Sequence record: OM386665.1
Strand: one strand, 5' to 3'
From: Escherichia phage vB_EcoM_ESCO56
Length of the DNA: 64,000 nt
A program made the position numbers and the translations under genes. The number at the start of each line of letters is the position of its first letter. Position 1 is the first letter of the stretch. Positions 1 through 64,000 of this stretch are shown in pieces. The notes beneath the pieces were generated by a model. That model ran no database searches. It saw nothing but the letters and a program-made list of their open reading frames with translations, and was not told the origin of the DNA.

Positions 1-390
1 TTGTGAAAAAATGTATTCAAGTCTGTTTGTTTCTTTATTAACTGTCATTGGAGATTGAAATGCAGTGTCGAGGGTAATGAAAGCGGCTTCAATGCTATTA
101 ACATTGATACGTTTATTCTCACAGTTATATAACTTTACACCCAAAAGGCATGAACTGTCAAATGGAATTTTAACAATTTCACTACAATTTCCTGAAATAA
201 ACGGTTTTCCACTCATTGGAGCATCAAGTAACCTGCAAATAGTGAAAACGTCAGAGGTTCCACCATCACTTACATAACCTGAAAGGCTGACCCTTGAGCC
301 AGCCTCTACAGATAACTCGTCAGTAATGATAAGAATACCTCTATACGAATGCACTCGTGTAGCATTTGAAATAGAGATAACTTCAGCCAT
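1..390 (-). CDS. hypothetical protein, partial (C-terminus beyond window start); downstream of portal, possibly head morphogenesis
   Basis: Minus-strand ORF starting ATG at 390-388 (MAEVISISNATRVHSYRG...) open to position 1; start overlaps portal stop (TAATG coupling). Absent from ORF track because it runs off the edge. Confidence 0.5.
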   Translation of the reverse strand, partial: MAEVISISNATRVHSYRGILIITDELSVEAGSRVSLSGYVSDGGTSDVFTICRLLDAPMSGKPFISGNCSEIVKIPFDSSCLLGVKLYNCENKRINVNSIEAAFITLDTAFQSPMTVNKETNRLEYIFSQ

Positions 391-1865
391 TATTTATTTG
401 CCTTATTTGCTGTGCTTGGGTCTTTCGCTGAAGGTGTCTTTGCAGTACCTTCTCCAGCGGTCTTATAACCGTCTCCTGAACGGCTTTGGGTATTTGGAGA
501 AAGCTTTTCAGATACTGGCTGAGACTCATCAGCAGGAGGAAGACCAATATGCTCTCTAAGCTTGTTAGATAGCTCTTTGTCAACTTCCAAAGCACCTACT
601 GCAACAGTCTTCTGGATATAAGAACCAATTGTTTCAAGGTCTGGAGTTTCGATATCATCATATGTGATTTGCACATGTTCTTCATCGTCCCACATATTAA
701 GAGCATAAGTCTGTGCAACTAAATCACGGTTAATTACGTTCTTAATTTGCTTCAGCAGAATACCTACTGACATTGCTAGTAAGCTTGTCTTAGAATCTGC
801 AAGAGAGAATGAACCATATTTTGACTGACCCATAGCAAGAACATCTGACATAAATGCCATCATAATCTGCTTGGAATATCTGTCAATAATAGAACCCGTA
901 TCATATGCTTTAGCACCCTGTCTAGAAACTAATGAGAACTCGAAAATATCCTCTTTAGTCTCTGGGTCGATATATCTAGGCCAGATTAAACCTGCTCTAT
1001 CATTAGCAATCATATCATTAACGACAGTTTTGCAGTATTGTACGAAAGCTTTCTTTTCAGGTTCTGCATTTTCATCCAGATAATCTGGTGGTAAACCAAT
1101 CTTTGGCATACCTACCAAGTCTCTTGAAACACCAACAGCTTCGTACTCTTCAATCTGGACTTTATACTTCCACGGTACATAGGCATTAAGTAATGGTGAA
1201 CGACCTTCTGGGTTTCCATATTCATCGTCATACTTAAACAGCATGAATTTAGCTCGTGGGAGTTTTCTTGTTAGTGGTCTTTCTCCGAGATTAATTGCTC
1301 CAGCAATATGTGAAACATTTCTCAGATTCTGTCTAACACCAGTAACTTTTCTAAAGTCTTCATCAAAATACCACTTATCAAGTGTTGATTGGTTTCTGAT
1401 TGGTAATTTAGCCCATCCAATTAGACCATCATCAAATTTTGACTGGTACTTTCCTTTTTTACCCTGTCGCTTCTTATAAACTTTCTCATTAACACAGAAC
1501 CCATAAGTGCAGAATGACATTACAGAATTAATAAAATCTGCCCAATCATGCTCCATGTCATCCATTAAAGAATTAAAGAAGTCTGCTCTTTCAAGCATTT
1601 TAGGGTCTTGCTCTTTTCCCTTTGGAGGTACGAATCTCCAGTTGACTTTTCTGACAAACATCTTAATAATATTTACAGATGCTGCTACAGCAGGGTCACG
1701 CATCATTAATTGGAAAGTTTTAATACTTTCAGGGAACCTTAGTGCCTGACGAGGTTCTTCATAGATTCTTCCATTCTTAACCTTCAGACCCAAAGAACCT
1801 ACTTCACCCATCCTAAATGGTGGTAAGCTTTCTTGTGTTTCTGTAATATCTGCCATTCTTCTCAC
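390..1865 (-). CDS. portal protein
   Basis: 491 aa ORF directly downstream of large terminase on same strand; size and acidic/basic C-terminal tail typical of portal proteins. Assignment by position and general features, not a verified motif. Confidence 0.7.
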   Translation of the reverse strand: MRRMADITETQESLPPFRMGEVGSLGLKVKNGRIYEEPRQALRFPESIKTFQLMMRDPAVAASVNIIKMFVRKVNWRFVPPKGKEQDPKMLERADFFNSLMDDMEHDWADFINSVMSFCTYGFCVNEKVYKKRQGKKGKYQSKFDDGLIGWAKLPIRNQSTLDKWYFDEDFRKVTGVRQNLRNVSHIAGAINLGERPLTRKLPRAKFMLFKYDDEYGNPEGRSPLLNAYVPWKYKVQIEEYEAVGVSRDLVGMPKIGLPPDYLDENAEPEKKAFVQYCKTVVNDMIANDRAGLIWPRYIDPETKEDIFEFSLVSRQGAKAYDTGSIIDRYSKQIMMAFMSDVLAMGQSKYGSFSLADSKTSLLAMSVGILLKQIKNVINRDLVAQTYALNMWDDEEHVQITYDDIETPDLETIGSYIQKTVAVGALEVDKELSNKLREHIGLPPADESQPVSEKLSPNTQSRSGDGYKTAGEGTAKTPSAKDPSTANKANK

Positions 1866-1872
1866 CTAGCTA

Positions 1873-3489
1873 TCAACGCCTAAGCCCCTCATATGGGTTT
1901 CCTCTCACTAAGTCTGTGTGAGCACCCATTGATGGTGGCTTGAATAATTTAACTTCGTTAAGACTGTTGAAAGCATCACTGGTAGCATCCACTTGGTCAT
2001 CTTTAGTTTTGCCATCACCACAAAAGCCTTCAAGCTCTTGAAAATAAGCTTCGTTCCAACTACCTCTCAAAACTTTTACAAGTCCAGCTTCAGAAGCAGC
2101 AGAAAACCCCGCAAATCGGGTAACTTTATCTTTATTTGTTGGTTTAGCTCTTGCACGATAGCCTTTCTCGGCAAGTTTCCTGATGAGGGATGTTGCGTAG
2201 GATTTACCAGCAGCGCCTGGGTCTTGAGGGATAAAAATACCAGTTCGCTTACCGTCACTTTCAGCAGTCAAATTAATTTGTGTTTCGACTCCAGAGGGTC
2301 TATCTCTAAATCTTACTACATCAATGATATAATAGCAACCGTCTTTTTTAGATTTACCCATCTTAACACCTGCTGTCCAGTCTGGATTAGGGTTAACCTC
2401 AGATGGTAAAGTTGCTGCTAAGTCCCATGCTCTAACATCAAATACATCTTCTGGGAGTGAATCAACAATCTCACACCATTGTCTTTGCCAGTAGTTTGAA
2501 CCTTCTGCACGAGCCTTCCAGTTACCAAAACGAAGTCTTGCAACGTTTACAGGAGTGTTGTTTTCCAACTTACCACGATACTTAGGTTCTAAGAAGTCAA
2601 GAATTGGGTTATCATCAATCGTACCAGAGATAAAGGTGTATGTTTGAGGAATCTCAAGAGGGAACATTTCAAGAATCTTGTCTCTCTCCCAATCAGAAAC
2701 CATCACACCATCATTCATTACATACCAACGAATACGACCACACTTTTCAGGGTCTGGATAACCTTCTTCATCTAAGAATGGTTCTACCCAATCGTAAATA
2801 AAGTGGTCTCTATCTGGGTTCATGGAAATCTTCATGTATGAATCACCATCAGCACCAGAACGTAGACGGGTTTGTAGGTATGAAATCTGTGAAGCAGAGA
2901 AGTGTGTACCTTCATCAAAGTAAATAGCTGAGTATTCAATACCCTGATGACCTTCAGCGTGCTTTTCAAGTTCTAGGTAGGTAAACTTGATAGTTGCCCC
3001 AGAAGGGAATGTGATAGTCATTTTCTGCTCGTGAGGAATCCCACCAAACTTACCAAATAGTTTCTTTGCAGCAGGCCATAAACCACCTTGTAACTGTGTT
3101 GTATTTCGACGGAAATACACAGCATTATAGTTAGGGTCTTCAATAAATCTTAAAGAGTCCATTAACAACGCGGCAGTCTTACCAGCACCAGCAGCACCAC
3201 CATAAAGAACCAAGTCAGCATTAGTGTTTAAAAAGACCTCTTGAGAACCCGGCTGAGGGGCTACATAGTTCTTATCAGTCATCAATTTAAAGATGAGGCG
3301 AACTTGGTCTGGTGTGTATCTTAATAAAGTCAGAATTTGAGTTGGAAGGAATTTAGAGGGGTCTTTACCGAATGATTTAATAATTTCTTTTACTTCATCA
3401 GAAAGCCCCAACTCTCCAGCTAGGACTTTCCTAACATCTTCCACTCGCTTCTGCTTAACAGTATTTAAGTCCATTAAGCGCCTCCGCAA
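1873..3489 (-). CDS. terminase large subunit
   Basis: 538 aa; Walker A P-loop YGGAAGAGKTAALL in N-terminal ATPase region followed by a nuclease-sized C-terminal domain; precedes portal gene. Confidence 0.85.
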   Translation of the reverse strand: MRRRLMDLNTVKQKRVEDVRKVLAGELGLSDEVKEIIKSFGKDPSKFLPTQILTLLRYTPDQVRLIFKLMTDKNYVAPQPGSQEVFLNTNADLVLYGGAAGAGKTAALLMDSLRFIEDPNYNAVYFRRNTTQLQGGLWPAAKKLFGKFGGIPHEQKMTITFPSGATIKFTYLELEKHAEGHQGIEYSAIYFDEGTHFSASQISYLQTRLRSGADGDSYMKISMNPDRDHFIYDWVEPFLDEEGYPDPEKCGRIRWYVMNDGVMVSDWERDKILEMFPLEIPQTYTFISGTIDDNPILDFLEPKYRGKLENNTPVNVARLRFGNWKARAEGSNYWQRQWCEIVDSLPEDVFDVRAWDLAATLPSEVNPNPDWTAGVKMGKSKKDGCYYIIDVVRFRDRPSGVETQINLTAESDGKRTGIFIPQDPGAAGKSYATSLIRKLAEKGYRARAKPTNKDKVTRFAGFSAASEAGLVKVLRGSWNEAYFQELEGFCGDGKTKDDQVDATSDAFNSLNEVKLFKPPSMGAHTDLVRGNPYEGLRR

Positions 3490-3495
3490 ATAGAA

Positions 3496-3696
3496 TTATT
3501 CAGAGTCTGTCGCAGTCTCTTCTTTCTTAACTTCGAACTTTGCATCAACAGCATCAAGAAGTGCATCCATAGATGCTTCTTTAATATCAATACCTGTTGC
3601 TACAGATAATCTATCTGCAATTGCCATGATAGTGTTCTGCATAAATTCTAGCTTTTTATTAGCTTCATAAAGTTCTTTATAAACGTTCTCGCTCAT
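3496..3696 (-). CDS. hypothetical small protein (66 aa)
   Basis: Track ORF 3496..3771 trimmed to internal ATG (MSENVYKELYE...) preceded by GGAGA 7 nt upstream; immediately upstream of terminase. Confidence 0.5.
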   Translation of the reverse strand: MSENVYKELYEANKKLEFMQNTIMAIADRLSVATGIDIKEASMDALLDAVDAKFEVKKEETATDSE

Positions 3697-3918
3697 TATG
3701 TTTTCTCCAAATGATAAATCTTGTTTCCCCTTAAAAAAGACGGCACGGAGACCGTCAAGGAGAAACCACAATGTACGTCAGAGACATACTGTATAAGTCT
3801 TCCTATAAAGTATAACTCTGTAAAAAAGCCCTGTCTAAAAATACTCTTCGGTAGCGAAAGGAAGAATACTTATAGCAGGGCATTATTATTATTTTAATTG
3901 AGAGAGAGTAAAATAACT

Positions 3919-3994
3919 TGGAGAATCCGAAGGGACTTGAACCCTTATAAACCTGTTTTGCAGACAGGCACATATCCATTTCTGTCACGGATTC
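3919..3994 (-). tRNA. tRNA-Cys (anticodon GCA)
   Basis: Hand-folded: acceptor GAATCCG/CGGATTC, anticodon loop CTGCAAA, T-arm AAGGG-TTCAAGT-CCCTT, discriminator U, encoded CCA. Confidence 0.8.
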
Positions 3995-3999
3995 AAAAT

Positions 4000-4092
4000 T
4001 GGAGGAAGATACCAGACTTGAACTGGTACACCGATTTCTCAGCTACTGGCAGTTTAGCAAACTGCTCCCTTACCTTTTAGGGTTAATCTTCC
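4000..4092 (-). tRNA. tRNA-Ser (anticodon GCU), class II with long variable arm
   Basis: Acceptor GGAAGAT/ATCTTCC, 3-bp D-stem, anticodon stem GCAGT/ACTGC with loop TTGCTAA, about 21-nt variable arm, T-loop TTCAAGT, encoded CCA. Confidence 0.7.
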
Positions 4093-4093
4093 A

Positions 4094-4828
4094 TTATCTT
4101 TGTAATGCGCTCTTCATTTCTGGTGTTGCAATAGTATCAATCACACCAGTTTTACAAGCATCATCAAACCAGTCTGGTAAGATACCTGCTAAGAACCCAT
4201 TGATATTCGTTTTAAGGTACTCTGCAATAAGGGCAGCTTCTTCTTCAATCATCTGCACAACTTCATCTGCATAAGCTGTAATCTTTGAGATACCTTCATT
4301 AATCTTACTAACAGCCTGATTAGCTAAATCAGAAATAGTCTCAAGACCCTCATCAATAGCGTCTTGTAAGTCACTTAACACACCGTTAACACTGTCTAGT
4401 GTGCTGTTAATCATGTCAATAGCTTGCTGACCATACTCTGTAGCAACACCCATAATACCACTAAATGGTGTACAACCAACTTGTTCTCCTGCTGCACCCA
4501 TAACATTGGAGTATCCCTTTGCTACCTGCATACGTGATGAAAACTCATCAATAGACTTTTGACCGTAGTCTGTTAGGGTCTTAGTAGTTGCTGTAGTGCT
4601 TGTAAGGCTTGTTGTAAAACTGTTTAGAAGGACTGTTGTAAGTCCAGCAGCAACAAGCTTCTCCTTCATTGTAGGGTCTGTTACAGAGCTAATAGAGCTT
4701 ACAAGTGATGTAGAGGCAGCTACGGTTCCACCGAGAACTGCTGCACCAGTAATAAGTGGGTTAGAAAACCCTCTACCGGTTTTTAAGAGATTAAAAATCT
4801 CCTTACCTTGTTCTGTCATCTCTTTCAT
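4094..4828 (-). CDS. hypothetical protein (Ser/Thr-rich, coiled-coil C-terminus)
   Basis: Track ORF 4094..4876 overlaps the tRNA at 4845-4923; trimmed to ATG at 4828 (MKEMTEQ...) with AAAGGTG RBS. Confidence 0.55.
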   Translation of the reverse strand: MKEMTEQGKEIFNLLKTGRGFSNPLITGAAVLGGTVAASTSLVSSISSVTDPTMKEKLVAAGLTTVLLNSFTTSLTSTTATTKTLTDYGQKSIDEFSSRMQVAKGYSNVMGAAGEQVGCTPFSGIMGVATEYGQQAIDMINSTLDSVNGVLSDLQDAIDEGLETISDLANQAVSKINEGISKITAYADEVVQMIEEEAALIAEYLKTNINGFLAGILPDWFDDACKTGVIDTIATPEMKSALQR

Positions 4829-4844
4829 TAAGCACCTTTGAAAT

Positions 4845-4923
4845 TGGTACTCCATATCGGATTCGAACCGATACATAACACAGATTTTAAGTCTGGCCTC
4901 TCTGCCAATTGGAGTAATGGAGC
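4845..4923 (-). tRNA. tRNA with anticodon UAA (Leu-decoding) but class-I length
   Basis: Acceptor GCTCCAT/ATGGAGT, Leu-like D-arm (3-bp stem, loop CAATTGGCAGA), anticodon loop CTTAAAA, short variable loop, T-arm ATCGG-TTCGAAT-CCGAT, A73, CCA. Confidence 0.65.
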
Positions 4924-4925
4924 AT

Positions 4926-5001
4926 TGGCGGGGGATGTTGGAATTGAACCAACTTCTTCGATTTCAAAGACCGAGGTTTTAACCTTGTAAACTAATCCCC
5001 T
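4926..5001 (-). tRNA. tRNA-Gln (anticodon UUG)
   Basis: Anticodon stem TCGGT/ATCGA with loop CTTTGAA, T-arm GTTGG-TTCAATT-CCAAC, discriminator G; 1:72 apparently unpaired. Confidence 0.75.
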
Positions 5002-5009
5002 TTAAATCT

Positions 5010-5567
5010 TTACTTTCTCAGTGGATGAATAAAGAATGCCAACATAACTCTTTCCCTTGAGAATGCTCTTTCTTCTGGGACAACGCTTTTTAGTTTCCAT
5101 CCAATATAAATTCTCCAGTAAAACTGTTTACCAAAGATTTTAATTGATGGGATAAAAGCGAATAATCCCCAAGCATTGCTATTCCACATTAGGAGATAAC
5201 CAGTCTGATTATCTTCAGGGTCAGAACTTACGTTGATATTACCTTTCCACTTAGTAACATCTTTTACATCTCTTCCTAATACATGGTAAGAGAAGTTATA
5301 AGCTTTGTTTCTCCAGAGCCATCCAACTCTCTGCATGTAGACACCCAGCTTACCAATCTCTCTAATCTTAGCCCAGCGTTTGACGTGGCCTTCATCACCA
5401 TCAATCGGGTTGTCATAGGTCTCCATCCATCTGAATCCAAAAGGTAGATGTCCTTTCTTCTCGCTGTAGAATGGAACCACGAAAGGTGCTAAGATGACTG
5501 CTAGGGTTGCTGCAAATGGTTCTAGTAAAGCTAGGAAAATCCATGAAGCATACTTCAAATATCTCAT
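5010..5567 (-). CDS. hypothetical protein (hydrophobic N-terminus, probable membrane protein)
   Basis: 185 aa ORF with AAGAGG RBS 9 nt upstream of ATG at 5567; N-terminal hydrophobic stretch WIFLALLEPFAATLAVILAPFVVPF. Confidence 0.6.
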   Translation of the reverse strand: MRYLKYASWIFLALLEPFAATLAVILAPFVVPFYSEKKGHLPFGFRWMETYDNPIDGDEGHVKRWAKIREIGKLGVYMQRVGWLWRNKAYNFSYHVLGRDVKDVTKWKGNINVSSDPEDNQTGYLLMWNSNAWGLFAFIPSIKIFGKQFYWRIYIGWKLKSVVPEERAFSRERVMLAFFIHPLRK

Positions 5568-5586
5568 CTAAATAGCCTCTTAAGAT

Positions 5587-5664
5587 TGGTGTTCCAAGAC
5601 GGATTCGAACCGTCACTAATACAAGGTTTGAGCTTGCATCCTCTGCCAATTGGGATACTGGAAC
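5587..5664 (-). tRNA. tRNA with anticodon CAA (Leu-decoding) but class-I length
   Basis: Acceptor GTTCCAG/TTGGAAC, D-arm TCC-CAATTGGCAGA-GGA, anticodon stem GCAAG/CTTGT with loop CTCAAAC, T-arm GACGG-TTCGAAT-CCGTC, A73, CCA. Confidence 0.65.
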
Positions 5665-5665
5665 A

Positions 5666-5740
5666 TGGTACTCACTAAAGGACTTGAACCTTTTTCTTCA
5701 TCTTGTAAGGGTGATGTTTTACCATATAAACTAAGCGAGT
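5666..5740 (-). tRNA. tRNA-Val (anticodon UAC)
   Basis: Acceptor ACTCGCT/AGTGAGT, D-stem GTTT/AAAC, anticodon loop CTTACAA, T-arm AAAGG-TTCAAGT-CCTTT, A73, CCA. Confidence 0.75.
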
Positions 5741-5835
5741 GTAGAAGAGGTCTGAAGTTGTGCCGCTAACTCAACTCCGTGGAATTTGTTACGGTCTTCA
5801 GTTGACACCAGCGGTCTTTCACTTGACCTCTGAAT

Positions 5836-5912
5836 TGGTGCTGCTCACAGGACTTGAACCTGCATTTCCATCCTTACAAGGGATGTGTAATAGCCAATTA
5901 TACGAAAGCAGC
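5836..5912 (-). tRNA. tRNA-Thr (anticodon UGU)
   Basis: Acceptor GCTGCTT/GAGCAGC, anticodon stem CATCC/GGATG with loop CTTGTAA, T-loop TTCAAGT, A73, CCA. Confidence 0.75.
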
Positions 5913-5919
5913 ATTAATT

Positions 5920-5996
5920 TGGTACACCTAGAGAGATTCGAACTCACACTGAGCAGATTCTAAGTCTGCTGCCTCTACCAGTTGGGCTATAGGTGC
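5920..5996 (-). tRNA. tRNA with anticodon UAG (Leu-decoding) but class-I length
   Basis: Acceptor GCACCTA/TAGGTGT, D-arm GCC-CAACTGGTAGA-GGC, anticodon stem GCAGA/TCTGC with loop CTTAGAA, T-loop TTCGAAT, A73, CCA. Confidence 0.65.
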
Positions 5997-6074
5997 ATTA
6001 AATCTTTTTAGAGAACTTCTAAGAACCTAAGCAACAAGGTTCCACAACAAGCTGTAATAACCTTAGAAGCCCTC

Positions 6075-6250
6075 TAAAAAGACCTAAAAAGGTCTTTGCA
6101 TAGTCTTGTTTAATCCGGTGACTAGAACCTTTGGAGAGCTTGATATTATCTCTTCTCCGTGACACCTGCTAGGTGCTTTATGAGTGTGTACGACAATACA
6201 CGCGGGATACCAAAGCAACACCCTAATGAAGCTTGGCTTTAAATCTTATT
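6075..6250 (-). ncRNA. candidate small structured RNA between tRNA genes, ending in an intrinsic terminator
   Basis: No tRNA fold found. Minus-sense sequence carries hairpins GTGTA-TTGTCG-TACAC, CACC-TAGCA-GGTG, GGAGA..TCTCC, then AGACC-TTTTT-AGGTCT followed by TTTT (6075-6096). 5' end not defined. Confidence 0.3.
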
Positions 6251-6253
6251 AGG

Positions 6254-6341
6254 CGGTAAGTAAAGGAGTCGAACCCTCACCGTATCTCTACAGTGGCAAC
6301 TGTTTTCAAGACAGTTTGGCTACCATTAGCCGCTACCTACC
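6254..6341 (-). tRNA. tRNA-Ser (anticodon UGA), class II
   Basis: Acceptor GGTAGGT/ACTTACC, anticodon stem ACTGT/ACAGT with loop CTTGAAA, about 20-nt variable arm, T-loop TTCGACT, G73; CCA not fully encoded. Confidence 0.7.
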
Positions 6342-6354
6342 CCTAATAAGACTT

Positions 6355-6437
6355 TGGCATGGGACGGAGGAGTTGAACCCCTTTGAAACGGTGTTGGAAG
6401 CCGTTGCTCATGCCTTAGAGTCTTAACATCGTCCCAT
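6355..6437 (-). tRNA. tRNA candidate, anticodon probably CCA (Trp); D region about 7 nt longer than canonical
   Basis: Acceptor ATGGGAC/GTCCCAT, T-loop TTCAACT, G73, CCA; anticodon register inferred from distance to T-loop (loop TTCCAAC); D-arm could not be folded canonically. Confidence 0.4.
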
Positions 6438-6580
6438 ACTATAATTCGAAGCTTACCGTATTATCTCAACACTGTAAAGCCCCTTCTCAGATTATTTACA
6501 TGTTCTGGAAAACATGAGATACAGACCACCTCCCTACAGGAAGACCCGCTTAGGTCGTCTAAGTAATCTGCTAACTAAAT

Positions 6581-6662
6581 TGGTCGAGGCGGCAGGACTC
6601 GAACCCGCATACTCCACTTACTCGGTTAACGTCTGTTTAGAAGACAGATGAGATACGCCCCG
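6581..6662 (-). tRNA. tRNA-like element (acceptor and T-arm present, anticodon-like loop CUUCUAA; no D-arm resolved)
   Basis: Acceptor CGGGGCG/CGCCTCG with one G-U, T-arm GCGGG-TTCGAGT-CCTGC, A73, CCA; only internal hairpin is TCTGT-CTTCTAA-ACAGA placed too far 5' for a canonical tRNA. Confidence 0.3.
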
Positions 6663-6910
6663 TAATTATCTTTAAAGACTCTCTTAGAAAGCCCTTAAAG
6701 ATGCCCACCTTATTAATCATACCGTGGGCTAGTACGCCAAATTCTTTGATGAGGGATTGGAAGACCTCACTGGTGTTTAGCCTATCAAGCTACTGCCAGA
6801 AAAACATTGTCGTTTGCATTTATTTTAAATTTGCAAAATAGACGCTACGCAACGAAAACTAAGGGTACTATAAAGTGGTCACATCACTATTCTGCTACAC
6901 TTCCATTAAA

Positions 6911-7050
6911 TTATCTTTGTAGATAAGCTACCCAGACTTGCTTAAGGTCTGTAGCGATGTGACTTTTTGGGTTTAAATCTAGAATTTACCCTTTCACCCT
7001 TTGTGGTCGCATACTCACAGGTAAGCTTAATAACTTATCTACAAAGATAA
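6911..7050. repeat. long inverted repeat (17-bp perfect arms, about 106-bp spacer) in tRNA-array spacer
   Basis: TTATCTTTGTAGATAAG at 6911-6927 is the exact reverse complement of CTTATCTACAAAGATAA at 7034-7050. Confidence 0.8.
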
Positions 7051-7098
7051 TTACCAGACCGTTGTTTATCATCTTAACTAGATATCTCATAAAGTGTT

Positions 7099-7186
7099 TG
7101 GTGTGCCGTGTAGGAGTCGAACCTACCGAGTCTCAATGACAAGGGATTTACAGTCCCCACCGCTACCATCTACGGGATAACGACAC
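7099..7186 (-). tRNA. tRNA-Tyr (anticodon GUA), class II
   Basis: Acceptor GTGTCGT/ACGGCAC, anticodon stem GGGGA/TCCCT with loop CTGTAAA, about 14-nt variable arm, T-arm GTAGG-TTCGACT-CCTAC, A73, CCA. Confidence 0.8.
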
Positions 7187-7255
7187 ATTTAATTTCTATT
7201 CAGGCTAAGGACTTGCACCTTACAAATCGGTGAGCAATCGCTTCTCTCCTGAATT

Positions 7256-7332
7256 TGGCGGTTAGTCAGGGATTCGAACCCTGTGCCATTCGCTTAACAG
7301 GCGACCGCACATACCTTATGTGCTTCCTAACC
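7256..7332 (-). tRNA. tRNA-Asn (anticodon GUU)
   Basis: D-stem GCAC/GTGC, anticodon loop CTGTTAA, T-arm CAGGG-TTCGAAT-CCCTG, G73, CCA. Confidence 0.8.
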
Positions 7333-7416
7333 ATGTTTAGTATTACCAGACCGTATCTTTCAATTTTTCCGCTAAAAATTTAATAAACATTGCTGTAAAC
7401 GGTCTTCTGTAAAATT

Positions 7417-7493
7417 TGGAGGCGGGTGCAGGAGTCGAACCTGCCGATACCATGCTAATGAGACATGTGAGACGCCCTTTCTCTATACCCGCA
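7417..7493 (-). tRNA. tRNA with anticodon CAU (Met, fMet or Ile2)
   Basis: Anticodon stem CATGT/GCATG with loop CTCATTA (position 37 is U, unusual), T-arm GCAGG-TTCGACT-CCTGC, CCA. Confidence 0.65.
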
Positions 7494-7623
7494 ATTCTTA
7501 ATGACCAGACCAAATCTCTTCTTTGTCCGATTTACCTTCAGATGAATAAGATTAAGTTTGCTGTAATTGGTCTTCTGTCAAAACTGGCGTTCCAGAAGGG
7601 ATTTGTCTACTGGAACATTAATT

Positions 7624-7700
7624 TGGTCTCTGTTGGAGGACTTGAACCTCCGGCCTTACCGCCCCAAACGGAACGCTCTACCAAGCTGAGCTAAACAGAG
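7624..7700 (-). tRNA. tRNA-Pro (anticodon UGG)
   Basis: Acceptor CTCTGTT/AACAGAG, D-stem GCTC/GAGC, anticodon loop TTTGGGG (G37), T-arm GGAGG-TTCAAGT-CCTCC, A73, CCA. Confidence 0.8.
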
Positions 7701-7817
7701 ATAAACTTTTTAAACTCTATGTAACCACTTTAACACTATTTTTTAGTGATTGTCAAGAACTTTTTTAAAATATTTTCAGTATCTTAGAAAAGCTCTCGTT
7801 TCGTTTCTATGTAGAAC

Positions 7818-7846
7818 ATATTAAAGGGTATCAAACACATTGTCAA
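7818..7846 (-). promoter_or_regulatory. sigma70-type promoter for the tRNA array, embedded in a palindromic operator-like element
   Basis: Minus strand reads TTGACA-N17-TAATAT; the -35 and spacer are flanked by inverted repeat AAGGGTAT (7824-7831) / ATACCCTT (7846-7853). Confidence 0.55.
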
Positions 7847-7864
7847 TACCCTTTTTAAAACTTT

Positions 7865-9280
7865 TTACCAGATATAACGGTCAACCATTACTGCTTTGAG
7901 CATTACGCTGATTGGGTCAAACTTCTCACCACCAAGTAGAGCTTTTAAAGTGGCTGGAGAGAAACCAGATACCATTGCTACACCGTTATCCTTAACAGAC
8001 ACTTCGCAAGTACCATTACGGTTTGCTAAGTACCAGAATACCAGTTGTGGCATCTCATATCCAGCTTTTTTGTACTTACTCTGAATTTCTTCAAAGTTTG
8101 TACGACCGTTAGCTCCATCAACCTGATTGAACTCCATATCGGAGAAGATGATAAGCTTACTTGGCATATCTTTCTGAGTCAAGTTATTTCTTTTACCTGT
8201 CTCAAGAATGCGGTCAAAAGCTGCTTGTAAGTTAGTTGAGCCATATTCAACGTGTCGCATCACCTGACGATGACGGTTTCGTAAATCACCACTCAGTTCG
8301 ATGAAGTGAGGGTTTGTTGAATAAACCATTAACTCATTCTTAAAGCAACCTGTATTGCGTTCTGCTACATACAATGCAAGTGAAACACCAATATCAAGAG
8401 CAGTAATTGAACCAAAATTCACCCAAGACATTGAGCATGAAACATCAGACATACATAGGATGTTTTCACCTTCTGCCATCCAGTTTGGTAGTGCCTTCCA
8501 CTGCTCATTAGCAACATCTGCATTACCATACTTAACAGATTTAATCACATCGTATGGGTAAACAGCACCAGCATTAATCTTAGCCTCACCCTTTGATAAG
8601 GACTCGATGTAGGCTTTGTAGCGCTCTCCATCTTTACGGTTAAACAGCTTTTGGTAACGTGCAGCAGCAAGTGAAGGAACCTTACTGTAGTCAATCTTAC
8701 CAAACTCGTTAGCAGAGATTTTTTGCTCAACTGTATCAGATAATGCAGACAACAGTGCGCGGTACTCTTTCTCACTCAAGTTGGCAAACTTGCAGAAACG
8801 TTTTACAAACTGCTTATGACGTGGTTTGACTCGTGGTAACCACTTGGCTGCCAAACCTGCTGTTGCAGGGTCTAGTAATGCTGCTTCTAAATGCTTGAAG
8901 GCATCTGTCTCAAAACGAGTGCCTACGAAGATTTTGAAGTCATCAAAACGACCAAGTTCTGCAATCTTATCCATAATGCGAAGAACCTGTGTAGGCTCTA
9001 AAACTTTGTCTTCAATCGCTTGAAGCAAAACAGTTCTGAAGGCTTTACGCTCACCCATACCTTCTCGTACATCTCGCATGTGCAGTAAAATACGAACTGC
9101 AACATCAACATCCTCACGCAAAGCTTTGTAGAACAGGTCTGGTAAGATTTCTACGTTGCTACGGCTTGAACCAGCAGCTTTGTAAAAGTCTACAAGGGCA
9201 GACATTGATGAAGTATGGTTTACAGCACCATTTTCAGTTCGACCTGCATGAAGGTGCGCATGTTTAAATAACTCGCTCAT
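7865..9280 (-). CDS. vWA-domain protein with MIDAS motif; N-terminal region possibly TROVE-like (Ro60-like)
   Basis: 471 aa; C-terminal hydrophobic strand then DVSCS (DxSxS MIDAS) within ILCMSDVSCSMSW; N-terminal alpha-rich region with TENGA...ALVDFY. Ro60-like call is from recalled family features, not a search. Confidence 0.5.
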   Translation of the reverse strand: MSELFKHAHLHAGRTENGAVNHTSSMSALVDFYKAAGSSRSNVEILPDLFYKALREDVDVAVRILLHMRDVREGMGERKAFRTVLLQAIEDKVLEPTQVLRIMDKIAELGRFDDFKIFVGTRFETDAFKHLEAALLDPATAGLAAKWLPRVKPRHKQFVKRFCKFANLSEKEYRALLSALSDTVEQKISANEFGKIDYSKVPSLAAARYQKLFNRKDGERYKAYIESLSKGEAKINAGAVYPYDVIKSVKYGNADVANEQWKALPNWMAEGENILCMSDVSCSMSWVNFGSITALDIGVSLALYVAERNTGCFKNELMVYSTNPHFIELSGDLRNRHRQVMRHVEYGSTNLQAAFDRILETGKRNNLTQKDMPSKLIIFSDMEFNQVDGANGRTNFEEIQSKYKKAGYEMPQLVFWYLANRNGTCEVSVKDNGVAMVSGFSPATLKALLGGEKFDPISVMLKAVMVDRYIW

Positions 9281-9361
9281 ATTTTACTCTCTTCTCTTAT
9301 TTGTTGTTTGATGTGACAGACTTTAGAGTTACTTTGTAGAGTCTGTCAACATCTTTTAAAA

Positions 9362-9733
9362 TTATTTTTTGAGAGTTGCAACAGCAGAGAACGTTGGTTT
9401 GTTATCTGTCTGAGACTGACCAGCATTATCAGGAGCCTTCTTAGTGTCTGCTGCAAGTGCTTTCATCTCACCTGCTGAGTGAGTAAAGATAGTTTTACCG
9501 ACCTCAATCATACTCTTGATGGTTACGTCGTCTGTGTTTAACCCGAACTCTGCAAGCTTAGCAGCATCCCTTGTAACAATCGCTTCAAACAACTTTGCAG
9601 CAAACTCAGCAGAATTATCAATGGTCAGTTGAGCTTTTACGAGAGAGCTTTTGTTACGGGAGCCTTTTGGTCTTCCAGATGGGTTTCCAGATTGGCCTTT
9701 TTTAAACTGGCCTTTGTTTGTTCTGTTTTTCAT
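9362..9733 (-). CDS. hypothetical basic protein with N-terminal GNPSGRPKG motif (possible DNA-binding, terminase-small-subunit-like N-terminus)
   Basis: 123 aa; N-terminus KGQFKKGQSGNPSGRPKGSRN resembles a motif I recall from phage small terminase / DUF5681 proteins. Confidence 0.4.
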   Translation of the reverse strand: MKNRTNKGQFKKGQSGNPSGRPKGSRNKSSLVKAQLTIDNSAEFAAKLFEAIVTRDAAKLAEFGLNTDDVTIKSMIEVGKTIFTHSAGEMKALAADTKKAPDNAGQSQTDNKPTFSAVATLKK

Positions 9734-9982
9734 TGGTATGCCTCTTATAAGACCTCTTAAAAGGCTTTTAAGATAAAAGATAGATATCCAGAAAGAAATC
9801 TATTTAAATAGCCTTTTTAGAGGAACCTTTTAAGTTATCTTCTAAGTATTTATAAGCCTATACCTTGTCAAGTGCTTTGTCAACAACTTTTTTAACTTGC
9901 AATAGTTCTTGACTTGTTGTATGGATTACTGTACCATCTTAATTAAAGCTGTAGGTCTGCCTTGTTCTACAAAGGAGACTTA

Positions 9983-10144
9983 ATGAGAAAATCAAATAAA
10001 CCGAAGAAAGGTAAGAATACCAATCACTGTAAGGAATCAAAAAGGGTAGAATTAATCTACTATTCATCCTCTGAAATTGGTCTGTACCTGTTCTTTCAAA
10101 ATTACAGAAGACAAGAGGATTATCTATGTGTAGTTCCCAATTAG
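9983..10144 (+). CDS. hypothetical small basic protein
   Basis: Track ORF 9962..10144 trimmed to ATG at 9983 with AAGGAGA RBS 6 nt upstream; first gene of plus-strand operon. Confidence 0.4.
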   Translation: MRKSNKPKKGKNTNHCKESKRVELIYYSSSEIGLYLFFQNYRRQEDYLCVVPN

Positions 10145-10359
10145 AAATCGCAGATATTATAGACTTATATCAAACTGCAAAGAGTCATGGCTATATAACC
10201 TCAATTGGAAAGAATAGTCACTATGATGCTTTGACTGGAATGTATTTCAGGGCAATGGCTCAATCTAGTGAACAACACTTAATGGTTTCTTCCAGTGAGT
10301 TTACTTCGTTTCTCTATTGCAGCAAAATTATAAACCGCAGGAGAACTGAAAAATGTTAA
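10126..10359 (+). CDS. hypothetical protein
   Basis: 77 aa ORF with AGAGGA RBS; start overlaps preceding ORF. Confidence 0.45.
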   Translation: MCSSQLEIADIIDLYQTAKSHGYITSIGKNSHYDALTGMYFRAMAQSSEQHLMVSSSEFTSFLYCSKIINRRRTEKC

Positions 10360-10943
10360 CAGTAAGTTTTAATTACAATAGTGATGGCTCTGTATCAATT
10401 AATTCACCGTATGCAAATGACCTATTGAAAGAGTTAGTTAATCAGTGCTGTAGAGGTCTTCACTATGTTCCAACTTCTTTTAAACAGAAGACTATTGCTA
10501 ATAACTTGATGCGTATAACAGTGACGACATCGAATCCAAATTATAACTTTGATAGTGAAAGTCCGTATTCATTAGTTGCGCTTGGAGAGAGCAGCCAATT
10601 CAAACTTGTTTGCCACGACTCAGAAACATTTCTTAAGGTATTTTCCAGCCTTATCCATAATAATAAGTACAGCTACGTTGATGGTAGTGTAAACTTCTAT
10701 CCAGCAAACTATACATGTTTGTTGGTTGATAATATGCGAAAAAGTAAGCAAGAGCCTACAAAAATTTCATTTGATGTGAACTCTAGTCCAGATGCAGAAA
10801 CAAGTAAGAACTTTGATATGAGTTACGCATTGTCACTCAGTAAGAAATCCGAGTTCATTGATTATGTCAATGGATTTGGTTTTAAGTTTGATGAGAGTAT
10901 GAATCTTAAAAAACTTAAGAACCTACTTAAGACCAAAACTTAA
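10353..10943 (+). CDS. hypothetical protein
   Basis: 196 aa ORF, GGAGA RBS, start overlaps upstream stop. Confidence 0.6.
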   Translation: MLTVSFNYNSDGSVSINSPYANDLLKELVNQCCRGLHYVPTSFKQKTIANNLMRITVTTSNPNYNFDSESPYSLVALGESSQFKLVCHDSETFLKVFSSLIHNNKYSYVDGSVNFYPANYTCLLVDNMRKSKQEPTKISFDVNSSPDAETSKNFDMSYALSLSKKSEFIDYVNGFGFKFDESMNLKKLKNLLKTKT

Positions 10944-10990
10944 GTGTGAATAGGGGCTAATGCCCCTTTAACTATTTATAAGGGTATTTA

Positions 10991-11365
10991 ATGCAAGCTA
11001 AGAGTGCAAAAGACTTTTATTGCTTCCTGCAAACCTATATCAATTCCGTGCAAAATGGTGAAAGGTACAACCTTAATGATGTTATCCCAACACCTTTGAC
11101 ATGGAGGCTCGATAAATGGCCTGAAGAAGATATTACACCAACAAGCGAACAGTGTACCTACAATCCTGAAATCAATCTTCCAGACTCTGAGAATCTATTA
11201 TATCCAATGTTCCATATTGTTGGTCTTGGAAGATTTCTTATGGATATCCAGTATGTAATTGGTAAAGATTATAAGGTTAAAGGTATTGTTGTTGGTGATG
11301 TATCTCCGCATCACAAAGGTTATTTTAGACTAAACGCACATTTAGAGGCTAAAAGAAATGATTAA
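10991..11365 (+). CDS. hypothetical protein; paralogous to the N-terminal domain of the downstream Ig-repeat protein
   Basis: 124 aa; shares motifs (FxxFVxxV..GxRY, ..LLY..G...F.MD.QY.I) with residues 1-115 of ORF 11358..12491. Confidence 0.6.
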   Translation: MQAKSAKDFYCFLQTYINSVQNGERYNLNDVIPTPLTWRLDKWPEEDITPTSEQCTYNPEINLPDSENLLYPMFHIVGLGRFLMDIQYVIGKDYKVKGIVVGDVSPHHKGYFRLNAHLEAKRND

Positions 11366-12491
11366 AGCAAAGACTTACCCAGACTTCAAAGAGTTTGTGA
11401 ATGGCTTCGTTGCAAATGTAAAGGCTGGTAAGAGATATGATTTTAGAACATATCAGGAGGCTATTTTACCGCTTACCTATAGTTCATATTGGCCTGAAGC
11501 TGATATTGCAGAAGTTGAGGAGTTTGACTACGAGCCAGACTACAAAGTTCCATTTAGTGATGAGTTGCTTTACAGCATCGGTGCTCAAATGAGGACTTCT
11601 GACTTCTTCATGGACTTACAATATGCAATTATCAATGATAAAGATGTTGATACGGTTTATTGTGAATGGTTGGCAAGAGTTAAACCATTCTCAATGCTGA
11701 ATGCTAAGTTGAAGGATGCTATCAAGCCACCAGTAATCACTCAACATCCAACCAATCAAACAGTAAATGAGGGTGGTACACTTACTCTAAGTGTTGTTGC
11801 AACGAATGCTACTGGATATCAATGGAAAAAGGATGGTGAGGATATCACTAGTGCCACATCTGCAACCTACACCAAAGAAAGTGCAACCACTGCTGATGCT
11901 GGTTCTTATACTTGTGTTGTGTCTGGAGAGGCTGGTACAAGTGTTACCTCAGATGCGGCAACAGTTACTATCAACGCACTGCCTGTGATTACACAGCAAC
12001 CTTCTAGCCAGACCATCAATGAGGGTGGAAACATTAACTTGGAAGTGACTGCAACAGGTGCAACAGGCTATCAGTGGAAGAAAGATGGCTCTGACATTCC
12101 TTCGGCTACAGAGGCTACCTATAGCAAGTCTGGTGCGCTTCCAGCAGATGCAGGTTCATACACTTGCGTTGTAACAGGTGCAGGTGGTTCTGTGGAATCT
12201 GATGCTGCAACAGTTACTGTGAATGCACTTCCGGTAATCACTCAACATCCAACCAGTCAAGAAATCACTGAAGGTGATACCTTAACGCTGAATGTTGTGG
12301 CAACTGGTGCAACAGGCTACCAGTGGAAGAAAGGTGAGGAGGACATCCTCGATGCAACTACTGCAACTTACACCAAAGAAGGTGCAACCGCTGCTGATGC
12401 AGGAGGCTACACTTGTGTAGTTACTGGTGCAGGTGGCTCTGTAATATCTCATACAGCAACAGTTACAGTTAACCCAGAAGGGGAGGCATAA
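11358..12491 (+). CDS. protein with three tandem Ig-like repeats
   Basis: 377 aa; after a 115-aa N-terminal domain, three 83-aa repeats each beginning PVITQ(H/Q)P..Q.(I/V)NEGG and containing GYQWKK and AGSYTCVV (I-set Ig-like signature). Confidence 0.7.
   Translation: MIKAKTYPDFKEFVNGFVANVKAGKRYDFRTYQEAILPLTYSSYWPEADIAEVEEFDYEPDYKVPFSDELLYSIGAQMRTSDFFMDLQYAIINDKDVDTVYCEWLARVKPFSMLNAKLKDAIKPPVITQHPTNQTVNEGGTLTLSVVATNATGYQWKKDGEDITSATSATYTKESATTADAGSYTCVVSGEAGTSVTSDAATVTINALPVITQQPSSQTINEGGNINLEVTATGATGYQWKKDGSDIPSATEATYSKSGALPADAGSYTCVVTGAGGSVESDAATVTVNALPVITQHPTSQEITEGDTLTLNVVATGATGYQWKKGEEDILDATTATYTKEGATAADAGGYTCVVTGAGGSVISHTATVTVNPEGEA
11730..12470 (+). repeat. three tandem coding repeats of about 249 bp (Ig-like domains)
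   Basis: Repeat starts near 11730, 11979 and 12228; nucleotide-level similarity visible (ccagtaatcactcaacatcca / ctgcctgtgattacacagcaac / cttccggtaatcactcaacatcca). Confidence 0.7.
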
Positions 12492-12955
12492 TGCAACTCT
12501 CAAGAAAAGGTTTAGAAGCTATTAAGTTCTTTGAAGGTCTTAAGCTAGAGGCTTACGAAGATTCTGCTGGAATCCCCACAATTGGGTATGGGACTATCCG
12601 TATTGCTGGTAAACCTGTTAAGATGGGTATGAAGATTACCGCTGAACAAGCTGAACAGTATCTTCTTGCAGATGTTGAAAAGTTCGTTGCAGCAGTGAAC
12701 AAAGCCATCAAGGTTCCAACTTCCCAGAATGAGTTTGACGCACTTGTAAGTGAAACATACAACATTGGCATCACAGCTATGCAGGATTCCACATTTATCA
12801 AGCGCCACAATGCTGGTAATAAGGTCGGTTGTGCAGAAGCTATGCAGTGGTGGAACAAGGTTACAGTCAAAGGTAAGAAGGTCACTTCAAACGGTCTTAA
12901 AAACAGACGTAGAATGGAAGCTGCCATTTATCTTGACAATCTATACCCAAAGTAA
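12491..12955 (+). CDS. endolysin, GH24 lysozyme (T4/lambda lysozyme fold)
   Basis: 154 aa; FEGLKLEAYEDSAGIPTIGYGT catalytic-Glu region typical of GH24 lysozymes; ATG overlaps upstream stop (TAATG). Confidence 0.85.
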   Translation: MQLSRKGLEAIKFFEGLKLEAYEDSAGIPTIGYGTIRIAGKPVKMGMKITAEQAEQYLLADVEKFVAAVNKAIKVPTSQNEFDALVSETYNIGITAMQDSTFIKRHNAGNKVGCAEAMQWWNKVTVKGKKVTSNGLKNRRRMEAAIYLDNLYPK

Positions 12956-12965
12956 TATCTTCATA

Positions 12966-12991
12966 GGCTCCTTCGGGAGCCTTTTTATTTT
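12966..12991 (+). terminator. intrinsic terminator
   Basis: GGCTCC-TTCG-GGAGCC hairpin followed by TTTTTATTTT, directly after the endolysin stop. Confidence 0.75.
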
Positions 12992-13005
12992 CTAAGGAGA
13001 AAACT

Positions 13006-13404
13006 ATGAAACTTTGGGCTAGTGACTTTGGAACTTTTAAGTACACTCGTGATGGTTCAATGGTGAGGATTATTGGCAGCCAGATTGTAGTAAGTGGTGA
13101 TGAGGTTTGTACAAAGTTCACTGTAGAGTTAGCTGAACTATCACCTATTACCCGTGCTAAGAATGGGTTTTTCAGGTTCGAGATTTACAAAGTAGATGAG
13201 TACGGTCGGTTCAACCCTCTTGGAGAGAGTGGATTAGATATTATTTCTGAACACCCATTGACAGCAGAGCAATTGTCAGGTTATTATAAAACTCTACTTG
13301 AAAGAGAGTTAGCAACACACGAGTGTGAAGCAAAATATCACATAGAGCGTTGTGAAACACTCAAAGAAAAGATAAAACTAGCAGAGAGAGGTTTTTATGA
13401 ATAA
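13006..13404 (+). CDS. hypothetical protein
   Basis: 132 aa ORF with AAGGAGA RBS. Confidence 0.6.
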   Translation: MKLWASDFGTFKYTRDGSMVRIIGSQIVVSGDEVCTKFTVELAELSPITRAKNGFFRFEIYKVDEYGRFNPLGESGLDIISEHPLTAEQLSGYYKTLLERELATHECEAKYHIERCETLKEKIKLAERGFYE

Positions 13405-13792
13405 TAACAGTCATATTCACGTTAAAGTTGATGTCAGCCGTTACAGCGAAAATGAGGAACTAGACCTGCAAGATGCTATTCTATTTGAGAAGAATGGTAA
13501 TCTCCATCTGCACTTCGAAGGTACAAACACATATCTCCACAGATGTCGAGATGATGCAGATGGTTGCCCTGTTTTTGCTTGGTATAATTTAGAGTTCCCT
13601 CTTTACGCAATCCACTACCCAGATGGTGGAGAAGACTGGACAACTCAGTCAATTTTTGATGAGCTTAACGGTGTTCCGGTTGAGCAAGAAGAGCAAGAGC
13701 CTGTCGAACTGACCTTCACCTTCGTCAAAGAAGAAACGGTTGGTGATTTGTCAGTAACTGAAGCTATTCAGGTAACACAGGTTATTCGTTAA
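13397..13792 (+). CDS. hypothetical protein
   Basis: 131 aa ORF, overlapping start/stop with neighbours. Confidence 0.55.
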   Translation: MNNNSHIHVKVDVSRYSENEELDLQDAILFEKNGNLHLHFEGTNTYLHRCRDDADGCPVFAWYNLEFPLYAIHYPDGGEDWTTQSIFDELNGVPVEQEEQEPVELTFTFVKEETVGDLSVTEAIQVTQVIR

Positions 13793-14085
13793 TGAGTAAA
13801 GTACAGGTTATTTTCCCTATTTGTGACTTCTCACTAGAGCGTGAACTTGACCTGTACGAAGAAATTACTGACGAAATTATCTGGTCTGTTGTAGAAGAGG
13901 CTATCAAGAAACTATATGGTGGCCTCTTAAACCCATCAAGTAAGAAGTTAAGCACTAAGCAAGTAGCTGACCCATATGTTTCATACGATGCCTACAACAA
14001 ACCTTTTGAGAATACCTGCTTTGACCTTATGGTAGGTAATAACAAAGTCAACTATTTCTTCGTCAGAGAGTTTAACGATGAGTAA
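13792..14085 (+). CDS. hypothetical protein
   Basis: 97 aa ORF, ATGA start/stop overlap with upstream gene. Confidence 0.5.
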   Translation: MSKVQVIFPICDFSLERELDLYEEITDEIIWSVVEEAIKKLYGGLLNPSSKKLSTKQVADPYVSYDAYNKPFENTCFDLMVGNNKVNYFFVREFNDE

Positions 14086-14422
14086 GCTCCATGTCACAGT
14101 GTACAAAAACTTCTCAGATATTAAAGAGTCTTTAACAAATAAGCTTGACTTACAACGTAAAAGGCTCTTTTTAATGTACGATATCGACAACTACGACCAT
14201 CCTAAAGAGTTTAACTACAAAGGTGGTACAAAGGTTGTTGAATTTGAAGACTCTGTGACGGTATATGTCAAGCATGACTTACCAGCAAAGGACATAGGGA
14301 TGTTAGAGTATTACATATTCAAACATACTGGTATGCGTGGTGAATCTGTCAAGATATCCTCTGTAGAAGTTTTTGAGAAACCTAACACACAACTTAAAAA
14401 GTATTTAATGAGGAAACTGTAA
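14078..14422 (+). CDS. hypothetical protein
   Basis: 114 aa ORF in same operon. Confidence 0.5.
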   Translation: MSKLHVTVYKNFSDIKESLTNKLDLQRKRLFLMYDIDNYDHPKEFNYKGGTKVVEFEDSVTVYVKHDLPAKDIGMLEYYIFKHTGMRGESVKISSVEVFEKPNTQLKKYLMRKL

Positions 14423-15003
14423 TGTCCGAAGAGCAACAGGATATCATTCCACAAGTAACACTGGTACAACATTTTGGAAATATTGAAGGGTGTATTGCAC
14501 TTTTTCAACCAAGTATCAACTCTCCTGCAAAAGTTTGCAAGTTGACTATGAATGTTAACAATATCAGTGTTTGCCTTGTGGAAGAAGTTCAATATTTCAA
14601 GTTTAACGACAGAGAGGTTGACGCTGCACTATTGAAGTATCGAGCAAGCCTCGAAAAAGATATTGACCACAAAGAACTTGTAACACTATTTGGTGACCTT
14701 CACAAGCTTCTTGAAAAGGTTATGAAACGCACATATTACATGAATAATGGTTCAATCATCACCACTTTGATTTCACCATGTATTTCAGAGCCAATTTTAA
14801 CTGATGACGGTGGATACTACGTGGTAGCATCAGCAGATTCTGATTGGTGGATGAAGAACACAGCACTTAAAACAGTGATTGAGGCTATCCGCGAACATAT
14901 CCCTACATTTAGTCCGTGGAAAGGTAAAAGTGATGATTTTATCGCACTATTGAGTGAAGAGAGCAACAAGCGCAGTGCATTACTGCCTAAAAAATACTCT
15001 TGA
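14422..15003 (+). CDS. hypothetical protein
   Basis: 193 aa ORF, start overlaps upstream stop. Confidence 0.55.
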   Translation: MSEEQQDIIPQVTLVQHFGNIEGCIALFQPSINSPAKVCKLTMNVNNISVCLVEEVQYFKFNDREVDAALLKYRASLEKDIDHKELVTLFGDLHKLLEKVMKRTYYMNNGSIITTLISPCISEPILTDDGGYYVVASADSDWWMKNTALKTVIEAIREHIPTFSPWKGKSDDFIALLSEESNKRSALLPKKYS

Positions 15004-15075
15004 CCGAGTATACAATATTGACTATGATGGGAGCTATTGAGAGATAGTTCCCTTTTTAGTTTCTGGAGAATAGAC

Positions 15076-15621
15076 ATGGCTAAAGTGAAAGAACACGATA
15101 AAATTATTTTGTATGTTAAACAGAATCCTTCAAAGAGTGTTGAGGCTGTTGTAACACACATCTCACACAATGGAACAGTTTATTTCCGACCACTGAAGAA
15201 CTTAGACTTTGACACAACACCAAACCACACATTCAGTTCTCCTGCAAGACTGTGTGCAGGGATTGTATACTCAACCGCTGAGATTGAGTCCTTATCTTTC
15301 ACAGGTGCTTACAAAAACTTTATAGGGATTGCTTTAAAGGACTCTGAGGAATCTTTTAAATTCTTCATGGAGACCAATAAAGGTTGTTACGCACATGTTA
15401 TGCCCGTCTATAAGAAAGTTGACACAGAACTTACAAGCAAGTGCGAAGAGCTTAGTAGTGACCTGAAGGAGCGTAAAACAGCTATTCAGAATGCCATTTA
15501 CATCATTGAGAGGGACCACTTAGAAGTTCTTTTCAGAGATATGCTAAAAGCAGGGTTTACCCCAAACGAAATTACAAGAGAAACACAACGCCAGTTCAGA
15601 AATGCTATGGTGAAAGAATGA
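15076..15621 (+). CDS. hypothetical protein
   Basis: Track ORF 15037..15621 trimmed to ATG at 15076 (MAKVKEHDK...) preceded by GGAGA. Confidence 0.55.
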   Translation: MAKVKEHDKIILYVKQNPSKSVEAVVTHISHNGTVYFRPLKNLDFDTTPNHTFSSPARLCAGIVYSTAEIESLSFTGAYKNFIGIALKDSEESFKFFMETNKGCYAHVMPVYKKVDTELTSKCEELSSDLKERKTAIQNAIYIIERDHLEVLFRDMLKAGFTPNEITRETQRQFRNAMVKE

Positions 15622-15836
15622 AAAAATTAACTACAGTTGAAGATTACTACAAACTATCCTTGTTAGAACAGTATCGCAGAAGCCAGAATATCAGAAAATG
15701 CTATGGTAGACACGCTGAATGTGACTTTTACCATTGCTATGATGCAGATTTAAAAGGTGTAACACCTAGAGGTAAAGTCCTACATAGGCTTGTTGACCTT
15801 GAATGGGACAAACGATTGAGAGAGGTTGGAAAATGA
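15618..15836 (+). CDS. hypothetical protein
   Basis: 72 aa ORF; ATGA overlap with upstream stop. Confidence 0.45.
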   Translation: MKKLTTVEDYYKLSLLEQYRRSQNIRKCYGRHAECDFYHCYDADLKGVTPRGKVLHRLVDLEWDKRLREVGK

Positions 15837-16336
15837 TTTACGAAGAAAGATACAAAATAGATTACCAGAAGACTGGTCATCATGTCTCCCTAAGAGTAAC
15901 CAAACCGAATGGAGATACCGGTATCATAGCACATTTTGGTGGTGATTATTGGTACGGCACAGGTTGCTTTGAAGGCTACAGTCAAGAATACTTGAAAGCT
16001 TTCTACAGAGACTTTACAAATGACTACAACAGGCTTGTTGACGAAAAGAATAAGTGCATTAAGCATGAACACCGTGCCAGAGGTTGCCTAAGTATTGTTA
16101 TGGTACTGGCGTTCTTCTTAGCAATGTTACTGACAGTATCAGTAATCAGTTGTATAGCTCAAGACTTGACCATTACACAGATTACTGCAAAGCTGCATGA
16201 TATCTGGTACTTGTATACTGTTCCTTTAGCTGGTATTATCATCTCACTAATGAGGTTCAGAGTTCATAAGAAACGACTTAAGGACTCTGAAGTTAAACTT
16301 GAAGAGGTAAGTAAAGAATGCAACCTACAATTATAG
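15833..16336 (+). CDS. hypothetical membrane protein
   Basis: Track ORF 15803..16336 trimmed to ATG at 15833; contains transmembrane stretch CLSIVMVLAFFLAMLLTVSVISCIA. Confidence 0.5.
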   Translation: MIYEERYKIDYQKTGHHVSLRVTKPNGDTGIIAHFGGDYWYGTGCFEGYSQEYLKAFYRDFTNDYNRLVDEKNKCIKHEHRARGCLSIVMVLAFFLAMLLTVSVISCIAQDLTITQITAKLHDIWYLYTVPLAGIIISLMRFRVHKKRLKDSEVKLEEVSKECNLQL

Positions 16337-16412
16337 CTTTATGTGTTCGTTTTGCAATCGCTGAAATGATTAACAAGGCAATCTTAAAAGACGCCTATGG
16401 AGAGACTAAGTA

Positions 16413-16637
16413 ATGATTAAGACACCTGTACCAATTTTTGGATTTCCTTCTATAGAAGAGTTTAAAGTTTATCTTGACAAAAACTTCTACAATGAGCAGC
16501 CTGTAACGCTTCTGAAGAGTGACTTATCAGAGCTTCTTGATATGATTATCAAGGCAACTTCTGAGAAGGAACCTGAACAGAAAGCTGAGAAGAAGACTAG
16601 TAAGAAATCCGATAAGAAGACTGAAAAGTCTGAGTAA
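16413..16637 (+). CDS. hypothetical protein with lysine-rich C-terminus
   Basis: 74 aa ORF; C-terminus KAEKKTSKKSDKKTEKSE. Confidence 0.45.
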   Translation: MIKTPVPIFGFPSIEEFKVYLDKNFYNEQPVTLLKSDLSELLDMIIKATSEKEPEQKAEKKTSKKSDKKTEKSE

Positions 16638-16689
16638 TAACTTAGGGGTTACTTGATAGCCCCTTTGTAGAAACTTAGAAGGTAGCGAA

Positions 16690-17100
16690 ATGAAAATTAA
16701 AGAAGTCGTTCAAAAAGCAATGCTTGACAACTCGACTAAAGATGAAATGTACAATGACATTTGTGATAAGTTGAATTGCTCAAGACATGCTGCTAAGGTT
16801 CTTGTACATTGTTTTATCTGGGAATGCTCAGAAGCTGGTGAGAATCTAAAAGAACCTGAAGTGAAAACAGTCCCTAAAGTTGGTAATGTTTACCGTCTTA
16901 AAGACTTCAAGACTGGAAAGATTGTTGCAAAAGGTGTAGTAGAGTCTGTCTATCATGATGGTAAATACTTACTTAAAATATTTGAGTATGATAGCCGCTA
17001 TACACACTTGTGTGGTCTTACATTTTTAGTAACAGAAGAAGACCTCATTAAAAACAATGACAACAAGTTTGCAGTACCAGACTTCCAAGTTTTACGATAA
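16690..17100 (+). CDS. hypothetical protein
   Basis: 136 aa ORF with GAAGGTAGCG..ATG context. Confidence 0.5.
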   Translation: MKIKEVVQKAMLDNSTKDEMYNDICDKLNCSRHAAKVLVHCFIWECSEAGENLKEPEVKTVPKVGNVYRLKDFKTGKIVAKGVVESVYHDGKYLLKIFEYDSRYTHLCGLTFLVTEEDLIKNNDNKFAVPDFQVLR

Positions 17101-17662
17101 TGGTGTGATAGCTATGGAAAAAGATAACTTAAAAGAAGTTGAAGGTAACTACCTAGTCCTTGACTGGAGTGATATTCGAGAAGCATTATCCAAAGAAAGC
17201 CTTGACATACTGGAGCAGCTTGTCTTTTCAGTACGACATATCAGAGAAGTTGAAAATGGTAAAGAGCCACTTGAAGGAATCTTTGTAGAGAAGTCTTATC
17301 CGTTCTATGAAGACACTTTGCAGAAAGTTAAAATGTACTTTAAACAGAAGAACCGTAAAGTGGTCACTATGGTATCTCTTGGTGGACAGAGTATGTCTGT
17401 GATGGAAGATATCAATCCTAAGAGACCGAGCAAAGGTGTCTGTATAAAAATCACAGGGCATGAAGAGTATATCTCAATTGATGATTTTAGTGCACTCTGT
17501 AATGGTTCTGCTGTCTTTAATGGGTTTCACTATGATATCCGAGTGTATCCAATCAAGGGGGATGCTGTTATGATGCAGATATTCGATATCAATGGTGGAT
17601 TTACTCATTTTTATCAGACAACCAAGTCATCATTGAAGACAGTTTTAGAAAGTCTGATTTAA
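17057..17662 (+). CDS. hypothetical protein
   Basis: 201 aa ORF; start uncertain (alternative ATG at 17114). Confidence 0.5.
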   Translation: MTTSLQYQTSKFYDNGVIAMEKDNLKEVEGNYLVLDWSDIREALSKESLDILEQLVFSVRHIREVENGKEPLEGIFVEKSYPFYEDTLQKVKMYFKQKNRKVVTMVSLGGQSMSVMEDINPKRPSKGVCIKITGHEEYISIDDFSALCNGSAVFNGFHYDIRVYPIKGDAVMMQIFDINGGFTHFYQTTKSSLKTVLESLI

Positions 17663-17674
17663 AATATCTTAAGA

Positions 17675-17700
17675 GCCTCCTTAATTGGGGGCTTTTTATT
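17675..17700 (+). terminator. intrinsic terminator ending the plus-strand operon
   Basis: GCCTCC-TTAATT-GGGGGC hairpin followed by TTTTTATT. Confidence 0.7.
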
Positions 17701-17890
17701 GAGTAAAATTTACGAAATTTATATTTTTTATAAAATTTATCGGTTGTACCAACCTCTGGGTCACCATCATATGTGAATAAAATATCTATCCTTCTTAACA
17801 ACCTTCTTAATCTTACTCTCTATATAGTTATATAGTATTATATAGTATCTTAGTAACTATCTAGTGGTCTTAATAGCCCATCTGTATAAC

Positions 17891-17962
17891 CCTTCTAACA
17901 AGCCTTCTAACAAGCCTTCTAACAAGCCCTCTAACAAGCCCTCTAACAAGCCTTCTTAACAG
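17891..17962. repeat. tandem 12-bp repeat, six units (CCTTCTAACAAG and variants)
   Basis: Direct inspection: ccttctaacaag x3, ccctctaacaag x2, ccttcttaacag x1. Confidence 0.9.
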
Positions 17963-18318
17963 CCTATACAATCACCTTAACCATCCCTCTACACCCTCTT
18001 AGAAGCTCCTATACACCTCTTAATCTCTAGGTAAGCTATGACACTCTCTATAGGTGTTCACTAGGCACTACTAAGCCTCTATATAGACTGTTTTAACAAA
18101 CTTAACAGGAATATCTTTACAGACCTTATCTCACAAGGTCTAACACGGTACTAACAAGGTATCTTATAAGCCTGTTTCTACCTGTATTTTAGAAAGACTG
18201 TATAGGTAATTATTCAGAATTTTAATTTTTTTATAAAATAAGACTGTCAAGCCATTTTTTAGGGTCTTTGAAGGAACTGAAAAATATCTGTAGAGGATGT
18301 ATATCTGTTTGGTAGCCC

Positions 18319-18594
18319 TTAACAGCTCTGTAACATCCCCTTTGCAAAATTTTAAAATATCATTAACAATCTCTTAACAACTCTCTCAAGTTCTTAACAT
18401 CTCTTCAGAGGTCTTAACAGTTTCTTAACAGTTTTAACAAGAGGGTAACAATTTCTTAACAGTTGATACATAGGCTTTACAGAATCTTAACAGATGATTA
18501 ACAAGAGCTAACAAGTTAATTTTTAAGGGTTATTTTGTTAAGATAATTAACAAGTTCCTAACAAGTATTTAATCTTTTTAACAAACTATTAACA
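18319..18594. repeat. array of at least 16 (C/T)TAACA(A/G) sites, mostly spaced 11 or 20 bp (helically phased)
   Basis: Site starts at about 18319, 18330, 18363, 18374, 18394, 18414, 18425, 18434, 18445, 18456, 18487, 18498, 18508, 18547, 18558, 18578, 18589. Confidence 0.85.
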
Positions 18595-18660
18595 TGGTCA
18601 CTACTCTTTTCTTATCGTTCCCTTTCCTTTCTTAGTGATACCTTAAAAATGCCTTTTAAA

Positions 18661-18682
18661 AGCTCTCTATAGCTCTCTATAG
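18661..18682. repeat. tandem 10-bp repeat AGCTCTCTAT x2 plus partial
   Basis: agctctctat agctctctat agactc. Confidence 0.8.
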
Positions 18683-18796
18683 ACTCTTTTTAGTCTCTCC
18701 CTAGTATTTACCCCTCAACTGTATGAATAGCCCTTTATAGGGCTTTACAGGGCTTTTAAGGCTATGCCAAAGGCTTTTACAAGGCTTTTACGTGGT

Positions 18797-18895
18797 CTTA
18801 ACAGAGATTTAACAAGGGGCTAACAAGTTGTTAACAAGTGTCTTAAAAGTATAACTATGTAGGATTTGTTAAGAAATTGTTAAGAAAATGTTAAG
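18797..18895. repeat. convergent set of TTAACA sites (four direct, then three inverted as TGTTAAG)
   Basis: cttaacag, tttaacaag, gctaacaag, gttaacaag, then ttgttaag, ttgttaag, atgttaag at 10-12 bp spacing. Confidence 0.8.
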
Positions 18896-18910
18896 GGGGC
18901 TAGCATTTAC

Positions 18911-18940
18911 GTAACTTTTGAGTAACTTTTGAGTAACTTT
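18911..18940. repeat. tandem 11-bp repeat GTAACTTTTGA x2.7
   Basis: gtaacttttga gtaacttttga gtaacttt. Confidence 0.8.
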
Positions 18941-19114
18941 ATAGCCCCTATAACATACTTTTTAGTGACTATCAAGCCCTTTTTAGTAGTTCACGAGATA
19001 CTAATCAGCCTATAAGCTTATACCCTTAAAAGATTCTTTTAAGGCTCTGTAAAGCCTTATAAAGGGCTTTTTAAGGTTAGTTAATGCAATCCCTTAAGTT
19101 ATATTGATAATGCT

Positions 19115-19134
19115 GTTATAGAGCGTTATAGAGC
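19115..19134. repeat. tandem 10-bp repeat GTTATAGAGC x2
   Basis: gttatagagc gttatagagc. Confidence 0.8.
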
Positions 19135-19312
19135 GTTTAAAGGTTTGCCCTTCCCTCTCGGGCTATGGGCTTGTATTTAAGTTGATTTGATAAAAGGCTA
19201 TAGGGTAGACTATAGAGTTATTGCTTTTTAAGGTATGAGATAAACTCTATCGAATCAGTGGGGAGATTCTAGAAAGGTGAGGAAAGGGATTGCATAAGGA
19301 TTTGATAGACGT

Positions 19313-19335
19313 AAAAAAGCCCCCATTTAAGGGGC
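19313..19335 (-). terminator. intrinsic terminator for the minus-strand early region
   Basis: Minus strand: GCCCC-TTAAATG-GGGGC hairpin followed by TTTTTT (plus-strand A-run 19313-19318). Confidence 0.65.
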
Positions 19336-19379
19336 TTTATAAAGGTATCTGGGGCTATTTAGCCCCGTTGATTGACAAT

Positions 19380-19910
19380 TTACAGATTTTTGATTGTATC
19401 ATCGATATCTTTTTCAATATCTTTTAAAGTTTTTTCTAAATTCTTGATATTGAAAGATAAGCCCTCTCCCAATGTCTTAGTGTAACCTTCAGGACGTGAG
19501 TTATATAGTTCAATTTCTTCCACTTCAAAGAGACTCACCGCCTCACCGTTTACATTGTAAGCCATTGAAACAGTATTTACAGGGGCTTTATAAAACTTGT
19601 TCAATGACTTGATTGAACGCTCATAAGTCATTTTATAACTGTTTAACAGGTTTTTAACGTGATTGTAAATGTTTTTACACTCATCTAAGTAAATCTCTAA
19701 GAATAACGGTAATAATTTTGCGACAGCTTGCATGAAATGAGAGACTACAACGGTTGCAACATTACGACGATGGACATAATAAGCCCCTTTTCCTGATTTA
19801 GTGATAGTTGCAAAATGTACACCATTGCAGCGAAATTCATATGTATCTTTGACAGGTTTAGACATTACAGCGCTTGAACGAATGAAGTTGATAGCTTGAA
19901 ATTTGTTCAT
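19380..19910 (-). CDS. hypothetical protein
   Basis: 176 aa ORF; GGAGA RBS; preceded by a family-1 promoter/leader cassette. Confidence 0.6.
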   Translation of the reverse strand: MNKFQAINFIRSSAVMSKPVKDTYEFRCNGVHFATITKSGKGAYYVHRRNVATVVVSHFMQAVAKLLPLFLEIYLDECKNIYNHVKNLLNSYKMTYERSIKSLNKFYKAPVNTVSMAYNVNGEAVSLFEVEEIELYNSRPEGYTKTLGEGLSFNIKNLEKTLKDIEKDIDDTIKNL

Positions 19911-19942
19911 TTTAGAATCTCCAGTTTAGGACTTTATTTAGT

Positions 19943-19962
19943 GGGGAGGTCATACCCTCCCC
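19943..19962 (-). repeat. leader hairpin, family 1 (GGGGAGG-loop-CCTCCCC), copy 1
   Basis: Lies between putative promoter and RBS of gene 19380..19910; repeated upstream of three other genes. Confidence 0.7.
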
Positions 19963-19972
19963 GTTGATTAGT

Positions 19973-20001
19973 AATTTACTTGGTTTGATATCTGATTGCA
20001 A
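19973..20001 (-). promoter_or_regulatory. sigma70-like early promoter (TTGCAA-N17-TAAATT)
   Basis: Minus-strand reading; followed by conserved hairpin leader and GGAGA RBS. Confidence 0.45.
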
Positions 20002-20136
20002 GCATTTTTTTTTTTTAAGTTTAGCTATAAAGAAATCTTTTAAGTGAATCCCTTTTAGATAAGCCCCCTCGAACAACATTATCAATGTCAAGGGGCGTTG
20101 TCAATACTTTTTTAAAAGTTTTTTGTAAGTTATTGA

Positions 20137-20478
20137 TTAACTGATGAATATTTTTTCAGGTTTTACATAGCTGATACGCTGATTTTTTAGAAGGTCATCC
20201 CAGATTAGCGCGGCAATATGAGAATAGCCGGATTCACGTAGAATCTTCATCGTTTTACATCTCGTTTCAAATCTGGTTGCATAGTACTCACTATTTAAAA
20301 CCGTTTTATTGCCTTCATTGTCCACATGTATAATTTGCATCACTTGAAAGGGGCTTACATCCTCGCCCTTGTTCCATTGTTCAAAGTATTTTAGGCACTG
20401 TATAGGTGTCATCTTGTCACTTACTTGAGTTGACCAAGATGAATCCTCTTTATCGGTAATTACGGTTACATAAGCCAT
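20137..20478 (-). CDS. hypothetical protein
   Basis: 113 aa ORF behind family-1 cassette. Confidence 0.55.
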   Translation of the reverse strand: MAYVTVITDKEDSSWSTQVSDKMTPIQCLKYFEQWNKGEDVSPFQVMQIIHVDNEGNKTVLNSEYYATRFETRCKTMKILRESGYSHIAALIWDDLLKNQRISYVKPEKIFIS

Positions 20479-20511
20479 ATTTTGAATCTCCAGTTTAGGA
20501 CTTTATTTAGT

Positions 20512-20531
20512 GGGGAGGTCATACCCTCCCC
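20512..20531 (-). repeat. leader hairpin, family 1, copy 2
   Basis: ggggaggtcataccctcccc; same context as copy 1. Confidence 0.7.
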
Positions 20532-20567
20532 GTTGATTAGTAATTTACAGATTTTTATCTGGCTTGT

Positions 20568-20801
20568 CTAGTCTTTTTCAATGATAATTTCATCTTGCCC
20601 GTCAACACTGTCAAAATAGATTCCGTCGTTATCTTCTGTCTTAAAGTAGCATTTAATATCATCACTGGCGGGGTAGTCTTGTCTTGCTATCTGGCAAACC
20701 TGAATAGCATTTTCTTTACTCCCTGTAAACTCCTCAAGCCCTTTAAAATCGCATGAATACCCATTACAGGTGGAAAGGATGAGATAAACGGTTGTAAGCA
20801 T
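20568..20801 (-). CDS. hypothetical protein
   Basis: 77 aa ORF. Confidence 0.45.
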   Translation of the reverse strand: MLTTVYLILSTCNGYSCDFKGLEEFTGSKENAIQVCQIARQDYPASDDIKCYFKTEDNDGIYFDSVDGQDEIIIEKD

Positions 20802-20867
20802 GATTAAAGCCCTCTAAAAGCCCCTACAAGGGGCTGAATAGTGTTTATAAGGTGATTGTATAGGTTA

Positions 20868-21410
20868 TTAGAAAAAGCTCCTTAAATCCTCTTCTGCGAT
20901 GTTTCCTGTTAGTGTATCCATGATGTCACAAAAAACCTGAATGCTGTCCACCTGTTGCACACTTTTAGCGAGAAGTTCTAGAGGCTCCTCAATATAGTTT
21001 AAATTCGGATTATCCAATGAAGGGAGACAGAAAGGTGAGTACATCGCATTAAATTCAGTGATGTAAACTTTTTTAATCCAGCTTATATCAAAATACTCTG
21101 TAAAACTTGCTACGCTAGACATATTATCGCAAGAATAATCATCATTTAGGTCATCTTCTGGAATATCAAGTTCTAAGATAACAATATTTTGAGTTTTCAT
21201 TTGAAAGGCCGCTGATATAGTGGCATTTCCTAGCGCTTGTTGAATTCCTTCCGATGTTATCTCTTGCTCATCGTCGCCATAGATTTTATTTTCTGGGTAC
21301 ACGTAGAAATTGCCGTCCATGTCCGAACAATTCCATGCACCTGATGGCTTATCACCGTTATTAATCAGGTTGATAAAATTTTCTTGAGTAGTGCCGTGAA
21401 AACATTTCAT
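20868..21410 (-). CDS. hypothetical acidic protein
   Basis: 180 aa ORF behind family-2 cassette. Confidence 0.55.
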   Translation of the reverse strand: MKCFHGTTQENFINLINNGDKPSGAWNCSDMDGNFYVYPENKIYGDDEQEITSEGIQQALGNATISAAFQMKTQNIVILELDIPEDDLNDDYSCDNMSSVASFTEYFDISWIKKVYITEFNAMYSPFCLPSLDNPNLNYIEEPLELLAKSVQQVDSIQVFCDIMDTLTGNIAEEDLRSFF

Positions 21411-21456
21411 TTTAGAATCTCCTAGTTTAAGGATTAAGTGATAAAGCTCTTTATCT

Positions 21457-21485
21457 GGGGCTTACTATATCGAACTATAAGCCCC
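21457..21485 (-). repeat. leader hairpin, family 2 (GGGGCTTA-loop-TAAGCCCC), copy 1
   Basis: ggggcttactatatcgaactataagcccc upstream of gene 20868..21410. Confidence 0.7.
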
Positions 21486-21500
21486 TTGTAAAGTACTTTA

Positions 21501-21701
21501 TCAATTATTTTTTACAACTTTTAAAACAGCAAGATAGCCTAAGCAATAGGAATCACCAAAGAGAGTCCGGCCCATGAATGAATCCTCCTTGATATCCTTT
21601 TCAGTGACGGTTTTTTCTACGCCGTGGGAGAGGACTACATCACCAACTTTAATATCTTTGATGTGAGTAGTCTCAATGTTTAAACCGTTAATAATAGCCA
21701 T
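21501..21701 (-). CDS. hypothetical protein
   Basis: 66 aa ORF behind family-1 cassette. Confidence 0.45.
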   Translation of the reverse strand: MAIINGLNIETTHIKDIKVGDVVLSHGVEKTVTEKDIKEDSFMGRTLFGDSYCLGYLAVLKVVKNN

Positions 21702-21736
21702 ATTTTGAATCTCCTAGTTTAAGGACTTTACTTAGT

Positions 21737-21757
21737 GGGGAAGGTCATTCCCTCCCC
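21737..21757 (-). repeat. leader hairpin, family 1, copy 3
   Basis: ggggaaggtcattccctcccc. Confidence 0.7.
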
Positions 21758-21805
21758 GTTGATGTGTAATTTAGTCTATCTAAAAACCAGTGTCAATAAA
21801 AATTT

Positions 21806-22210
21806 TTAGATTTCTGCATAAATTGAATCGCAGATATCGCGGAAGTCGTGGTTTGTCAAATTACGTTGCAACCAAGTAGCAAAGAAATCAGCGATTGCAA
21901 AATTCGCGCCATACTCGACGGATAGCCATACTTTCACGGCGAATCTGAACATTTTTAAATCAAGTTCTTTACTCATTACCTTAGATTTGCCCAACATGTC
22001 AGACATTTCATATTGTGCGCCGTCTAGCGTGATACCCGCTGCAACGTCAATCAGTGATTTTTTTACGCTTTCAACGTCTAAGATAACACTTTGAATCTTC
22101 CCGATAATGTTTTGCAGTGTTTCATCTGGCGCTGATGATGTCAGAGCATTAATCCGGTTAACGGTCAAACGTGCTTTTAAGATTAATAACTCACGGCTAT
22201 TAATAGTCAT
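21806..22210 (-). CDS. hypothetical protein
   Basis: 134 aa ORF behind family-2 cassette. Confidence 0.55.
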   Translation of the reverse strand: MTINSRELLILKARLTVNRINALTSSAPDETLQNIIGKIQSVILDVESVKKSLIDVAAGITLDGAQYEMSDMLGKSKVMSKELDLKMFRFAVKVWLSVEYGANFAIADFFATWLQRNLTNHDFRDICDSIYAEI

Positions 22211-22254
22211 TTTAGAATCTCCAATTTAGGATTTAGCGGTAAAGTTCTTTATCT

Positions 22255-22283
22255 GGGGCTTACTATATCGAACTATAAGCCCC
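22255..22283 (-). repeat. leader hairpin, family 2, copy 2
   Basis: ggggcttactatatcgaactataagcccc. Confidence 0.7.
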
Positions 22284-22295
22284 TTGTAAATTACT

Positions 22296-22568
22296 TTATA
22301 CTAAATGCAGCTTTTTGCCTTTTACCATGATGTAACTTGATGCGCTATTACTATATACATCCTGATAAATTCTGCGCAAACGTCCTTCATAGTGAACTTT
22401 CCAGCTCGTTGGTATCTTTTTCCCATATCCGGTAGCAGTTTTTTGAAGTCCAGCAATTTGCCAATCCAAAATATGTTGTTCCGCTTGTAAATCCTCAAAA
22501 TTCATCACGCCGTCTACATAGTGGCGTAGAGTGACATTTAGAGTACGGCCATTGTTAGTAGTATACAT
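22296..22568 (-). CDS. hypothetical protein
   Basis: 90 aa ORF behind family-1 cassette. Confidence 0.5.
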   Translation of the reverse strand: MYTTNNGRTLNVTLRHYVDGVMNFEDLQAEQHILDWQIAGLQKTATGYGKKIPTSWKVHYEGRLRRIYQDVYSNSASSYIMVKGKKLHLV

Positions 22569-22603
22569 CTTTTGAATCTCCTAGTTTAAGGACTTTACTT
22601 AGT

Positions 22604-22624
22604 GGGGAAGGTCATACCCTTCCC
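22604..22624 (-). repeat. leader hairpin, family 1, copy 4
   Basis: ggggaaggtcatacccttccc. Confidence 0.7.
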
Positions 22625-22634
22625 GTTGATGTGT

Positions 22635-22663
22635 AATTTAATATATCTAAAAATCAGTGTCAA
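22635..22663 (-). promoter_or_regulatory. sigma70-like early promoter (TTGACA-N17-TAAATT)
   Basis: Minus-strand reading, same architecture as promoter at 19973-20001. Confidence 0.5.
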
Positions 22664-22992
22664 CTGTTTTGTTTTCGTTTGCTCATTTCTTGAGCAATTA
22701 CAGCGTAGTAGTCTTTTAAGTTACTGATATTTAAAGCATTTAGTAGAGAGTTATAATCATCAACTAACTGGAAATCCTCTTTAAGGATGTCACTTATCTG
22801 ATAGGTTTCCGCTTTAAATCTAAAGCTCATCTCTAGCCGTTTTATTTGCTCATCGCTTAAACGCTCTAAAAAGCTCTCTACGAGGCTATTGCTAACCTGT
22901 TGTGTGATAGCCTTATCTGCTAAATTATAGGCGCTGTAAGCCTTATAAAGCGCTATAATGGCGATGATTGCAGTGATTCCCATCATTAACAT
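22660..22992 (-). CDS. hypothetical membrane protein
   Basis: 110 aa; N-terminal transmembrane helix MLMMGITAIIAIIALYKAY. Confidence 0.55.
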   Translation of the reverse strand: MLMMGITAIIAIIALYKAYSAYNLADKAITQQVSNSLVESFLERLSDEQIKRLEMSFRFKAETYQISDILKEDFQLVDDYNSLLNALNISNLKDYYAVIAQEMSKRKQNS

Positions 22993-23008
22993 GGTGTTTC
23001 CTCTTAAT

Positions 23009-23521
23009 TTAATTTTTAAAGATATTCATCACTGAATCTTTTAAGGCTTCTAGTTGTTCCATAACTTCAGATTCTGCGCCTGAATTGCTCACTTCCTCTT
23101 TTAGTCTATCTTCTAAATCAACGCCGTCGCTATAGCTCCAATCGAAAGCGTAACCAATAGAAAAACTATCTAAAACCGTTTTTCCGTTTGCGTCTACAAC
23201 TTTTGCAGATAGGTAATATTCTGAAGCCTCTAAATCCCTTTCTAGTTCTCTTTGTAAGCTCATGTAAGCCTCACGGGATGGATTTTCCCGGCCTTGTTTT
23301 GCATAGTCGCTTGAAATCTGTTTAAGGCTGTAATGTAAAGGGATTGCATATTTAAATTCATTGCGTTGATAGTTAGGATTTTTAATAGTCACACCGCCTT
23401 GATGGTCATCTGTAAACTCCCAATTTTCAAGGGCATGACTTGGTTCATACCAAGTAACAGCTTCATAAATGATTGAAAATTTTTCTTTTACAACTTCAAA
23501 GGTTGCGTCTACAGTTTTCAT
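23009..23521 (-). CDS. hypothetical protein
   Basis: 170 aa ORF behind family-2 cassette. Confidence 0.55.
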   Translation of the reverse strand: MKTVDATFEVVKEKFSIIYEAVTWYEPSHALENWEFTDDHQGGVTIKNPNYQRNEFKYAIPLHYSLKQISSDYAKQGRENPSREAYMSLQRELERDLEASEYYLSAKVVDANGKTVLDSFSIGYAFDWSYSDGVDLEDRLKEEVSNSGAESEVMEQLEALKDSVMNIFKN

Positions 23522-23565
23522 TTTTAAGTTCTCCAGTTTAGGTTTAGTGATAAAGCTCTTTATCT

Positions 23566-23594
23566 GGGGCTTACTATATCGAACTATAAGCCCC
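23566..23594 (-). repeat. leader hairpin, family 2, copy 3
   Basis: ggggcttactatatcgaactataagcccc. Confidence 0.7.
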
Positions 23595-23609
23595 TTGTAA
23601 AGTACTTTA

Positions 23610-24005
23610 TCAGTTAATTTTGAAGATAGTCACATATCCATCGCTCCCGATGATTTGAGAGACTCCAGCTTTTTCTACTGAATAGCCCATATTCTCAAGA
23701 TGATAAACAGCATCACCATAACCATATGCGCCGCCCTGATAGCGTCTCTTATTGCATTTTATCAGGTTTTTACCACGTCCAGCAAGTGCATTTAATACGG
23801 CTTTTTCACTTGAAAGCGTACCGTCTAACATTGTTGCCGTGTAATGATTGATTTTATTCCCGTTGATATCATACTTGAAATTGTATGCGTGAACAACAAT
23901 TATTTTATCGTTAAATTTTTCATCAAGCGCCTTCTCTAATACATTACGGAAATTTTCTTTATTGATGAATTTAGGTGCACGATATGTCATTTTTAAGTTC
24001 TCCAA
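23610..24005 (-). CDS. hypothetical protein
   Basis: 131 aa ORF behind family-2 cassette. Confidence 0.55.
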   Translation of the reverse strand: MENLKMTYRAPKFINKENFRNVLEKALDEKFNDKIIVVHAYNFKYDINGNKINHYTATMLDGTLSSEKAVLNALAGRGKNLIKCNKRRYQGGAYGYGDAVYHLENMGYSVEKAGVSQIIGSDGYVTIFKIN

Positions 24006-24035
24006 TTTAGGATTTAGCGGTAAAGCTCTTTATCT

Positions 24036-24064
24036 GGGGCTTACTATATCGAACTATAAGCCCC
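24036..24064 (-). repeat. leader hairpin, family 2, copy 4
   Basis: ggggcttactatatcgaactataagcccc. Confidence 0.7.
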
Positions 24065-24079
24065 TTGTAAAGTACTTTT

Positions 24080-24286
24080 TTAGATTTCGTAGTAGTAAAC
24101 TGCTGTCTGTCTTATGTGCTTTCTTGTGTTTCTTGTAAGATAGCAATTAGAGTCTATAGCCGTTTCTACATAATTGCAATAATCAGACTCTGAAATTCTG
24201 GACCATGCACCGCAAATTTGCATGTAAAAACGCTTTACATTTGTGTTAACGTTAGTTGTGACCATCAATTCACGACCGTATAGCAT
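24080..24286 (-). CDS. hypothetical protein
   Basis: 68 aa ORF, first gene after the 24.3-24.8 kb repeat region. Confidence 0.45.
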   Translation of the reverse strand: MLYGRELMVTTNVNTNVKRFYMQICGAWSRISESDYCNYVETAIDSNCYLTRNTRKHIRQTAVYYYEI

Positions 24287-24339
24287 TTTTAGATTCTCCT
24301 AGTTTAAGGCTATTGGGCTTGTTTGCCTGTCTGATGAAA

Positions 24340-24368
24340 ATACTAAATGACCATATCCAGAGAGTCAA
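24340..24368 (-). promoter_or_regulatory. sigma70-like promoter (TTGACT-N17-TAGTAT) with A-rich UP-like region
   Basis: Minus-strand reading; upstream of gene 24080..24286. Confidence 0.5.
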
Positions 24369-24546
24369 TAAAAAATTTTAAAAATATTTTCAGGAATTGC
24401 CAGAGAGGAACGGGTGCGCGCGAATACCACAAAACAGAACACAAATCAAGAATTATTTTTCAATCCGCTACAAATTTTTCTGTTGACTTTTCTTTTTGGA
24501 TGTGGTAGCCTTGTGAGAAATGGCGACATCCCCGCCTAGACCCGCT

Positions 24547-24726
24547 TACCTGCACAATTCTAAAATGATTTTTCTTGCCCGACCTGATTTTTCTCTGCAC
24601 GTTTTGAAAATGAAAAAGCTCTTTGGAGATTACCTGCACAGTTTGAAAATGAATTTTCTCTTTGGAGTTCAAAATTTTCTCTACAGATTTCTCTATAGAA
24701 ATATACCTGCACAATTCTGAAATGAA
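24547..24726. repeat. three direct repeats of about 22 bp TACCTGCACA(A/G)TT(C/T)T(A/G)AAATGA
   Basis: Copies at 24547-24567, 24631-24652, 24705-24726; also duplicated TTGAAAATGAA..CTCTTTGGAG near 24603 and 24644. Confidence 0.8.
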
Positions 24727-24798
24727 AAAGCCCTCCTTACCTGAAAAATTTACCAGATAAGAAAGGCTTAGTCTATTGTGAATATTCTACAGAGTTTC

Positions 24799-25584
24799 TT
24801 AGTTCTTTGCGTCTAAGAAGGTAACTTCTGGTGAAGAGAAGATTGCCTCGATATCCTCATCAGTTCTTGCATAAATGTAAGCATCGGCATCACTACCAAA
24901 TGTCACAGCAATTCTGTGATTGCTCTTCGACAGGTGGGTAACTAGAGCGTTACTTAGAGACATCTTTTCAACCGGAGGGTTACTTTGATGTATCTTACCT
25001 TTTCTTCGTCTGAAGAGGGTAACTGCGTTATCTGTGAACACAACTACACCTGCAAAGTATTCTGGTTCACAGTAGTTTTTCCAACCTGAGTGTAACTTGT
25101 TGTACATCTCTGTCTCGTAGACATACAGATAAACATCTACGCTCTTCATAACCTGATTGATGATAACTGTGACAGCTTGAGGGTCAAGTCCACCGATACC
25201 TGCACCAATCATAGGTAAACCAACTTTCTTCAACTGGTTAACTTCACAGTATCTGTTAAGTTGCTTCAAAGATGACTCTAAAGCACTGTATCGGGCGTCT
25301 TTACCAGTCTTAAGCTGAGTGTAAAGGTTAGCTATACGACCTTGTTTTAAACGTGCTACAGAGAAATTACCCAGTAAATTTTCACAGGGTTTGTGACCTA
25401 TACCACCTGCATAGATGTAAACTTCTGTATCGGTCTCATATGCTTTTGGGTAAAGTTTAGAAATCTTGTCAGCGATACCTGCACCCATTAAATTCATACA
25501 GTTGCAACCGTGACCAATGATGTCAAACTTACCTTTATCAAAGGCGTCAAAGATATCACCATTGATGATTTTTACAATACCCAT
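24799..25584 (-). CDS. macro-domain protein (ADP-ribose binding/hydrolase fold) with C-terminal domain of unknown function
   Basis: 261 aa; N-terminal IINGDIFD, GHGCNCMNLMGAGIA and GLPMIGAGIGGLDP match macro-domain glycine-rich loops; about 110-aa C-terminal extension unassigned. Confidence 0.65.
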   Translation of the reverse strand: MGIVKIINGDIFDAFDKGKFDIIGHGCNCMNLMGAGIADKISKLYPKAYETDTEVYIYAGGIGHKPCENLLGNFSVARLKQGRIANLYTQLKTGKDARYSALESSLKQLNRYCEVNQLKKVGLPMIGAGIGGLDPQAVTVIINQVMKSVDVYLYVYETEMYNKLHSGWKNYCEPEYFAGVVVFTDNAVTLFRRRKGKIHQSNPPVEKMSLSNALVTHLSKSNHRIAVTFGSDADAYIYARTDEDIEAIFSSPEVTFLDAKN

Positions 25585-25785
25585 TTAACATCTCTCCCAA
25601 GATTCTTTATCTCCTGAAGGCTTTACACGTTGCCCTTCGTGGTCTACCCAGATGCACCCACATCCTTCACAGATTACTGGCATTGCATAACCAGCTTTAA
25701 AGTCATCTTCAGTGATAAGACCTTTTAAGTCACCTGTATCACGTCCAAACATTTCGATAGAACAGTCTTTGCAGAAGTCAGCCAT
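25585..25785 (-). CDS. hypothetical Cys-rich small protein (possible zinc ribbon)
   Basis: 66 aa with CKDC...CEGCGC. Confidence 0.5.
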   Translation of the reverse strand: MADFCKDCSIEMFGRDTGDLKGLITEDDFKAGYAMPVICEGCGCIWVDHEGQRVKPSGDKESWERC

Positions 25786-25797
25786 ATAATATACACC

Positions 25798-26025
25798 TTA
25801 TAGTTCGGTTTCTCGTAATTCTTTACCTTCATCATAGAAGCATTTATAGAATGTGTCTATAGAGATTCTGGCAAAGGTGAGGTCTTCAAAGTATTCCTCT
25901 GGAGTTGTCCCTGTAAAACTAAAACTGTCGAGGCTGTAAAATGGTATCACTGTGTCGTGACTCACGAAAACACATGCTGACGTGACTTCTCCAGTATCTT
26001 TGTCAATTACCTCTAGAGCTTTCAT
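25798..26025 (-). CDS. hypothetical protein
   Basis: 75 aa ORF. Confidence 0.45.
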   Translation of the reverse strand: MKALEVIDKDTGEVTSACVFVSHDTVIPFYSLDSFSFTGTTPEEYFEDLTFARISIDTFYKCFYDEGKELRETEL

Positions 26026-26326
26026 AGCTTACCTTTTCGGTTAGTTCATATAAATCAACATGCTCAATACTGTCAATGTTGATATCAATCTTTTTGAAAC
26101 GTTCTATCACTTCGTTGTCAGTCATCCATATCAGACACCAATGATTCTTGATGGATTCTTCAAGAAGGTCAACACAATCTTTAAAGGTTTTTGTATCACT
26201 CCTTGTTCCAACTACTGCAATTGTCCCATATAGCCACTTACCATTGCCATGAGTTACTTGTGCTACGCCAACCTCTTTATCTTTCTCGTAGTAAACGGCT
26301 ACAAAGTCTCTTCCATTAATCTGCAT
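26003..26326 (-). CDS. hypothetical protein
   Basis: 107 aa ORF. Confidence 0.5.
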   Translation of the reverse strand: MQINGRDFVAVYYEKDKEVGVAQVTHGNGKWLYGTIAVVGTRSDTKTFKDCVDLLEESIKNHWCLIWMTDNEVIERFKKIDINIDSIEHVDLYELTEKVSYESSRGN

Positions 26327-26328
26327 AG

Positions 26329-26598
26329 TTACTTCCTCGTTTTAAGAACTGCTAAGATTTCTTTAGAGTCTGGTAAGAACCATGTGTAGTGATTTTCTTT
26401 GATTTCTGGATGAGTGTCAACCTTTATTTTGCACTCTTTACCAACATACTTAAGTTGTGCTGTGACACCTTGCATAAAGATATGGCACATCACATTATCC
26501 ATAATGGTTGGTGAGAAATCAATTCGCATATAAGTTTCTTTTGGTCGTGGTAACAGTAAGTAACCCTCTACATAGAAAGTATCTTGATTCTCTGTCAT
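26329..26598 (-). CDS. hypothetical protein
   Basis: 89 aa ORF. Confidence 0.5.
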   Translation of the reverse strand: MTENQDTFYVEGYLLLPRPKETYMRIDFSPTIMDNVMCHIFMQGVTAQLKYVGKECKIKVDTHPEIKENHYTWFLPDSKEILAVLKTRK

Positions 26599-26864
26599 TG
26601 CTGCTTATTCCCTAGTAAAATCATGTCAATAAGGTTGTTAGCTTTGATTGTGCACTGGTAAAAGCCGTCACGATAGAACTCAAGTGCTGCTGCTACATCA
26701 CTGCCTGTGTTGCCTTTGATGATATACCGTGACTCTTCTTGAGTGTACTTATCACTCTCACTTACTTGGGAGTTTTTGAATGTACTGCTCACTTTGTTCG
26801 TTGAACACCCTGACATAGTTATCAGTAACACAAACATTATAAAACTCTGGCTTAGTTTTTTCAT
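26595..26864 (-). CDS. o-spanin-like outer-membrane lipoprotein
   Basis: 89 aa; signal peptide with lipobox (LLITMSGC); start lies inside the 3' part of the upstream gene in another frame. Confidence 0.5.
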   Translation of the reverse strand: MKKLSQSFIMFVLLITMSGCSTNKVSSTFKNSQVSESDKYTQEESRYIIKGNTGSDVAAALEFYRDGFYQCTIKANNLIDMILLGNKQQ

Positions 26865-27105
26865 ATGTTAGTACCTCTTTTGTATGCTTATTCTTAGCAA
26901 GCACATCTTTCAAATCATTTTTGTAATTGGTGCTCAGTGTGACTAATCCTTCCTGATAAGCATCTTTAGCAACACTTACGAGCTTCTGATTGTTTAGCTC
27001 AGCTTCAGCAACTTTATAGTCTCTGTAAGAGTATCCTCCCCAGACACCTGCCCCAACTAAGAAAACAATTATGAAAGTAGCTTGACAGAACTCTTTAAAT
27101 GTCAT
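26758..27105 (-). CDS. i-spanin-like protein (N-terminal TM helix plus coiled coil)
   Basis: 115 aa; TM segment FIIVFLVGAGVWGGYSY; 3' end overlaps the lipoprotein gene. Confidence 0.5.
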   Translation of the reverse strand: MTFKEFCQATFIIVFLVGAGVWGGYSYRDYKVAEAELNNQKLVSVAKDAYQEGLVTLSTNYKNDLKDVLAKNKHTKEVLTYEKTKPEFYNVCVTDNYVRVFNEQSEQYIQKLPSK

Positions 27106-27125
27106 TTAACAATCTCCTAAAATGG

Positions 27126-27145
27126 AAAAGGCTCCAGAAGGAGCC
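27126..27145 (-). terminator. hairpin with T-run (terminator or leader element)
   Basis: GGCTCC-AGAA-GGAGCC; minus strand followed by TTTTCC; lies between Dam gene end and spanin RBS. Confidence 0.5.
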
Positions 27146-27148
27146 TGT

Positions 27149-27177
27149 ATATTACTCTTGACTGTAATAGTTGACAA
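27149..27177 (-). promoter_or_regulatory. sigma70-like promoter (TTGTCA-N17-TAATAT)
   Basis: Minus-strand reading, upstream of the spanin pair. Confidence 0.45.
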
Positions 27178-27259
27178 GTGAAATTGTTTGATTCATCAAC
27201 AGCTTATCAGTCTGTGCTCCGCGACCAGCTTGTAATGCTAGTTGGTATAACTTTATACC

Positions 27260-28150
27260 TTAGTTGTGGATAATTACTTCGCTAATACCTTTGCTTCCCT
27301 GTGCATGTATTGTGTATGAATGATTAACCTCTGTCAAGTGAAAATTTTCAGGAATTAGGTTTGACCATCCGTCCCACTGAGAGTTTGACATCAGCACCTT
27401 AGAGCCTAACTCCCCCCAATCAGATATATCTTTGCACAATTTCACAGACATTGAAACGTCAAACTTTGCGCCATATTTCTGGTTGGTGTTTATATATGGT
27501 GGGTCACAGTAAATGACCGTCCCTTCTCCATGCTTTATGTCAACCATGTCATAAGGGTGACTACTGAGGACAACCCTCTCATCAGTGATGAAGTTATAGA
27601 ACTCCTTTAGTGCTTCTTCAGTCTTTGTAAAGAAAACTTCTTCTTCTATCAAATAGCCGCAAGGTGTTGCATAGTGCCCTTTCATCTCTTTAGTTGTCTG
27701 CCATACACCACCAAAACTTAGTTTCTGAAGGAAAAACTGTCTGGCATAGTATCTGTAGTCATAGACACCAGATTCACCAAGTGTGAGAAGCTCATCTCTT
27801 ACACTGTAGTACATCTTATAACGTAATCGGTTATGGCGTTGCCCCTTCATAGCGTACTCTTCCTGCATAGGTAATGCTAAGTACCTTTTTGCCAAGTACC
27901 AAAACTCTTCCATGAATTTGTCGTAATCATCCCTGAAGGTTATGTAAAGTTCTATGATATGTTTGTTTATTTCATTAATAAATATTTTTGCATCTGGGTA
28001 CTTATCATAAGCCCAGATAGCTACTGAGCCGCCACCTGAAAACAGGTCATAGAAGTTTTCACAGTTGTCTGGAAAGACACCTAAACGCTCATATTCTTTC
28101 AGTATTCTTGTTTTACCACCAAGATACTTAAACATTGGTTTCATTAGCAC
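27260..28150 (-). CDS. dam: DNA adenine methyltransferase (Dam-like N6-adenine MTase)
   Basis: 296 aa; FKYLGGK, DLFSGGGSV (SAM-binding FxGxG) and DPPY catalytic motif. Confidence 0.8.
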   Translation of the reverse strand: MLMKPMFKYLGGKTRILKEYERLGVFPDNCENFYDLFSGGGSVAIWAYDKYPDAKIFINEINKHIIELYITFRDDYDKFMEEFWYLAKRYLALPMQEEYAMKGQRHNRLRYKMYYSVRDELLTLGESGVYDYRYYARQFFLQKLSFGGVWQTTKEMKGHYATPCGYLIEEEVFFTKTEEALKEFYNFITDERVVLSSHPYDMVDIKHGEGTVIYCDPPYINTNQKYGAKFDVSMSVKLCKDISDWGELGSKVLMSNSQWDGWSNLIPENFHLTEVNHSYTIHAQGSKGISEVIIHN

Positions 28151-28161
28151 TCCTTGAATTT

Positions 28162-28182
28162 AAAAAGGCTCCCGAAGGAGCC
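28162..28182 (-). terminator. intrinsic terminator
   Basis: Minus strand GGCTCC-TTCG-GGAGCC followed by TTTTT. Confidence 0.7.
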
Positions 28183-28194
28183 TGTATCTTAACC

Positions 28195-28659
28195 TTAACC
28201 GAGGACTTTAGCAAGGATATTTGCAGCCATCGAAGAAGCTTTTGCAGCAGCAACTACGCCAGCTTTGACAGTGCTATCCTTAATAGCAGATACCGTTGCA
28301 GCATCAGTAAAGAGATAAGTGATTGTTTTAGAACCACTTGTAAAGGAAAGCATAAGAGCAGTTTCCAGATTGAAAGAGCGATACGGAGCACCTTCTTTAA
28401 CGATACCTTCAGCACCTAACTCTGAAGCCTTACCCATATCATAGATAGTCATCAGGTTTTCTTTGTGTGCAGTCGTTGAACCATAGCCTTTTACGTGTTT
28501 CTTAACATTTAAGAGAGCACGATACTCCCGGATGTTACCGTCTGCTTTTACATTGACAGCGCGGAAGATTTTACCCTCAAAGTTGTTCTTGATAATGTTA
28601 CGAACCACTTCAGATTTGTTTGCCGTAACGTCCAGTGCTACCGTGATAATGTTGTTCAT
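28195..28659 (-). CDS. hypothetical protein
   Basis: 154 aa ORF. Confidence 0.55.
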   Translation of the reverse strand: MNNIITVALDVTANKSEVVRNIIKNNFEGKIFRAVNVKADGNIREYRALLNVKKHVKGYGSTTAHKENLMTIYDMGKASELGAEGIVKEGAPYRSFNLETALMLSFTSGSKTITYLFTDAATVSAIKDSTVKAGVVAAAKASSMAANILAKVLG

Positions 28660-28669
28660 AAGTTTTCTC

Positions 28670-29365
28670 TCAATGTTTAACTAACATGGTTTTGATGTGT
28701 GGAAGGATTCTGTTCACCTTCTGCACATTCTTCTCTGTATCTTCTATAAAACATACTATATTAAAGTAAGGCAGAATGCAAGACTGAATCATCCTCACTT
28801 TCAAACTTTCTGCACTTATAGAGTTAGTCCCAAAACCACGCATAAAAAGCATGTAGTCATGCTCTATGTTATGCCTTAAAAACATCTCAGTAGGTATTCT
28901 CTGAGACTCACCTCTGGCTGTCAAGAGTCCAACAGCAGCATGATTAGCAATTGCATCAATGATATTGAAAACATACGTTGGTTTTGCTCTTACAGAGTCA
29001 AGAAGATTAGTGTACTGTGAAAATGACCCATCAGTCAACTCCGTTGAACAATCTTCGTGATTAAAATTTGTAAGAACGCCATCAATATCTGCTAAGATGA
29101 GATTCCCTTTTTCTACAAGGTCTTTATTGACTATGACTAAGCTATCACGGCTTACACCTATAGTTTGTCCAGTCTCTTTATCTACAACATTCACAATTGG
29201 CTCTGATGTGTGGAACTCTTCAAGTGAACATACAACTTCTCTTGCTGTGTCTTCAAAATCCCTGCACTGTTCTGGAGTCCATGCAAAGGAATCAATACCT
29301 AACTCATGAGGATGTAAGTCATAAGCATGACACAAGACTTCATCAGACTTTCTTAATTTTTTCAT
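28670..29365 (-). CDS. HAD-superfamily phosphatase (possible 5'-deoxynucleotidase or polynucleotide 3'-phosphatase)
   Basis: 231 aa; LILADIDGVLTNF matches HAD motif I (DxDGx). Confidence 0.5.
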   Translation of the reverse strand: MKKLRKSDEVLCHAYDLHPHELGIDSFAWTPEQCRDFEDTAREVVCSLEEFHTSEPIVNVVDKETGQTIGVSRDSLVIVNKDLVEKGNLILADIDGVLTNFNHEDCSTELTDGSFSQYTNLLDSVRAKPTYVFNIIDAIANHAAVGLLTARGESQRIPTEMFLRHNIEHDYMLFMRGFGTNSISAESLKVRMIQSCILPYFNIVCFIEDTEKNVQKVNRILPHIKTMLVKH

Positions 29366-29891
29366 GATTTACCTTAGAAATGTTTGTTGCAAATTCACAT
29401 TGAGCGATGACTCTCATATTGTTATAGACATCTTGAGAATACTTCTTAGCTTTAGGGATTCTATACGAATAACCAGCATTGTATGATGCTAAAACTTTTT
29501 GTAAAGTCTTCTTTGACTTTGGCTGACCATGTACCTTTGTCCAAAACTCAAGCTCTTTGTGAGTTTCCTTCGCAGCATAGTTAAAGTCTTTTAAAAGTTT
29601 CTTTTTAGCCACATTAGGACTAATTTTGTTACGCTTTACAACAGTCTTCAAGTGATTCTGGAAAATACCATAATCGTGTGTCTTTTTATTCTCTACCTTC
29701 AGACCTAACTCTGACTCTTGTAAGGCTATAGCAGCTAGAGTGATACCCCAACCTTTACCCATGTTATTCTCACCATACTGGTAAGCTTTTAACATGTTTA
29801 CTTTTTGACTAATTGATAGCTCTGGGCAGTCAACTGCATAAGATAAGTGTGCTATAAACATTAAGCACAAACCTAGAATCAATTTCTTCAT
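29343..29891 (-). CDS. secreted SLT-domain lytic transglycosylase-like protein
   Basis: 182 aa; N-terminal signal peptide MKKLILGLCLMFIAHLSYA; ALQESELG ... DYGIFQ resembles SLT catalytic region. Confidence 0.55.
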   Translation of the reverse strand: MKKLILGLCLMFIAHLSYAVDCPELSISQKVNMLKAYQYGENNMGKGWGITLAAIALQESELGLKVENKKTHDYGIFQNHLKTVVKRNKISPNVAKKKLLKDFNYAAKETHKELEFWTKVHGQPKSKKTLQKVLASYNAGYSYRIPKAKKYSQDVYNNMRVIAQCEFATNISKVNHEKIKKV

Positions 29892-29953
29892 TGGTTCTCC
29901 TGTTTAGTTTATCGTAACAACAATTATACAGCACTCTGCACAAAATACAAATA

Positions 29954-29978
29954 AAAAAGGCCGCCGAAGCAGCCTTTT
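29954..29978 (-). terminator. intrinsic terminator (bidirectional shape)
   Basis: A-run, GGCCGC-CGAA-GCAGCC hairpin (one mismatch), T-run. Confidence 0.6.
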
Positions 29979-29980
29979 AG

Positions 29981-30241
29981 TTACATTACGTAGAGATTCC
30001 CAAAACCTGTAGGTTTCCCATTACGAAAGTTACGACGCTTAACAGGTAACTTAGTGATAGTCTTCGTCTTCTCTAAGTCTATAAAGGTCTGTGTAAAATC
30101 CGATGGGAGGTATTTTTTACCAAACTTTGCAGAGAGGTACTCTGCTACTTCGTATTGTGTAGCTGCCCCCAGATACTTGAGAGCAACTCTTACCATCATC
30201 TTTTTAACTTGCATATCAGTCCTTATAAGCTCTAAATGCAA
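29981..30241 (-). CDS. hypothetical protein
   Basis: 86 aa ORF. Confidence 0.5.
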   Translation of the reverse strand: MHLELIRTDMQVKKMMVRVALKYLGAATQYEVAEYLSAKFGKKYLPSDFTQTFIDLEKTKTITKLPVKRRNFRNGKPTGFGNLYVM

Positions 30242-31055
30242 CGTCAGCTTGTGACATTACATAACCTTGAAACACACCACCATTCTGGTCATACTGGGTC
30301 TTCATGGCATCTAAGAAGCTGCTTACAGACCCATCATCATCACGGTAGTCCAACCAGAACTTTGTAGCCTTTTCAGGGTTTTCTTTGAAGCTCTTAAGCA
30401 TTGCTGCCATAATTGGAGCGGAATACTTTTTACGCAGTTCACATTTCTGCTTAACACCGTTTACAGTCTTCTCTTTGTACTTATCCATCTCATCCTTATC
30501 AATGCCAAGTGCATCAATAAGTTTAAGCTCTTCTTGATAGAGTACAAATGCTTCATCAAGGCATCCACGGAGACCTAATAAGGCCCACACACCAGCACCA
30601 GTAAATTTCTTGGTGAACGCTGTCTGTGGCTTATAACCAGAGCGTAGTATTGCAGTTGTAATTTGGTCACCATTCGTAGCTCGTGAGTCCAGTGAGTTTT
30701 CTTGGTCGTAGAGGAAATCTACTTCTTCCTGTGAATTAACAGCAAACAGGGTCACATAGACAAGGCCGTTCTTGGGAGCACCTAATTTACCATTCTTCCA
30801 GTTCTCTACACGAGCATGAGAATCAATGTTGATAACTTCTCCATTGAACAGTACACCCGTAACACGGGAACGTAAATCCACCTCACGAAGTTCTTCATTA
30901 AGGTAAGGTTTAGCAATTCGTCGTTCAATGCTACGGTTTGCTGAGTAAGGCTTTGCACAGTTAGCCCAATCCATGTACCCCATGAAGAAGGAAGCTACAC
31001 CACAAACGAAATCAATCTTGCAAGGTGTTTTGCTCTGGAACTCTTTGAATTTCAT
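30216..31055 (-). CDS. hypothetical protein
   Basis: 279 aa ORF, no motif recognised. Confidence 0.6.
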   Translation of the reverse strand: MKFKEFQSKTPCKIDFVCGVASFFMGYMDWANCAKPYSANRSIERRIAKPYLNEELREVDLRSRVTGVLFNGEVINIDSHARVENWKNGKLGAPKNGLVYVTLFAVNSQEEVDFLYDQENSLDSRATNGDQITTAILRSGYKPQTAFTKKFTGAGVWALLGLRGCLDEAFVLYQEELKLIDALGIDKDEMDKYKEKTVNGVKQKCELRKKYSAPIMAAMLKSFKENPEKATKFWLDYRDDDGSVSSFLDAMKTQYDQNGGVFQGYVMSQADVAFRAYKD

Positions 31056-31116
31056 AGTTGCTCTCTCTCTCTCATCTACTAGGTTTGTTTACAGGTATAC
31101 TATATAAATTCTTTTA

Positions 31117-32016
31117 TTAATGCAAGTGTTTTTCTAAAGTATTTATAATTTCTTGTGAGTTGATAGAGCCTGCATGACTCAGTGCAAAACCATCTCTCAA
31201 ATCACTAAACCATTCTTGTTTGATTGCTGAGTAAAGACCTTCTACGTGTGGTTCGATAAACTGTTTCACTGACACCTTATCTTTATCTGGTTCAAAAACC
31301 TTCACAGTGCCAGCCTTACGACCATGTGTAATAATCGTGAACAAGTCTTTTCCATCCAGTTTACCTAAAACACCTACTGGCTGTTCTTTACCATCAATCT
31401 TGTGGCATGGTGGCCTATATAGTGTGAATTTCTCACGCTTATAGACTCTTACGCCATCAACTATCGCAGGGGCAATCTTACAAATTTTATCTGTCCGTTT
31501 TTGTCTCTTCCAGATTTGGAAGTTACAGCGTAGTGATGATTCTTTTGCTGAGTAGGTAACTCCATCAATCCTTTCAAAATGAAGGTTAGGTAGTTCTACT
31601 TCGGCAATGCAGGTGTACTCCCTGCTAAGTCTGCTAAGATTCTTCTTCCCAAAGTTAATAGGGACTAAGAAGCAAATGTAGTCTGGATTCATTGTAGCAG
31701 CCTTGTTAAAGAACTTTGTAGACAGACTGTTTGCCTTACCGAATGGAGGGTTAGTAACAATCGCAAAAGGCTTATCTGGAATCTCTAAGTCATCTTTCAG
31801 GAAGTCTCTTGTACTAACATCTTCAGAGTCTGGTTCGATGTCGTATAGTACAACATCTTTACAAACCCTCTTAAAAGAGTCTTTCCATCTTCCGTCACCT
31901 GCACAGGGGTCTATAATACACGAAATAGAGCCTTTAAAGACCCTTTGTAGCTCATCTTCACACACTCTTATTACTTCGTCTGGTGTGTAGTATTTATCAA
32001 GTTCTGCTTTAGCCAT
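31117..32016 (-). CDS. DNA methyltransferase (amino-MTase, NPPF catalytic motif)
   Basis: 299 aa; YYTP, DPCAGDG (SAM binding) and NPPF motifs. Confidence 0.7.
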   Translation of the reverse strand: MAKAELDKYYTPDEVIRVCEDELQRVFKGSISCIIDPCAGDGRWKDSFKRVCKDVVLYDIEPDSEDVSTRDFLKDDLEIPDKPFAIVTNPPFGKANSLSTKFFNKAATMNPDYICFLVPINFGKKNLSRLSREYTCIAEVELPNLHFERIDGVTYSAKESSLRCNFQIWKRQKRTDKICKIAPAIVDGVRVYKREKFTLYRPPCHKIDGKEQPVGVLGKLDGKDLFTIITHGRKAGTVKVFEPDKDKVSVKQFIEPHVEGLYSAIKQEWFSDLRDGFALSHAGSINSQEIINTLEKHLH

Positions 32017-32031
32017 TCATCCTCCCATATC

Positions 32032-32053
32032 AAAAAAGGCTACCGAAGTAGCC
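32032..32053 (-). terminator. intrinsic terminator
   Basis: Minus strand GGCTAC-TTCG-GTAGCC followed by TTTTTT. Confidence 0.65.
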
Positions 32054-32065
32054 TATTGTAAACTA

Positions 32066-33172
32066 TTAAACACGTGCTGTCTTGGAGATTAACTCACCGT
32101 GAGAACCAATCACCACACGATACCCACCAGAGCCAGAGTGGGACTTGATAACTTTACGATTGCTGTCAACAATCGCAAAAGACTCATAAGTTGATACACG
32201 CATCTTCATGTCATTGTAATCAACGGGTACGGATACAACATCTCGTGGATGGACACGAACTTTCAGGATGGTATCACCTCCAAAGCAGGATACATACTCC
32301 CATGCACCAACATGTAAACCCTGAGAGCAAGTGCGGTTAGGGTCACTATCAACCATCCAACGGGGCATCTCAACTAAGTTGCCCAAATCGTTAGGTACTT
32401 TGTGTGTGTGGCTGTCTACCAGAGAGCCATCAGCTTTGCTTTGTACCTTTTTCCAACCAATGATGTAACCTTCTTCATCAATTTCAACATCAAGGTGGGA
32501 TACGAAGCCCCAAAGTTGTTCTACGGAGTCTTTAGATGGGTTTTCCATCAGTTTTTCGAAGAACATTACAAGGCGTTCAAAACCTTTATCTCCAGTCTTC
32601 ATCATGTGAAGAATACGGTCAACCAGAGTAGAACGCATCTCAACAGCACCATAGAATAACTTGTCACCTTTGATAGTGATAGTACCCTGAGTGAAGTTTT
32701 CGATAGACTTACGAATGTTCATCAGTTCGAAAGCTTTCTTATATTCACCGGATATAACAGCCATCACGATTTCTTTGTAGTTCGGGTGGGTAGATTCAAC
32801 GATTTCAGAGTCTGCACCGAAAATCATGATAACAGAGTCGCCGGTAATCATGTACTCAATCTGGTTGTCATTCTGCATAGCTTCATGCAGTTTATTTACC
32901 GGAGCTTTCTGTACATCCTCTTTAACAGCCTTTTTAACTGGCTTATCAGCTTTCTTTTTAAAGGTCTTAGCAACTTGCTTTAAAGTCTTCGTAGCTGGTG
33001 TAGAAGTTGCCTTTTTATTCCCTTTTAAGGTTGCTTCATGACGCTCTACAGCACGACCGACTGAACGGGTTGAGGTGTTAAATTTCTGTGCAATAGCTGT
33101 TTTAGTCAGCTTACCCTCTTTAACCAGTTTGTAAATTTCTGCGTCAATCTGTGCTTTAGTTTTAGTAGTCAT
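32066..33172 (-). CDS. rIIB: rIIB-like protein (putative)
   Basis: 368 aa, immediately downstream of the rIIA-like gene; N-terminal HTH-like segment; assignment mainly by synteny. Confidence 0.4.
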   Translation of the reverse strand: MTTKTKAQIDAEIYKLVKEGKLTKTAIAQKFNTSTRSVGRAVERHEATLKGNKKATSTPATKTLKQVAKTFKKKADKPVKKAVKEDVQKAPVNKLHEAMQNDNQIEYMITGDSVIMIFGADSEIVESTHPNYKEIVMAVISGEYKKAFELMNIRKSIENFTQGTITIKGDKLFYGAVEMRSTLVDRILHMMKTGDKGFERLVMFFEKLMENPSKDSVEQLWGFVSHLDVEIDEEGYIIGWKKVQSKADGSLVDSHTHKVPNDLGNLVEMPRWMVDSDPNRTCSQGLHVGAWEYVSCFGGDTILKVRVHPRDVVSVPVDYNDMKMRVSTYESFAIVDSNRKVIKSHSGSGGYRVVIGSHGELISKTARV

Positions 33173-33251
33173 CTTATTACTCTCTCTTGTTAGTTAATAA
33201 ATCATTTTGTGAGGATATTCTAAGGGACTTTGAAGCCCCTTGTCAAGCACT

Positions 33252-35618
33252 TTAATCGTAAAGTGTAGTTCCTTCTGGAACACACTTCACGTCAAAGCCT
33301 AAGAGCTTACTCACTTCAATAGGTGACACTTTATTCCAATCTAAATGGGAAAGCAAGAAGTTTTCTTGTTTTCTTTTTGAAAGGTAGTCTGTCACCTTAA
33401 TAACCATACGGTCACCAGCTTTCCTGATTTTCTTGTAAAGCTTTGTGTTATTGTCAAGACACCCTTTCAGAGTTTGCAAGACACTAGTGGTGTAAGTGTA
33501 TGCAAATGGTGCAGCAACATACTGGATTTTACCGAAAATTGCCTCTACAGCATCCTCATTACCTTCTAGGAAGATAGTTTTGTTAGTATCTCGTGAATAG
33601 CAATAACCACGAGAAATCTTCCTGTTATTGAATGTAAAGTTTCTGGCAATAATCCAACTGCTTGTAAGGTCAAGAACACCATTCATGTAGATGCGTGTCA
33701 TATACCTGTTATGATTAATCCAATGAACATCAGTTAAGCTGTCGTTCAAGAGCTTCTCCTCTACTTCAATCCAGTCTTCTGGTATCTTTTTCCAATTTGC
33801 TTTTCGGAAAACATAGACTGTCTTCCCTATAACATTAGCAACTGACTTAGCTACATCTTCTGGAGATGAGCAAAAACATTCACCATCAACTGTGTCACCG
33901 ACTGCCTTAATGTAAAGCTGAGGTTCTTCAATTGTGCCTAAGTCTTCTGACACCTCTTTGTAGGAGGCTACACCTTCTGCCGGAACTGCTTTCCAGAGTT
34001 TTACAACACTCCTGACAGCTTCTTTACGCTGGTAATGGTGCTCCTTATCAGACATTTTCACAATCTTTAACAAACTTTTATCAAGTTTGTGTAGATTGAT
34101 TAAATCATCTAACTCTTTTTCAGTCGAGAATACAAACACAATACCACTGTATCTGTGAAACAGTCTTGACTCGTTGGCGTAGTCTCGACATGCACCACGC
34201 AAGATTTGATTGCGTCCTACAGTCTTCTCAGTACCGTTTTTATTGCGACGGTCATTAATAACAAACAAAAACTGTTCAACTTGGCTTTTACGCATTGCAC
34301 CAAAGATATTGAACATACTTGCCTCTTGAGTGTAGGAAAGTGCTGTTGCACGAATCTTACTCTCTAAAGAGTTAAACTTAACATAAGCAACTGGGTTATA
34401 AAGATAATCTACTTTAGGGATGTTGTTTCCGTTCTTATCAACCTTAAAATTACCTTTGCCGTCACGTTCATAGATGACTGAGCCGTCTTCTGCGTAGATA
34501 ATTCCACGACGAATGTTTAACAATTCTTCTTCCAGAGAGTCAAGCTTAACACCTCCCCACTCTAGCTTTGGACACACAGCACTAAACATTTCTCGTGAGT
34601 TCAAACGTAACTCTGCATAAGCCTGTGCAGCATCCATGAGTGTAGGTTGGTTATTAACTCCCTTAATAACGTCCCTTGTAATTGCTTCAGTTATCTTTTT
34701 GGTAGCCTCGATAATGACATTTTTTGTCGTATCATTCATCTGCAATGCTTCACGAGAAGCTGCAATAGCAACTGCACCAATAGGCATGTAGATGTTTACA
34801 AGGTCTACACTTCTACGGAAAAACTCTGGCAAGATTTTGAAGAAATCATCGCCAAGTAATGCTTCCATATTAACTGGATAGGCAATATTACCCATCACCA
34901 CATTAAACCCTGTTCTGTTAATACTAGAACGCCAGCTTTGCTTATGAATCATGGCATCATAAACACCTTCTTCACGGGCAATGACGTTCATATCTGCTAA
35001 CACGTCATCATATACAATATTACTTTCTGGTTTTACAGCAAAGTATGAGTATACGTGACCAGCCTCTTCAAAGAACTTTGAAATACGATGGTCAGCAACA
35101 GCCACACGTACAGCTAAGCCGTTAGGTTCATTTGTTTGGTTAGTAGTAAGCTTAGTTACTTGAGGGATATCATTCTCAAGGTAAACAGAGTATTTATTAA
35201 CAACACCATCAACATAGCTAGACACTGTGAATGACTGAGCAATCGCAAACGGTGACTTTGAGCCGATACCCATTGCACCAATGTAGTCATTAGAATCATT
35301 CTTCGTAGAAGCCCCATAGTTCAGATACAAATTCATTACTTTGTCATGGGTTAAACCAGTTCCAAAGTCACGGACTTCAAAGTAAGGCTCAAATCGAGTA
35401 GGTAAATGCACATGGAATGGGATGTTCTCTTTTCCAGCTTCTTTCTGAGCATCTACTGCATTACATGACAGTTCACGAATCACTGCTCTTTCTTTAAAGG
35501 TATATACATCAGAACTCAGGAGGCTGAACATCTCAGGTGTCATTATAATCTGTGCTTGAGATGTCTCCAAAGAAGTTGAACTCTTAATCACTTCTGCGTG
35601 GTCGTTTACCATGCGCAT
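33252..35618 (-). CDS. rIIA: rIIA-like protein with N-terminal GHKL (histidine-kinase-like) ATPase domain
   Basis: 788 aa; N box ELSCNAVDA, G1 box DFGTG, G2 box GAMGIGSKS. Confidence 0.7.
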   Translation of the reverse strand: MRMVNDHAEVIKSSTSLETSQAQIIMTPEMFSLLSSDVYTFKERAVIRELSCNAVDAQKEAGKENIPFHVHLPTRFEPYFEVRDFGTGLTHDKVMNLYLNYGASTKNDSNDYIGAMGIGSKSPFAIAQSFTVSSYVDGVVNKYSVYLENDIPQVTKLTTNQTNEPNGLAVRVAVADHRISKFFEEAGHVYSYFAVKPESNIVYDDVLADMNVIAREEGVYDAMIHKQSWRSSINRTGFNVVMGNIAYPVNMEALLGDDFFKILPEFFRRSVDLVNIYMPIGAVAIAASREALQMNDTTKNVIIEATKKITEAITRDVIKGVNNQPTLMDAAQAYAELRLNSREMFSAVCPKLEWGGVKLDSLEEELLNIRRGIIYAEDGSVIYERDGKGNFKVDKNGNNIPKVDYLYNPVAYVKFNSLESKIRATALSYTQEASMFNIFGAMRKSQVEQFLFVINDRRNKNGTEKTVGRNQILRGACRDYANESRLFHRYSGIVFVFSTEKELDDLINLHKLDKSLLKIVKMSDKEHHYQRKEAVRSVVKLWKAVPAEGVASYKEVSEDLGTIEEPQLYIKAVGDTVDGECFCSSPEDVAKSVANVIGKTVYVFRKANWKKIPEDWIEVEEKLLNDSLTDVHWINHNRYMTRIYMNGVLDLTSSWIIARNFTFNNRKISRGYCYSRDTNKTIFLEGNEDAVEAIFGKIQYVAAPFAYTYTTSVLQTLKGCLDNNTKLYKKIRKAGDRMVIKVTDYLSKRKQENFLLSHLDWNKVSPIEVSKLLGFDVKCVPEGTTLYD

Positions 35619-35646
35619 AATATTCCCCTCTTAGTTTACTGTTAAA

Positions 35647-35823
35647 TTACTTATTAAACATTTTACCAGAGCCGCCACACATAGGGCAACAACCTGCTCT
35701 TGTATAACCTTCTCCATTACAGTAATCACACTTCTTGTGCTCTGCATAGTAATTGCAAAGAAGGTAAACAAAGATTGCTATGCTACCAAGTGACAGTAAA
35801 ATTTCTATCCAATATACTTGCAT
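35647..35823 (-). CDS. small membrane-anchored protein with DnaJ-type zinc finger repeats (CxxCxGxG x2)
   Basis: 58 aa, not in ORF track: MQVYWIEILLSLGSIAIFVYLLCNYYAEHKKCDYCNGEGYTRAGCCPMCGGSGKMFNK. Confidence 0.5.
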   Translation of the reverse strand: MQVYWIEILLSLGSIAIFVYLLCNYYAEHKKCDYCNGEGYTRAGCCPMCGGSGKMFNK

Positions 35824-36140
35824 GACTCACCTCTCATATTTTTGTAAAGGGTAAAGCTTCTGTCATGGACGATACTTGTAGATACTGAAAAGTTACTTTC
35901 AAGCATCTGTTTGTTTGGATTGTAGAAGCTTTCTTTAAACTCATCAAGAGCAAATTGGTGATTGTCTGGGAGACCTTTTACACAAACCTTTATTGTGATT
36001 ACTGCTGCAATCTTGTCAGTCAGTTCTTCTTTAGCTGCTACTAAAAACTTGTTAAGAAACTTTTTACCATCTTCAGGCTTCTTAATGTTTTCCCAACGTT
36101 CTTCTAGGACAACGCTAATGTTCATTTCTTTGATTCTCAT
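35805..36140 (-). CDS. hypothetical protein
   Basis: 111 aa ORF. Confidence 0.5.
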   Translation of the reverse strand: MRIKEMNISVVLEERWENIKKPEDGKKFLNKFLVAAKEELTDKIAAVITIKVCVKGLPDNHQFALDEFKESFYNPNKQMLESNFSVSTSIVHDRSFTLYKNMRGESCKYIG

Positions 36141-36157
36141 AGTCTTCTCCAGAAATT

Positions 36158-36178
36158 AAAAAGGCTCCCATAGGAGCC
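36158..36178 (-). terminator. intrinsic terminator
   Basis: Minus strand GGCTCC-TATG-GGAGCC followed by TTTTT. Confidence 0.7.
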
Positions 36179-36198
36179 TCTTATCATATACTTTTAAA

Positions 36199-36366
36199 GC
36201 TGCTTGTCAATATTGTTTCGAATATCGCCAAGAGTTGTGTAACCGAACTGCTTAGAGTCACTAAAGACTAAACGTAAAGCACAAGCTGGGTGGTCAAGTA
36301 CATCTGCAAAACTCTGGAATCCATAGCCATCTACAGCTTTCAGCTTATCACCATCCCACATAGGTG
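36199..36366 (-). CDS. hypothetical small protein (55 aa)
   Basis: Below ORF-track length cutoff: MWDGDKLKAVDGYGFQSFADVLDHPACALRLVFSDSKQFGYTTLGDIRNNIDKQL. Confidence 0.35.
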
Positions 36367-36405
36367 TACGCCACCAAAGGCAGATTTCTTAACACCACTA
36401 TCTGT

Positions 36406-36726
36406 TTACTGAGCCACTTTCAAGATGCTTGTGAATGAAATCTCACTCTCATCCATAAACTCTTTTGCTTCTCCAGTAACTTTTACAAAGTTATCTAGGC
36501 AGATAATCTTCTTATCTTTCTTGCTATAGGTTAGCTTAACCTTTTCAATATCTTTCTTAGAGCTTTCCTCTTCATTAAAGAGCTTTACAGCTTCTTTGAA
36601 TGGGAGGTATGAGCCATCATCGTCGCTAATAAAACCTGTACCACAATAGTAGAAGTTATATTCTTTAGCCATAAACTGGCACAGTACGAAAATCTGTAAT
36701 TTGCGAGTGTTATAAACTTTGCTCAT
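36406..36726 (-). CDS. hypothetical protein
   Basis: 106 aa ORF. Confidence 0.5.
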   Translation of the reverse strand: MSKVYNTRKLQIFVLCQFMAKEYNFYYCGTGFISDDDGSYLPFKEAVKLFNEEESSKKDIEKVKLTYSKKDKKIICLDNFVKVTGEAKEFMDESEISFTSILKVAQ

Positions 36727-36728
36727 GA

Positions 36729-36986
36729 TTATTTAGCCTTCTTATTACGTTTATGGTTACGAGCTTTCTTAGCTGCTCGTTTAATAGCTGCTGCACCAGA
36801 CGGACGGTGGGCTTGTTTCTTACCACCTTTATCACGGCCTACATAGGTACTTTTCATAAACTCATTAGCCAGCTTCTCCTCCATCTTAAAGTTCTGCATA
36901 AGATGAGTCACATCAACGCCAGTGAGCATACCTAATGAAGCTAGTGCTGCTTTTACTTTTGATTTAAAGCTATTCCAGATTCCCAT
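36729..36986 (-). CDS. hypothetical basic protein
   Basis: 85 aa; Lys/Arg-rich C-terminus. Confidence 0.5.
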   Translation of the reverse strand: MGIWNSFKSKVKAALASLGMLTGVDVTHLMQNFKMEEKLANEFMKSTYVGRDKGGKKQAHRPSGAAAIKRAAKKARNHKRNKKAK

Positions 36987-37109
36987 TTCATATCTCTCTC
37001 AATCTTTTCACAAATGTTTTAAGTTCTCCTTCAGTGACACCAATGGTTAAGTTTGTTCTGTAGAACATTGTAAAGTGGTCTTTACCGATAACCTACTTTA
37101 CAATGAGAT

Positions 37110-37595
37110 TTACTCTGCTCTCCACTGACAATCACCTTGCCACCCATACTCTTTTCTCCAGAGAATTTGGTTATCAGAACCACGATATGGTTTAGTTGTT
37201 GGTTTAGATAAATCATACTTGCCATCAATCACCACGTCAATGTATTTCATCACATCAAGGTGAATTTTTTCGTGTAGTTGAAAACCTGTCCAAAGCCATA
37301 TAGACTTCTCTGGATAAATAGTTTTAATACGTTTACATATATTGGTAACCTCTTGAATATTTCTATCATCCAGAGGTTCTCCACCAAGTATTGACAAACC
37401 ACTGACAGCATTATCACCCATTAGCTGGATGATTCCATAGAGGTTTGCATAAGTAAACTCTTTACCAGCATTAAACTTCCAAGACTCCCTGTTAAAGCAG
37501 CCTTCGCAGTGATGCTTACAACCAGCTACGAAGAGGCTTACACGAACCCCTTCACCATTAGCTGTATCAAATGGTCTAATATCCATGTAATTCAT
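37110..37595 (-). CDS. nrdG: anaerobic ribonucleotide reductase activating protein (radical SAM)
   Basis: 161 aa; CKHHCEGC radical-SAM cysteine cluster; adjacent to nrdD. Confidence 0.85.
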   Translation of the reverse strand: MNYMDIRPFDTANGEGVRVSLFVAGCKHHCEGCFNRESWKFNAGKEFTYANLYGIIQLMGDNAVSGLSILGGEPLDDRNIQEVTNICKRIKTIYPEKSIWLWTGFQLHEKIHLDVMKYIDVVIDGKYDLSKPTTKPYRGSDNQILWRKEYGWQGDCQWRAE

Positions 37596-37659
37596 ATAGT
37601 TACCTCACCAATAAAAAGGTGATGTAAGCCTATCAAAACCCACACCACCTTGTCAAGTT

Positions 37660-38607
37660 TTACATAGAAACCCTATCCTTAATTTCTGCCATCTTAGCGT
37701 CATTCATTCGAGACTGACCTTTAATTTTTGTGAATGACAAGTACCCGCACACCCTGTTAATCACAGAGATATCGTGTGAATGACAAACCTCACATTCTTC
37801 AACATCAGCCTTTGGTCTGTTACCACAATGTTCACAGATTGCTAAGTCAAAGTTAAGTCCCTGATAGAAACCTTTCAACATCCCCCTTGTAATACAACTT
37901 TTAAGTGCTGATAAGTTTTCTGGATTAGCTACCCTTACATACTGGATTCTGCCGCCTCTACAGATATGGAAGAAGGGTTCTTCTAAGTCCTGCTTCTCAA
38001 ATGGTGTAATGTCTGCTGCAACATTCATATGGAAACTGTTTGTAAAGTATTCCTTGTCAGAAACACCTTTGATAACACCAAACATATCTCTGAACTGTTT
38101 TAGCTGAGTCCCACAAAGTGATTCTGCTGGAGTGCCATAGACTGCATATAAGAAGCCATCTTCATTTTTAAACTCTTCAGTTTTCATGTTGATGTATGCC
38201 AGAACATCATATGCAAAACTACAGCTTCCAACTTCATGGAGTCGTTTACCCTCAGCAAGAACAGACAACTCATCAAGAGCAGTAACCCCAAAAGAGGCTG
38301 TGAAAGACTTCACGATATCCCAACCAACCTTATCAGTAGGCTTCTTAGTCCCTTTGTACAGACCACCTTGCGTAAATGCAAGAGGGTTAGAACTTGCTGG
38401 CATATTAGCAATCATTTCGTAACGTTTCTTGTGGAAGCTGCGAATCATCTCTAGGTGCTTATCAAGCTCTTTCCAGAAATCTAAACCATTCTCTTTGGTG
38501 TACTGGTAAATCATTGGTAAGTTCAAAGATACAGCACCAATGTTAGCACGACCTACATAAAACTCTTCACCATGTTCGGTGTGGTATGGTGATAAAAATG
38601 CTCTACA
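37660..38607 (-). CDS. nrdD: anaerobic ribonucleotide reductase NrdD, exon 2
   Basis: C-terminal part with glycyl-radical motif RVCGYL and Cys cluster CEHCG...CEVC; reading frame extends upstream of the track start to the proposed 3' splice site. Confidence 0.75.
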   Translation of the reverse strand, partial: CRAFLSPYHTEHGEEFYVGRANIGAVSLNLPMIYQYTKENGLDFWKELDKHLEMIRSFHKKRYEMIANMPASSNPLAFTQGGLYKGTKKPTDKVGWDIVKSFTASFGVTALDELSVLAEGKRLHEVGSCSFAYDVLAYINMKTEEFKNEDGFLYAVYGTPAESLCGTQLKQFRDMFGVIKGVSDKEYFTNSFHMNVAADITPFEKQDLEEPFFHICRGGRIQYVRVANPENLSALKSCITRGMLKGFYQGLNFDLAICEHCGNRPKADVEECEVCHSHDISVINRVCGYLSFTKIKGQSRMNDAKMAEIKDRVSM

Positions 38608-38923
38608 CTTGTTGTTCAGGTAAGTTCGCTAAGCTTACCCCGCTTTATTCAAGCTGCTTACTGTCGCCAGTAAGTCCAGACTATATCTTCTACTTATTTC
38701 TAAGTAGCGTACCATTTCGAGTCGCTTGACCCTACACCGCTACATTCATCACGGTTAGTCGTTCGGCATTTAGATGTACTCAAACTCATATTCGAAGTTA
38801 TTCGGTATGTAAGACTCCTACGTTGTATATTTTCTTACATCGTACATCATTTAGCACAGGATTGTCTACATCTGTAGAGTTTCCCTGTTTAGGCACGTTT
38901 TAGATGAGCTATAGAGCTTGTTA
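38608..38923 (-). ncRNA. group I self-splicing intron in nrdD (ORF-less)
   Basis: Separates two nrdD halves in different frames; contains P-like AACAGGGAAACTC, Q-like AATCCTGTGC, R-like GAACGACTAA and S-like AAGATATAGTC (R/S form GACUA/UAGUC P7); U before 5' splice site, G before proposed 3' splice site. Splice sites approximate. Confidence 0.7.
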
Positions 38924-40120
38924 ACCCATCGGTGAAATAACCTTACCAGAACGCTCAAAAGCCTCTGCTACAGCACCATGACCAGATACACTTAAGAAAT
39001 CTGGATACATTGCTTTAGAGCAACACTCAATGGCTTTACTGTACAGGTGTCCTTGACAGATATCCTCATCGTGTCTCTTCTGGTCATAAATATAAACCAG
39101 TTTAGGGAATACAACAGGCTTCTTGCTCTTACCTTGTCCATTCATACGAACATCTAGGAGAGTGCTCGCAATCATGTATTGCAGTCGGTTATCTTCATTA
39201 GACATATCTGAGTCAAGTAACCCGAATGTCAAAGTTGTGAATGCAAAATCCCCACGGCTACAAGGTACAGTATTTAGTTTCATTTCAAGTGACTGGAAAC
39301 CTTGAGTCAGTTCAATCTGTAGCTGCTCCATGACATAATTGTGGTAATGTTCTTTAGGAATACCATAAGATGCTGCTTTCTCAGCATGATAGCGTAGAGA
39401 CTTCTTAGCATACGGCACAAGTACCTTATCAATCTCTGCTAAAGTAAAACCACCAAATTGCTGTGCAGTTGCTGAAAGAACTACGTCACCAATAACCTGT
39501 AAGGCCGACAGTACAGACTTCGGTTCACAATATTCAATGCCAGACATTTCAAAGCCACCTTTCAGGACTTTACCAATGTCAAACAGACAACAGTTGATAC
39601 CACCAAAAATTAGGTCTCTTAAATCATGGATATAGATAAACCCTTTTTCAATGGCTTCAAGTTCCTCTGGTGTTAAATGGTACTGTTTAAAGATTTCTTT
39701 AGTCAGATAACCACGAATAATTGAGCCTTTTGTAGAAATTAAACTGCTGTCAAAGTTAGCATTCTCTCTGTCACCTAAGAAGAGTGTATCTTTGGTCTTC
39801 TGGTAAAGTTCATCCCAATTTTGAGCAACTTCTTTACGGTAATTTCTATATGTTGAGTAAGACTCATAAATCTCGTGGTTGACTTCTGCCAAAGCACCCT
39901 CAACAATACTGTGAATATCATTTACTGAAATGAGTAAATTATTCTGCTTAGTGGATTTTACCAGAACCCTCATAAATGCTGACTCAAGAGCTTGGGTAAC
40001 ATCTGGTGGAAGCTCTTTATAACCAACTCTGTTAGCTGACTTTGTGACTGCTGTTAAAACTTTTTTGATATCAGGTTCTTCGAGTGAGCCATTCTTTTTA
40101 ATAATCTGTACTTTGTTCAT
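38924..40120 (-). CDS. nrdD: anaerobic ribonucleotide reductase NrdD, exon 1
   Basis: 399 aa N-terminal part beginning with ATP-cone-like MNKVQIIKKNGSLEEPDIKKV; spliced product predicted about 714 aa. Confidence 0.8.
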
Positions 40121-40139
40121 TATTGCCCCTTTACATTCT

Positions 40140-40160
40140 AAAAAGGTCTCCGAAGAGACC
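40140..40160 (-). terminator. intrinsic terminator
   Basis: Minus strand GGTCTC-TTCG-GAGACC followed by TTTTT. Confidence 0.7.
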
Positions 40161-40168
40161 CTTTCATT

Positions 40169-40375
40169 TTAAATCTTTTTAGAAAACTTCGCAAAGAGTT
40201 CTCTTAGTTTTTCAGTGATACCTAACTGTATCTCTAATATTTCAAAGATAACCCATAGTAACATGGCTCCAAACAACGAACCTTGTTCAAAGTCAGTAAA
40301 TAGGTTAACAATAAGCATACCAATCACAATAGCTGGTGCATCAACAACCAAACCTTCCCAAATGCGTTTAAGCAT
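40169..40375 (-). CDS. hypothetical small membrane protein
   Basis: 68 aa; hydrophobic segment PAIVIGMLIVNLF. Confidence 0.45.
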   Translation of the reverse strand: MLKRIWEGLVVDAPAIVIGMLIVNLFTDFEQGSLFGAMLLWVIFEILEIQLGITEKLRELFAKFSKKI

Positions 40376-40610
40376 TATTCACCTCTGCCATAAAATTCTG
40401 TAGCGTCCCAACAGGTTTTAGGTTTTGTCCATCAGTTTTCATGATGAATGGCATCTGACGAACTGGCATCTGTGCAATATCCATTAGTTCTGATAGCTCA
40501 TAATCCTGCCCTAGCATTCTCACAACATGGTCAATACCACGAGCTTTTGCAAAATTCTTTGCAGTCTCACACTGAGGGCATCCAGTTTTGGAGTAAATTA
40601 CATAAGTCAT
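40368..40610 (-). CDS. glutaredoxin-like protein (CPQC active site)
   Basis: 80 aa; YSKTGCPQCETAK near N-terminus; sits between nrdD and nrdB. Confidence 0.7.
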   Translation of the reverse strand: MTYVIYSKTGCPQCETAKNFAKARGIDHVVRMLGQDYELSELMDIAQMPVRQMPFIMKTDGQNLKPVGTLQNFMAEVNNA

Positions 40611-41683
40611 TAAGGAACCTCTAAAAATCCACTATTCAAATCGTCTACAACAGTATTCAATAGGTACGCACCGTTCTGTTGCTCCTGATTAGCATTCTGC
40701 TCTTTATCAATTTCCATCTTCTTAATCATGTACTTCAAAGGTGGTTCTTTAGGAGCTACAAAATCTCTTTGAATACCAAACATATCATACAGCGGGGCAG
40801 CATTATAGTAAACCCACTCATGAAGAATCTTTGTATTTAAGCCAACTACAGCACGTCCTTCGGAGAAGATATAATACGACCATTTCTCTTCACTTTCAAC
40901 TACTTCATCTAAGATTACTTTAATCTCTGGAAGAATTTGTTGAAAGGCTTTCTGCCACTCATCGTCTCTTAAAGTTTCTTTTAAAACTTCAATATCAATT
41001 TTAGTGTGAAGGATTTCGTCAAGCATAATTTTCTGGACAGCTTGAGCAATACCCTGAAATTTATCTTGAGCATCAAGTGCAAAGGTACATGCAAAGGATG
41101 CCATAAAAGATATACCTTCAAGCGCAGTCACTGCAAACAGCCCTTTCAGAATCACTTTATGGAAGTGTAAAGGGTCTTTGTCCAGAAGTGAGTCACGCAC
41201 ATAACTCAGACGATAGTTTATACCTTCATCCAGTAATTCTTCAAGAACACGATTCACAGTTTTTAATCGGTCTTGCACAGCAACATTCTGGTTAATCTCA
41301 TCTAAGATTGTTTCAGGGTTTTTAATACATTGCCTTACAATCTCTGAGTAAGTAAGAGCATGGAGGTTTTCAATCTCAGACTGCTTCATAATTGCAGTTG
41401 CATAGATGTCATCAGAGATAAATGGTGCAAAGGCAAATGCCAAGCTCTTAGCAACTTGAGTGTCTGCTTCCCATTGCCACTTAAGAATCTCAAGCATTAC
41501 ACCTGACATTGATGCTGGGACACTCTCAAAATCAAGACGTGATTGTTCAAAAGGGAACTCATCTTCTGACCAGTCTTGTGCTTTTTGTTGTTTATAAAGT
41601 TCAAAGATTTTTGGGTAGTGTTTATTAAGTGAGTCAAAAGTTTTTCTCTCACCACCTAAAAAGATTGGGTGCTGGTTAATCAT
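40610..41683 (-). CDS. nrdB: ribonucleotide reductase small subunit (class Ia beta)
   Basis: Track ORF 40610..41743 trimmed to ATG at 41683 (MINQHPIFLGG...) with GGAGA RBS; ferritin-like di-iron protein next to nrdA. Confidence 0.85.
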   Translation of the reverse strand: MINQHPIFLGGERKTFDSLNKHYPKIFELYKQQKAQDWSEDEFPFEQSRLDFESVPASMSGVMLEILKWQWEADTQVAKSLAFAFAPFISDDIYATAIMKQSEIENLHALTYSEIVRQCIKNPETILDEINQNVAVQDRLKTVNRVLEELLDEGINYRLSYVRDSLLDKDPLHFHKVILKGLFAVTALEGISFMASFACTFALDAQDKFQGIAQAVQKIMLDEILHTKIDIEVLKETLRDDEWQKAFQQILPEIKVILDEVVESEEKWSYYIFSEGRAVVGLNTKILHEWVYYNAAPLYDMFGIQRDFVAPKEPPLKYMIKKMEIDKEQNANQEQQNGAYLLNTVVDDLNSGFLEVP

Positions 41684-41937
41684 AGTGTGATTTCTCCTTT
41701 CTTTATCATTTCTGAGGCTTGTTTTCTGTCTAAAACTTCCCAATTTTCTTTGTTGAACATCTCATAAGGTCTTGCGTAGACTTTACCATCTGCTGTAGAG
41801 ATGTAAGAGATACCAGCAACCCATGAGTCATCCTTTTGTTTTATCATCATGTCTGTGCTACTCACATAGTACATCGTTTTCCGAGGCTTGTGGAGCAAGT
41901 ATATAGGCCGCTCATGTTTTTCTATTAAGTCTTTCAT
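41680..41937 (-). CDS. hypothetical protein
   Basis: Track ORF 41680..42021 trimmed to ATG at 41937 (MKDLIEKHERP...) with GGAGAG RBS; between nrdA and nrdB. Confidence 0.45.
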   Translation of the reverse strand: MKDLIEKHERPIYLLHKPRKTMYYVSSTDMMIKQKDDSWVAGISYISTADGKVYARPYEMFNKENWEVLDRKQASEMIKKGEITL

Positions 41938-41992
41938 GGTCTCTCCAAAGTTATTTTTAGAGGGTCTTTTACGACCCTCATAGTTGTTAAAA

Positions 41993-44227
41993 CTAAACAC
42001 CACAACCCTCGCAATAAGCATCTTGCAGTGCAGATTTACCTACACCAATGCGACTGTTAAGGTAGTACATGGTTTTCATACCTACCGAGTTGGCATAAAT
42101 CATGTACTTCAGAGCTTGAGCCAATGATACCTTTTTAGACTTTGCATAGTCAACATAGAAATCTGAAGAGATAGCTTGACCAGTGAACTTTTGAACAATT
42201 GCATAACAATCAATCAGGTCAAAGGTGTCAATACCCCAAGCAATTTCATAAACATACTTCAACTCTTCATAATCTGGAACAATAAACAGCACGTTACCAG
42301 TTGCAGACTTTTTAGTTAAAATAAAGTCACGAATTGGGTACAAGCCATTTGTCGTATTAGTTGCTAGTGAAGAACTCTCATTAGGCATGTAAGCTTCTAA
42401 TACAGAGTTTCGGATTCCACCATTTTCTTTGATACGTTGTGCTAAGTCATCCCAATCATATCGTAGTTTTGCATCATGCTTTTCATCAATCTTCTTGTTA
42501 GCTGTCTTCGGAGGAACCCAGCCTTCAGGATACTTAGTGAACTTCATGTACTCTGGAACGCCACGCTCTTTAGCAAGTCTCAGAGAGGCTTCATGCAGAT
42601 AGTAAGAGTGCATCTCTGCAAGTTCATGAAGTTTCGTCTTACCTGCTCGTGAAGAGTAGTTCACGTAGTTCTTCGCAAGGTAATGAGCCACATTTGTAAG
42701 GCCAATCCCAACAGAACGACGCTTCTGTACATGGTTACGCATCGACGGATACGGATAATCCATAAGGTCAATAACGGAGTCAACCATTGCAAGAGCATAA
42801 TAAGCAACGTCAGCGTATTCATCTTCTGAAATTCTCCCTGCAACCAAACTAGCTAGGAAGCAAAGAGCCACCTCACCATCCTCTTTCACAGCATCATCTC
42901 TGTAAAGGTCTGTCTCTTTCTCAAAACCATACACTGGCAACACAATTTCCATACAAAGATTTGACATCTTCAATGGTTCTTTAAATGGTGTATGTGTGTT
43001 CGCATTGTTAGTGAAGAATGGATACACACGACCTGTAGCATAACGCTGTTGGATAAACAGCTTAGCAATTTCACGAGCCTTTACCCGTCTGTGCTTAACT
43101 CCTGAATGTACTGCGTGACCAACTGCCATAGCAAACTCATCAGCAGATGCTGTGTAGAACATGTCATAGAGTTTTGGTGCATCTTTGTAAGAGAATAGCA
43201 ACCAATCTGTATCATACTGAACACACTGCCAGAAATAATCGTTTGTGCCGAATGAGTAGTCCATCTCATTAATACGTTTAGAAGGAACCGTTGTAGGGTG
43301 CTTCAAACGCAGTAAATCTTCAATCTGCGGGTCTAGAGCAGTGTAGAAGTTATTAGCTGAACCACCACGACTCTTCTGTTTGTTTGCCTCTACAGATGAA
43401 CGTACAAGCTTGTAATAAGGTAGTTTACCCATGTGCTCAATCGTATTTTGACGGATACCATCACCGATAGTACGTGTCTCCATCAGCATACCAATACCAG
43501 CTTGCTTTGTGGTCATATCATAAGCAACCTTTGCAGCAATACCAAGTGATTCAGCAGTATCATTTGCCTTAATCAAACAGCATGACGCATAGCCTGACTT
43601 GGTGGCTCTTAAACCGTTTAAATAAGGTGTAGGAGCGTTAATCTTCAGGTCAGATAGGTAAGTGTACAGCTTGATAACATCTTGCAGTCTACGGTGCTTT
43701 GGTTGCTTCTCAAAGGCTTTCATAGCCATACCTATAAACATAAATTGTGGTGACTCAAAAAGTCTCCCAGTTTTAATATCACGGATACCGTACTTGTCTC
43801 TGAACTGTTTCAATACTGCATAACCGTAAGAGATATCTTTTGAGTGTACGATGTAACCTTGCAGGTATTCAAGCTCTTCCTGTGAATAATCCATCTTCTC
43901 CCAAAGTCCTGCTCTCTCCATATTTTTAACGAAGGTAACCAGCGTAGGAACCTTAGTAAAGCCTCCAAAGGCTTCTTTGTAGATAATACCCAAAAGTAGC
44001 CGTCCAGCCATATCTGAGTATTCTTGAGTTTGTTTATCAACACAAACATCAATCATGGCTTGGTGCATCTCTTTTGTAGTGCAACCTTCATAGACACGTT
44101 TCATAGCTTCCATAGTGACTTCTGACCAGATAATTCCACGTTTATCTGCCCATGATGCCCACTTATTCAGTCTTTCTGGGTCAAAGCTTACTACTGTACC
44201 GTTTGATTTTTTAATTGTCTTAATCAT
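41993..44227 (-). CDS. nrdA: ribonucleotide reductase large subunit (class Ia alpha)
   Basis: 744 aa; N-terminal ATP-cone-like region; C-terminal CEGC(G) redox-tail motif. Confidence 0.9.
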   Translation of the reverse strand: MIKTIKKSNGTVVSFDPERLNKWASWADKRGIIWSEVTMEAMKRVYEGCTTKEMHQAMIDVCVDKQTQEYSDMAGRLLLGIIYKEAFGGFTKVPTLVTFVKNMERAGLWEKMDYSQEELEYLQGYIVHSKDISYGYAVLKQFRDKYGIRDIKTGRLFESPQFMFIGMAMKAFEKQPKHRRLQDVIKLYTYLSDLKINAPTPYLNGLRATKSGYASCCLIKANDTAESLGIAAKVAYDMTTKQAGIGMLMETRTIGDGIRQNTIEHMGKLPYYKLVRSSVEANKQKSRGGSANNFYTALDPQIEDLLRLKHPTTVPSKRINEMDYSFGTNDYFWQCVQYDTDWLLFSYKDAPKLYDMFYTASADEFAMAVGHAVHSGVKHRRVKAREIAKLFIQQRYATGRVYPFFTNNANTHTPFKEPLKMSNLCMEIVLPVYGFEKETDLYRDDAVKEDGEVALCFLASLVAGRISEDEYADVAYYALAMVDSVIDLMDYPYPSMRNHVQKRRSVGIGLTNVAHYLAKNYVNYSSRAGKTKLHELAEMHSYYLHEASLRLAKERGVPEYMKFTKYPEGWVPPKTANKKIDEKHDAKLRYDWDDLAQRIKENGGIRNSVLEAYMPNESSSLATNTTNGLYPIRDFILTKKSATGNVLFIVPDYEELKYVYEIAWGIDTFDLIDCYAIVQKFTGQAISSDFYVDYAKSKKVSLAQALKYMIYANSVGMKTMYYLNSRIGVGKSALQDAYCEGCGV

Positions 44228-44244
44228 TTTCGAATCCTACAGAT

Positions 44245-44267
44245 GAAAAGAGCCTCCGAAGAGGCTC
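44245..44267 (-). terminator. intrinsic terminator
   Basis: Minus strand GAGCCTC-TTCG-GAGGCTC followed by TTTTC. Confidence 0.65.
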
Positions 44268-44273
44268 CCTAGT

Positions 44274-44612
44274 TTAAATCTTGAAAATTTGCTCATTCTG
44301 CCACATATCGTAAAACTTATCGCTTACTTTTGTGACTGAAGAGGTGTGCATACAATTCAGGGAGAACCATGATGGTGTATTATCATCCCTAAGTGTTTCA
44401 AGTTTTTGTGTAGCGTTCACATCCATGTCTGCAACAACGTAATTACCTCGCATCTTGCAAACAATTCTTCCAAACAAGATTGCACTTCTGCCTCTTCGGT
44501 CATCACAGTACATAACTGTGTCTCCGTGCTTGATGTCTTGTCCGATACTGTCAACACCTAACTTAGCACCTGAGATGATGTCATCATAAGATAGCTTTTT
44601 TGTTTTAGACAC
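44274..44612 (-). CDS. hypothetical protein
   Basis: 112 aa ORF. Confidence 0.5.
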   Translation of the reverse strand: MSKTKKLSYDDIISGAKLGVDSIGQDIKHGDTVMYCDDRRGRSAILFGRIVCKMRGNYVVADMDVNATQKLETLRDDNTPSWFSLNCMHTSSVTKVSDKFYDMWQNEQIFKI

Positions 44613-44937
44613 AGTATCTCTCCAAGTTTCTTTTCAGATACAGCCAACCATAGTCAGTCCTTTCTACACCCATAAAGAGCGGAGCCATCACAACTTTACC
44701 AAAAGTATTCCTGTGTTGGCAGATTTCAAAAGAATACTCTTTCTCAATGTCAATCCCGTATTTGTACAGGACTGCTTTTAAAACTTGTTCATTATCCAGA
44801 AGTGTATCTGGAGTCTCACCATACTTTTCAAGTAACGGGTCATTCATAAACACCGTCATAGAAATATTGTAGTTTGAGAAGTGGCTCTTCTGAGCCACAC
44901 CCTCTTTATTAATGTTCTGTGAATCCATTATAACCAA
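44605..44937 (-). CDS. hypothetical protein
   Basis: 110 aa ORF. Confidence 0.5.
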   Translation of the reverse strand: MVIMDSQNINKEGVAQKSHFSNYNISMTVFMNDPLLEKYGETPDTLLDNEQVLKAVLYKYGIDIEKEYSFEICQHRNTFGKVVMAPLFMGVERTDYGWLYLKRNLERYCV

Positions 44938-45664
44938 CCCCTTTTAACCAGCACTTCAGGTTATTAGCATCATAATTCAGTTTCGGGTATGAGGTTACAT
45001 GGAACTGCTCACCATCATAGTAGACAATATCTGCAATCCATAGTCCATTCTCTTTACAGAAATCTTTATCTGCTTTAGAGGTAATTGGATTAACTTCTAC
45101 AAAACCATCTACACCCAAATCCTTTAAGCTACCTACAAGACCTTTGCAGATAACGCATGTCTCAGATACTACCACAAAAAGTTCTTGGCTTTCAAGCTCT
45201 ACAATGTATTCACCAAGCTGTACTTTAGGGAGGTTTGATTGCTTCATAATCTTCCCATCGGCTGCACGAACAATCGCATACCACTCTTTACCATCAACTA
45301 CTGACATTCTGATAATACACTCTTGACCAGTACGCTTTTCAATGTCTGCAAGACGTTTTAAAGCTTCTTCATAGTCATCTGTGTACTTCAGGTCGTTATT
45401 ATGGCAAACAGCTTTCATAGCACCATTATGGTCATGTTGTGACAGGTAAATCAAACCGTCAAGAACATATTGCAAATCTGCCTGAGCATCCAGTGTCTCA
45501 ATGGGGTCTTTCTCTTCAATTGCTTTTACAAGCTCTTTTGCTTCTTCAAGCATACACAGAGATTGAGATTTTAAAGATTCCCAATACTCATCACTATAAG
45601 GTTGCTTTTGAGTGTTTCCACAACGAAGGTTCCAGTTTTTTACTGATTCTCTTGAGTTAAACAT
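44909..45664 (-). CDS. protein with N-terminal MazG-like NTP-pyrophosphohydrolase-like helical domain (putative)
   Basis: 251 aa; LEEAKELVKAIEEKDPIETLDAQADLQYVLDGL resembles MazG/HisE EExxE..D motif region; C-terminal half unassigned. Confidence 0.4.
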   Translation of the reverse strand: MFNSRESVKNWNLRCGNTQKQPYSDEYWESLKSQSLCMLEEAKELVKAIEEKDPIETLDAQADLQYVLDGLIYLSQHDHNGAMKAVCHNNDLKYTDDYEEALKRLADIEKRTGQECIIRMSVVDGKEWYAIVRAADGKIMKQSNLPKVQLGEYIVELESQELFVVVSETCVICKGLVGSLKDLGVDGFVEVNPITSKADKDFCKENGLWIADIVYYDGEQFHVTSYPKLNYDANNLKCWLKGVGYNGFTEH

Positions 45665-45903
45665 TTGGACTCCTTAAAATATTTGTTAACCTTTAGCTCT
45701 CGTGTTTCAATATATTCTAGATGCTCACGTAGCTCTTGACGTTTAAGAATTAGGTGCTGCATTTGAGATTCAACAGCTTCAACTTCTTTAATTATTGACT
45801 CTCTAGCATTTGCAAGGATGCGCTCAAGTTCTTCAATCTTGCTGTCAACTTTTGCTACATGACTCACAGCCTTACTTTTGTTAAACATTTTACTCTCTCT
45901 CAA
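45640..45903 (-). CDS. hypothetical coiled-coil protein
   Basis: 87 aa ORF. Confidence 0.45.
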   Translation of the reverse strand: MRESKMFNKSKAVSHVAKVDSKIEELERILANARESIIKEVEAVESQMQHLILKRQELREHLEYIETRELKVNKYFKESKCLTQENQ

Positions 45904-45909
45904 TAGTTA

Positions 45910-46407
45910 TCAAGCACAATTTGCTTTCATTACCTTGTGGATTCTTTTTTCAGCATCTTCATAAGTTTCTTTAGTAATAAACTTAATTGCTGCAATGTTG
46001 GCATTGTAGAAGAGTCTGAGCTTAGAGTCAATCCTTTTTGTCATTACATCGAATTTATGTTGAAGGTTTGCTTCACCATAGACTAGGCCACCTTTTGTGT
46101 AGTAGGTCTGAATAATGTAAAAGTCAAAAAATTCTTTCCCAAAACTCTCAATATCTTTTTTAATATACTCAGAAGAAGTCTCGTAAGTCATCCAATCACT
46201 TTCCTTAGTGACTATCTTCTTCCGAATCTTCCCAGCAACTTTTCTTTTTGTCACACTGTTAAGGTGTTTCTTTCCGATATAATACTGTCCAGTCTTCTTA
46301 CAGTGTACTAAATAGACAAAACCAAAATGTTTAGTGGGGTCAACTTCCCCACATAAAGATACCCAATGACCATAGGTAGGGCAATTGCCAAATCCTTTAA
46401 TCTTCAT
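45910..46407 (-). CDS. GIY-YIG-like nuclease-domain protein (putative)
   Basis: 165 aa; GFVYLVHCKKTGQYYIGKK resembles the GIY-(10-11)-YIG motif. Confidence 0.45.
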   Translation of the reverse strand: MKIKGFGNCPTYGHWVSLCGEVDPTKHFGFVYLVHCKKTGQYYIGKKHLNSVTKRKVAGKIRKKIVTKESDWMTYETSSEYIKKDIESFGKEFFDFYIIQTYYTKGGLVYGEANLQHKFDVMTKRIDSKLRLFYNANIAAIKFITKETYEDAEKRIHKVMKANCA

Positions 46408-47437
46408 TCATACACGGCTCCCAATTATATTTCTTAAAAGTGAAATCGTCTTTCTTGTTTCTTTCCTGATAAGCTAAGAAAAAGTGTTGCTGCATTAACT
46501 CTAAAGGTGTTCTGGTGATTGTTTGACCATCCCACGAGACATAAGTGTATGACTCTTTCTTAGCATAAAGCTCATAAATTGCATCAAGACACTCTTTGTA
46601 GGTGGTTTTACCTTCAAGTGCTTTCATTACAGTAGCCTTACCAACGCCCTTTAAACCAAAATAATTATCCGCGTTATCACCAGCCACAGCTTGGTAACAA
46701 AGGAATTTAAAACCTACACCAACTGTCTTCTTAGCTTTTGGTGTTGATTTTATTGGGCAATCCCAAATTTCACCAACGTTGTTATCAGCAATGAAAATCA
46801 AAGGTGACTTTTCATAGGTCATATCGATGCAGTAAGTCCCTTCAGCTTGGCGAAGGTCTTTATCAATACTCATTAAGGCAGCCTTTTTACCCATCTTTTC
46901 AGCTTTAGCAATAACGATAGAGTCAGCTTCAAATCCATCAAGAATTAGTTTGAACTCTGGTCTGGATAAAAGATATTCACGACAAGCAACTAGGTGTGTT
47001 GGTGTGACAGCATCTTTGCGGTTACCTTGATATTGGTGCTCAAGACCTTTAATGTCTTTATGCTTATGCACACCTTTCTCTGTTAAATAGCCTACCCAAG
47101 TTCTCTCTTTACCAACAACCTTAAGCCATTCCTGAAGCACCTGTTGAGTAGCCATGATAGCTTCTTTTTCACTCTTAGCTTCTTTCCAAGTCTGTCTTTC
47201 CCATTCATCTTCATCAAATGTCAGGCCAAGCTCTTCCACAAGGATTCTCTGGTCTGCTAACCATCTTGCAGCATCTTTCGCATTATCAAATGGTTCAGAT
47301 TCTTCTGCTGTGAGTTTATTGACGTATTTATATTTTGCTTTCTCAACTACACAAGCGCCTTTATAGGCAATACTGTCAGAGTCAATAAAGACGTGTGTAA
47401 CTGAATCGGGAAGTTTTGTTAATGTGTACTTCTCCAT
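46397..47437 (-). CDS. 5'-3' exonuclease / flap endonuclease (RNase H-like, PIN plus H3TH)
   Basis: 346 aa; N-terminal HVFIDSDSIAYKGA and H3TH motif AVAGDNADNYFGLKGVGKATVMKAL. Confidence 0.8.
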   Translation of the reverse strand: MEKYTLTKLPDSVTHVFIDSDSIAYKGACVVEKAKYKYVNKLTAEESEPFDNAKDAARWLADQRILVEELGLTFDEDEWERQTWKEAKSEKEAIMATQQVLQEWLKVVGKERTWVGYLTEKGVHKHKDIKGLEHQYQGNRKDAVTPTHLVACREYLLSRPEFKLILDGFEADSIVIAKAEKMGKKAALMSIDKDLRQAEGTYCIDMTYEKSPLIFIADNNVGEIWDCPIKSTPKAKKTVGVGFKFLCYQAVAGDNADNYFGLKGVGKATVMKALEGKTTYKECLDAIYELYAKKESYTYVSWDGQTITRTPLELMQQHFFLAYQERNKKDDFTFKKYNWEPCMNED

Positions 47438-47452
47438 TATGGCTCTCCATAT

Positions 47453-47480
47453 GAAAAAGCCCCATACTGAGTACAGGGCT
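47453..47480 (-). terminator. intrinsic terminator (large-loop hairpin)
   Basis: Minus strand AGCCC-13 nt-GGGCT followed by TTTTCAT. Confidence 0.45.
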
Positions 47481-47499
47481 TTAAAGTAACTTTTAGAGA

Positions 47500-48354
47500 T
47501 TAGTCTTCTGTATCGAAGTCTTCATCTTCTTCGTCATCTGGGTCTGGCAAATCTTCTTCATCATCATCAGAATCATTCGAAGGTTTGTGGTCTGTTGCGT
47601 CTTCTTCAGTGACTTCACCGTTATCTTCAACACCATCAAGACCAAGCATAGCCAGTTCATCTTCATCCAGTTCAGGTTCACCATTAGCACCGTTACCGCC
47701 AGCGTAAGGTACAAGAGTATCAATGATAAACTGTTCCTGAATAGGTTTTGTCAGAACATTGTTCTCAAAAGTGTAGAAGTGAGTAGAAAGAATCACACTA
47801 CCGAAAGAACCGTTACCAACTGCAATGTCTGGATGAATTACATCATAGTTCTTGTCATCTTCATGTTTATCAGATGCTTGAGCTTTGATTTTCTTCATCG
47901 GCTGTTTAACAGCTACACGCTTACCATTTACTTCTTCAATCAGCATTACAGGGAATGACTGTTTAGCTGTCCATACAGCACCATCTTTATAAGCTGCTGC
48001 ACGACTTACTTTCAAGATGTGGTAAGTGTCTGCTTCAAAAGGTGGTTTACAACCAAACTTCTCTTCGAAGTCATCTGCATCAACTGCTTCAGTAGTGACT
48101 TTATCCCAACCTTCTGGGTTCTTCTTAGACTTAGTAAACTCTTTAAATAGTTTGTTACCGTCTTCTGCCAGAATTGATACGCTGTAGTTGCAGTCTTTGC
48201 CTGGGAATTTCTTATCAATAGACTTACCTTTCCCCGGACGTGGTGAAGTGTTCAGGTAATAAAACCAGACGTCTTTCAGCAGGTAACGCAGAGTTTGACG
48301 TTCAGTGCCATTGTACTTCTCTACCGGAGCTTTCATTTTAACAACTTTAGACAT
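47500..48354 (-). CDS. single-stranded DNA-binding protein-like (acidic C-terminal tail)
   Basis: 284 aa; C-terminus DSDDDEEDLPDPDDEEDEDFDTED ending near an aromatic residue, reminiscent of T7 gp2.5-type SSB tails. Confidence 0.5.
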   Translation of the reverse strand: MSKVVKMKAPVEKYNGTERQTLRYLLKDVWFYYLNTSPRPGKGKSIDKKFPGKDCNYSVSILAEDGNKLFKEFTKSKKNPEGWDKVTTEAVDADDFEEKFGCKPPFEADTYHILKVSRAAAYKDGAVWTAKQSFPVMLIEEVNGKRVAVKQPMKKIKAQASDKHEDDKNYDVIHPDIAVGNGSFGSVILSTHFYTFENNVLTKPIQEQFIIDTLVPYAGGNGANGEPELDEDELAMLGLDGVEDNGEVTEEDATDHKPSNDSDDDEEDLPDPDDEEDEDFDTED

Positions 48355-48426
48355 AATTTAAACCTCTATCTCAATTTATGAAGAGTACCAATTCTAATTT
48401 GTTGATACTCTATTGTCAAATACTAA

Positions 48427-48576
48427 TTACTTGGAGTTGTGATTCTCTTTAGAAGCTGCTTTACGTGCAGTTTTTCCAGTTCTTACACGTTTTTCTTCAT
48501 AGTATTTTGCTGGTTTTCCAGCAGTGGATTTTAAGGAGTCCCCAAAAACTTTTTCAAATGCTTTAGAGTGTTTCAT
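48427..48576 (-). CDS. hypothetical small basic protein (49 aa)
   Basis: Not in ORF track: MKHSKAFEKVFGDSLKSTAGKPAKYYEEKRVRTGKTARKAASKENHNSK; GGAGA RBS 6 nt upstream; ATGA overlap with upstream ORF stop. Confidence 0.5.
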   Translation of the reverse strand: MKHSKAFEKVFGDSLKSTAGKPAKYYEEKRVRTGKTARKAASKENHNSK

Positions 48577-48866
48577 GATATTCTCCGATATACTTGGTAT
48601 TCAAACACGTTTTCTTTCATTATAAACAGCCAACTAATATTATGCTGAGGTAGCGTAATGACGACTGTAATCATGCTCTGGTGGAAATCTTCTTTTACCT
48701 CAACTTCCCCATCGCATTTCATGAGGAGCATTCTATAGAACCTATCAAGCTTTGTCAAACACTCTTCCTGAAATTTATTTAAACTTTTTTCTTCAAAGAA
48801 GGGTGTGAACCCCTCTCTTTTATAACTATCACTCAGTTTCGAATGGGCAGTCATCTGCATCCTCAC
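48573..48866 (-). CDS. hypothetical protein (start uncertain)
   Basis: 97 aa track ORF overlapping the 3' end of the primase-helicase gene; stop overlaps the start of the small basic gene. Confidence 0.35.
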   Translation of the reverse strand: MRMQMTAHSKLSDSYKREGFTPFFEEKSLNKFQEECLTKLDRFYRMLLMKCDGEVEVKEDFHQSMITVVITLPQHNISWLFIMKENVFEYQVYRRIS

Positions 48867-50820
48867 TTAATACAGGTGGAATCGTTGAGCTTTGACGCTG
48901 CTCTTCAGTATAGACTTCACCAGTATCACGGTCAAACACTTCATCCTCATAATGTGGCAAAGAATCATCGTAATGGTCTTCAGCTTCACCAATACCAAAC
49001 TGTTGGCGAATATTTTCTGCTGCACCATCAATGTCAACTCCACAACCAGATGCTTTGATAAGACGCCCTGTATCTGGATTGTACCAAGTATGACCAGCAA
49101 TACCCGTTGACTTACCGTGACGACGACACTTAGTTAACTTGATTTTTGTCAAGTTTTTCTTAACAGGGTCTGGGTCAACCTTGTTACGCATTAACAGAAT
49201 GTTGTTCATAGAAATCTGGAAATACGCACCAGAGCCTTTAATATCCTCTTCAGAGATATCTCCACCTTCAGAGTTAGCCTTCTGACCACCTGCACTCTTA
49301 CGAACGTGACAGACGTTTACCTGTGCATACTGGTAGCGTTTGCAACGACGCAATAGCTCAGACAAAACTTCCTCTTCATCCGTATCTGAACGTGATAGAG
49401 CCAACGTAATAGGGTCAAGAATAATAATCTTACAGTCTAAACTGTTAACAAGATAGTCAACAAACTCCAGCAAGTTATCTTGGTCAATTGCCCCTTGATG
49501 GTCTACGATGTGGATACGACGACCTTTAGATAGTTCTGCGTGTGCCTCCTTCAATTCATCCCAATCACGTTCGTCATAAGGAATCTCAGAAATCTGCTTG
49601 CTAAGGTGGATTGCACAGAGCATCTCCATCAACTCTTCATAGGTATCTTCTACAGGAATTACACCAATGTTGTAATCGGTATCTTTCCAAGCAGTATAAA
49701 TCATTTCACGAGTGTATGCAGATTTACCCACTGAAGATGGTGCTGCCAGAGTTGTAATCTCACCTAAACCATAACCACCATAAGTCAGCCTGTTCAAATC
49801 TCCGAAAGATTCTGGGAAAGGAATCAATGGAATCTGACCACGATTCTTCATTGCCTCAAACCCATCTGCAAAGTTCTTGATACCAGCAGGGCAGTAACGA
49901 GGTGCATTGTAGATACGCTGCTTAAACCCTTCAAGAACTGTATCTTTCTCTTTATAGAACTTTGTCCACCATTCGTTAAGGTCTTTTACACCCTCTGGAT
50001 ACTGGAATAAACGAACCTTCTCAATAGGTAGGATACCAGCAGCCTCTTTAGTGGCTTTAGCACCTGCTTCATCGTTATCAAAGCACAAGTAAATTTCATC
50101 AAATGATGTGATGTACTGATAGTTATCCTTGATAGACTTAATGTTTGCACCTGATGGAACAGATACGTGACAGTAATTCTTACGACGAGACTTATCTTTA
50201 ATCGCCAAAGAAGTCATATAGATTGCTGTCGCACATTCCATCTCACCTTCCCAGATGAATAGACGGTTACCACCTTCTGGAGCAATCCATGAACCGAACA
50301 TTGCCAGTTCACCTTTAATGTCTCCAACACCACCTGAGAAGTCTTTTAGCTTACCTCGTAGGTGTTCTTTTGGATGGTCTTCTGGGTAACGGTGACGAAC
50401 ACGGTAGCCAACATGCTCTAGCTTGCCATCTTCATTACGTTTGTAAGTTGGATAGAAGTGCGCATCAATTTCACCGTCACTGTCAATGTCAACCTTGATA
50501 CCTAAGCGTTCAAGGACTTTTGCAGGAATCTTCCTGTCCTTTAAGTCCATTGCTTCAAGGTTTTCTTTCACATCGTCTAAATCCATCCCACGGAAAGTAC
50601 GGTTTTTATTGTCTGAACCAGTAGAATAAGTGCTCACGATTTGTCCTTTATCAAAATCCCACTCTGGGAAACCTTTGTTACAACTAAAGCAAGTCATCGA
50701 ATAAGAATCATCGTCATGATGATAGATTGAACCAGCATCTGATGAACCACAACGTGGACATGCACAATGACCAATAAACTGACCAGCCTCTTTCAATTTA
50801 CGACCTTTAGACATTAGCAC
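48829..50820 (-). CDS. bifunctional DNA primase-helicase (T7 gp4-like)
   Basis: 663 aa; N-terminal zinc ribbon CPRCGSSD...CFSCNKGF, central TOPRIM-like region, C-terminal DnaB-type helicase with Walker A APSSVGKSAYT. Confidence 0.85.
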   Translation of the reverse strand: MLMSKGRKLKEAGQFIGHCACPRCGSSDAGSIYHHDDDSYSMTCFSCNKGFPEWDFDKGQIVSTYSTGSDNKNRTFRGMDLDDVKENLEAMDLKDRKIPAKVLERLGIKVDIDSDGEIDAHFYPTYKRNEDGKLEHVGYRVRHRYPEDHPKEHLRGKLKDFSGGVGDIKGELAMFGSWIAPEGGNRLFIWEGEMECATAIYMTSLAIKDKSRRKNYCHVSVPSGANIKSIKDNYQYITSFDEIYLCFDNDEAGAKATKEAAGILPIEKVRLFQYPEGVKDLNEWWTKFYKEKDTVLEGFKQRIYNAPRYCPAGIKNFADGFEAMKNRGQIPLIPFPESFGDLNRLTYGGYGLGEITTLAAPSSVGKSAYTREMIYTAWKDTDYNIGVIPVEDTYEELMEMLCAIHLSKQISEIPYDERDWDELKEAHAELSKGRRIHIVDHQGAIDQDNLLEFVDYLVNSLDCKIIILDPITLALSRSDTDEEEVLSELLRRCKRYQYAQVNVCHVRKSAGGQKANSEGGDISEEDIKGSGAYFQISMNNILLMRNKVDPDPVKKNLTKIKLTKCRRHGKSTGIAGHTWYNPDTGRLIKASGCGVDIDGAAENIRQQFGIGEAEDHYDDSLPHYEDEVFDRDTGEVYTEEQRQSSTIPPVLSEDADDCPFETE

Positions 50821-51007
50821 CTCTCCGTTGTAGTTCTACCTTCAGTCCATTTTCAATCTTGTCCAGTTCATGAATTTCATCTGCAATCTCTTTCCTTCGT
50901 GATTCAACTCTCTTAAGACGTTCAATCATTACCTCATTGGAAAGAGATGAGAGTTCCACTAAACGGTGGTCAATAACTTTAAAATTGTCTTTTACTCTCA
51001 TCTTCAT
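50807..51007 (-). CDS. hypothetical protein
   Basis: 66 aa ORF upstream of primase-helicase. Confidence 0.4.
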   Translation of the reverse strand: MKMRVKDNFKVIDHRLVELSSLSNEVMIERLKRVESRRKEIADEIHELDKIENGLKVELQRRGANV

Positions 51008-51015
51008 TCTCTCTT

Positions 51016-51759
51016 TTAAATCTTCAGGATAGCTCTTAGCTTGCTCTCAAGGTCTTCAATAGTACCATTATTATGAATAATGTCACGCTCATATTTTGTA
51101 GAAATGCCATTTTCTGAAACATGTGATGAAACTTTGCCCACATTGTCTCTTTTTACTTCAATAGTTTGGTGTGCAAGTCTACTCAGCCACTCAGCCTCAG
51201 AGTCAAATCTTAAATCACTGATTAAAACAACACCTTCTTGATTTCTAAGTGAGCAAACGTCAAAGAAATTTACCATTCGTTTTTCGAGGTCTTTAGCCCA
51301 GAACTTGTCACCCATAACTTTACGGATAACTTCAGTGCCCCAAATCTGTTGAATTTGTCTTGATGAGAATTTATACTTTTTACTAAATCCCAGACGTGTT
51401 AATAGAGTCGGTTTAGCAACCTTCTTAAGCTCCATGATTAATCGTCCGGTTAACTCTGACATAAGCTTAAAGTCCATATGGTAACGTTCGCCTTTGAAGG
51501 TGAACTCCGTAGCTTCGGTAACTTTTAACATTAGTTCAGGATATGATAAGTCAAATACCTGTGGAGCCTCTTTAGTTTCACCGTACAGGTCATTCCAAGT
51601 CAAGTCAAATATCTTTGATGCAGATAGTTTAAGGTTGTCTGCAAAGGCCATTACTTCAACATTGTAGCCATACTCATCCTCTAAGATGTTCTTCACAATA
51701 GAACATGAGGTGTCTTTTCCAGAACGTGCCTTTCCAGTAAATGCAATGATTTTACTCAT
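51016..51759 (-). CDS. deoxynucleoside monophosphate kinase
   Basis: 247 aa; P-loop GKARSGKDT at N-terminus, size like T4 gp1-type dNMP kinases. Confidence 0.7.
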   Translation of the reverse strand: MSKIIAFTGKARSGKDTSCSIVKNILEDEYGYNVEVMAFADNLKLSASKIFDLTWNDLYGETKEAPQVFDLSYPELMLKVTEATEFTFKGERYHMDFKLMSELTGRLIMELKKVAKPTLLTRLGFSKKYKFSSRQIQQIWGTEVIRKVMGDKFWAKDLEKRMVNFFDVCSLRNQEGVVLISDLRFDSEAEWLSRLAHQTIEVKRDNVGKVSSHVSENGISTKYERDIIHNNGTIEDLESKLRAILKI

Positions 51760-51820
51760 TTTATCTCCATTAATTACTAAAAAGCCCCCAACTAAGGAGG
51801 CTTGTAAGATTTATAAAGAC

Positions 51821-52621
51821 TTAGTGCAGTTGCTCAGCAGACTCTTTTTCTGCCATAGCTGAGAGTTGCTTCACAAAATCATCACCGAAGTTAATGCGTA
51901 GTTTCTCTTCAATGATTGAAGCACCAATGTTCACCAAAACATCATTGATTGCTTGCATACTAACACCACCAGTCATCTCCTCAATGAACTCCATACTCAC
52001 ACCCATCACCTGTGAAAGTTGGATTAGTGCAACGATATTCATCATTGTAGAGATAGCTGGAATCATCAGTGCAACTTTCACCTGAAGTGGCTCTATATCA
52101 GCTACAAAGTCATTCTCAACAGCTTCTTCCAAAGACTCTTTGGTTTGCTGGATAATCTCTTTGATTCGTGGGTTTAGTTCTTCTACGCCCCAATCAAGCT
52201 TTTCATATCGTGACAGCTTTTCTTCCATACGCTTCTCAAGAACAGCCATAACAGCACTCGTTGATGAGATAAGTGTATCAATAATGAAATCAGTGTCCTT
52301 AGTCAGTAACAGTTCCTTATCTTCGTCTGACATCCTGATATAGTCATTCTTTTGCATTTCATAAAAAATGAACTCAGCAAGTGCATCAACACCAACCGCA
52401 ATAGATGCCAGAGCAAGCGTAGTGTCTGTCAACATCATGTTAACCTGTTCTGCAAAAGCATCGTTATCAGACTTGTCTTTAGGCAGATTGTAGCTTGCAG
52501 GCATAAACTGTTCTGTGTAGTTGTTTCCACGAAGAATCATAGCCATACTTTCTACGGCATTGATTAAGAACGCTTCGTCAATACCCTTTTCTTCAAGCAT
52601 CTTTTCTACATCGATATTCAT
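51821..52621 (-). CDS. hypothetical acidic protein
   Basis: 266 aa ORF. Confidence 0.55.
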   Translation of the reverse strand: MNIDVEKMLEEKGIDEAFLINAVESMAMILRGNNYTEQFMPASYNLPKDKSDNDAFAEQVNMMLTDTTLALASIAVGVDALAEFIFYEMQKNDYIRMSDEDKELLLTKDTDFIIDTLISSTSAVMAVLEKRMEEKLSRYEKLDWGVEELNPRIKEIIQQTKESLEEAVENDFVADIEPLQVKVALMIPAISTMMNIVALIQLSQVMGVSMEFIEEMTGGVSMQAINDVLVNIGASIIEEKLRINFGDDFVKQLSAMAEKESAEQLH

Positions 52622-52622
52622 A

Positions 52623-53045
52623 TTATTTCTCTCTCAGTTGGTTAAGTTTCTTTCTAGAACATTTTAAGTTTTCGGATGAAGAAAAGTCAAGTGTCTTTTC
52701 AGAACGTGGATAATAGTGCCTATCCCAAGAAGTTTCAACATCGTTAATCAGTGACGCTAGATTACACAGGTCTGTACCACTTTGCAACCTCTTTTTAAGA
52801 GAATCTAGTAAAGCAACTGTGTCTTTAGCTTTACGTCTTGCTGTAGCAACATCTTTCATATGCTCAAATACAGAGCATTTTAAGTCATCTTCATAGTTTT
52901 CAGACAACTCTATTTCATGTTGTATATCAACCATTCTCCTGTGATGGTGAGCATATTCCCGTTGAGCAGCAATGTCAAGTTCTTCCAACTTCTGCAAAGC
53001 TCTAACAAAGTCAGCTATGTCTGGGTGAACAAACATTTTCTGCAT
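52623..53045 (-). CDS. hypothetical protein
   Basis: 140 aa ORF. Confidence 0.55.
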   Translation of the reverse strand: MQKMFVHPDIADFVRALQKLEELDIAAQREYAHHHRRMVDIQHEIELSENYEDDLKCSVFEHMKDVATARRKAKDTVALLDSLKKRLQSGTDLCNLASLINDVETSWDRHYYPRSEKTLDFSSSENLKCSRKKLNQLREK

Positions 53046-53302
53046 GTAAGCCTCTTTTAAGTAACTATTAAGTTTTAATCTTTTATCTTAACGTATTCTA
53101 TACGTTATACTTTAAAGCTTTTTAAAAGCTATTAAATAATCTTTTAAGAGTTTTAAAGTATCTGTATAGTTAAACTGTTAAGTAACCTTTTAAGTAAAAA
53201 CCCACTTCGCAAAGATTAACACCTTGTCAAGTACATTGTCAACTTGCTTTTTATAATTTTTTGCAGTAATGTATGAGGTTAATGATTGTAGAGGGAGTAA
53301 AA

Positions 53303-56002
53303 ATGGAAAACGTAGATTTTAAAAACTTACATTTAGTTGGCGATACAGAAACTGATGGTTTGCTCCTTGAGTTCACTAAAGTGCACGTAATGGCTTTCGC
53401 AGACTATAAATCTGACGATGAAGAGCCACCTGTATGGGTCTTTACAGATGAGCCTATCCTCGGTCACAAGTACACTAAGTACCTTAAGGGTGGTTTACGT
53501 GAAGGTGTTGAGTTTGCGTTAAAGGCAAAACGTCTTTGCATCCATAACGGTCTAGGTTATGACTGGTGGGTTTTCAATCACATTGCACCTGATTTATGGA
53601 ACTTTGATAATCCAAAGTGTAAACCGTGGAGTAATTTCTTTCAGGATTCTCTCATCCAGTCTCGTGTTCAGTGGATGGATAGGCCAACTCCAAAGGGTTA
53701 TAAAGGTGCTCATGGCTTGGCTGCATGGGGTGCTCGTGTTGGTGTTCGTAAACCAGAGATTGAACATTGGGGTGTGTGGAATGCAGAAATCTTCACTCGT
53801 GTTGTAGATGATATCCGTATTAACGCCAAAACTAAACGGGCACTTGATAACGAGTATCTCAAGCTTAAGAAGTGTGGCATAGACACTTATGAAACCTACA
53901 TGCGAGCTAAAGAAACATCTTTCTGGATGAGTCAACAAGCTATCAATGGTTGGAAAGCTGATAAAGAGCTTATGGAGTTCCATGTGAAGGAACTTGACAA
54001 GTTGACTAATGAGCTTGCTTCAGAGGTTGAACCACATCTTCCTCCAACTATTAAGACCAAAGGTAAAGTCACTGGAGAAGAGTTTGCAAAAGCTTGGAAT
54101 GAGTATGTTGAAACATTTGGTCATGCAGATGGACTGAAGAGAATTACCAAGTACCCTAAGACAAAGTATCGTCAGCAGGTACGTAATGGTGAGATGCAGA
54201 CTTATGAAATCAAACCATTTGGTAAGCCAACTACAAAGATTTTTAACATTGAAAAGAGAAATTGCTATACACCAACCAACACTGTAACTGGTGAAGAGTA
54301 CAAGGAAGGTTTTGTAGCAATGAAGGATGCTCGTGCAATTTGCAATGAGTTGAATGCAAAGATTGGTAAGAAGTGCAAAGACTGGAAGCCAGTAAAAACA
54401 GTCAAAACTGTGAAGTATTATAACAGCCACGTTGTTAACCACTTTGAACTTGAGTCAAGTCGCTACACAGGTTTGATTGATGCACCATATACACCAATTG
54501 AGTTTGAAGTTTCTCGTATGACTCAGGTAGCAGTTGTTAAAGACTACTTGAAATCAGTTGGTTGGATTCCAGATGACTGGAACTACAAGAAAGACTCAGA
54601 TGGTCGCCCTGTCAAAGTTTGTCGTTTCAAAGACAATAAAAAGATGATTACAAAGCATCCTAAGTGGCAGGAAATGGTTGAGCGGTGTGGTTTGAGTTAT
54701 GTTGAACATGAAGGTGTCCAGTACATTGAGCATAACTGGTCTGTGAAGAAATACACAGATTTGCTTGAGCCTTGCTTAATCCGTACTTCACCAAAACTTA
54801 CTGAATCATCTTATGATACGATTGAAGGTGAACTTGGACAGAAGATTGCTAAATACTATACTTTGATGCACCGACGCAGAACTATTGAGAACTCAAAGGA
54901 TGATGAAAAAGGTTGGTTGAACCAGATTCGTCCTGATGGTCGCCTTAGTGCTGGTGCAATGGTGTTTGGTACTTCAACTGGACGTATGACACAATATGGT
55001 ATTGTAAACGTACCGTCTGGTGCTGCTGTCTATGGAGCGCCTATGAGGGAAGTGTGGACTTGTGAAGATGGTACAGATATCATCTCCGTAGACCAAAACT
55101 CAGCCCAGCTAGTTCTTCTTTGTAACTTTATGGGTGATGAAGACTTCACTAAAGCGGTAACTGAGGGTAAAGAGTCAGTAGAGTTCACTAAGCAAGATGA
55201 TGGCAGATACTACTGTAAGCATCTTGACAAGTATCTTAACCCAGAAACTGACAAGTATCTTCGTTATGATGCTGAGAACGACCTCTATGAAGTCTACACA
55301 GGGACTGATGCGCATACACTGAACAGTATTTACTTTGGTCTGAACAAGGAAGAAGATATTGTTCGTTGTAGGGAGACACAGGATGAGGAACTTCTTCACG
55401 AGATTACAAAAGGTCGTAAGAAGAGCAAAAATGGCATCTACGCCCTGTTATTTGGAGCCGGAGACGAGAAGTTTGCAAAAACTATCAAGGCATCATCTAC
55501 GGAAGAAGGTGCATTGACTAAACAAACTTACTTTGTGCGTCTACCTAAGATTAAAAAGCTGCTCGATAGACTAGAGGAAGACTTCAAAGCAACTAAGAAA
55601 GCACTTGAAGAGGTTTTTGGAAAAACTTCTGCAATTGCCAAAGGTGGTTATATCAAAGTTGCTGGAGCGTGGTTATGGTGTAAATCTCCACATAAGTTAT
55701 TAAATTTCACACTTATGGGCAGTGAGGCGCAGGTGCAGAATGAGGGTATTAACTTGGCTAACAGAGAGTTAACAGAGCGCAAGCTTACAGTCCTAAATGG
55801 TCGGAAACCAGCTATTGGTGCTAGATGGGTCTGTAGTTACCACGACGAAGTTTCTTTAGAGGTTCCAACAAAAGATGTACCAGATGTTAAGGAGATTATT
55901 GATAGAATGTATGGTCAAGCATCAAAAAATCTTGGATTAAAGAGTAAGACGCTTGTTACAGGCACTGGTAAGGTAGGTAAGACATGGTACGCCGTACACT
56001 AA
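53303..56002 (+). CDS. DNA polymerase, family A, with 3'-5' exonuclease domain
   Basis: Track ORF 53273..56002 trimmed to ATG at 53303 (GAGGGAG RBS); Exo I motif LVGDTETDGL; polymerase motif C VCSYHDEVSLEV. Confidence 0.9.
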   Translation: MENVDFKNLHLVGDTETDGLLLEFTKVHVMAFADYKSDDEEPPVWVFTDEPILGHKYTKYLKGGLREGVEFALKAKRLCIHNGLGYDWWVFNHIAPDLWNFDNPKCKPWSNFFQDSLIQSRVQWMDRPTPKGYKGAHGLAAWGARVGVRKPEIEHWGVWNAEIFTRVVDDIRINAKTKRALDNEYLKLKKCGIDTYETYMRAKETSFWMSQQAINGWKADKELMEFHVKELDKLTNELASEVEPHLPPTIKTKGKVTGEEFAKAWNEYVETFGHADGLKRITKYPKTKYRQQVRNGEMQTYEIKPFGKPTTKIFNIEKRNCYTPTNTVTGEEYKEGFVAMKDARAICNELNAKIGKKCKDWKPVKTVKTVKYYNSHVVNHFELESSRYTGLIDAPYTPIEFEVSRMTQVAVVKDYLKSVGWIPDDWNYKKDSDGRPVKVCRFKDNKKMITKHPKWQEMVERCGLSYVEHEGVQYIEHNWSVKKYTDLLEPCLIRTSPKLTESSYDTIEGELGQKIAKYYTLMHRRRTIENSKDDEKGWLNQIRPDGRLSAGAMVFGTSTGRMTQYGIVNVPSGAAVYGAPMREVWTCEDGTDIISVDQNSAQLVLLCNFMGDEDFTKAVTEGKESVEFTKQDDGRYYCKHLDKYLNPETDKYLRYDAENDLYEVYTGTDAHTLNSIYFGLNKEEDIVRCRETQDEELLHEITKGRKKSKNGIYALLFGAGDEKFAKTIKASSTEEGALTKQTYFVRLPKIKKLLDRLEEDFKATKKALEEVFGKTSAIAKGGYIKVAGAWLWCKSPHKLLNFTLMGSEAQVQNEGINLANRELTERKLTVLNGRKPAIGARWVCSYHDEVSLEVPTKDVPDVKEIIDRMYGQASKNLGLKSKTLVTGTGKVGKTWYAVH

Positions 56003-56487
56003 CACTTCAAGATTACAAGGATAATTTTATTTACGACCCCGACAAAGGGGTCTTCTACAACAAGTATGACAGGAATAGGCAAGCTAAAGCTGGTCAGGTT
56101 GCCGGAGGAAGTGATGCTTATGGTTACAGGGTACTTAAATTCAAAGGTGTTGTAATAAAAGTACATCACCTTGTTTGGTGGTTTGAGCATGGTTACAAAC
56201 CTACTAAGATGATAGACCACATTGATGGTAATAGGAGTAATAACCACATTTCTAATCTTAGAGAGGCCGATAAATATGGAAACGCTCAAAACAGAGTAAA
56301 GCAGACGACTAACAAATCAGGTTACAAGGGTGTATATTACTTTAAAGACTGCAATAAGTGGAGGGCAGCTATAACATGCAGAGGTAAAAGGACATCACTT
56401 GGTTTATTTGACACACCTGAAGAAGCCCATAAAGCTTACTGTGAAGCTGCTGTAAAACTCCACGGAGAGTTTGCAAAACTAAGTTGA
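55984..56487 (+). CDS. HNH homing endonuclease with AP2-like DNA-binding domain
   Basis: 167 aa; HHLVWWFEHGY...IDHIDGNRSNNHISNLR (HNH) and YKGVYYFKDCNKWRAAITCRGKRTSLGLFDTPEEAHKAY (AP2-type); overlaps the last 19 nt of the polymerase gene. Confidence 0.8.
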   Translation: MVRRTLTLQDYKDNFIYDPDKGVFYNKYDRNRQAKAGQVAGGSDAYGYRVLKFKGVVIKVHHLVWWFEHGYKPTKMIDHIDGNRSNNHISNLREADKYGNAQNRVKQTTNKSGYKGVYYFKDCNKWRAAITCRGKRTSLGLFDTPEEAHKAYCEAAVKLHGEFAKLS

Positions 56488-56538
56488 CAAGGTGCTCAGG
56501 GAAGAGTACCTTATACTATATCTTATATAGGAGGGCTT

Positions 56539-56757
56539 ATGACACTTTCAGAGATTGAAGTTCAGTTGCAATGTGCTGGTTATTCTCAAAAAGAGATTGA
56601 AGGGATGTTTATTGTTCTTTGCAGTGGTTCCAGAAATTTGAAGGTAAGTCCTGAATTTCTGCGTAGAGTAGATATCTTTATTGCTGGAGGCAAAATTGCA
56701 AAAGACAAGACAGGGTACTTAAAAGGTGAGCGTGTAAATATTGAGAGTTTACTATGA
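56539..56757 (+). CDS. hypothetical protein, paralog A
   Basis: 72 aa; shares C-terminal motif GKIAKDKTGYLKGERVNIESL with ORF 56945..57178. Confidence 0.55.
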   Translation: MTLSEIEVQLQCAGYSQKEIEGMFIVLCSGSRNLKVSPEFLRRVDIFIAGGKIAKDKTGYLKGERVNIESLL

Positions 56758-56963
56758 GCCACCGTGGAAGAACCCATGCAGCGATGATGAAAGGTGCTTC
56801 AAAGGAAACTATCAAGAACCGTAAGCAGAAGTTGTTTGAGAGAATGAACAGGTTAATTGGCAATTCATCTCTTTCAGGTTCTGAGAAGGTTTTCTTGAAA
56901 GGTAATCTGAAAAGCATTGCACAAGAACTTATTGACATTGAGTATTGGAGACATCAAAAATGA
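56754..56963 (+). CDS. hypothetical basic protein
   Basis: 69 aa ORF between the two paralogs. Confidence 0.45.
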   Translation: MSHRGRTHAAMMKGASKETIKNRKQKLFERMNRLIGNSSLSGSEKVFLKGNLKSIAQELIDIEYWRHQK

Positions 56964-57178
56964 CACTTGCAGATGTTATTCAGCAACTTCACGACAATTG
57001 CTATACTCAAGAGATGATTCAGGAGATACCCATTGTAGTGATGCCTAGTAAGTTCGTAAAAACTTTTAATGGTGACTCTTTAAGGGCTGCACATATCCTT
57101 ATTGTTGACGGCAAGATTGCAAGAGACCGTACAGGAGTCCTTAAGGGCGAACGTATTAATATTGACTTATCCTTTTAA
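56945..57178 (+). CDS. hypothetical protein, paralog B
   Basis: 77 aa; C-terminal GKIARDRTGVLKGERINIDLSF. Confidence 0.55.
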   Translation: METSKMTLADVIQQLHDNCYTQEMIQEIPIVVMPSKFVKTFNGDSLRAAHILIVDGKIARDRTGVLKGERINIDLSF

Positions 57179-57187
57179 GGGAAAACG

Positions 57188-57394
57188 ATGGAAGTCCTAG
57201 TAAACTATACCTATCGTTATGATGTTGTTCACTCCACTACAACCGTAGCTCAACGTAATCCAATCGTCCCACGAGAAGGTGAGTTTGTTCGCATTGAGGG
57301 TTGGACTTACACTGTGGAAAGCATCATTCACAAGTTTGATGTTGCTGGTGATGTTCAAGTTATCGACGTAGAGATTGGTGGTAAGAGAAAATGA
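57188..57394 (+). CDS. hypothetical protein
   Basis: 68 aa ORF. Confidence 0.45.
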   Translation: MEVLVNYTYRYDVVHSTTTVAQRNPIVPREGEFVRIEGWTYTVESIIHKFDVAGDVQVIDVEIGGKRK

Positions 57395-58491
57395 CAACAC
57401 TGTACAAACAAAATAAAGATGGCTCTTTCAACGTCTGGTCATGCGTTGCTGTAGGTGACAAAGTTATTACAACCTACGGTAAAGAAAATGGCAAGATGAT
57501 GTTTGAAGAGTACACAGCAGAACCTAAAAACATCGGTAAAAAGAATGAGCGTAACGCTGAACAGCAAGCTCTCTTTGAAGTTGCTGCTAAGTATAAAAAG
57601 CAAGTTGACCGCAAAGGTTACGCTTACACAAAAGAGTCTGCACAGAATACTGAGAAGGTAGGTGTACAGCTTGCTCATGATGCTGCAAAGGTTAGCCATG
57701 CAAAGTATCTGAAGTTCCCTGCTGATGCTCAACCAAAACTTGATGGTGTACGTTGTAGAATTTCAAGAGATGCTGATTCAGTTAGCTTCACAGCTTATTC
57801 TCGTGAGAATACTGTTTACAACGTTCCAGCAGAACTAATCCCAGATTTGCTTTTGTTGCTTAAATTACATCCACAAGTTGAAGACTTTGATGGAGAGATT
57901 TATGCTCATGGTTGGGACTTAGAAGATATTGTGTCTATGATTAAGAATGCTGACAATCCAGACCGTCACCTTCTTAAATTCTACTGGTATGATATCTGTG
58001 ACAATTCAAAATCTTGGCCTGAGCGTCGTGAAGTTATTGATAACTCACCCATTGTTGAACTTGGGGATACCTGTAGAGTTGTTCCTGTACAGACTGTCCG
58101 TGTAAATTCTTGGGAAGAGTTTGATGAAGCTCATGATAAGTGGGTTGAAGCTAAGTTTGAAGGTGCAATGTACCGTTCAATCTCTGAAGACTCCTTCTAT
58201 GAGTGTTGTCACCGTTCATACTTCTTGATTAAGCACAAGAAGATGCACACTGAAGAGTTTAAAGTGACTGGTGTCAAGACCGATAAGCGTGGTCATGGTA
58301 AGTTCGTTGTAGAGACTCTTCCTAACGTCTTTGTAGATGTCTCATGGAAGACTACTCATGAGAAGAAACAGTATCTTGCTGAGCATCCTGAAGAGTTTAT
58401 CGGGAAGCCTTTAACGGTACAGTTTCAGAAGATGACTCGTAAGGGGTCTTTACAGTTCCCTGTTGGGCTAGTTATTCGAGATTATGAATAA
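57391..58491 (+). CDS. ATP-dependent DNA ligase
   Basis: 366 aa; motif I KLDGVRC, motif III FDGEIYAHG, motif IV EGAMYRS, motif V LIKHKK. Confidence 0.8.
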   Translation: MTTLYKQNKDGSFNVWSCVAVGDKVITTYGKENGKMMFEEYTAEPKNIGKKNERNAEQQALFEVAAKYKKQVDRKGYAYTKESAQNTEKVGVQLAHDAAKVSHAKYLKFPADAQPKLDGVRCRISRDADSVSFTAYSRENTVYNVPAELIPDLLLLLKLHPQVEDFDGEIYAHGWDLEDIVSMIKNADNPDRHLLKFYWYDICDNSKSWPERREVIDNSPIVELGDTCRVVPVQTVRVNSWEEFDEAHDKWVEAKFEGAMYRSISEDSFYECCHRSYFLIKHKKMHTEEFKVTGVKTDKRGHGKFVVETLPNVFVDVSWKTTHEKKQYLAEHPEEFIGKPLTVQFQKMTRKGSLQFPVGLVIRDYE

Positions 58492-58498
58492 AAAGTTG

Positions 58499-58526
58499 TT
58501 GACATAGAAAATTTGGTGAGTATACT
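58499..58526 (+). promoter_or_regulatory. sigma70-type promoter (TTGACA-N16-TATACT)
   Basis: -35 at 58499-58504, -10 at 58521-58526; nearly 350 nt of ORF-free sequence follow. Confidence 0.6.
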
Positions 58527-58532
58527 GAGCAG

Positions 58533-58700
58533 CATAAACCAACGGGTACTCACCAGCATCACTTAAGAGTCTTTTAAAAGGGTTTTTAAGTGATGTATGG
58601 TCATGCACGGTTTGGCCTGGTGTGGTAAGGCGCGGCTCGGCGAGGTGCGGTGAAGTATGGGTAGTCAGTCTCAGCTACATTAAAATGAGACTCACCTTTT
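58533..58700 (+). ncRNA. candidate sRNA (module copy A) carrying a period-5 GG tract and ending in a hairpin plus T-run
   Basis: Downstream of promoter 58499-58526; GG tract 58609-58664; GTCTCA-12 nt-TGAGAC hairpin then TCACCTTTTT at 58665-58700. Ends are inferred. Confidence 0.35.
58609..58664 (+). repeat. period-5 GG-phased tract, copy A
   Basis: ggttt ggcct ggtgt ggtaa ggcgc ggctc ggcga ggtgc ggtga agtat gggta. Confidence 0.85.
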
Positions 58701-58728
58701 TAAAAGGTCTTTAAGAGGGTCTTTTAAT

Positions 58729-58793
58729 AAGGTAAGGTAGGGCAAGGTGAGGTCAGGTCAGGTACGGTAAGGTAAAGCATGGGTGGATGGTAG
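58729..58793 (+). repeat. period-5 GG-phased tract, copy B, with flanking conserved module
   Basis: aaggt aaggt agggc aaggt gaggt caggt caggt acggt aaggt...; preceded by AAAAGGTCTTTAAGAGGGTCTTTTAATAAGG and followed by hairpin GGTAG-16 nt-CTACC (58789-58814). Confidence 0.85.
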
Positions 58794-58872
58794 TAGCCAC
58801 ATTAAAAATCTACCAAGTTTCTAAAGAGTCTTCTGTTGAGGGTTCTTTACAAACAACTTAACAATAAACTAA

Positions 58873-59478
<606 letters not shown>

Positions 59479-59480
59479 TT

Positions 59481-59921
59481 ATGAATACAAAAGCATTAGC
59501 AGCAAAGTTTAGTTACGGCGACACTGTATCACATTCTGAGATGGACACCTTCTTAGGTATTGTGAAGCCAACTTATCAAGGCGACATTGTTAAGTACGAA
59601 GATGAAATGAAGGCTTATGCACTTACACGTCTAAACCGACTTGAGAAGTTTATTGAGAAGCTTCTTAAAGAAGAGAAGATTTATCTGGTTGCTTCAATGG
59701 GTGTTGGTTATCGTGTGGTTGAACCTAAACATCAAGCAAATATTGCAAAACGTAAAATGTCTGGTAAGATTGGTCGTGCTTTAAAACAAGCCACTCAAGC
59801 AATTGAGAATGTGAACACTATGGCACTTAGCCATCAAGAACGTTCACGACTGATTGAACAGCAAAACCATTTAGCTGCTATGAAGGCTAACATTAACAAG
59901 CAACGCAGAAAACCTTTCTAA
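59481..59921 (+). CDS. hypothetical protein
   Basis: 146 aa ORF immediately after the preceding gene. Confidence 0.55.
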   Translation: MNTKALAAKFSYGDTVSHSEMDTFLGIVKPTYQGDIVKYEDEMKAYALTRLNRLEKFIEKLLKEEKIYLVASMGVGYRVVEPKHQANIAKRKMSGKIGRALKQATQAIENVNTMALSHQERSRLIEQQNHLAAMKANINKQRRKPF

Positions 59922-59932
59922 GTTGACTAGGT

Positions 59933-59955
59933 AGCCTCTTCGGAGGCTCCTTTTT
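59933..59955 (+). terminator. intrinsic terminator
   Basis: AGCCTC-TTCG-GAGGCT hairpin followed by CCTTTTT. Confidence 0.7.
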
Positions 59956-59983
59956 AAAAGGTCTTTAAACAGGGTCTTTTAGT

Positions 59984-60057
59984 AAGGCATGGCTAGGTGA
60001 GGTCTGGTAGGGTAGGGTGAGGTGGGGTTGGGTTGGGTTTGGTATGGAAGGATGGCA
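59984..60057 (+). repeat. period-5 GG-phased tract, copy C (contains a G-quadruplex-type motif)
   Basis: aaggc atggc taggt gaggt ctggt agggt agggt gaggt ggggt tgggt tgggt ttggt; preceded by AAAAGGTCTTTAAACAGGGTCTTTTAGTAAGG, followed by hairpin GGCAG-16 nt-CTGCC (60054-60079). Confidence 0.85.
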
Positions 60058-60171
60058 GTAGCCTTATAAAAAATCTGCCAAATAAGCTATAAAATCTGTT
60101 GACAAGTCAGGTGTTATAGCTTATTTTTATACTCAACGTAATACAAAATTTAATATAACTTTGAGGTCATT

Positions 60172-60555
60172 ATGAAAAAGATTTTATTAGCTACTGCAAT
60201 GGTTATGGCAATGAATTTACCAGTCAATGCAACAGAACTTCCAAATGTGGACTTATCAGGTGTTCCAGAAGACACTTGCCAGATTGTAAAAGGTGTTGCT
60301 TTATACAAAGGTGAGCTACTTAAACCAATCTCTGAAGAATCTTTAACAGAGATGACTGATAAAGTAACTGACTACCAGTATCGTGTTCTTGCAGAGTATT
60401 TCCTGCAATCTGCAAATATTAAAGAGAAACACCATGATGATATTGATGTACAGGCTATGCTCAACCACCGTATCCAGTTTAAAGAAGATTTGATGCAAAA
60501 AGCTATGTATGGTGTTGAGTATTTCTTAGAAAACAGAAGCTGCACAGGTATTTGA
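60172..60555 (+). CDS. hypothetical secreted/periplasmic protein
   Basis: 127 aa; N-terminal signal peptide MKKILLATAMVMAMNLPVNA. Confidence 0.6.
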   Translation: MKKILLATAMVMAMNLPVNATELPNVDLSGVPEDTCQIVKGVALYKGELLKPISEESLTEMTDKVTDYQYRVLAEYFLQSANIKEKHHDDIDVQAMLNHRIQFKEDLMQKAMYGVEYFLENRSCTGI

Positions 60556-60556
60556 T

Positions 60557-60769
60557 ATGGCTCTTAAAAAGTTACATCCCAGAAGCGGTTATGGTAAGAT
60601 AATTGACGATACAGACGGCGTTACAGTCTTTACAGTTATCTGTCAAGATGATTCACAGATTGAAAAGGTTCTTGACGATTATCTTAACGATGAGCGTGAA
60701 AAGGTTAGGGCTACAAACATAGATTCATTGATTGATACTTCACACAAACGGAAGAAGAAAGATGAATGA
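60557..60769 (+). CDS. hypothetical protein
   Basis: 70 aa ORF. Confidence 0.5.
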   Translation: MALKKLHPRSGYGKIIDDTDGVTVFTVICQDDSQIEKVLDDYLNDEREKVRATNIDSLIDTSHKRKKKDE

Positions 60770-61061
60770 GGTTTTCGACCCTTATGCCCCACAAGATGAT
60801 TGGGAGGCTGATAGAGAGGCTGAAATGGAGAGTTATATTTGTCCAATGGATGTAGACGAAATGAGAGACTTCGTTGCACATCGTTTTAAGAGAGAGATTA
60901 AATCCAGAGGTCTTTCTCAAGAACAAGTTGCTAAAATTTGTGGTATCTCTCAGGCTCGTGTGTCCAACATAATCCATCTCACTGGTAACGTCTCCCTTGA
61001 GTATATGTTGGGAGTGTGTGAAAAATTTGGTGTTAATTTCAATTTAAGGTTGGCAGATTAA
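60762..61061 (+). CDS. helix-turn-helix protein (XRE-like, putative transcriptional regulator)
   Basis: Track ORF 60732..61061 trimmed to ATG at 60762 (ATGAATGA overlap with upstream stop); LSQEQVAKICGISQARVSNIIHL is an HTH signature. Confidence 0.55.
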   Translation: MNEVFDPYAPQDDWEADREAEMESYICPMDVDEMRDFVAHRFKREIKSRGLSQEQVAKICGISQARVSNIIHLTGNVSLEYMLGVCEKFGVNFNLRLAD

Positions 61062-61062
61062 T

Positions 61063-61422
61063 ATGAAACGTGAAAACATTATCTACTCTGAAAACTTCGC
61101 ATTAGGCTTTTACGGTGTACCTACTCACCTTGAAAAGTATTATGGTGTAAAGATTCTTTCCAATCTTATTATGGCTTACAAAGATGGTAAGATTAAGCAT
61201 ACTGAGAAGAAACGTGTCATGGGTTATATGGCTGTAGGTTCAGCAATCTCAAATATTAAGTTGGAAACAACTAGCAGTCAGATTGTGAAAGACCACTTCA
61301 TCAAAGAGCTTTACCAGAATCTTGATGGTGTAGATGTTCAGGCTGTTTGGCTGGATGTTGACGGTCATAACTACACAAGTTTTGTTTTCAAAAACGATGA
61401 CATTAAGTGCCTGTTCCCATAA
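61063..61422 (+). CDS. hypothetical protein
   Basis: 119 aa ORF. Confidence 0.55.
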   Translation: MKRENIIYSENFALGFYGVPTHLEKYYGVKILSNLIMAYKDGKIKHTEKKRVMGYMAVGSAISNIKLETTSSQIVKDHFIKELYQNLDGVDVQAVWLDVDGHNYTSFVFKNDDIKCLFP

Positions 61423-61674
61423 TAGGTGATTAGCTATGATTGATGTCTACTTACAAGATGCTCATGCAGATTTCCTTAAAGAGATGCTTAAAAGTTTATT
61501 GCTTCACAGTATGAGAATGAAGCATCTTTTAAAATAGTTACATGTGGCGACGAAGCTGGTTTTGTTATGAGCTTCTTCGACTTCGTTCCTAAGAACTTTG
61601 ATGGTATTCTGGATGAAGAAGATGACTGTGTAGACTTTATATTGGTTCTTGAGCCAGTTTTTGAGGTTAAGTAA

Positions 61675-61935
61675 ATGAAAATTGAACACTGCTATGAGTC
61701 TGATGGAACACCTATCCGATGTCCACATTGCGGGTGTACAGACTTACAAGGTGAGGTAAGTGAAATAGTCAACGGTCATATTGCTGAAGAGAGTACAAGG
61801 TGTACAAGATGTAATGAAATCATTGCTTTCTGGGCTTATGGTTCATACCAACCTACACCACACTTAGTCTACCATAGCAATAAAGCTGTGAAGAATGTTA
61901 TCAACTGGTTCATTAAGAAAGGATTTACAAAATGA
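61675..61935 (+). CDS. hypothetical zinc-ribbon protein
   Basis: 86 aa; CPHCGC ... CTRCNE. Confidence 0.55.
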   Translation: MKIEHCYESDGTPIRCPHCGCTDLQGEVSEIVNGHIAEESTRCTRCNEIIAFWAYGSYQPTPHLVYHSNKAVKNVINWFIKKGFTK

Positions 61936-62477
61936 TTAAATTAATCTTTGCAAGTGGTGAAAATGGGGAGTTTGGTACTCCAACTGGTATGCCGTGGCCT
62001 CGACATAAGCAAGATATGCAAGAGTTTAAGAGACTCACTAAAGACAACTTAGTAGTTATGGGTAATGAGACTTTTAAGACTCTAGGTAGTAAGCCTTTAC
62101 CAGAACGTGAAAATCTTATCTTAACAAACTCTGTGCCATATTTTGGTATAGACTTTGACAAAGACGATGTAATGTATGCTAAGGCTAGTAAAGAGTCCTT
62201 TGGAGCATTTTTGAAGTATCTTGATAGCTCTATTGATGAAGACGTCTTTGTAATTGGTGGTGCAGGTGTTCTTGTCGATGCTTTGCCGTATGCTGATGTA
62301 GTTTTCCATACAGTTTTCCATAAAGTTACTGAAGAGGCCACTGTGTATTTACCTTTTGAAAACTTCTTCGATAAACTGTATGATAGCCGTGTATTTGCAA
62401 AGGTGCAGTCAAGACCTTCAGATGATGGTAAAGCAACCTTTGAGATTTATGTTCCACAAGTAAAAGGACACTTTTGA
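61932..62477 (+). CDS. folA: dihydrofolate reductase
   Basis: 181 aa; N-terminal LIFASGENGEFGTPTGMPW and VVMGNETFKTLG match DHFR; directly upstream of thymidylate synthase. Confidence 0.85.
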   Translation: MIKLIFASGENGEFGTPTGMPWPRHKQDMQEFKRLTKDNLVVMGNETFKTLGSKPLPERENLILTNSVPYFGIDFDKDDVMYAKASKESFGAFLKYLDSSIDEDVFVIGGAGVLVDALPYADVVFHTVFHKVTEEATVYLPFENFFDKLYDSRVFAKVQSRPSDDGKATFEIYVPQVKGHF

Positions 62478-62478
62478 T

Positions 62479-63378
62479 ATGTCACAAGCTGATTTGAGTT
62501 ACAAAAATATCCTGAACCATGTTTTATCCGTTGGTGAACTGCGTACTACACGAACTGGAGATGTTATCTCTGCATTTGCTCCACCACAATTTCGTTTTGA
62601 TATGAGAACTGGTTTCCCACTCTTAACATCTAAACAGGTGTTTACACGGCAAGTTATTGGGGAAGCTTTATGGTTCCTGAATGGTGAGAATAAACTTGGT
62701 GAACTCCGTTATCGTACTTGGGGTGAAAATGATGGGGAACGCTGGACTATCTGGTCAGATGATTTTAAACGCTGGTTAAGCTCTAACTATTCTTCTGAAC
62801 AAGACTGGCTAGAAGATGCAGGTGGTAGAATCTACGGGGTTCAGTGGAGAAACTTTGAAGGTCATAATGGTTGTGTTGTAGACCAGTTAGAGACCTTAGT
62901 AACGAAGATGAAAGGTGATATCACAGACCGTTACATGCTTGTTAATGCTTGGAATGCAGCAGATATTGCAGCCAACTCGATGGCTTTAGCACCTTGTCAT
63001 GTTCTGTTTCAGATTTATATCACTAACGAAGGTGAAGTTGACTTACAATGGTATCAACGTTCTGTAGACACCTTTTTAGGACTTCCGTTTAACATTGCAT
63101 CTTATGGTTTTATTCTGGAAGTTCTTTGCAAGATGACTGGATACACTCCACGGTACTTGATAGGTGTCTTTGGAGATACTCAGATTTATCAGAACCATAT
63201 GAAGCAGGTTTATGAACTGATGAACAATGAAGATTTTCATGCACCTACTTTTGAGATTGGTGTGCAGCTTAATACTCTAAGTGATTTAAAACATCTTACT
63301 GCAAGTGATTTTATTGGTGGCATTAACAACTACCAACATGCAGGAAAGATTGAAGCACCTTTGTCAGTAGGTAAGTAA
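62479..63378 (+). CDS. thyA: thymidylate synthase
   Basis: 299 aa; ThyA-like regions (e.g. LAPCHVLFQIY with catalytic Cys context); uninterrupted ORF. Confidence 0.9.
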   Translation: MSQADLSYKNILNHVLSVGELRTTRTGDVISAFAPPQFRFDMRTGFPLLTSKQVFTRQVIGEALWFLNGENKLGELRYRTWGENDGERWTIWSDDFKRWLSSNYSSEQDWLEDAGGRIYGVQWRNFEGHNGCVVDQLETLVTKMKGDITDRYMLVNAWNAADIAANSMALAPCHVLFQIYITNEGEVDLQWYQRSVDTFLGLPFNIASYGFILEVLCKMTGYTPRYLIGVFGDTQIYQNHMKQVYELMNNEDFHAPTFEIGVQLNTLSDLKHLTASDFIGGINNYQHAGKIEAPLSVGK

Positions 63379-63381
63379 AAC

Positions 63382-63415
63382 AAAAAAGGCTCCCGTAAAA
63401 AGGAGCCTTAAAATT
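63382..63415. terminator. bidirectional intrinsic terminator between convergent genes
   Basis: CAAAAAA-GGCTCC-8 nt-GGAGCC-TTAAAATTTT. Confidence 0.65.
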
Positions 63416-63421
63416 TTATTT

Positions 63422-63787
63422 TCAGTGTTCTTCTGTATTCTTCTCAGTAATAGCTTGGAGGGCTGATACTGATTGAGCCAGATTATTCACACTGTCAGAG
63501 AATTTATCAAGAGTTTTGGTAAGTTTTGCGTTTTCACCCTTAACATTCTCTAACTGAACTTTCTGGTTCTCCATCCCTAACTGAAGCAGTCTCATGTCAG
63601 ACTGTAAATCACGAATAGCTGAATAGTTATTACTTGTGTAATTATCCAACTGTTGTAACTTTGTTTTGACAGACACCTCTTGTTTACCACTTGACACTTG
63701 CATGGTGGTATACATTCCGATAACACTAAAAATACCAACTACAATTGCACCAATATTGTTTTTAAAAGCTTCCTCTAGCCACTTCAT
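63422..63787 (-). CDS. hypothetical membrane/coiled-coil protein
   Basis: 121 aa; N-terminal TM helix IGAIVVGIFSVIGMYTTM followed by coiled-coil. Confidence 0.55.
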   Translation of the reverse strand: MKWLEEAFKNNIGAIVVGIFSVIGMYTTMQVSSGKQEVSVKTKLQQLDNYTSNNYSAIRDLQSDMRLLQLGMENQKVQLENVKGENAKLTKTLDKFSDSVNNLAQSVSALQAITEKNTEEH

Positions 63788-63982
63788 TTATTTCTCCCCC
63801 TTAAAAGCTTTTTCTAAGTTATCTACGAACTCATCATCAATAGGTGTGTCTGTTTTACTCGCAAGATATCTTGCAAGCTTAAAGAACACTTTCTCAATCA
63901 TGTATTCACTTAGAAGGGATAAAATGAGCTTCCAGAAGAAGCTACCTAGATTTTTTAGGAGAATTGCTAGGATTGTAGGCAT
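63788..63982 (-). CDS. hypothetical small membrane protein
   Basis: 64 aa; hydrophobic N-terminus; adjacent to previous gene. Confidence 0.45.
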   Translation of the reverse strand: MPTILAILLKNLGSFFWKLILSLLSEYMIEKVFFKLARYLASKTDTPIDDEFVDNLEKAFKGEK

Positions 63983-64000
63983 TTAATCACCTCATCAGCC

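Follow-up and report, generated by a model that had tools for sequence, protein, structure and literature searches.

Between the DNA polymerase and DNA ligase genes of Escherichia phage vB_EcoM_ESCO56 lie two short open reading frames (ORFs) that end in the same motif, and the locus raises the question of what a phage does with two versions of one small protein: are they fast-evolving inhibitors of host functions, as proposed in a first-pass annotation, or do they belong with the replication genes that surround them? The whole stretch of phage DNA that was analysed, 64 kb in length, is hereafter called the window, and the interval of interest is organised as follows:

53273..56002, plus strand: DNA polymerase A
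55984..56487, plus strand: HNH/AP2 homing endonuclease (Pfam HNH_3, E 1.7e-12; AP2, E 1.4e-10)
56484..56538, plus strand: conserved upstream element of 55 nt, from sequence comparison
56539..56757, plus strand: copy A, 72 aa, phrog_4230, A type (PHROG match)
56754..56963, plus strand: middle basic ORF, 69 aa, pI 10.6, phrog_5180 (PHROG match, E 2.3e-45)
56960..57178, plus strand: copy B, 72 aa, phrog_4230, of the B type common in Felix O1-like phages (PHROG match)
57188..57394, plus strand: 68-aa ORF, phrog_4427 (PHROG match, E 1.3e-44)
57391..58491, plus strand: ATP-dependent DNA ligase (Pfam DNA_ligase_A_M, E 3.6e-8; phrog_114, E 2.1e-96)

This layout agrees with the first-pass annotation, which had placed the pair around a small basic ORF and between the HNH endonuclease and the ligase, with the addition of the 68-aa ORF between copy B and the ligase gene, the last of the gene string in the window. 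The limits given there for the first ORF are also retained, but the second had been started at TTG 56945 and its true start is ATG 56960 (MTLADV...). The start was moved because the homologues in our alignments and extracted loci all begin M[TK][LI] (except the N-terminally extended distant member P0159) and because ATG 56960 and the stop codon of the basic ORF overlap as ATGA; with this start, copies A and B have the same length, exactly 72 aa. ATGA stop/start overlaps also occur between copy A and the basic ORF and between the 68-aa ORF and the ligase gene; those of the basic ORF with the two copies imply translational coupling. PHROGs v4 annotates phrog_4230, phrog_5180 and phrog_4427 alike as of unknown function. 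Over 55900-58600 the window shares 98% identity with Escherichia phage vB_EcoM_ESCO45 and matches 259 phage records, nearly all Felix O1-like (Ounavirinae, Felixounavirus), with Escherichia, Salmonella, Shigella and Citrobacter as hosts. Two entries labelled Staphylococcus phage SA1 (GU169904) and Campylobacter phage A132 (MG065664) carry Felix O1-like sequence with 92% identity across the region and are probably chimeric or mislabelled.

The surroundings deserve a brief description. Non-coding sequence of about 385 nt (58492..58875) comes after the ligase gene and may be a regulatory or origin-like region; it holds several repeats resembling 'tcttttaaaag', a (TAAGG)n tract (58728-58775) and, at 58499-58526, the sequence TTGACA-N16-TATACT, which resembles a strong sigma-70 promoter. 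Some relatives (e.g. phages skuden, radambza, momo and pinkbiff) have two 'DNA ligase' CDS annotated and match in 4-5 pieces, and the loci L005 and L011 have ~500 nt of extra sequence ahead of the ligase gene, which suggests insertions, possibly of homing endonucleases, in or beside the ligase gene. In the close relative Bas63, gene 35 (L034 26324..26623, minus strand) lies a few genes 3' of the ligase in the same gene string; its product Bas63-035, a putative transcriptional regulator, is reported to trigger the abortive-infection system DRT7 (2026 preprint, 10.64898/2026.04.18.719102). On the other side, a 284-aa ORF on the minus strand (47500..48354) adjoins the primase-helicase gene, ends in a strongly acidic C-terminal tail (...DDDEEDLPDPDDEEDEDFDTED) and looks like a putative single-stranded DNA-binding protein of the T7 gp2.5 type.

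Are the two ORFs genes? They could be chance ORFs, or owe their similarity to a conserved DNA or RNA element, a reading that has their small size and nothing else in its favour and that we find hardly credible because: (i), identical residues are separated by many synonymous differences; in the shared C-terminal motif alone, 6 of the 13 identical residues are encoded by different codons in the DNA alignment of A and B, which argues for selection on the protein and not on a DNA element. (ii), dN/dS is far under 1, with a median of 0.15 for the B type (25 distinct sequences, 300 pairs) and of 0.09 among A-type orthologues, so that, as judged from the substitution pattern, purifying selection acts on both genes within each type. 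(iii), both AlphaFold models are confident (see below). (iv), the transcript of ORF93, the Felix O1 orthologue of copy B, was detected by RT-PCR with an expression maximum at 25 min, the same expression class as the Felix O1 polymerase (ORF96) and ligase (ORF88) (PMC3185647, Table 3) and, (v), Rfam yielded no match to a structured RNA family in 55500-59500. Copies A and B are therefore real protein-coding genes.

They are also genuine paralogues, as originally suspected. The two proteins align without gaps with 28 identities over 69 residues (41%) and 61% positives (BLASTP, E 4e-16), and each finds just the other when the whole 64-kb window is searched by tblastn (E 1e-11). What had been described is a shared C-terminal motif; the motif is present, but the similarity is wider. 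In a test with 5000 shuffles, z was 23.7 for the whole protein, and the two ends taken separately gave 5.9 (residues 1-28) and 18.4 (residues 46-72); both ends are significant, so the similarity extends beyond the motif. Between them, residues 29-45 are identical at 2 of 17 positions and their similarity is not detectable in the shuffle test. Nor is the match confined to a low-complexity stretch, the weakness that had been foreseen for it: the sequence entropy of the two copies (3.95-4.08 bits) shows that it is not of low complexity, and their composition is normal.

Both copies are ordinary members of phrog_4230, which they match over practically its whole length (for copy A, E 1.2e-35, with residues 1-72 aligned to all 72 profile positions; for copy B, E 2e-39, with residues 1-70 aligned to positions 1-70). 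Copy B is 100% identical to ESCO56_00115 of phage vB_EcoM_ESCO56 and copy A is 97% identical to ESCO45_00051, itself a member of the family together with ESCO45_00049, Felix O1 ORF93 (NP_944952) and Bas63 gp44, all 'hypothetical proteins' of the same length and in the same genomic position. The window differs from most genomes, which have a single member, in having two, one from each of the two most divergent types. Synonymous sites are saturated between A and B (dS ~1, dN 0.59); thus, either the duplication is old or one copy was imported from a sister lineage. Taken together, the data show that copies A and B are anciently diverged full-length paralogues of a small single-domain alpha/beta family.

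The fold of this family was examined with AlphaFold2, which modelled both copies with high pLDDT (91.4 for copy A, 91.8 for copy B). The models predict the same small alpha/beta fold for the two proteins: helices at residues 3-12 and 17-21, a strand at 25-28, a helix at 38-43, a hairpin formed by strands 46-49 and 52-56, and then the conserved loop. A Foldseek search of the PDB returned no convincing structural match. Neither copy matches anything in Pfam (E <= 1), NCBIfam or PADLOC, and 25 family members searched against Pfam at E <= 10 gave one unrelated weak match and nothing else; in particular, the SAP, HeH and Rho_N models left the N-terminal hairpin (residues 3-21) of the 25 members unmatched at this threshold. 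Profile searches against PDB sequences found just helical-hairpin look-alikes (de novo designed hairpins and DotG repeats, E 0.1-0.4). Two specific candidates were considered and rejected. The D-K-T-G motif of copy A recalls HAD/P-type ATPases, enzymes that carry a complete series of catalytic motifs on a Rossmann-like domain about 200 aa long; copy A has 72 aa and no Pfam match, and the HAD-like matches from Foldseek (E 5-9, probability 0.02-0.04) lead us to take the four-residue likeness as chance. A RecA/DnaB-type ATPase core (as in T4 gp41, T7 gp4, DnaB, RadA and RecA) was dismissed since the combination of Walker A/B motifs with a fold or profile match was not found, and an hhalign comparison of the family with the phage's own primase-helicase was negative.

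Wider searches brought up few proteins beyond the family itself. A HMMER profile search of 1.84 billion representative proteins matched 13 proteins, none of them an annotated relative and one of them, a repetitive 1484-aa protein, judged spurious. A word-indexed search with a broadened alignment gave 177 proteins, and the best 120 of these 177 are all close relatives. Neither the protein accessions nor the PHROG identifier came up in a literature search. The only non-self neighbour in the viral structure library is a 73-aa entry from phiEco32 (Kuravirus), which we equate, by its length and by sequence evidence, with gp100, an uncharacterised early protein (Foldseek probability 0.90, TM 0.60, 20% identity, E 0.28). 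By sequence, gp100 is the best non-self match of the family HMM among the phiEco32 ORFs (E 0.03), aligns with the family in hhalign (probability 54%, E 1.3e-4, 54 columns) and matches phrog_4230 with E 0.067. The two have in common a ...h-h-I-I-D-G-x-h-h-K-x-R-x-G pattern; unlike the family, gp100 has no LKGER tail and is extended at its N terminus, and its gene sits among early genes, not between polymerase and ligase. A relationship is thus possible but marginal, with weak backing from the three methods.

How widely is the family kept? By tblastn, 254 phage records contain a member, and all of them appear to be Felix O1-like. The B type, defined by at least 60% identity to copy B, is present in 219 of the 254, the A type in 65 and both in about 34 (~13%). 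When 32 Felix O1-like loci were compared, none lacked a member in the polymerase-ligase interval, and the arrangements varied. Copy A, basic ORF and copy B follow each other in the window, ESCO45 and UAB_Phi87; Sf13 and Moogle have A and the basic ORF without B; Felix O1 and Bas63 have the basic ORF and B (gp45 and gp44, respectively, in Bas63); and wV8 and VpaE1 have B alone. Still other types occupy the first position in Michonne and in the metagenomic members P0145 and P0146, with the basic ORF next in each. The basic ORF is found 3' of every first-position A-like member seen, is missing from 11 of the 32 loci and is 81-99% identical wherever found. The 68-aa ORF is present in all 32 loci, and besides it the phrog_4230 member is the only small gene kept in all of them.

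In distant relatives the family member is the sole small gene of the interval that is kept. The gene order is polA, 75 aa, member, ligase in locus L031; polA, 83 aa, member, 61 aa, 112 aa, ligase in L037; and polA, member, zinc-ribbon ORF in L036. The distant members P0153, P0156 and P0152 lie in polA-x-member-ligase, polA-x-member-x-x-ligase and polA-member arrangements, respectively. Compared with the window, the L031 member is 43% identical (to copy A), the ligase 39% and the polymerase 65%, which indicates that the family has changed about as fast as the core enzymes encoded next to it. These comparisons show that phrog_4230 is specific to Felix O1-like phages (Ounavirinae) and is effectively a core gene of their replication module.

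This constancy contrasts with the mosaic around it. Optional cassettes of the polymerase-ligase interval include HNH variants, a 48-aa ORF, a lipoprotein-like 85-aa ORF (matching Pfam DUF4884 in some genomes) and a zinc-ribbon-like 72-aa ORF (sometimes duplicated), with ATGA overlaps joining the small genes. The first 14 nt of copies A and B are identical but for one base, and a 21-nt direct repeat of the 3' end of the basic ORF flanks B in Bas63-like genomes (L018 2980-3000 and 3211-3231); short repeats of this kind at the junctions explain why each gene is present or absent with such precision. Judging from the junction sequences, then, copy number changes through cassette-like recombination at short conserved gene junctions. 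In Michonne-type relatives, the slot 3' of the basic ORF, which copy B fills in the window, holds a 67-aa ORF (phrog_3474; Citrobacter phage Michonne, L035 5422..5625; also L039 4396..4605) that matches the Pfam model Tad2-like (Thoeris anti-defence 2-like) at the borderline (E 3e-5, 24.9 bits for a cut-off of 25), a hint that the interval can carry anti-defence genes. The HNH endonuclease is itself optional, being of the window type, a variant 40-49% identical or absent in related loci. We considered a linkage between the endonuclease and the copies and rejected it: A, B and A+B arrangements all occur with the window-type HNH, with other variants and with none. As a separate observation, the 200 C-terminal residues of the polymerase are 99-100% identical to those of the window only in loci with the window-type HNH and 72-78% identical otherwise (55400..56487 compared with L001-L030), which looks like co-conversion of the flanks with the homing endonuclease.

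The string of small genes is preceded by an element that is even more constant. The 55 nt at 56484..56538 (TTGACAAGGTGCTCAKGGAAGAGTACCTTATACTATATCTTRTATAGGAGG) occur once in the window and consist of a perfect -35 hexamer TTGACA (56484-56489), then GGTGCTCAGGGAAGAGTACCTTATACTATATCTTATAT, then the Shine-Dalgarno sequence AGGAGG (56529-56534), directly before which lies the palindrome CTATAT-CTT-ATATAG. The element is near-identical in all Felix O1-like loci examined, whether A, the basic ORF or B comes next and whether the HNH or the polymerase gene is upstream; its conservation exceeds that of the downstream genes, and even the distant locus L036 has a recognisable version. The -35 hexamer has no canonical -10 hexamer 16-18 nt away (a TATACT is found 22 nt downstream), which is why a simple sigma-70 scan missed it. 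In L031 the corresponding place is taken by an ordinary TTGACA-N16-TATAAT promoter. The element probably serves the small-gene/ligase unit as its promoter and 5' leader.

An autoregulatory role might be read from this arrangement, the family protein binding the element or its transcript to set the expression of the small genes and the ligase. The position of the element always ahead of the string, its conservation beyond that of the genes behind it and the palindrome would suit such a role, and the missing -10 at normal spacing would fit dependence on a factor. The protein side argues otherwise: copies A and B are near neutral (pI 7.8 and 6.0), domain scans detected no helix-turn-helix or other nucleic-acid-binding domain in the family proteins, and L031 keeps the protein with its ordinary promoter instead of the element. 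We thus regard autoregulation as very improbable.

Constraint is unevenly distributed along the protein. Its deeply different types (A, Moogle-A, P0145, P0146, Michonne and B) differ mainly in residues 29-45. Between the A-lineage types (A, Moogle-A, P0145 and P0146), pN/pS is 0.08-0.33 for codons 1-28 and 46-64 (0.08-0.19 where A or Moogle-A is compared) and 0.36-0.97 for codons 29-45; between A and B it reaches 1.15 for the latter segment. Since synonymous sites are near saturation, positive selection on codons 29-45 cannot be claimed, and the middle segment (a loop and the helix 38-43) appears from these comparisons to be either unconstrained or repeatedly replaced. At the other extreme, the invariant or near-invariant polar residues K52, D56, T58, G59, K62, G63 and E64 cluster in the hairpin and the loop, where they form part of an invariant motif, G51-K-I-x-[KR]-D56-[KR]-T58-G59-x-L-K-G63-E64.

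The first-pass annotation had suggested fast-evolving inhibitors, and with these data its two parts can be weighed. 'Fast-evolving' holds at most for residues 29-45, unconstrained between types; the genes as a whole, with their low dN/dS within types, their presence in 254 records and their retention in 32 of 32 loci, do not fit the description, and by these sequence measures phrog_4230 behaves as a core gene and not as an arms-race accessory. An inhibitory function is a separate matter. Copies A and B might act early in infection as inhibitors of a host protein, with their diverged sequences tracking variants of the target; they are indeed small, phage-specific and devoid of a known domain, they sit in a mosaic interval of optional small genes, and the several deeply different types, differing mainly in one segment, could be what such tracking leaves behind. 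The strong purifying selection within types (dN/dS 0.09-0.15), the near-universal retention, the position kept in distant relatives and a divergence like that of the ligase rather argue against it. Moreover, genomes with A, B or A+B all infect closely related enterobacteria (Escherichia, Shigella, Salmonella and Citrobacter). The essential proteins of these four genera barely differ. The Felix O1 orthologue, finally, peaks at 25 min with the replication genes and not at 5 min (PMC3185647). On balance, an early host-directed inhibitor seems unlikely to us.

Much the same evidence bears on a role against bacterial immunity, in which the family would neutralise an immune system and A and B would cover different variants of it. 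The polymerase-ligase interval is a hot spot of gain and loss, the Michonne-type relatives carry their borderline Tad2-like ORF precisely in the slot of copy B, and the middle segment is highly variable between types. Against this, copies A and B match no anti-defence or defence-related model (Tad2-like, PF11195, matches neither them nor the 25 family members at E <= 10), and retention in every locus compared together with low dN/dS would be unusual for counter-defence genes. A PhageMaP knockout map exists for most genes of Bas63, a close relative whose gp44 is of the B type and orthologous to copy B; the PhageMaP text does not mention gp44, and the counter-defence genes it names (g79, g130 and others) include neither gp44 nor gp45. 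An anti-defence function is, in our estimate, distinctly unlikely.

We tentatively favour, as a possibility that falls short of an even chance, a non-enzymatic small binding module of replication or repair. The N-terminal helical hairpin together with the invariant hairpin and loop would form a constant face for docking to a conserved partner, which would most likely belong to the replication machinery of the phage or of the host, while segment 29-45, wholly different between types, would tune a second contact. Copies A and B would then be interchangeable isoforms of one function, and carrying both would broaden the second specificity. We infer the link to replication from gene order, from the timing of co-transcription and from the pattern of conservation. 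In phages, conserved gene order often has causes other than function, and the optional accessory genes that crowd the polymerase-ligase interval mean that the neighbourhood argues equally for an accessory, host-directed role. The possible remote relative gp100 of phiEco32, encoded among early genes and away from the replication genes, counts against a role in replication. As the copies are not basic, direct DNA binding is not suggested.

A bolder and, in our judgement, improbable version of the binding-module proposal would make the family a two-faced adaptor of a fold unseen in solved structures. Its constant face (the N-terminal hairpin and the invariant D-[KR]-T-G-x-L-K-G-E loop) would sit on the replication machinery of phage or host, where it might mimic the subunit-interface hairpin of a RecA/DnaB-type hexameric helicase, and segment 29-45 would recognise a variable factor, e.g. 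a host defence or a competitor element attacking the replisome; carrying A and B together would widen the range of factors recognised.

Small non-enzymatic proteins encoded among replication genes are familiar from phage T7, whose gp5.5, gp5.7, gp5.9 and gp1.2 are host-directed inhibitors that act by binding proteins. The A/B family resembles them in being encoded beside polymerase and ligase and co-expressed with replication genes; we found no similarity of sequence or fold between them, and no such T7 protein is known to belong to a conserved paralogous pair, so that the comparison serves as a working analogy only.

The pair belongs to an already catalogued and well-documented family, and its existence is as such not a surprise. 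Felix O1-like phages are widely used in the typing of Salmonella and E. coli, in biocontrol and in therapy, and to our knowledge most of their small genes have no known function. If the phrog_4230 proteins are replication accessory factors, they would be a new component of the T7-like replisome in this group of phages; if they are host-directed, their constant ends and variable middle would offer a compact model for the evolution of binding specificity.
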